DNA from: Candidatus Hermodarchaeota archaeon | Lineage (GTDB): Archaea; Asgardarchaeota; Lokiarchaeia; Sigyniarchaeales; SOKP01 | Reading direction: 5' to 3' | NCBI GenBank assembly: GCA_048885925.1 | Contig: JBHLLG010000082.1 | Location: 1-12,366, forward strand | DNA: 12,366 bases | Shown: piece by piece, positions 1-12,366 of the stretch | How positions within the stretch are numbered: position 1 is the first letter of the stretch | How the letters are laid out: the number at the start of each line of letters is the position of its first letter | The notes under the pieces: generated by a model | Seen by the model: the letters and a program-made list of their open reading frames with translations, nothing else | The model's database searches: none | What the model was told of the DNA's origin: nothing | Made by a program: the position numbers and the translations under genes

Positions 1-371
1 AAAGCAATTCCTATATAAAAAACTCCAGTAATAACTCCAAAAAAAGAGCCACCCATACTAATCTTTTTTGAAGTTCTTGAATTTTTAAAGAACCTCCTAA
101 AAGCAATATAAAAAGGAATTTGAAACAATCCCCAAAAAGAGAGTGCAATTATAAAAATGACAGCAGAAATCGTATTTTCATTACCAGAATGGGCTGAGAT
201 TCGTCCCAAATCACTAAAAAAATTATACCAGAATAAATAACTAGAAGTAGAGGAATCTACATATGTTCCTCCCTTATAAAAAATCATAGCAATTAGAGTT
301 AAAACAATGAATTGGAGAGATCCAATAATCATTAAAATGAAAGCCCAATATTCCCAATTATTTTTATTCAT
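1..371 (-). CDS. DUF998-like multi-pass membrane protein, 3' end runs off the window (not in the ORF track)
   Basis: Read by hand: ATG at 371, open for 123 codons to the edge, MNKNNWEYWAFILMIIGSLQFIVLTLIAMIFYKGGTYVDSSTSSYLFWYNFFSDLGRISAHSGNENTISAVIFIIALSFWGLFQIPF...GSFFGVITGVFYIGIA. It has hydrophobic helices and a Y-x4-N-F-F-S-D-L-G motif resembling the DUF998 N-x-I-S-D-L-G signature. Confidence 0.75.
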   Translation of the reverse strand, partial: MNKNNWEYWAFILMIIGSLQFIVLTLIAMIFYKGGTYVDSSTSSYLFWYNFFSDLGRISAHSGNENTISAVIFIIALSFWGLFQIPFYIAFRRFFKNSRTSKKISMGGSFFGVITGVFYIGIA

Positions 372-393
372 CTTGTATTGACTTATAATCCAG

Positions 394-407
394 ATTTAAA
401 TTTAAAT
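394..407 (-). promoter_or_regulatory. Candidate archaeal TATA box (palindromic ATTTAAATTTAAAT) for the 371 gene
   Basis: TTTAAA core lies about 25-35 bp upstream of the ATG at 371, the spacing expected for a leaderless or short-leader archaeal transcript. The AT-rich background weakens this. Confidence 0.3.
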
Positions 408-497
408 TATCTCAGAATGATGGGTTAAAAACTACAAAATAATTTAATTTTGTAATTTGAGAATGATTTCAGAGTTTTGATATTAAAGATAGAAAAA

Positions 498-1571
498 CTA
501 ATAAAGTTTAGAATGAGATTTAATGTAAATACGATTATTAGTATCAACAATTTGTAAACTTCCCCATGAATCAAATAAAGTTTCGGTTTTTCCTAAAATT
601 AGAATTCCATTCTCAACTAATCTGTCTTCAATAATTTTTAAAAATTTAGCCCTATTTTCTCTATTAAAATAAATTAAAAGATACCTACAAAATATTATAT
701 CATATTTTTGAGGTAATTTATGCCCTTTTGTTACATCTTCTTCTACAAATTCAATTTTATTTTTAATCTCCTCTTTTATTACATTATAGTGCCCAAAATG
801 TGCTTTTTGCTTCATAAAGTATTTATTTTCATAATAATCTGAGATTTCTTTCATCGAATCATTAGTATAAATTCCAATTTTTGCTTTTTCAATTGCTTCG
901 TGAGCAATATCAGAAGCTACAATTTTAAACTTAGGAAATCTTAGAACTTGGGATTCAAGGTTATCTAAAATCATTGCTATTGAGTAAGGTTCTTCACCTG
1001 TAGCACATGGGCATGACCAGATATTTATACAATTATTATCACTTCTGGGGCGTTTCATTTTCCTATAATAAGAGAGTCGGTTTAAAAAGATAAATATATC
1101 TACATAATAGTTTGCTGGTTTTTCAGTTAAATACCTAATTTTGTGTAAATTTTTAACTGCATTAGTCTTCGAACGAAAATTTTCCAATTTTGAAGGATCT
1201 GGTCTTATATTACTTTTTATATCCTTTCTACTTACATTTAAACCTTGTATAAATAAATCTTGAAATGTTTCAAAAACACTATAATCTCTAAAAAAGAACG
1301 TGTAATTTACTGTAAATCCGTCTATAAATTTTTTTATTTCTGATTGATTTAAAGAAACATATTTGTAATATTCATCAAGGGTTTTACAATTAACTCGGAT
1401 CATTCTTGATTTTATTCTTTTCTCAATAAAAGTTCTATTGTAATACCTAAAATTTAATCCTGTCTTTTCTTTTAATAAGGTGATTAAATGGTTGTAAGAA
1501 TCTTCATCTACTTGAATTTGATCAATAATATTTTCCTTGTCAAATTCTGAATCGAAACCAACACGCTTCAA
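498..1571 (-). CDS. cheR: CheR-family protein-glutamate O-methyltransferase-like protein with a ~60 aa insertion
   Basis: N-terminal CheR helical domain (LKEKTGLNF...KRIKSRM), then TVNYTFFFRD, IWSCPCATGEEPYSIAM, IVASDI, YDIIFCRYLLIYF and GILILGKTE, matching CheR motifs in order. TTG start is uncertain. Confidence 0.88.
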   Translation of the reverse strand: MKRVGFDSEFDKENIIDQIQVDEDSYNHLITLLKEKTGLNFRYYNRTFIEKRIKSRMIRVNCKTLDEYYKYVSLNQSEIKKFIDGFTVNYTFFFRDYSVFETFQDLFIQGLNVSRKDIKSNIRPDPSKLENFRSKTNAVKNLHKIRYLTEKPANYYVDIFIFLNRLSYYRKMKRPRSDNNCINIWSCPCATGEEPYSIAMILDNLESQVLRFPKFKIVASDIAHEAIEKAKIGIYTNDSMKEISDYYENKYFMKQKAHFGHYNVIKEEIKNKIEFVEEDVTKGHKLPQKYDIIFCRYLLIYFNRENRAKFLKIIEDRLVENGILILGKTETLFDSWGSLQIVDTNNRIYIKSHSKLY

Positions 1572-1726
1572 TTTCTTATTAATAACTCTTTTAAAACAAA
1601 AAATACTAATTTTACAGTCCCATAATATATTATTTGAATTTATATCTTCTCAAATAGAAAAAGTTAAAAAAAAATAAATGAAAATACATTAAAATTGAAT
1701 AATTTCTATATTGGTTCTTAAATTTT

Positions 1727-2494
1727 TTATTTTTCTAAACTTTCTAATAACTCTCTAATTCTTTTCAATTCATTTAGCCGCAATTCGCTTTTTTCTATAT
1801 TTTTATTTTCTCTTAAATTCTTAGTTATTGTCCCAGCATCAATCGCTCTTATTTTTTCCCATATTGCTGTACGAATAAACTCCGATTGCGTCTGATGAGA
1901 AAGCTTCGCAAATCTTTTAATATCTTTATATTCTTTGCTATTTACCAAAAATTTGACTTGATAATTCTTTTTCAAAGTACTTTGAATAATCATGGGAATT
2001 GCATTCATTAGGTTTTCAATGTTATTTGTTGAAGTTAATTCTATATATCCTAAGAAACCTTCTTTTCTAACAAATTCAAAATATTTTTTCCTATCAATTT
2101 CATTCTCATTCTGAACTAAATCAAGTTTATTTCCAATTAAGAGAACGGGACAATTACTTAGTTTACCCTCATTCCACACTTTTTCAATATAATTTTGATG
2201 ATATTCAAGAGTCTTAGGTTTGGATAAATCGATTATATAAAAAATTGCTGATGCACCTTTATAATATAATGAATGAAGTGATCCAAATTTTTCTTCGTTA
2301 AAAAAATCCCAAAACTGAAGTGTATAATCCTGTCCATCGACATTTACGTGTTTTATAAAAAAATTAACGCCAATTTTGGGTACATTGTCGTGAAAAGGTT
2401 TATCCGCATATTTTTCAATTAGTGTGGTTTTACCGACTCCAGGTGCTCCTAGAACTAAAATTTTAAAAATATCTTTATATTTTACCTTACTCAT
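1727..2494 (-). CDS. Rab-like small GTPase domain (aa ~8-174) fused to a C-terminal ribbon-helix-helix domain (aa ~178-218) and a short amphipathic/coiled-coil tail
   Basis: G1 GAPGVGKT and G4 NKLD, plus RabF-like motifs IGVNF, TLQFW, KFGSL, YYKGA and YIIDLS. The C-terminal YQVKFLV-NSKEYKDIKRFAKLSH-QTQSEFIRTAIWEKI has the beta-helix-helix RHH pattern. Confidence 0.85.
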   Translation of the reverse strand: MSKVKYKDIFKILVLGAPGVGKTTLIEKYADKPFHDNVPKIGVNFFIKHVNVDGQDYTLQFWDFFNEEKFGSLHSLYYKGASAIFYIIDLSKPKTLEYHQNYIEKVWNEGKLSNCPVLLIGNKLDLVQNENEIDRKKYFEFVRKEGFLGYIELTSTNNIENLMNAIPMIIQSTLKKNYQVKFLVNSKEYKDIKRFAKLSHQTQSEFIRTAIWEKIRAIDAGTITKNLRENKNIEKSELRLNELKRIRELLESLEK

Positions 2495-2534
2495 TTTTTA
2501 ATCTACTCATTTTTTTATTTTATGATTATATAAT

Positions 2535-2552
2535 ATGTACCGATCATGTACC
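2535..2552. promoter_or_regulatory. Candidate operator 1: tandem ATGTACC repeats with 11-bp period (GTAC-N7-GTAC)
   Basis: ATGTACC at 2535-2541 and 2546-2552, just downstream (minus strand) of the TATA candidates for the GTPase-RHH gene. Confidence 0.55.
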
Positions 2553-2558
2553 TAATAT

Positions 2559-2583
2559 TATATAAAAAATGATCATATATAAA
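2559..2583 (-). promoter_or_regulatory. Two candidate archaeal TATA boxes (TTTATATA on the minus strand) for the GTPase-RHH gene
   Basis: TATATAAA on + at 2559-2566 and 2576-2583 reads TTTATATA on -, matching the archaeal TATA consensus, 65-90 bp upstream of the ATG at 2494. Confidence 0.45.
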
Positions 2584-2608
2584 TATATGTACTGAAAAAG
2601 TACATATA
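2584..2608. promoter_or_regulatory. Candidate operator 2: perfect 10-bp inverted repeat TATATGTACT-gaaaa-AGTACATATA (GTAC-N7-GTAC)
   Basis: Arms 2584-2593 and 2599-2608 are exact reverse complements. The GTAC cores at 2589 and 2600 are 11 bp apart, and the site abuts the 2576-2583 TATA box at the BRE position. Confidence 0.65.
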
Positions 2609-2638
2609 AAAAAATAATAGGAAAACACTTCTAGCCTT

Positions 2639-2659
2639 AAAAATAGAAATTTTTCTATT
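2639..2659 (-). terminator. Possible weak terminator after hypD (AATAGAAA-tt-TTTCTATT running into a T tract on the minus strand)
   Basis: 8-bp inverted repeat at 2642-2649 / 2652-2659, about 50 bp after the hypD stop. The stem is very AT-rich. Confidence 0.25.
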
Positions 2660-2708
2660 CTTCTGTACTTTAAACCAATTAATAATTGAGGATAATGTAA
2701 AAACTAAT

Positions 2709-5069
2709 TCAAATTGAACTATGTTCTGTTCTTCTTATAATTTCATCTTGTAAATTTGGACCTAAGTTTATGAAGTAATCGCTATATCCAGCAACTCTTA
2801 CAATTAAATCTCGAAATTTTTCTGGATCTCTCTGTGCAGCTCGTAGAGTATCTGCTGAGACAACATTAAATTGGATGTGATGTCCATTCATCTGAAAATA
2901 GGCTCTAATTAAATGAGCCAAGTTTGTAATACCTTCATCACTTGATAGTAAGTGTGGTGTAAATTTTTGATTTAATAATGTTCCGCCTGTTCGCAGATGA
3001 TCAATTTTTGCAGCTGATTTAATAACTGCCGTTGGACCATTGATATCCATTCCTTGAACTGGAGAAATACCTTCTGATAACGGAGTATATGCTTTCCGTC
3101 CATCTGGAGTAGCACCTGTTACTTGACCAAAATAAATATGAACTGTTGTTGGTAATAGATTAATTCGATGCACACCACCTTTAGTATTAGGACGATTATT
3201 AATTGCATTATAAACTATATCAAAAACTTTAGTAGCTAATAAATCGGCATAATCATCGTCATTCCCGTATTTTGGAGTTTTATGAATTAATTTTTGACGT
3301 ATATTTTCATACCCATCAAAATTATTATCTAAAATTTTTACTAACTCTTCCATTGATACAATTTTATTATCAAATATGTTATATTTTAAAGAAGTTAAGC
3401 AGTCTGTAATACTTCCCATACCTACAATTTGAATATATGATGTGTTATATTTCGCTCCTCCATCATTGTAATCCTTCCCATTTTTAATACAATCTTCAAT
3501 TAAAATTGATAAAAATGGAGCTGGATTTTGAGCCCAGATACGTTCTATTATTTGATTTCCTTTAATTTTAATATCTACAAAATGCTTGATTTGCTTAGAA
3601 AAAGCTTCAAAAAATTCATCAAAAGTTTTAAAATTCTTAGGATCTCCTGTTTTTAACCCAATTTGTTTTCCAGTTAACCTATCAATCCCATTATGAAGTG
3701 TGGTTTCAAGAATTTTTACTAAATTAAAATAACCAGTCAAAATATAAGCTTCTTTCCCAAATGCACCACTTTCAACACAACCACTTGCTCCACCATTGCG
3801 TGCATCTACTATAGATTTTCCTTGTCTAGATAATTCTTGAATTATAGCGTCTGTATTAAAAATTGAAGGTTGCCCAAACCCAGTTTTAACTATTTTTAAA
3901 GCCCGTTTTAAAAATTCATCAGGAGTCTTTTTACTAATTTGAACATTACTACTTGGTTGCAAAATCCGCATATCTTCAATTACATCTAAAAGCATATAAG
4001 ACATTTCATTAACGCCATCAGAATCATCTTCTTTCAAACCTCCAATATTAATATTACAAAAATCAGTGTATGTATTACTCTCTTCTGCAGTTACACCAAC
4101 TTTTGGTGGAGCTGGTTGATTATTAAATTTTATCCAAAAAGCTTGAAGTAATTCATATGCTTCTTCCTTCGTTAAAAGACCCTTCGCTAGATCGTTCTTA
4201 TAAAAAGGATATAAATGTTGATCTAAACGGCCAGGATTGAAGGAATCCCAAGTATTATACTCTGTTATAACCCCTAAATGAATGAACCAATAATGTTGAA
4301 GCGCCTCCCAAAATGTCCTCGGTGCGTATGCAGGGACATGGGAACATATTTCTGATATTTTTTCTAACTCCCTTTTTCTAACTGGTTCTAATTCAATAGC
4401 GGCTAAACGTCTAGCTTCCTGAGCATGATGATCTGCAAATTTGATAATCACATTGACACAAATATCCATTGCCATTAGCTGTTCTTTTTTACTGAAAGCA
4501 TCAGGATCATTAAAAAAATCTAAACTCGCTATACTTTCTTTTATTTCTTCTTTAAAATCTAAAAACCCCTTTTTCCATATGTTTTTTCCAGCCACCGTAT
4601 GTCCTGGTGCTCTCTGCTCCATAAATTCTGTAAAAATTCCAGCTTCATATGAATCAATCCATTCAGCATCAACTTTTGAGAAAATTTTATCACGAATAGA
4701 TCTTCCGCTCCAGAAAGGAATTATTATATCTTTAGATTTTTGTCTTGTATCTTCAGATACTTTAAAAGAAATTTTTTCACGAGTATTTAGAATGTCTAAA
4801 TCTTGTAAAGTGTGACAGCATACTTCTGGATACGTAGGAGTTGCTTTTGGTTCTGAACCACGTTCCCCAACGATTAATTCTCCTTCATTAATACAAACTT
4901 CTTTGTTTTCCATCAAATATTTAAATGCTTTTGCTCTAGCAACTGGGGGAGTAAATTTATGGGCAGCACCAGTTTTATAAAATTCTGTCAATAAAAGGGC
5001 ACGTTCTAATGAAAGATAAGGGATTGCCTGTCTACTTTTAGTTCTCAGTTTTTTAATTCTATCATTCAT
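2709..5069 (-). CDS. hypD: Glycyl radical enzyme, trans-4-hydroxy-L-proline dehydratase (HypD/t4LHypD) type
   Basis: Radical Gly motif RVAGYS (G761) and Cys loop SGCVE (C431, E433). HypD-type segments GIFTEFMEQRAPGH (H157), NTWDSF (D275), KFNNQPAPPKVG..ESNTYTDF, LTGY and LLPTT follow my recollection of the Clostridioides difficile HypD sequence closely over the full length. Confidence 0.9.
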   Translation of the reverse strand: MNDRIKKLRTKSRQAIPYLSLERALLLTEFYKTGAAHKFTPPVARAKAFKYLMENKEVCINEGELIVGERGSEPKATPTYPEVCCHTLQDLDILNTREKISFKVSEDTRQKSKDIIIPFWSGRSIRDKIFSKVDAEWIDSYEAGIFTEFMEQRAPGHTVAGKNIWKKGFLDFKEEIKESIASLDFFNDPDAFSKKEQLMAMDICVNVIIKFADHHAQEARRLAAIELEPVRKRELEKISEICSHVPAYAPRTFWEALQHYWFIHLGVITEYNTWDSFNPGRLDQHLYPFYKNDLAKGLLTKEEAYELLQAFWIKFNNQPAPPKVGVTAEESNTYTDFCNINIGGLKEDDSDGVNEMSYMLLDVIEDMRILQPSSNVQISKKTPDEFLKRALKIVKTGFGQPSIFNTDAIIQELSRQGKSIVDARNGGASGCVESGAFGKEAYILTGYFNLVKILETTLHNGIDRLTGKQIGLKTGDPKNFKTFDEFFEAFSKQIKHFVDIKIKGNQIIERIWAQNPAPFLSILIEDCIKNGKDYNDGGAKYNTSYIQIVGMGSITDCLTSLKYNIFDNKIVSMEELVKILDNNFDGYENIRQKLIHKTPKYGNDDDYADLLATKVFDIVYNAINNRPNTKGGVHRINLLPTTVHIYFGQVTGATPDGRKAYTPLSEGISPVQGMDINGPTAVIKSAAKIDHLRTGGTLLNQKFTPHLLSSDEGITNLAHLIRAYFQMNGHHIQFNVVSADTLRAAQRDPEKFRDLIVRVAGYSDYFINLGPNLQDEIIRRTEHSSI

Positions 5070-5231
5070 TTTTTTAAACCTTCTATTGACTTTAATTAGG
5101 ACTATTAATTTAAAAAACTATAACTTTATCTTAATAAATAAAATCATATTCTAAGATATATTTTATCATAAAGATTATAAAAACAAAATGAAACAATCAA
5201 GAAGATAATATAATAAATAGGGACTTATAAC

Positions 5232-6089
5232 ATGAGTATTAAAAAAAAGACTATAGAAGATTATCAAAAAGCTGGGAAAGAAATATTCAAGAAGCTACAT
5301 CTTAATAGCTTCCCAATCTCACTTAAATATATAAAAGATATTGAAAACGAAATCCCTCCAGGTGTTAGAAGACCTATAGAAGATGGAAAAAAGATGTCTA
5401 TTTGCCAGGCTTTTACTTATGCTCGGAGATTTAAGCATAAATTGTGCATAACCGCAGAGGATAATTTTTGTACGCCATCTTCTGTTGCCCACGGATGGGT
5501 TCCTCTTTCGATGGAAGAATTTGTACAGTCTCAAGTGCGCCAAAAATGGACAAAAGATGAAAAAGCAGAAAAACGAAGGGCAGAACACATGTATGCTAGC
5601 AATTTTAAGAATATAATTGATTTAGCATATCGTGGAGTAATTGTTTCTCCATTATCGGAGACTCCAGTCATTCCAGATACTATTATGATTTATTGTGATG
5701 GTCCGAAACTTACTTACATTATACATGCGTTAAACTATGAACATAAGCGTAAATACCGTATACAATCAACATTTGAAGGCTTTGGTGAAAGTTGCGGAAA
5801 GGGAGGATTAATACCATTTATTTCCCGAAAAGCCCAAATAGTCATCCCAGGCACGGGAGATCGCTCATTTGCTGGAATCCAAGATTATGAACTGGGAATT
5901 GGAATGCCTGGAGAATTTATATTTTATGTATTGGAGAATTTATTTCAAACGGGGGCTGGTCAAGGTTTAATGTTTCCACTAAGACAGATAATCCCTAAAT
6001 TGGACGAAAATTTAACCCCCGGTTTCCGTTACATGCGAGAAGTAATCGATAAAAAAATGGAAGAAATGAAAAAACTTGAGCAAAAATAA
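5232..6089 (+). CDS. DUF169 (COG2043-like) family protein
   Basis: FPISLKY, ICQAFTYARR, AEDNFC, ESC and PGTGDRSFAGIQDYEL match the DUF169 pattern, including three conserved Cys. Confidence 0.8.
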   Translation: MSIKKKTIEDYQKAGKEIFKKLHLNSFPISLKYIKDIENEIPPGVRRPIEDGKKMSICQAFTYARRFKHKLCITAEDNFCTPSSVAHGWVPLSMEEFVQSQVRQKWTKDEKAEKRRAEHMYASNFKNIIDLAYRGVIVSPLSETPVIPDTIMIYCDGPKLTYIIHALNYEHKRKYRIQSTFEGFGESCGKGGLIPFISRKAQIVIPGTGDRSFAGIQDYELGIGMPGEFIFYVLENLFQTGAGQGLMFPLRQIIPKLDENLTPGFRYMREVIDKKMEEMKKLEQK

Positions 6090-6131
6090 TATTTTTCAAT
6101 TTATAAAAAAAAATTTAAATGTGGTTTTAAT

Positions 6132-7244
6132 ATGGCAAGTATAGATTCTTATATAAAACTAATAGAACATTTCCGGGAATGGATATTTGGTTTACCAGAT
6201 GGTGATGAATTATTACCACTACTTAAATGGCGAATTACTCCTGAAGAAGCAGAATTGCTATCGAGATTGCCCTTTTTAACCCATACTCCTGCACAGCTTT
6301 CAAAAAGGTTAAATATCCCTGCTGATGAACTTAAAGAAAGATTGGAAACTTTTTCTAAGAAAGGTCTAGTTTTTCGCGTAGAAGGAAGCAGTACCATAAG
6401 GTATTCCATGGTAGACTCGAGTTGGCTTTTTCGAACTTGGGGATGGTTGGGCAAAAATGATGAAGAGGCGAAAAAAATGACCCCAATTTTAAATAAATAT
6501 TATGAAGACCATTATGGTGCTGAATATCTTGGATACCCGACGATTGGTTTACGAGCAGTTCCTATTAATGAAACTGTTGATGATCCTCGCCAAATAATGC
6601 CTTATGAAGATATCTTAAAACTAGTTGATAAAGCAAGATATTATACTAAAACTGCTTGTCCTTGCAAACATCTACACAATCAGGATGATAAATATGAAAA
6701 TTGTAAGAATGATTTGCATGTTTGCCTACATTTTGATAGGCTTGGCGAGTATATCGTACAGAATAATTTAGGTACAGAAATTACTAGGAAAGAAATATTG
6801 GAGATATTAACAAAATCTGCGGATGCGGGCATGGTTCATGGAGTTTCAAATTCTAAAGATGGAATCGACACAATCTGCAACTGCTGCAAGTGTTGTTGTA
6901 TGTACTTGAATGGTTTAATTAAGATGGAAGGAGCTCCTCGAGGACATATACCCTCAAACTATTTAAGAGAAATAAATAATGATAAGTGTATTGGGTGCGG
7001 TGTATGTGCAAAATTATGTCCTATGGATGCAATTGAAGTTGTTGATAAAAAAGTATCTTTCACTCCTGATAAATGTATAGGATGCGGTGTTTGTGTTCAT
7101 AAATGTCCCCAGAAAGCCTTATATTTAGTTCATCGAAAAGAGGATCAAGATTATCCAGCTAATCCGAGAGAATTTGCTGTTAGAATGCTTTCTGAAAGAG
7201 GTCATGATCCAATGAAAAGTATGATAAAAAATAATTGGCGTTAA
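6132..7244 (+). CDS. Cys-rich 4Fe-4S dicluster protein with an N-terminal HTH-like region and a CNCCxCCC domain
   Basis: Two CxxCxxCxxxCP motifs (DKCIGCGVCAKLCP, DKCIGCGVCVHKCP), a central CPC..C..C and ICNCCKCCC, and an N-terminal TPEEAELL...LSKRLNIPADELKERLETFSKKGLV wHTH-like pattern. It lies 42 bp after DUF169, probably in the same operon. Confidence 0.85.
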   Translation: MASIDSYIKLIEHFREWIFGLPDGDELLPLLKWRITPEEAELLSRLPFLTHTPAQLSKRLNIPADELKERLETFSKKGLVFRVEGSSTIRYSMVDSSWLFRTWGWLGKNDEEAKKMTPILNKYYEDHYGAEYLGYPTIGLRAVPINETVDDPRQIMPYEDILKLVDKARYYTKTACPCKHLHNQDDKYENCKNDLHVCLHFDRLGEYIVQNNLGTEITRKEILEILTKSADAGMVHGVSNSKDGIDTICNCCKCCCMYLNGLIKMEGAPRGHIPSNYLREINNDKCIGCGVCAKLCPMDAIEVVDKKVSFTPDKCIGCGVCVHKCPQKALYLVHRKEDQDYPANPREFAVRMLSERGHDPMKSMIKNNWR

Positions 7245-7353
7245 AATCAATATTGATTAATAGAATATAAGAAAAAGTAAGGAATTTAAATATAATCAAT
7301 TGGAAAAAATCTCCACAGTTTCTGTCAAACTAATCATCTAATTTATATATAAA

Positions 7354-9045
7354 TTATCCGCTTTTCTCCTTTTCTGCTTTTTTAGCTTCTTTATCTCTAA
7401 TTACACGCCTTAGAACTTTTCCAACAGCACTTTTTGGTAAAGAACGAACAAACTTTACTGTTCTTGGATATTTATATGCTGCCATATTTTGCTTAGACCA
7501 TTCAATTATCTCTTGTTCTGTGATTTTTCCTTTATATTCACTTTTAAGAATGATATGTGCCATAATATTTTCCCCTCTTTCTGGATCTTTAATGCCAAAT
7601 ACAGCACATTCTTGAATTGCTGGGTGTTCATATAAAACTTCCTCAATTTCTCTTGGATAAACGCTATGACCTTTATATTTTATCATATCTTTTACCCGGT
7701 CGATTAAAAAAATATAACCCTCTTCATCCATCTTTGCATAATCCCCTGTTCTTAGCCATCTATGACCCCCAGCTTCAAAAAACACCTTTTCATTCTCTTC
7801 AGGTCTATTGTGATATCCCATCATAACCTGTGGACCTGCTACAACTAATTCTCCAGGTTCACCAATCGGTAAGAAATTAAAATTTTCATCAATTGTCCCA
7901 CATAAAGTACTGGCAATAGGAACACCGCAACTTCCGAGCTTCTTTTTAGCCCAAGGAGGACTATTTGTAACAACTGGACTTGTTTCACTGAGTCCATAAC
8001 CTTCACCTAACGGAAATCCTGTCTTTTTTTCCCATTCTTTGGCAATCTCGATTGGCATTGCTGATGCTCCTACATTTGCATACTTAAGGCAAGAAAAGTC
8101 TACCTCCTTACTTAATGGAGAATTCAATAAATTAATAAACATAGTTGGCACTCCTAGCATGGTATTTGGTTTTTTTTCTTTAATTGTTTCAATAATCCGA
8201 GGAATATCAAATGTAGGAAATATGAATCCTTTTCCTCCTGTAAATGGACCTTGTACAAGTTCACATGTTTGTCCATAAATATGATACCATGGAAGAATAC
8301 ATATATCTTTTAGATCTCCCTTGATGTAAACTTCCTTTGCATAATCTGATAGTTGTTTTATTTGTAATATATTTGCGAGAATATTATAATGAGACAAGCA
8401 AGCTCCTTTAGGATCCCCTGTTGTACCACCAGTATATTGAATAACTGCGATATCTTCTTTAGGATTGACATTTACATTGAAATCTATAAGTGATTCTGGA
8501 TTTTCCTCTAATATTGTATTGAAATGTATAATCTTGGCGCTTTCAGGTACATCTGGAACTTCGCCAGCAACATTAACAATTATAACTTTCTCCAATGAAA
8601 GTTGATCTTCTAGTCTTTCAAATTCTTTTATGAACCTATCGATCATAATTAAATATTTTGCACCAGAGTCTTTAATTTGGTAGGCCATTTCTCGTCCTAC
8701 AAATAGAGGGCTAATAGCAGTTAATGTTGCTCCAAGACCTAAGGTAGCAAAATAACAAATACTAAAATGAGGACAATTCGGTAACCATAATGATACCACA
8801 TCTCCCTTCTTTAAACCTAATTTCAGAAGCCCATTTGCAAATCTTCTTGTTAAGTTATCCATCTCTTTGAATGTAAACTCTCTACCAAAATAGTCTAAAG
8901 CTATTTTATCCTTATAGTCTTTAGCACCTTTTTCAAATAAATTAATTAAAGATTGATAATCTTCTGGAATATCGATTTCTAACGTCATTCCGTCTGGTAA
9001 GTGATCTTTCCAAATTCTATTTTTTATATAATCTGGTAGTTCCAT
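7354..9045 (-). CDS. fadD: Long-chain fatty-acid--CoA ligase (AMP-forming, FadD-like)
   Basis: QYTGGTTGDPKG P-loop, GEGYGLSETSP, WLRTGD, DRVKDMIKYKG..VYPREIEE and LPKSAVGKVLRR. Substrate chain length cannot be determined from sequence. Confidence 0.88.
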   Translation of the reverse strand: MELPDYIKNRIWKDHLPDGMTLEIDIPEDYQSLINLFEKGAKDYKDKIALDYFGREFTFKEMDNLTRRFANGLLKLGLKKGDVVSLWLPNCPHFSICYFATLGLGATLTAISPLFVGREMAYQIKDSGAKYLIMIDRFIKEFERLEDQLSLEKVIIVNVAGEVPDVPESAKIIHFNTILEENPESLIDFNVNVNPKEDIAVIQYTGGTTGDPKGACLSHYNILANILQIKQLSDYAKEVYIKGDLKDICILPWYHIYGQTCELVQGPFTGGKGFIFPTFDIPRIIETIKEKKPNTMLGVPTMFINLLNSPLSKEVDFSCLKYANVGASAMPIEIAKEWEKKTGFPLGEGYGLSETSPVVTNSPPWAKKKLGSCGVPIASTLCGTIDENFNFLPIGEPGELVVAGPQVMMGYHNRPEENEKVFFEAGGHRWLRTGDYAKMDEEGYIFLIDRVKDMIKYKGHSVYPREIEEVLYEHPAIQECAVFGIKDPERGENIMAHIILKSEYKGKITEQEIIEWSKQNMAAYKYPRTVKFVRSLPKSAVGKVLRRVIRDKEAKKAEKEKSG

Positions 9046-9219
9046 AATTAAAACCCCTTTTAAAATATTAATTTATTAATGAATTTAATATTAACTTTAA
9101 AATTTTTATTTCTTCAAATCTTAGAATTAACTTTACAAATCATTTTTTAATGATTTAGAATTATAAAATCAAGAATCTCTGAAAAACTCAAAAAATTAAT
9201 TCTAATATAAAATTATAGG

Positions 9220-10842
9220 TTGATGATTTTGAAATTGCAAAATGAATTAGGTGTTCCAGTTCCTGCAAATAAACCCTTAGTAATGAGAACTATAAAACAT
9301 GTAACAAAAGAACAACGCGAATATGCACTTGAGAAAACAGAATATAATATGTTTTCCTTTCCAGCTGACTTATTGTTTGTAGATTTCTTATCAGACTCTG
9401 GCTCTGGTACAATGACTGATTTTCAATGGGCTGCATTATTTCATGGAGATGAATCCTATGCCAGGAATAAAGGATATTATGTTCTCTTGGATGCAATCAG
9501 GGACACATTCGAGAGAGGTAATAGTCCAAAACGAACGATTAATTTAATTCTTTCGGGAGAAACAAATATAGATAAACTAATGGATGAGCTTTATCTAACT
9601 TCATATAAAGGTGGTTTTGTAAATGGAGGCGTTCACCAGTTGACCCGTCCAAACGCGTTCATAGTTCCACAAGGCAGATGTGCAGAATATCTCCTTTTCT
9701 CAACTATATCCCCTATTTTAAAACAAAATAATCCTGATACAAATTATTATATCCCAAATAATGGGCATTTTGACACAACTGAAGCAAATATTGCTGCTAA
9801 TGGTATCATCCCCATAAATTTATATTCAGCAAATTTATTAGATGATTTTCTTTATAGTGAGATGGATAATTATAATCCCTTTAAGGGTAATATGGACGTA
9901 GTTAGATTAGAACAGCTAATCCAAGAGAAAGGGGTGGATTCAATCCCACTAATTTATATTACGATTACTAATAACACTGCCGCAGGACAACCTGTTGCTA
10001 TGAGTAACATTAAATCAGTTCACAAAATTGCAGAAAAATATGGGATTCCTTTATTTTTCGATGCGTGCAGATTTGCTGAAAATGCTCACTTTATTCAAGA
10101 ATTTGAAGACGGATTTCAAAATCGTACTATCCCAAAGATTGTTCAGGAAATGTTTTCATATGTAGATGGATTCACAATAAGCTTCAAAAAAGATGGTCTT
10201 GCTAATATGGGCGGCGGTTTGTTCTTTAGGGATAAAGGTTTGTTCCATGAAAAGTTCTCTATAGAAGAAGATATTGGAATTCGATTGAAAGAAAAGCAGA
10301 TATTAACATTTGGAAATGATTCCTATGGTGGAATGTCTGGAAGAGATATTATGGCACTAGCAGCAGGATTATATGAAATTATACAGGAAAATTATTTGAA
10401 TGAGCGAAAGACGCAAATTAGAGAATTTGCGAGGAAACTGGCTCAAAATGGTATTCCTGTTATTCTTCCCGCAGGGGGGCATGCAGTTTATCTAAACATG
10501 GATAAATTTTTTGAAGGTACCGATATGAAAATAGAAGATTTTGGAGGAGTAGGATTTACTATAGAACTCTTAAGACATTATGGCATACGCGCATGCGAAT
10601 TAGGACCATTTGCCTTTGAATGGGATAAAAAAGCTCCTGAACAACGGAAAGGAATACTGAATTTAGTTCGTTTTGCGGTTCCAAGGAATATGTATGGAAC
10701 AACTCATATCGATTACACTATAGCTGCCATAACCGAACTCTATAAGAATAAAGATAAAATACCAAAAGTGAAGATTTCTCGAGGAGCTGAATTACGATTA
10801 CGACACTTTCAAACAGGACTTCAACCAATTTATAGAAAGTAA
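9220..10842 (+). CDS. tnaA: Tryptophanase (tryptophan indole-lyase), PLP beta-eliminating lyase, long form
   Basis: DFLSDSG, GDESYA, QGRCAE, FKGNMD, TNNTAAGQPV, DACRFAENA, SFKKD (PLP Lys324) and YGGMSGRD. FDTT, LRHF and GIRACELG (no Arg at the TPL R381 position) favour tryptophanase over tyrosine phenol-lyase. The start may be ATG 9223. Confidence 0.85.
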   Translation: MMILKLQNELGVPVPANKPLVMRTIKHVTKEQREYALEKTEYNMFSFPADLLFVDFLSDSGSGTMTDFQWAALFHGDESYARNKGYYVLLDAIRDTFERGNSPKRTINLILSGETNIDKLMDELYLTSYKGGFVNGGVHQLTRPNAFIVPQGRCAEYLLFSTISPILKQNNPDTNYYIPNNGHFDTTEANIAANGIIPINLYSANLLDDFLYSEMDNYNPFKGNMDVVRLEQLIQEKGVDSIPLIYITITNNTAAGQPVAMSNIKSVHKIAEKYGIPLFFDACRFAENAHFIQEFEDGFQNRTIPKIVQEMFSYVDGFTISFKKDGLANMGGGLFFRDKGLFHEKFSIEEDIGIRLKEKQILTFGNDSYGGMSGRDIMALAAGLYEIIQENYLNERKTQIREFARKLAQNGIPVILPAGGHAVYLNMDKFFEGTDMKIEDFGGVGFTIELLRHYGIRACELGPFAFEWDKKAPEQRKGILNLVRFAVPRNMYGTTHIDYTIAAITELYKNKDKIPKVKISRGAELRLRHFQTGLQPIYRK

Positions 10843-10970
10843 AACATTTTTTATAAAAATAATATAATAATTTAAAATCAGAGTTGACAGAGTGTAACCT
10901 ATTGATTTAACTACAACCAAATTACTTCATTTTAAATTAAAAAATTATAGAAAATTGAAATAAAAAAAAT

Positions 10971-11282
10971 CTAAATATCTAACATTCGTAATTTTTGCGA
11001 AATATCCTTTCTTCTGAGGATTTTCATGAAATCGTCTTTTTTCTGCTGAAGGCGAGTTAGAAATGAATCAAGTTTATCAAAATTATTAAAGAAATACTCA
11101 TTATTCTCAACCATGATTTTCACTCCCTTCCTATCGTTTTGAAGAATTGCATAAATTCCTCCCACTTCCAAATCATGCTTTATAAATACTTTCTCTGCAT
11201 TAGGATACTTCTCATTTCCTTTTTTTGCCCAAAAGTTATTTTTTAACAAATAAGATCGATACATACTCATACTTCCACACAC
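10971..11282 (-). CDS. Small hypothetical protein (~97-103 aa)
   Basis: Non-overlapping ORF with plausible composition and a GAGG element at 11285-11288. The true start may be ATG 11270. No family recognised. Confidence 0.6.
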   Translation of the reverse strand: MCGSMSMYRSYLLKNNFWAKKGNEKYPNAEKVFIKHDLEVGGIYAILQNDRKGVKIMVENNEYFFNNFDKLDSFLTRLQQKKDDFMKILRRKDISQKLRMLDI

Positions 11283-11699
11283 AACCTCTTTTTGCTAATG
11301 ATGATAAGTCATCGAGATATACCTAATAATATACTCGTTATGACCATCAACATGTAGTTCCTAGTAATATAAAATTCAAATTAATTATATTATCGTGTAA
11401 TATCCAAGGAACATATCACCGAGATATTATATAACTTTAATTCTATACTACCCAAGAAACATAGTCACTAAAAGCCCTTATAAATCATAAAGTAAAAAGC
11501 CCAGAACTATTTACTATAAAAAATTTACTTGGGGTTAAACACAAAAAATTTCAAGTGCATATTTACAAGTATTTTTCATTTATTCTTTTATAACATCATC
11601 AAACTACTTCATAAGTTTTTCTTAACATCATACGCTGCTTTCCCACCTTTATCTTTCAAAACAAGACATAATTTAATGTAGGTTTATTCATAATCCTTA

Positions 11700-11742
11700 G
11701 CATGATTTTTAGTTCTAATTATTATTTGATGAAAAATCATGC
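11700..11742. repeat. Perfect 11-bp inverted repeat GCATGATTTTT-N21-AAAAATCATGC
   Basis: Arms 11700-11710 and 11732-11742 are exact reverse complements. Confidence 0.7.
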
Positions 11743-11814
11743 AAAAATTGCGATTATCTTTAAGAATAATTAATAATAATCTACTTATATTTTATCTAAA
11801 AATAAATAAAATTC

Positions 11815-12363
11815 GTGAAAATAATGAAAGTTAGTAAAATTCTAATTCTTTTAGGTGCTCTGATAACCCTTTTTTCCACATTTTTCTTATCTTTTGCTCA
11901 AACAAATGGTCTTGATGGGCGTACCTATGCTTCAGGTATTGGATTTCTATTTAATCTTCCAAGTATAATAAGCGATGTATCATACTGGGAAGCATTTAAC
12001 GGTGGAGAAGTAGGGGTAATATACATTGTTTCAATTGTTTTTATCGTTTTCTTACTTGCTGGAATAATACAATTAGTAGGACTAATAAATAAATATGTTG
12101 CATTGATTGGCTCAATCATAGTAATTGGTGTAAGCATCGCAATTATATTAGCAATTACGGTTAATATTTCAGGTTGGGATATGAGTGTTTACTCAACTTT
12201 GCTTTGGTCAACACCTATTGCAGATGGTATTTGGCCCCTCGACGTACCTGTGGTGGAAACATCTGGTCTTTTTTATCAGAATCTTTCCTTAGGGACTATC
12301 ACCTTAATAATTGGTGGTGGTTTGGGTTTTACCGGAGGAATACTAAATTTTAAGGATTTATAA
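11815..12363 (+). CDS. Hypothetical four-TM membrane protein
   Basis: Four hydrophobic segments (aa ~9-28, 66-91, 96-117, 158-177) and a Gly-rich last helix GTITLIIGGGLGFTGG. The start is probably ATG 11824. Confidence 0.8.
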   Translation: MKIMKVSKILILLGALITLFSTFFLSFAQTNGLDGRTYASGIGFLFNLPSIISDVSYWEAFNGGEVGVIYIVSIVFIVFLLAGIIQLVGLINKYVALIGSIIVIGVSIAIILAITVNISGWDMSVYSTLLWSTPIADGIWPLDVPVVETSGLFYQNLSLGTITLIIGGGLGFTGGILNFKDL

Positions 12364-12366
12364 ATT

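What the first reader, a model, noticed from the sequence alone, without database searches (positions are those of the whole stretch)
1727..2494. Rab-like small GTPase fused to a ribbon-helix-helix DNA-binding domain: a candidate small-GTPase-fold transcription factor
Seen: aa 8-174 form a Ras-superfamily domain with all five RabF-like motifs recognisable. Where eukaryotic Rabs have a hypervariable tail with prenylated Cys, this protein has YQVKFLV (alternating beta strand), helix SKEYKDIKRFAKLSH and helix TQSEFIRTAIWEKI (nt ~1841-1963), then an amphipathic ELRLNELKRIRELLESLEK tail. Established: strand + helix + S-E-h-h-R-x-A-h helix is the CopG/Arc/MetJ/NikR RHH signature, and RHH domains dimerise and read DNA with the beta ribbon. 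Inference: a one-component regulator in which a Rab-type G domain controls DNA binding. I know of no characterised Ras/Rab-RHH fusion, so this may be an undescribed direct link between an Asgard eukaryotic-signature fold and transcription control.
Basis: partly seen in the sequence, partly recalled or inferred. Interest (0 to 1): 0.88.

Follow-up and report, generated by a model that had tools for sequence, protein, structure and literature searches.

The report
Rab-like GTPase fused to DNA-binding domain
An Asgard archaeal gene joins a Rab-like GTPase domain that has lost its usual switch residues to a ribbon-helix-helix DNA-binding domain, and a conserved set of four GTAC sites around its own promoter suggests it controls its own transcription.

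Summary
The ORF (1727-2494, minus strand, 255 aa) is real. It is not an assembly chimera: 59 near-full-length homologues exist, and contigs from three other studies bridge the domain junction. Residues 11-172 are a Ras-family domain, closest to Rabs by sequence and fold. Residues ~177-217 are a ribbon-helix-helix (RHH), supported by Pfam NikA-like/DUF6290 matches in 36 of 43 members, mostly RHH fold matches (weak E-values), and a homodimer model with RHH geometry.

First, the G domain keeps the P-loop and NKxD but has lost the switch-I Thr, the DxxG Gly and the catalytic Gln (present in 1, 1 and 0 of 43 members). A canonical GTP/GDP switch is therefore unlikely. Second, two GTAC-N7-GTAC sites flank a TATA-like box just upstream of the gene. 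This pattern occurs twice in the window (0.01 expected by chance). It also lies upstream of LRR-RHH proteins that carry the same module. In 61 genomes of the family it accompanies all six fusion genes that could be tested.

Best reading: a dedicated autoregulator with a non-canonical Rab-like input domain. The fusion was found only in one GTDB family. No DNA binding or nucleotide binding was measured.

The parts
1727..2494 (-). Gene for the 255-aa Rab-like G domain + RHH fusion protein (stop codon 1727-1729)
   Evidence: ORF; 59 homologues of 239-321 aa at E <= 1e-66; contigs of three other studies bridge the domain junction.
1979..2464 (-). Ras-superfamily G domain (aa 11-172). The P-loop, NKxD and G5 Ser are kept. 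The switch-I Thr, DxxG Gly and catalytic Gln are replaced.
   Evidence: PF00071, E 5.3e-27. (nearest relatives are Rabs). (motif counts in 43 sequences). (unfused relatives keep the canonical motifs).
1844..1966 (-). Ribbon-helix-helix domain (aa 177-217): beta strand 179-184, helix A about 186-198, helix B about 203-217
   Evidence: NikA-like, DUF6290 and RHH_1 matches. (model and RHH fold matches). (dimer model with an antiparallel ribbon centred on K181).
1787..1843 (-). Variable linker (aa 218-236), poorly conserved and modelled with low confidence
   Evidence: alignment. (pLDDT below 50 for 219-247).
1730..1786 (-). Conserved amphipathic C-terminal helix (aa 237-255, LRLxELKxIRELLExLE type). 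Inferred to join dimers into higher oligomers.
   Evidence: conserved also in the LRR-RHH proteins. Its function is inferred and was not tested.
2589..2603 (.). Operator candidate site 1: GTAC-N7-GTAC, immediately upstream of the TATA-like box
   Evidence: 2 matches in the window, 0.01 expected. (all four GTAC cores invariant in 15 of 15 aligned loci)..
2576..2583 (-). TATA-like box (TTTATATA here, TTTATAAA in most loci) between the two sites
   Evidence: Its role as the promoter is inferred from position and conservation. No transcription start was mapped.
2537..2551 (.). Operator candidate site 2: GTAC-N7-GTAC, 52 bp from site 1 and about 42 nt upstream of the start codon, near the expected transcription start
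   Evidence: Spacing tally taken.
2709..5069 (-). Context: upstream glycyl radical enzyme, above the NCBIfam cut-off for trans-4-hydroxy-L-proline dehydratase
   Evidence: 1311.8 bits, cut-off 1100. (present upstream in 19 of 24 loci).
498..1571 (-). Context: downstream CheR-type methyltransferase
   Evidence: (substantial matches in 9 of 24 loci, short remnants in 2 more).

Best explanation
The protein is a dimeric, probably higher-order, ribbon-helix-helix DNA-binding protein that regulates its own promoter. Each RHH dimer would insert its two-stranded ribbon (Q179, K181 and L183 facing out, by analogy with Arc) into one palindromic GTAC core. Two dimers would sit one helical turn apart on each GTAC-N7-GTAC site. 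The two sites, about five turns apart, bracket the TATA-like box: site 1 abuts it and site 2 lies near the expected transcription start. Occupancy should therefore block TBP/TFB or RNA polymerase, giving repression. The conserved C-terminal helix would link dimers. The N-terminal Rab-like domain is the input module. It probably still binds a guanine nucleotide, because the P-loop, NKxD and G5 Ser are intact. It lacks the residues needed for the canonical GTP-driven switch and for hydrolysis, so it more likely acts through nucleotide occupancy or by binding a protein partner. Shown in silico: the domain identities, the loss of the motifs, the dimer geometry, and the conservation and co-occurrence of the element. 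Inferred: DNA binding itself, repression, oligomer state, nucleotide binding, and the nature of the signal.
For: - RHH identity: the C-terminal 85 aa alone score 27.0 bits on NikA-like (cut-off 27) and 25.8 on DUF6290. NikA-like matches 36 of 43 full-length members and 20 of 21 isolated modules at E <= 0.01. Foldseek on the module model (pLDDT 81.5) returns mostly RHH DNA-binding proteins, including MazE6, KacA, AtaR, TacA, CopG, Arc, AmrZ, NikA and PutA.
- Dimer: ipSAE was 0.44, 0.44 and 0.46 against a best control of 0.00. The runs agree in at least 86% of contacts and the partner pLDDT is at least 70. The mark was reached by 20 of 30 proteins solved as pairs and by 1 of 23 solved as single chains. 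The contacts 181:181, 182:180, 183:179 and helix B on helix B give RHH geometry.
- Operator: GTAC-N7-GTAC occurs twice in the window, with 0.01 expected and 0 of 200 shuffles reaching 2. The 77-column block has 83% pairwise identity, against 54% upstream and 62% downstream. The pattern is in 23 of 26 loci and only upstream of the RHH gene. That includes loci with an intervening gene (L006, L010, L016, L017), loci with a non-GRE upstream gene (L008, L022) and the LRR-RHH genes L024 and L025.
- Phyletic test in 61 family genomes: all 6 genomes with the module in a 253-323 aa frame and with upstream DNA have exactly one double site on the same contig. None of the 43 genomes without the module has it. 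The reversed-pattern control hits 1 of 61.
- G domain: Thr 1 of 43, DxxG Gly 1 of 43, Gln 0 of 43. P-loop G16, G21 and K22 are 43 of 43. N122 is 39, K123 is 35 and D125 is 41 of 43. Unfused relatives keep the canonical motifs.
Against: - No binding was measured.
- A promoter element travels with its gene whoever binds it, so co-occurrence does not prove that this protein is the binder.
- All Foldseek E-values are weak (0.078 or more, none at or below 0.001).
- Neither the module sequence nor its profile has a relative in the PDB.
- The Pfam scores sit at or just under the gathering cut-off for this protein.
- The dimer pass may reflect the model's memory of solved RHH dimers.
- Single GTAC-N7-GTAC sites are not enriched genome-wide: 13 places against 17 for the control. 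No regulon beyond the gene itself is visible.
- Two family genomes (G040, G180) carry weaker module matches in 353- and 362-aa frames without the strict double pattern, and I did not inspect them.
- L011 has one of its four cores changed.
- The full-length model shows no confident contact between the G domain and the RHH, so coupling between the domains is unsupported.
Confidence: 0.65

Rival explanations
1. One reading: a true one-component switch in which GTP- versus GDP-bound states of the Rab-like domain, cycled by hydrolysis or by GAP/GEF partners, turn DNA binding on and off.
For: The P-loop, NKxD and G5 Ser are conserved, so nucleotide binding is plausible. The fold is Rab-like. The fusion to an RHH is conserved.
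Against: The switch-I Thr, the DxxG Gly and the catalytic Gln are present in 1, 1 and 0 of 43 members, while the nearest unfused relatives keep them. An LRR domain, which binds no nucleotide, replaces the G domain at the same locus with the same operator. No GAP- or GEF-like gene (roadblock, longin, DENN, TBC) is in the conserved neighbourhood.
Confidence: 0.12
2. The GTAC element is the binding site of a different factor, or simply a conserved core promoter. On this reading the RHH-like part serves as a dimerisation or partner-binding module, or binds DNA elsewhere.
For: Co-travel of a promoter with its gene is expected whatever binds it. Sequence and fold support for the RHH is consistent but individually weak. 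No second target is visible in the genome.
Against: Four palindromic 4-bp cores in two pairs spaced 11 bp apart is the geometry expected for pairs of RHH dimers (established for Arc, CopG and Mnt; recalled). The ribbon residues Q179 and K181 are invariant together with the invariant GTAC cores. The N-terminal domain was exchanged while the RHH, tail and operator were all kept.
Confidence: 0.15
3. An antitoxin-like module. The RHH plus C-terminal tail neutralises a neighbouring protein, such as the CheR-type methyltransferase, as type II antitoxins do, and autoregulates as a side function.
For: The best fold and family matches are antitoxins: MazE6, KacA, AtaR, TacA, DUF6290 and RelB. A conserved tail follows the RHH. 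A CheR gene lies downstream in 9 of 24 loci, with short remnants in 2 more.
Against: RelB_antitoxin scores 24.9 bits against a cut-off of 50. No toxin family is found in the neighbours. PADLOC gives nothing meaningful. CheR is missing downstream in many loci and is 76-80% identical across loci, unlike fast-evolving toxins. A T9 run and a 155-nt gap separate the two genes.
Confidence: 0.05
4. A ParG/omega-like centromere-binding protein, in which the RHH binds repeats and the G domain drives DNA movement or bridging.
For: RHH proteins that bind repeats upstream of their own operon serve as partition adaptors in type Ib systems (recalled). A nucleotide-binding domain is attached.
Against: There are only four half-sites. 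The locus is single-copy and chromosomal, within a metabolic gene cluster. No ParA-like partner is present. Ras-like domains are not known to form partition filaments.
Confidence: 0.03

Closest known systems
Mnt, Arc and CopG repressors (RHH family)
   Same: The beta-alpha-alpha fold and the intertwined dimer are shared, and pairs of dimers bind operator half-sites about one helical turn apart. Mnt also has a C-terminal helical tetramerisation region after the RHH (recalled). CopG and Arc are among the fold matches.
   Different: Those proteins are small and stand alone, with no N-terminal domain. This protein carries a 170-aa Rab-like domain in front of the RHH. It has no detectable sequence relative in the PDB.
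NikR and PutA (RHH fused to a regulatory or enzymatic domain)
   Same: They show that an RHH can be the DNA-binding output of a larger autoregulating protein. The PutA RHH domain is among the fold matches.
   Different: In those proteins the RHH is N-terminal and the partner domain is a metal-binding or enzyme domain. Here the RHH is C-terminal and the partner is a Ras-superfamily domain or, in relatives, an LRR domain.
Asgard Rab-like GTPases such as Thor-Rab (PMC10933270: section 7 and searched passages read; PMC4915359: searched passages read)
   Same: They share the Rab-like core and the lack of C-terminal prenylation cysteines. The nearest unfused relatives are 29-36% identical.
   Different: The described proteins are single-domain or fused to roadblock or longin domains and keep the switch residues. 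This family has lost the switch-I Thr, the DxxG Gly and the Gln, and has gained an RHH. The MK-D1 architectures marked '?' in Fig. 1f of PMC10933270 could include it, but the supplements were closed.
RGK and Rnd type non-canonical small GTPases (recalled)
   Same: They are small GTPase folds that bind nucleotide but lack canonical switch or catalytic residues, and they act mainly as interaction modules.
   Different: They are eukaryotic and membrane-associated, with no DNA-binding domain. The similarity is one of kind only and was not tested here.
RHH antitoxins AtaR, KacA, TacA and MazE6
   Same: They are the best fold matches. They have an RHH followed by a C-terminal extension and they autoregulate.
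   Different: No toxin partner is present, the NCBIfam antitoxin model scores below its cut-off, and an N-terminal G domain is attached.

Membership tests
Ras superfamily (Rab-like) | G1 P-loop GxxxxGK[ST] | tested here: met
   G16, G21 and K22 are present in 43 of 43 sequences. Position 23 is T in 39 and S in 2.
Ras superfamily (Rab-like) | G2 switch-I Thr that contacts the gamma-phosphate and Mg | tested here: not met
   The position aligned to the Rab Thr is K in 35 of 43 sequences and T in 1 of 43.
Ras superfamily (Rab-like) | G3 DxxG, followed by the catalytic Gln | tested here: not met
   D63 is present in 39 of 43 sequences. Gly is present in 1 of 43 (the others have D, N or A). Gln is present in 0 of 43. 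Unfused relatives have DxxGQ or DxxGM.
Ras superfamily (Rab-like) | G4 NKxD and the G5 Ser | tested here: met
   N122 is present in 39, K123 in 35 and D125 in 41 of 43 sequences. S155 is present in 43 of 43.
Ras superfamily (Rab-like) | Small-GTPase fold, closest to Rabs | tested here: met
   PF00071 matches at E 5.3e-27. The best PDB sequence hit is Rab7 at E 5.1e-23. The Foldseek top hits are Rab10, Rab8, Rab1 and Rab11.
Ras superfamily (Rab-like) | C-terminal prenylatable Cys (eukaryotic Rabs) | tested here: not met
   The sequence ends in a Glu/Leu/Lys-rich helix with no Cys.
Ribbon-helix-helix (CopG/Arc/MetJ clan) | Match to RHH family profiles | tested here: inconclusive
   For this protein the scores are NikA-like 27.0 bits (cut-off 27), DUF6290 25.8 (cut-off 27) and RHH_1 14.6 (cut-off 20.5). 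Across the family, 36 of 43 and 20 of 21 members match, with a best E of 2.8e-8.
Ribbon-helix-helix (CopG/Arc/MetJ clan) | Strand-helix-helix topology | tested here: met
   The AlphaFold model has pLDDT 81.5, with an extended segment followed by two helices. The fold matches are mostly RHH proteins at probability up to 0.99 and rmsd 1-2 A, but with E of 0.078 or more.
Ribbon-helix-helix (CopG/Arc/MetJ clan) | Intertwined dimer with a two-stranded antiparallel ribbon | tested here: met
   This is a model only. ipSAE is 0.44 against a best control of 0.00, and the ribbon registry is centred on K181. The pass may reflect memory of solved RHH dimers.
Ribbon-helix-helix (CopG/Arc/MetJ clan) | Sequence-specific binding to repeated DNA sites | not testable with these tools
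   A candidate operator was found, but binding was not measured.
Type II antitoxin (RelB/ParD-like) | Family model above its cut-off and an adjacent toxin gene | tested here: not met
   RelB_antitoxin scores 24.9 bits against a cut-off of 50. The neighbours are a glycyl radical enzyme and a CheR.
Roco proteins (LRR-Roc-COR) | A COR domain following the Roc domain | tested here: not met
   The Roc profile matches at 74.3 bits, but no COR family is among the listed hits (for the full-length protein the best 25 of 29 families are shown), and the RHH follows the G domain directly.

The most novel reading that the evidence does not exclude
A Ras-superfamily domain acts directly as the sensor of a transcription factor. 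On this reading, guanine-nucleotide (or alarmone) occupancy of a switch-less Rab-like domain, or its capture by a protein partner, tunes the cooperative assembly of RHH dimers on a 4xGTAC operator. The same RHH, tail and operator cassette is alternatively fused to an LRR domain. LRR and Roc-like G domains are the two N-terminal building blocks of Roco proteins. This would mean that in these Asgard archaea Roco-type signalling modules are wired straight to DNA, and that some 'eukaryotic signature' Rab-like genes have nothing to do with membrane traffic.
Probability: 0.3. Interest if true: 0.85.

Novelty: new variant of a known kind. Interest (0 to 1): 0.68.

Why it matters
Rab-like GTPases of Asgard archaea are usually read as hints of eukaryote-like membrane trafficking. 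This conserved subfamily is instead attached to a DNA-binding domain and to a sharply defined operator-like element, so gene counts of 'Rab-like' proteins overstate trafficking capacity. It would be the first Ras-superfamily domain, as far as my searches show, to serve as the input of a one-component DNA-binding regulator. The prediction is unusually testable, because a 110-bp fragment with four defined 4-bp cores and an 85-aa domain are enough for a decisive binding assay. The limits are the narrow distribution (one GTDB family among those sampled), the apparent regulon of one promoter, and the absence of any measurement.

Tried and rejected
- PDB sequence searches with the C-terminal module, alone and as a profile, gave no relative. 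The only hit was a chance coiled coil at E 0.6.
- A word-based search for longer fusions of the module (448-2000 aa) found none, which the tool itself rates as weak evidence. The region-restricted search at near lengths returned only the GTPase fusions.
- Genome-wide enrichment of single GTAC-N7-GTAC sites: none, with 13 places against 17 for the control. Allowing one mismatch added no site in the window, so I could not define a regulon.
- The repeat finder on four intergenic regions showed only AT-rich low-identity pairs.
- The sigma-70 promoter scan was at chance (17 found, 16.9 expected) and does not apply to archaea. No hairpin terminator was found.
- PADLOC: only a 13.8-bit P-loop match and a 26-bit methyltransferase match.
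- ESM Atlas: feature score 0.81, which the tool calls a lead only. All named neighbours were RHH families, and structure TM scores were 0.51-0.64.
- Sequencing runs: no RNA holder is listed, so nothing can be said about expression or the transcription start.
- The full-length AlphaFold model gave no confident packing of the tail or the RHH against the G domain.
- Literature: full-text searches found no paper describing a Ras/Rab-RHH fusion. I read searched passages of PMC10933270 (plus its section 7), of the preprint 10.1101/2020.10.19.343400, and of PMC4316618, PMC4915359 and PMC11529989. Their supplementary tables, which list domain architectures and asCOGs, were closed and could hold this architecture. 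A search for hydroxyproline dehydratase with Asgard found 0 papers.
Full report
**Observation**

The window holds a 255-aa ORF at 1727..2494 on the minus strand. Pfam places a Ras-family domain at aa 11-172 (E 5.3e-27; Roc and Arf profiles also match). By sequence the closest solved proteins are Rab7, Rab2B, Rab32 and Ypt1 (E 5e-23 to 4e-21). By fold the closest to the full-length AlphaFold model (mean pLDDT 72.6) are Rab10, Rab8, Rab1 and Rab11 (E about 1e-14).

The last 85 residues, scanned alone, reach 27.0 bits on NikA-like (cut-off 27), 25.8 on DUF6290 (cut-off 27) and 14.6 on RHH_1. NCBIfam gives RelB_antitoxin at 24.9 bits (cut-off 50) and aCcr1 at 16.4. All of these are ribbon-helix-helix families, to my recollection; the clan assignment comes from no call.

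**Not a chimera**

A search of 5.8 billion proteins gave 78 hits. Of these, 59 (P0002-P0060) are proteins of 239-321 aa matched at E <= 1e-66 over 76-100% of the query. I aligned the query with 42 of those 59, leaving out P0011, P0016, P0031, P0045 and P0048-P0060. The C-terminal strand-helix-helix block is the most conserved part.

A 317-aa form has the same two domains separated by about 60 extra residues. Contigs from three other studies bridge the domain junction near nt 1969: X5 record 6 covers 1845-2800, X6 record 11 covers 1688-2184 and X8 record 17 covers 1935-2084.

**The RHH**

- At E <= 0.01, NikA-like and DUF6290 each match 36 of 43 full-length members and RHH_1 matches 7 of 43.
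- For 21 isolated modules the counts are 20, 19 and 6.
- The module model (pLDDT 81.5) gives 135 Foldseek matches in the PDB. None has E <= 0.001, but most of those listed are RHH DNA-binding proteins at probability up to 0.99 and rmsd 1-2 A: MazE6, KacA, AtaR, TacA, ORF56, CopG, Arc, AmrZ, NikA and PutA.
- Sequence searches of the PDB with the module or its profile found no relative.

A homodimer of aa 172-255 scored ipSAE 0.44, 0.44 and 0.46 against a best control of 0.00. The runs agree in at least 86% of contacts and the partner pLDDT is at least 70. The tool's mark was reached by 20 of 30 proteins solved as pairs and by 1 of 23 solved as single chains. The contacts (181:181, 182:180, 183:179, and helix B on helix B) are those of an antiparallel ribbon centred on K181. 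Because RHH dimers have been solved, this pass shows likeness rather than proof.

By analogy with Arc (recalled), Q179, K181 and L183 would face the DNA. Q179 and K181 are invariant in 43 of 43 sequences, as is S204 at the start of helix B.

**The G domain is not a normal switch**

Alignment to Rab7 and Rab2B puts K40 where Rabs have the switch-I Thr, and DFFNEE where they have DTAGQE. The counts across the 43 sequences are as follows.

| Feature | Present in |
|---|---|
| Switch-I Thr | 1 of 43 |
| DxxG Gly | 1 of 43 |
| Catalytic Gln | 0 of 43 |
| P-loop G16, G21, K22 | 43 of 43 |
| N122 / K123 / D125 | 39 / 35 / 41 of 43 |
| G5 Ser (S155) | 43 of 43 |

The nearest unfused relatives (six proteins, 29-36% identical) keep TIGxEF-type and DxxGQ-type motifs. 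The loss is therefore specific to the fused family. Nucleotide binding remains plausible. The canonical spring-loaded switch and hydrolysis are unlikely.

**Context**

A scan of one genome per species returned 24 loci. I ran tblastn with the window's neighbouring proteins against these loci.

- The glycyl radical enzyme (78-85% identical) lies upstream in 19 of 24 loci.
- A CheR-type methyltransferase lies downstream, with substantial matches in 9 of 24 loci and short remnants in 2 more.
- An acyl-CoA ligase is present in 11 loci and a tryptophanase-like lyase in 13.
- The window's DUF169 and ferredoxin genes are found in 0 of 24 loci.

The radical enzyme scores 1311.8 bits on the trans-4-hydroxy-L-proline dehydratase model, whose cut-off is 1100.

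In L024 a 429-aa leucine-rich-repeat protein with the same C-terminal module occupies the slot between the radical enzyme and CheR. L025 has a 450-aa LRR-RHH in an unrelated neighbourhood.

An exhaustive profile search of 1.84 billion representative proteins found only 74 proteins at E <= 1e-3 and 26 at E <= 1e-10. I scanned ten of them. Four carried LRRs, one carried a Ras domain, one had a weak Fapy-like N-terminus, and four had no family other than RHH-type ones.

**The operator-like element**

I aligned the intergenic DNA upstream of the gene from 15 loci. A 77-column block shows 83% pairwise identity, against 54% upstream and 62% downstream. The block has three parts in order:

1. GTAC-N7-GTAC (site 1).
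2. A TTTATAAA-type box.
3. GTAC-N7-GTAC (site 2).

All four GTAC cores are invariant in the 15 loci.

In the window the pattern GTAC-N7-GTAC occurs exactly twice, at 2589-2603 and 2537-2551. The chance expectation is 0.01, and 0 of 200 shuffles reach two matches. Allowing one mismatch adds no further site.

Among the 26 loci held at that point, 23 have the pattern: 22 have two copies and L011 has one, because one of its cores has changed. The sites always lie upstream of the RHH gene and nowhere else in those loci. The three loci without it are:

- L002, a divergent stand-alone RHH in the window's own genome.
- L023, which holds no upstream DNA.
- L026, a decayed LRR-RHH gene with a stop codon and a frameshift.

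The pattern stays with the gene in several different settings:

- where another gene separates it from the radical enzyme (L006, L010, L016, L017);
- where a different large gene lies upstream (L008, L022);
- in both LRR-RHH loci.

Start-to-start spacing of the two sites is 52 bp in 13 loci, 53 in 4, 54 in 2, and 49, 50 and 58 in one each. This is about five helical turns. The cores within each site are 11 bp apart.

**Phyletic test**

In 61 genomes of the GTDB family, the composite double pattern occurs in 7. The reversed-pattern control occurs in 1. The module is found at E <= 1e-8 in 18 genomes.

- The six genomes with a strong match in a 253-323 aa frame (G000, G049, G150, G177, G192, G065) each have exactly one double site on the same contig, roughly 550-820 nt from the RHH-coding segment on the side where the gene's 5' end must lie (gene starts in the five other genomes were not read directly).
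- G220 has the module at a contig edge, with no upstream DNA to test.
- The seventh pattern match (G216) is GC-rich, has no TATA-like box and lies on a different contig from that genome's RHH. I take it as chance.
- None of the 43 genomes without the module has the pattern.

Two results count against a perfect correlation. G040 and G180 have weaker module matches in 353- and 362-aa frames without the strict pattern, and I did not inspect them.

In the window's whole genome, single sites are not enriched (13 places against 17 for the control), and the double site is unique.

**Distribution**

Record titles of the loci name Promethearchaeota, Hodarchaeota, Thorarchaeota and Odinarchaeota. In an even sample of 201 genomes of the phylum, however, the module (E <= 1e-12) is in 15, and all of them belong to one GTDB family: 14 of 40 members besides the window's own genome, and 0 of 160 in the 26 other families. 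I therefore treat it as a lineage-specific invention. It was not found in the other families sampled, which does not prove absence.

**Mechanism**

The best-supported reading is a dedicated autoregulator. Pairs of RHH dimers bind the two GTAC-N7-GTAC sites that bracket the TATA-like box. The conserved tail helix links the dimers. Occupancy blocks initiation.

Only the in-silico parts are shown: the domains, the dimer geometry, the element and its co-occurrence. DNA binding, the direction of regulation, the oligomeric state and nucleotide binding are all inferred. The input domain is interchangeable with an LRR and lacks switch residues. I therefore favour nucleotide occupancy or partner binding over a GTP/GDP cycle.

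A T9 run (1666-1674) and a 155-nt gap before CheR suggest the gene is transcribed alone. This too is inference.

**Literature**

Four full-text searches found no description of a Ras/Rab-RHH fusion. In PMC10933270 I read section 7 and searched passages. That paper reports GTPase fusions with roadblock and longin domains, and a '?' class of unknown domains in MK-D1. In the preprint 10.1101/2020.10.19.343400, PMC4316618, PMC4915359 and PMC11529989 I read searched passages only; none mentions such a fusion. Supplementary tables were closed and might list this architecture.

**Verdict**

This is a new variant of a known kind: an RHH autoregulator with an unprecedented Rab-like input domain that lacks the switch residues. 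It comes with a precise, testable operator prediction.

Noticed in passing
window 2709-5069 (-), with 7354-9045 (-) and 9220-10842 (+): A conserved cluster of three genes: a trans-4-hydroxy-L-proline dehydratase-type glycyl radical enzyme (above the NCBIfam cut-off), an acyl-CoA ligase and a tryptophanase-like lyase. Each is 77-86% identical across the loci, far more than the regulator (40-72%). No activase gene is adjacent. Three activase-like genes (290-323 bits, below the 425 cut-off) lie on other contigs.
   Followed up: partly
window 5232-7244 (+): The DUF169 gene, and a gene with a weak (sub-threshold) TrmB-like winged-helix match at the N-terminus and two 4Fe-4S motifs, sit between the ligase and the radical enzyme only in this window. 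tblastn finds them in 0 of 24 related loci.
   Followed up: no
L023 1-545: In the locus titled Odinarchaeota, the G domain and the RHH lie in different frames, with the shift at a run of A just before the RHH strand. This could be a sequencing error in a homopolymer or a real split gene.
   Followed up: partly
L026 5700-6240: A decayed LRR-RHH gene: a short N-terminal remnant, a stop codon, the RHH, then the tail in another frame. It has no GTAC operator. It comes from the same MAG as L024.
   Followed up: partly
L024 4744-5006: In the LRR-RHH locus, the operator and a Shine-Dalgarno-like GAGGT are followed by a small ORF of about 58 codons that overlaps the start of the LRR-RHH gene.
   Followed up: no
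window 498-1571 (-): The CheR-type methyltransferase is 357 aa, 76-80% identical across loci, and its two Pfam domains are separated by about 100 unmatched residues. No other chemotaxis gene is in the window. It also follows the LRR-RHH gene in L024.
   Followed up: no
window 1666-1674: A T9 run about 55 nt after the stop codon is a possible oligo-T terminator. Contigs of other runs differ in length at 1665-1668.
   Followed up: no
window 10971-11282 (-): A 103-aa ORF with no significant Pfam match (best E 0.037) is 86-91% identical in three related loci (L004, L019, L020), so it is probably a real conserved small gene.
   Followed up: no
G000:C152 (L002 332-736): The window's genome has a second, stand-alone RHH of this type: 134 aa with a long Glu/Lys-rich tail and no GTAC-N7-GTAC site in the 2.1 kb held.
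   Followed up: partly
protein P0088: A 160-aa representative carries the module after a 40-residue match to the N-terminus of formamidopyrimidine-DNA glycosylase (27.6 bits, cut-off 25.5). It could be a fragment or another kind of fusion.
   Followed up: no
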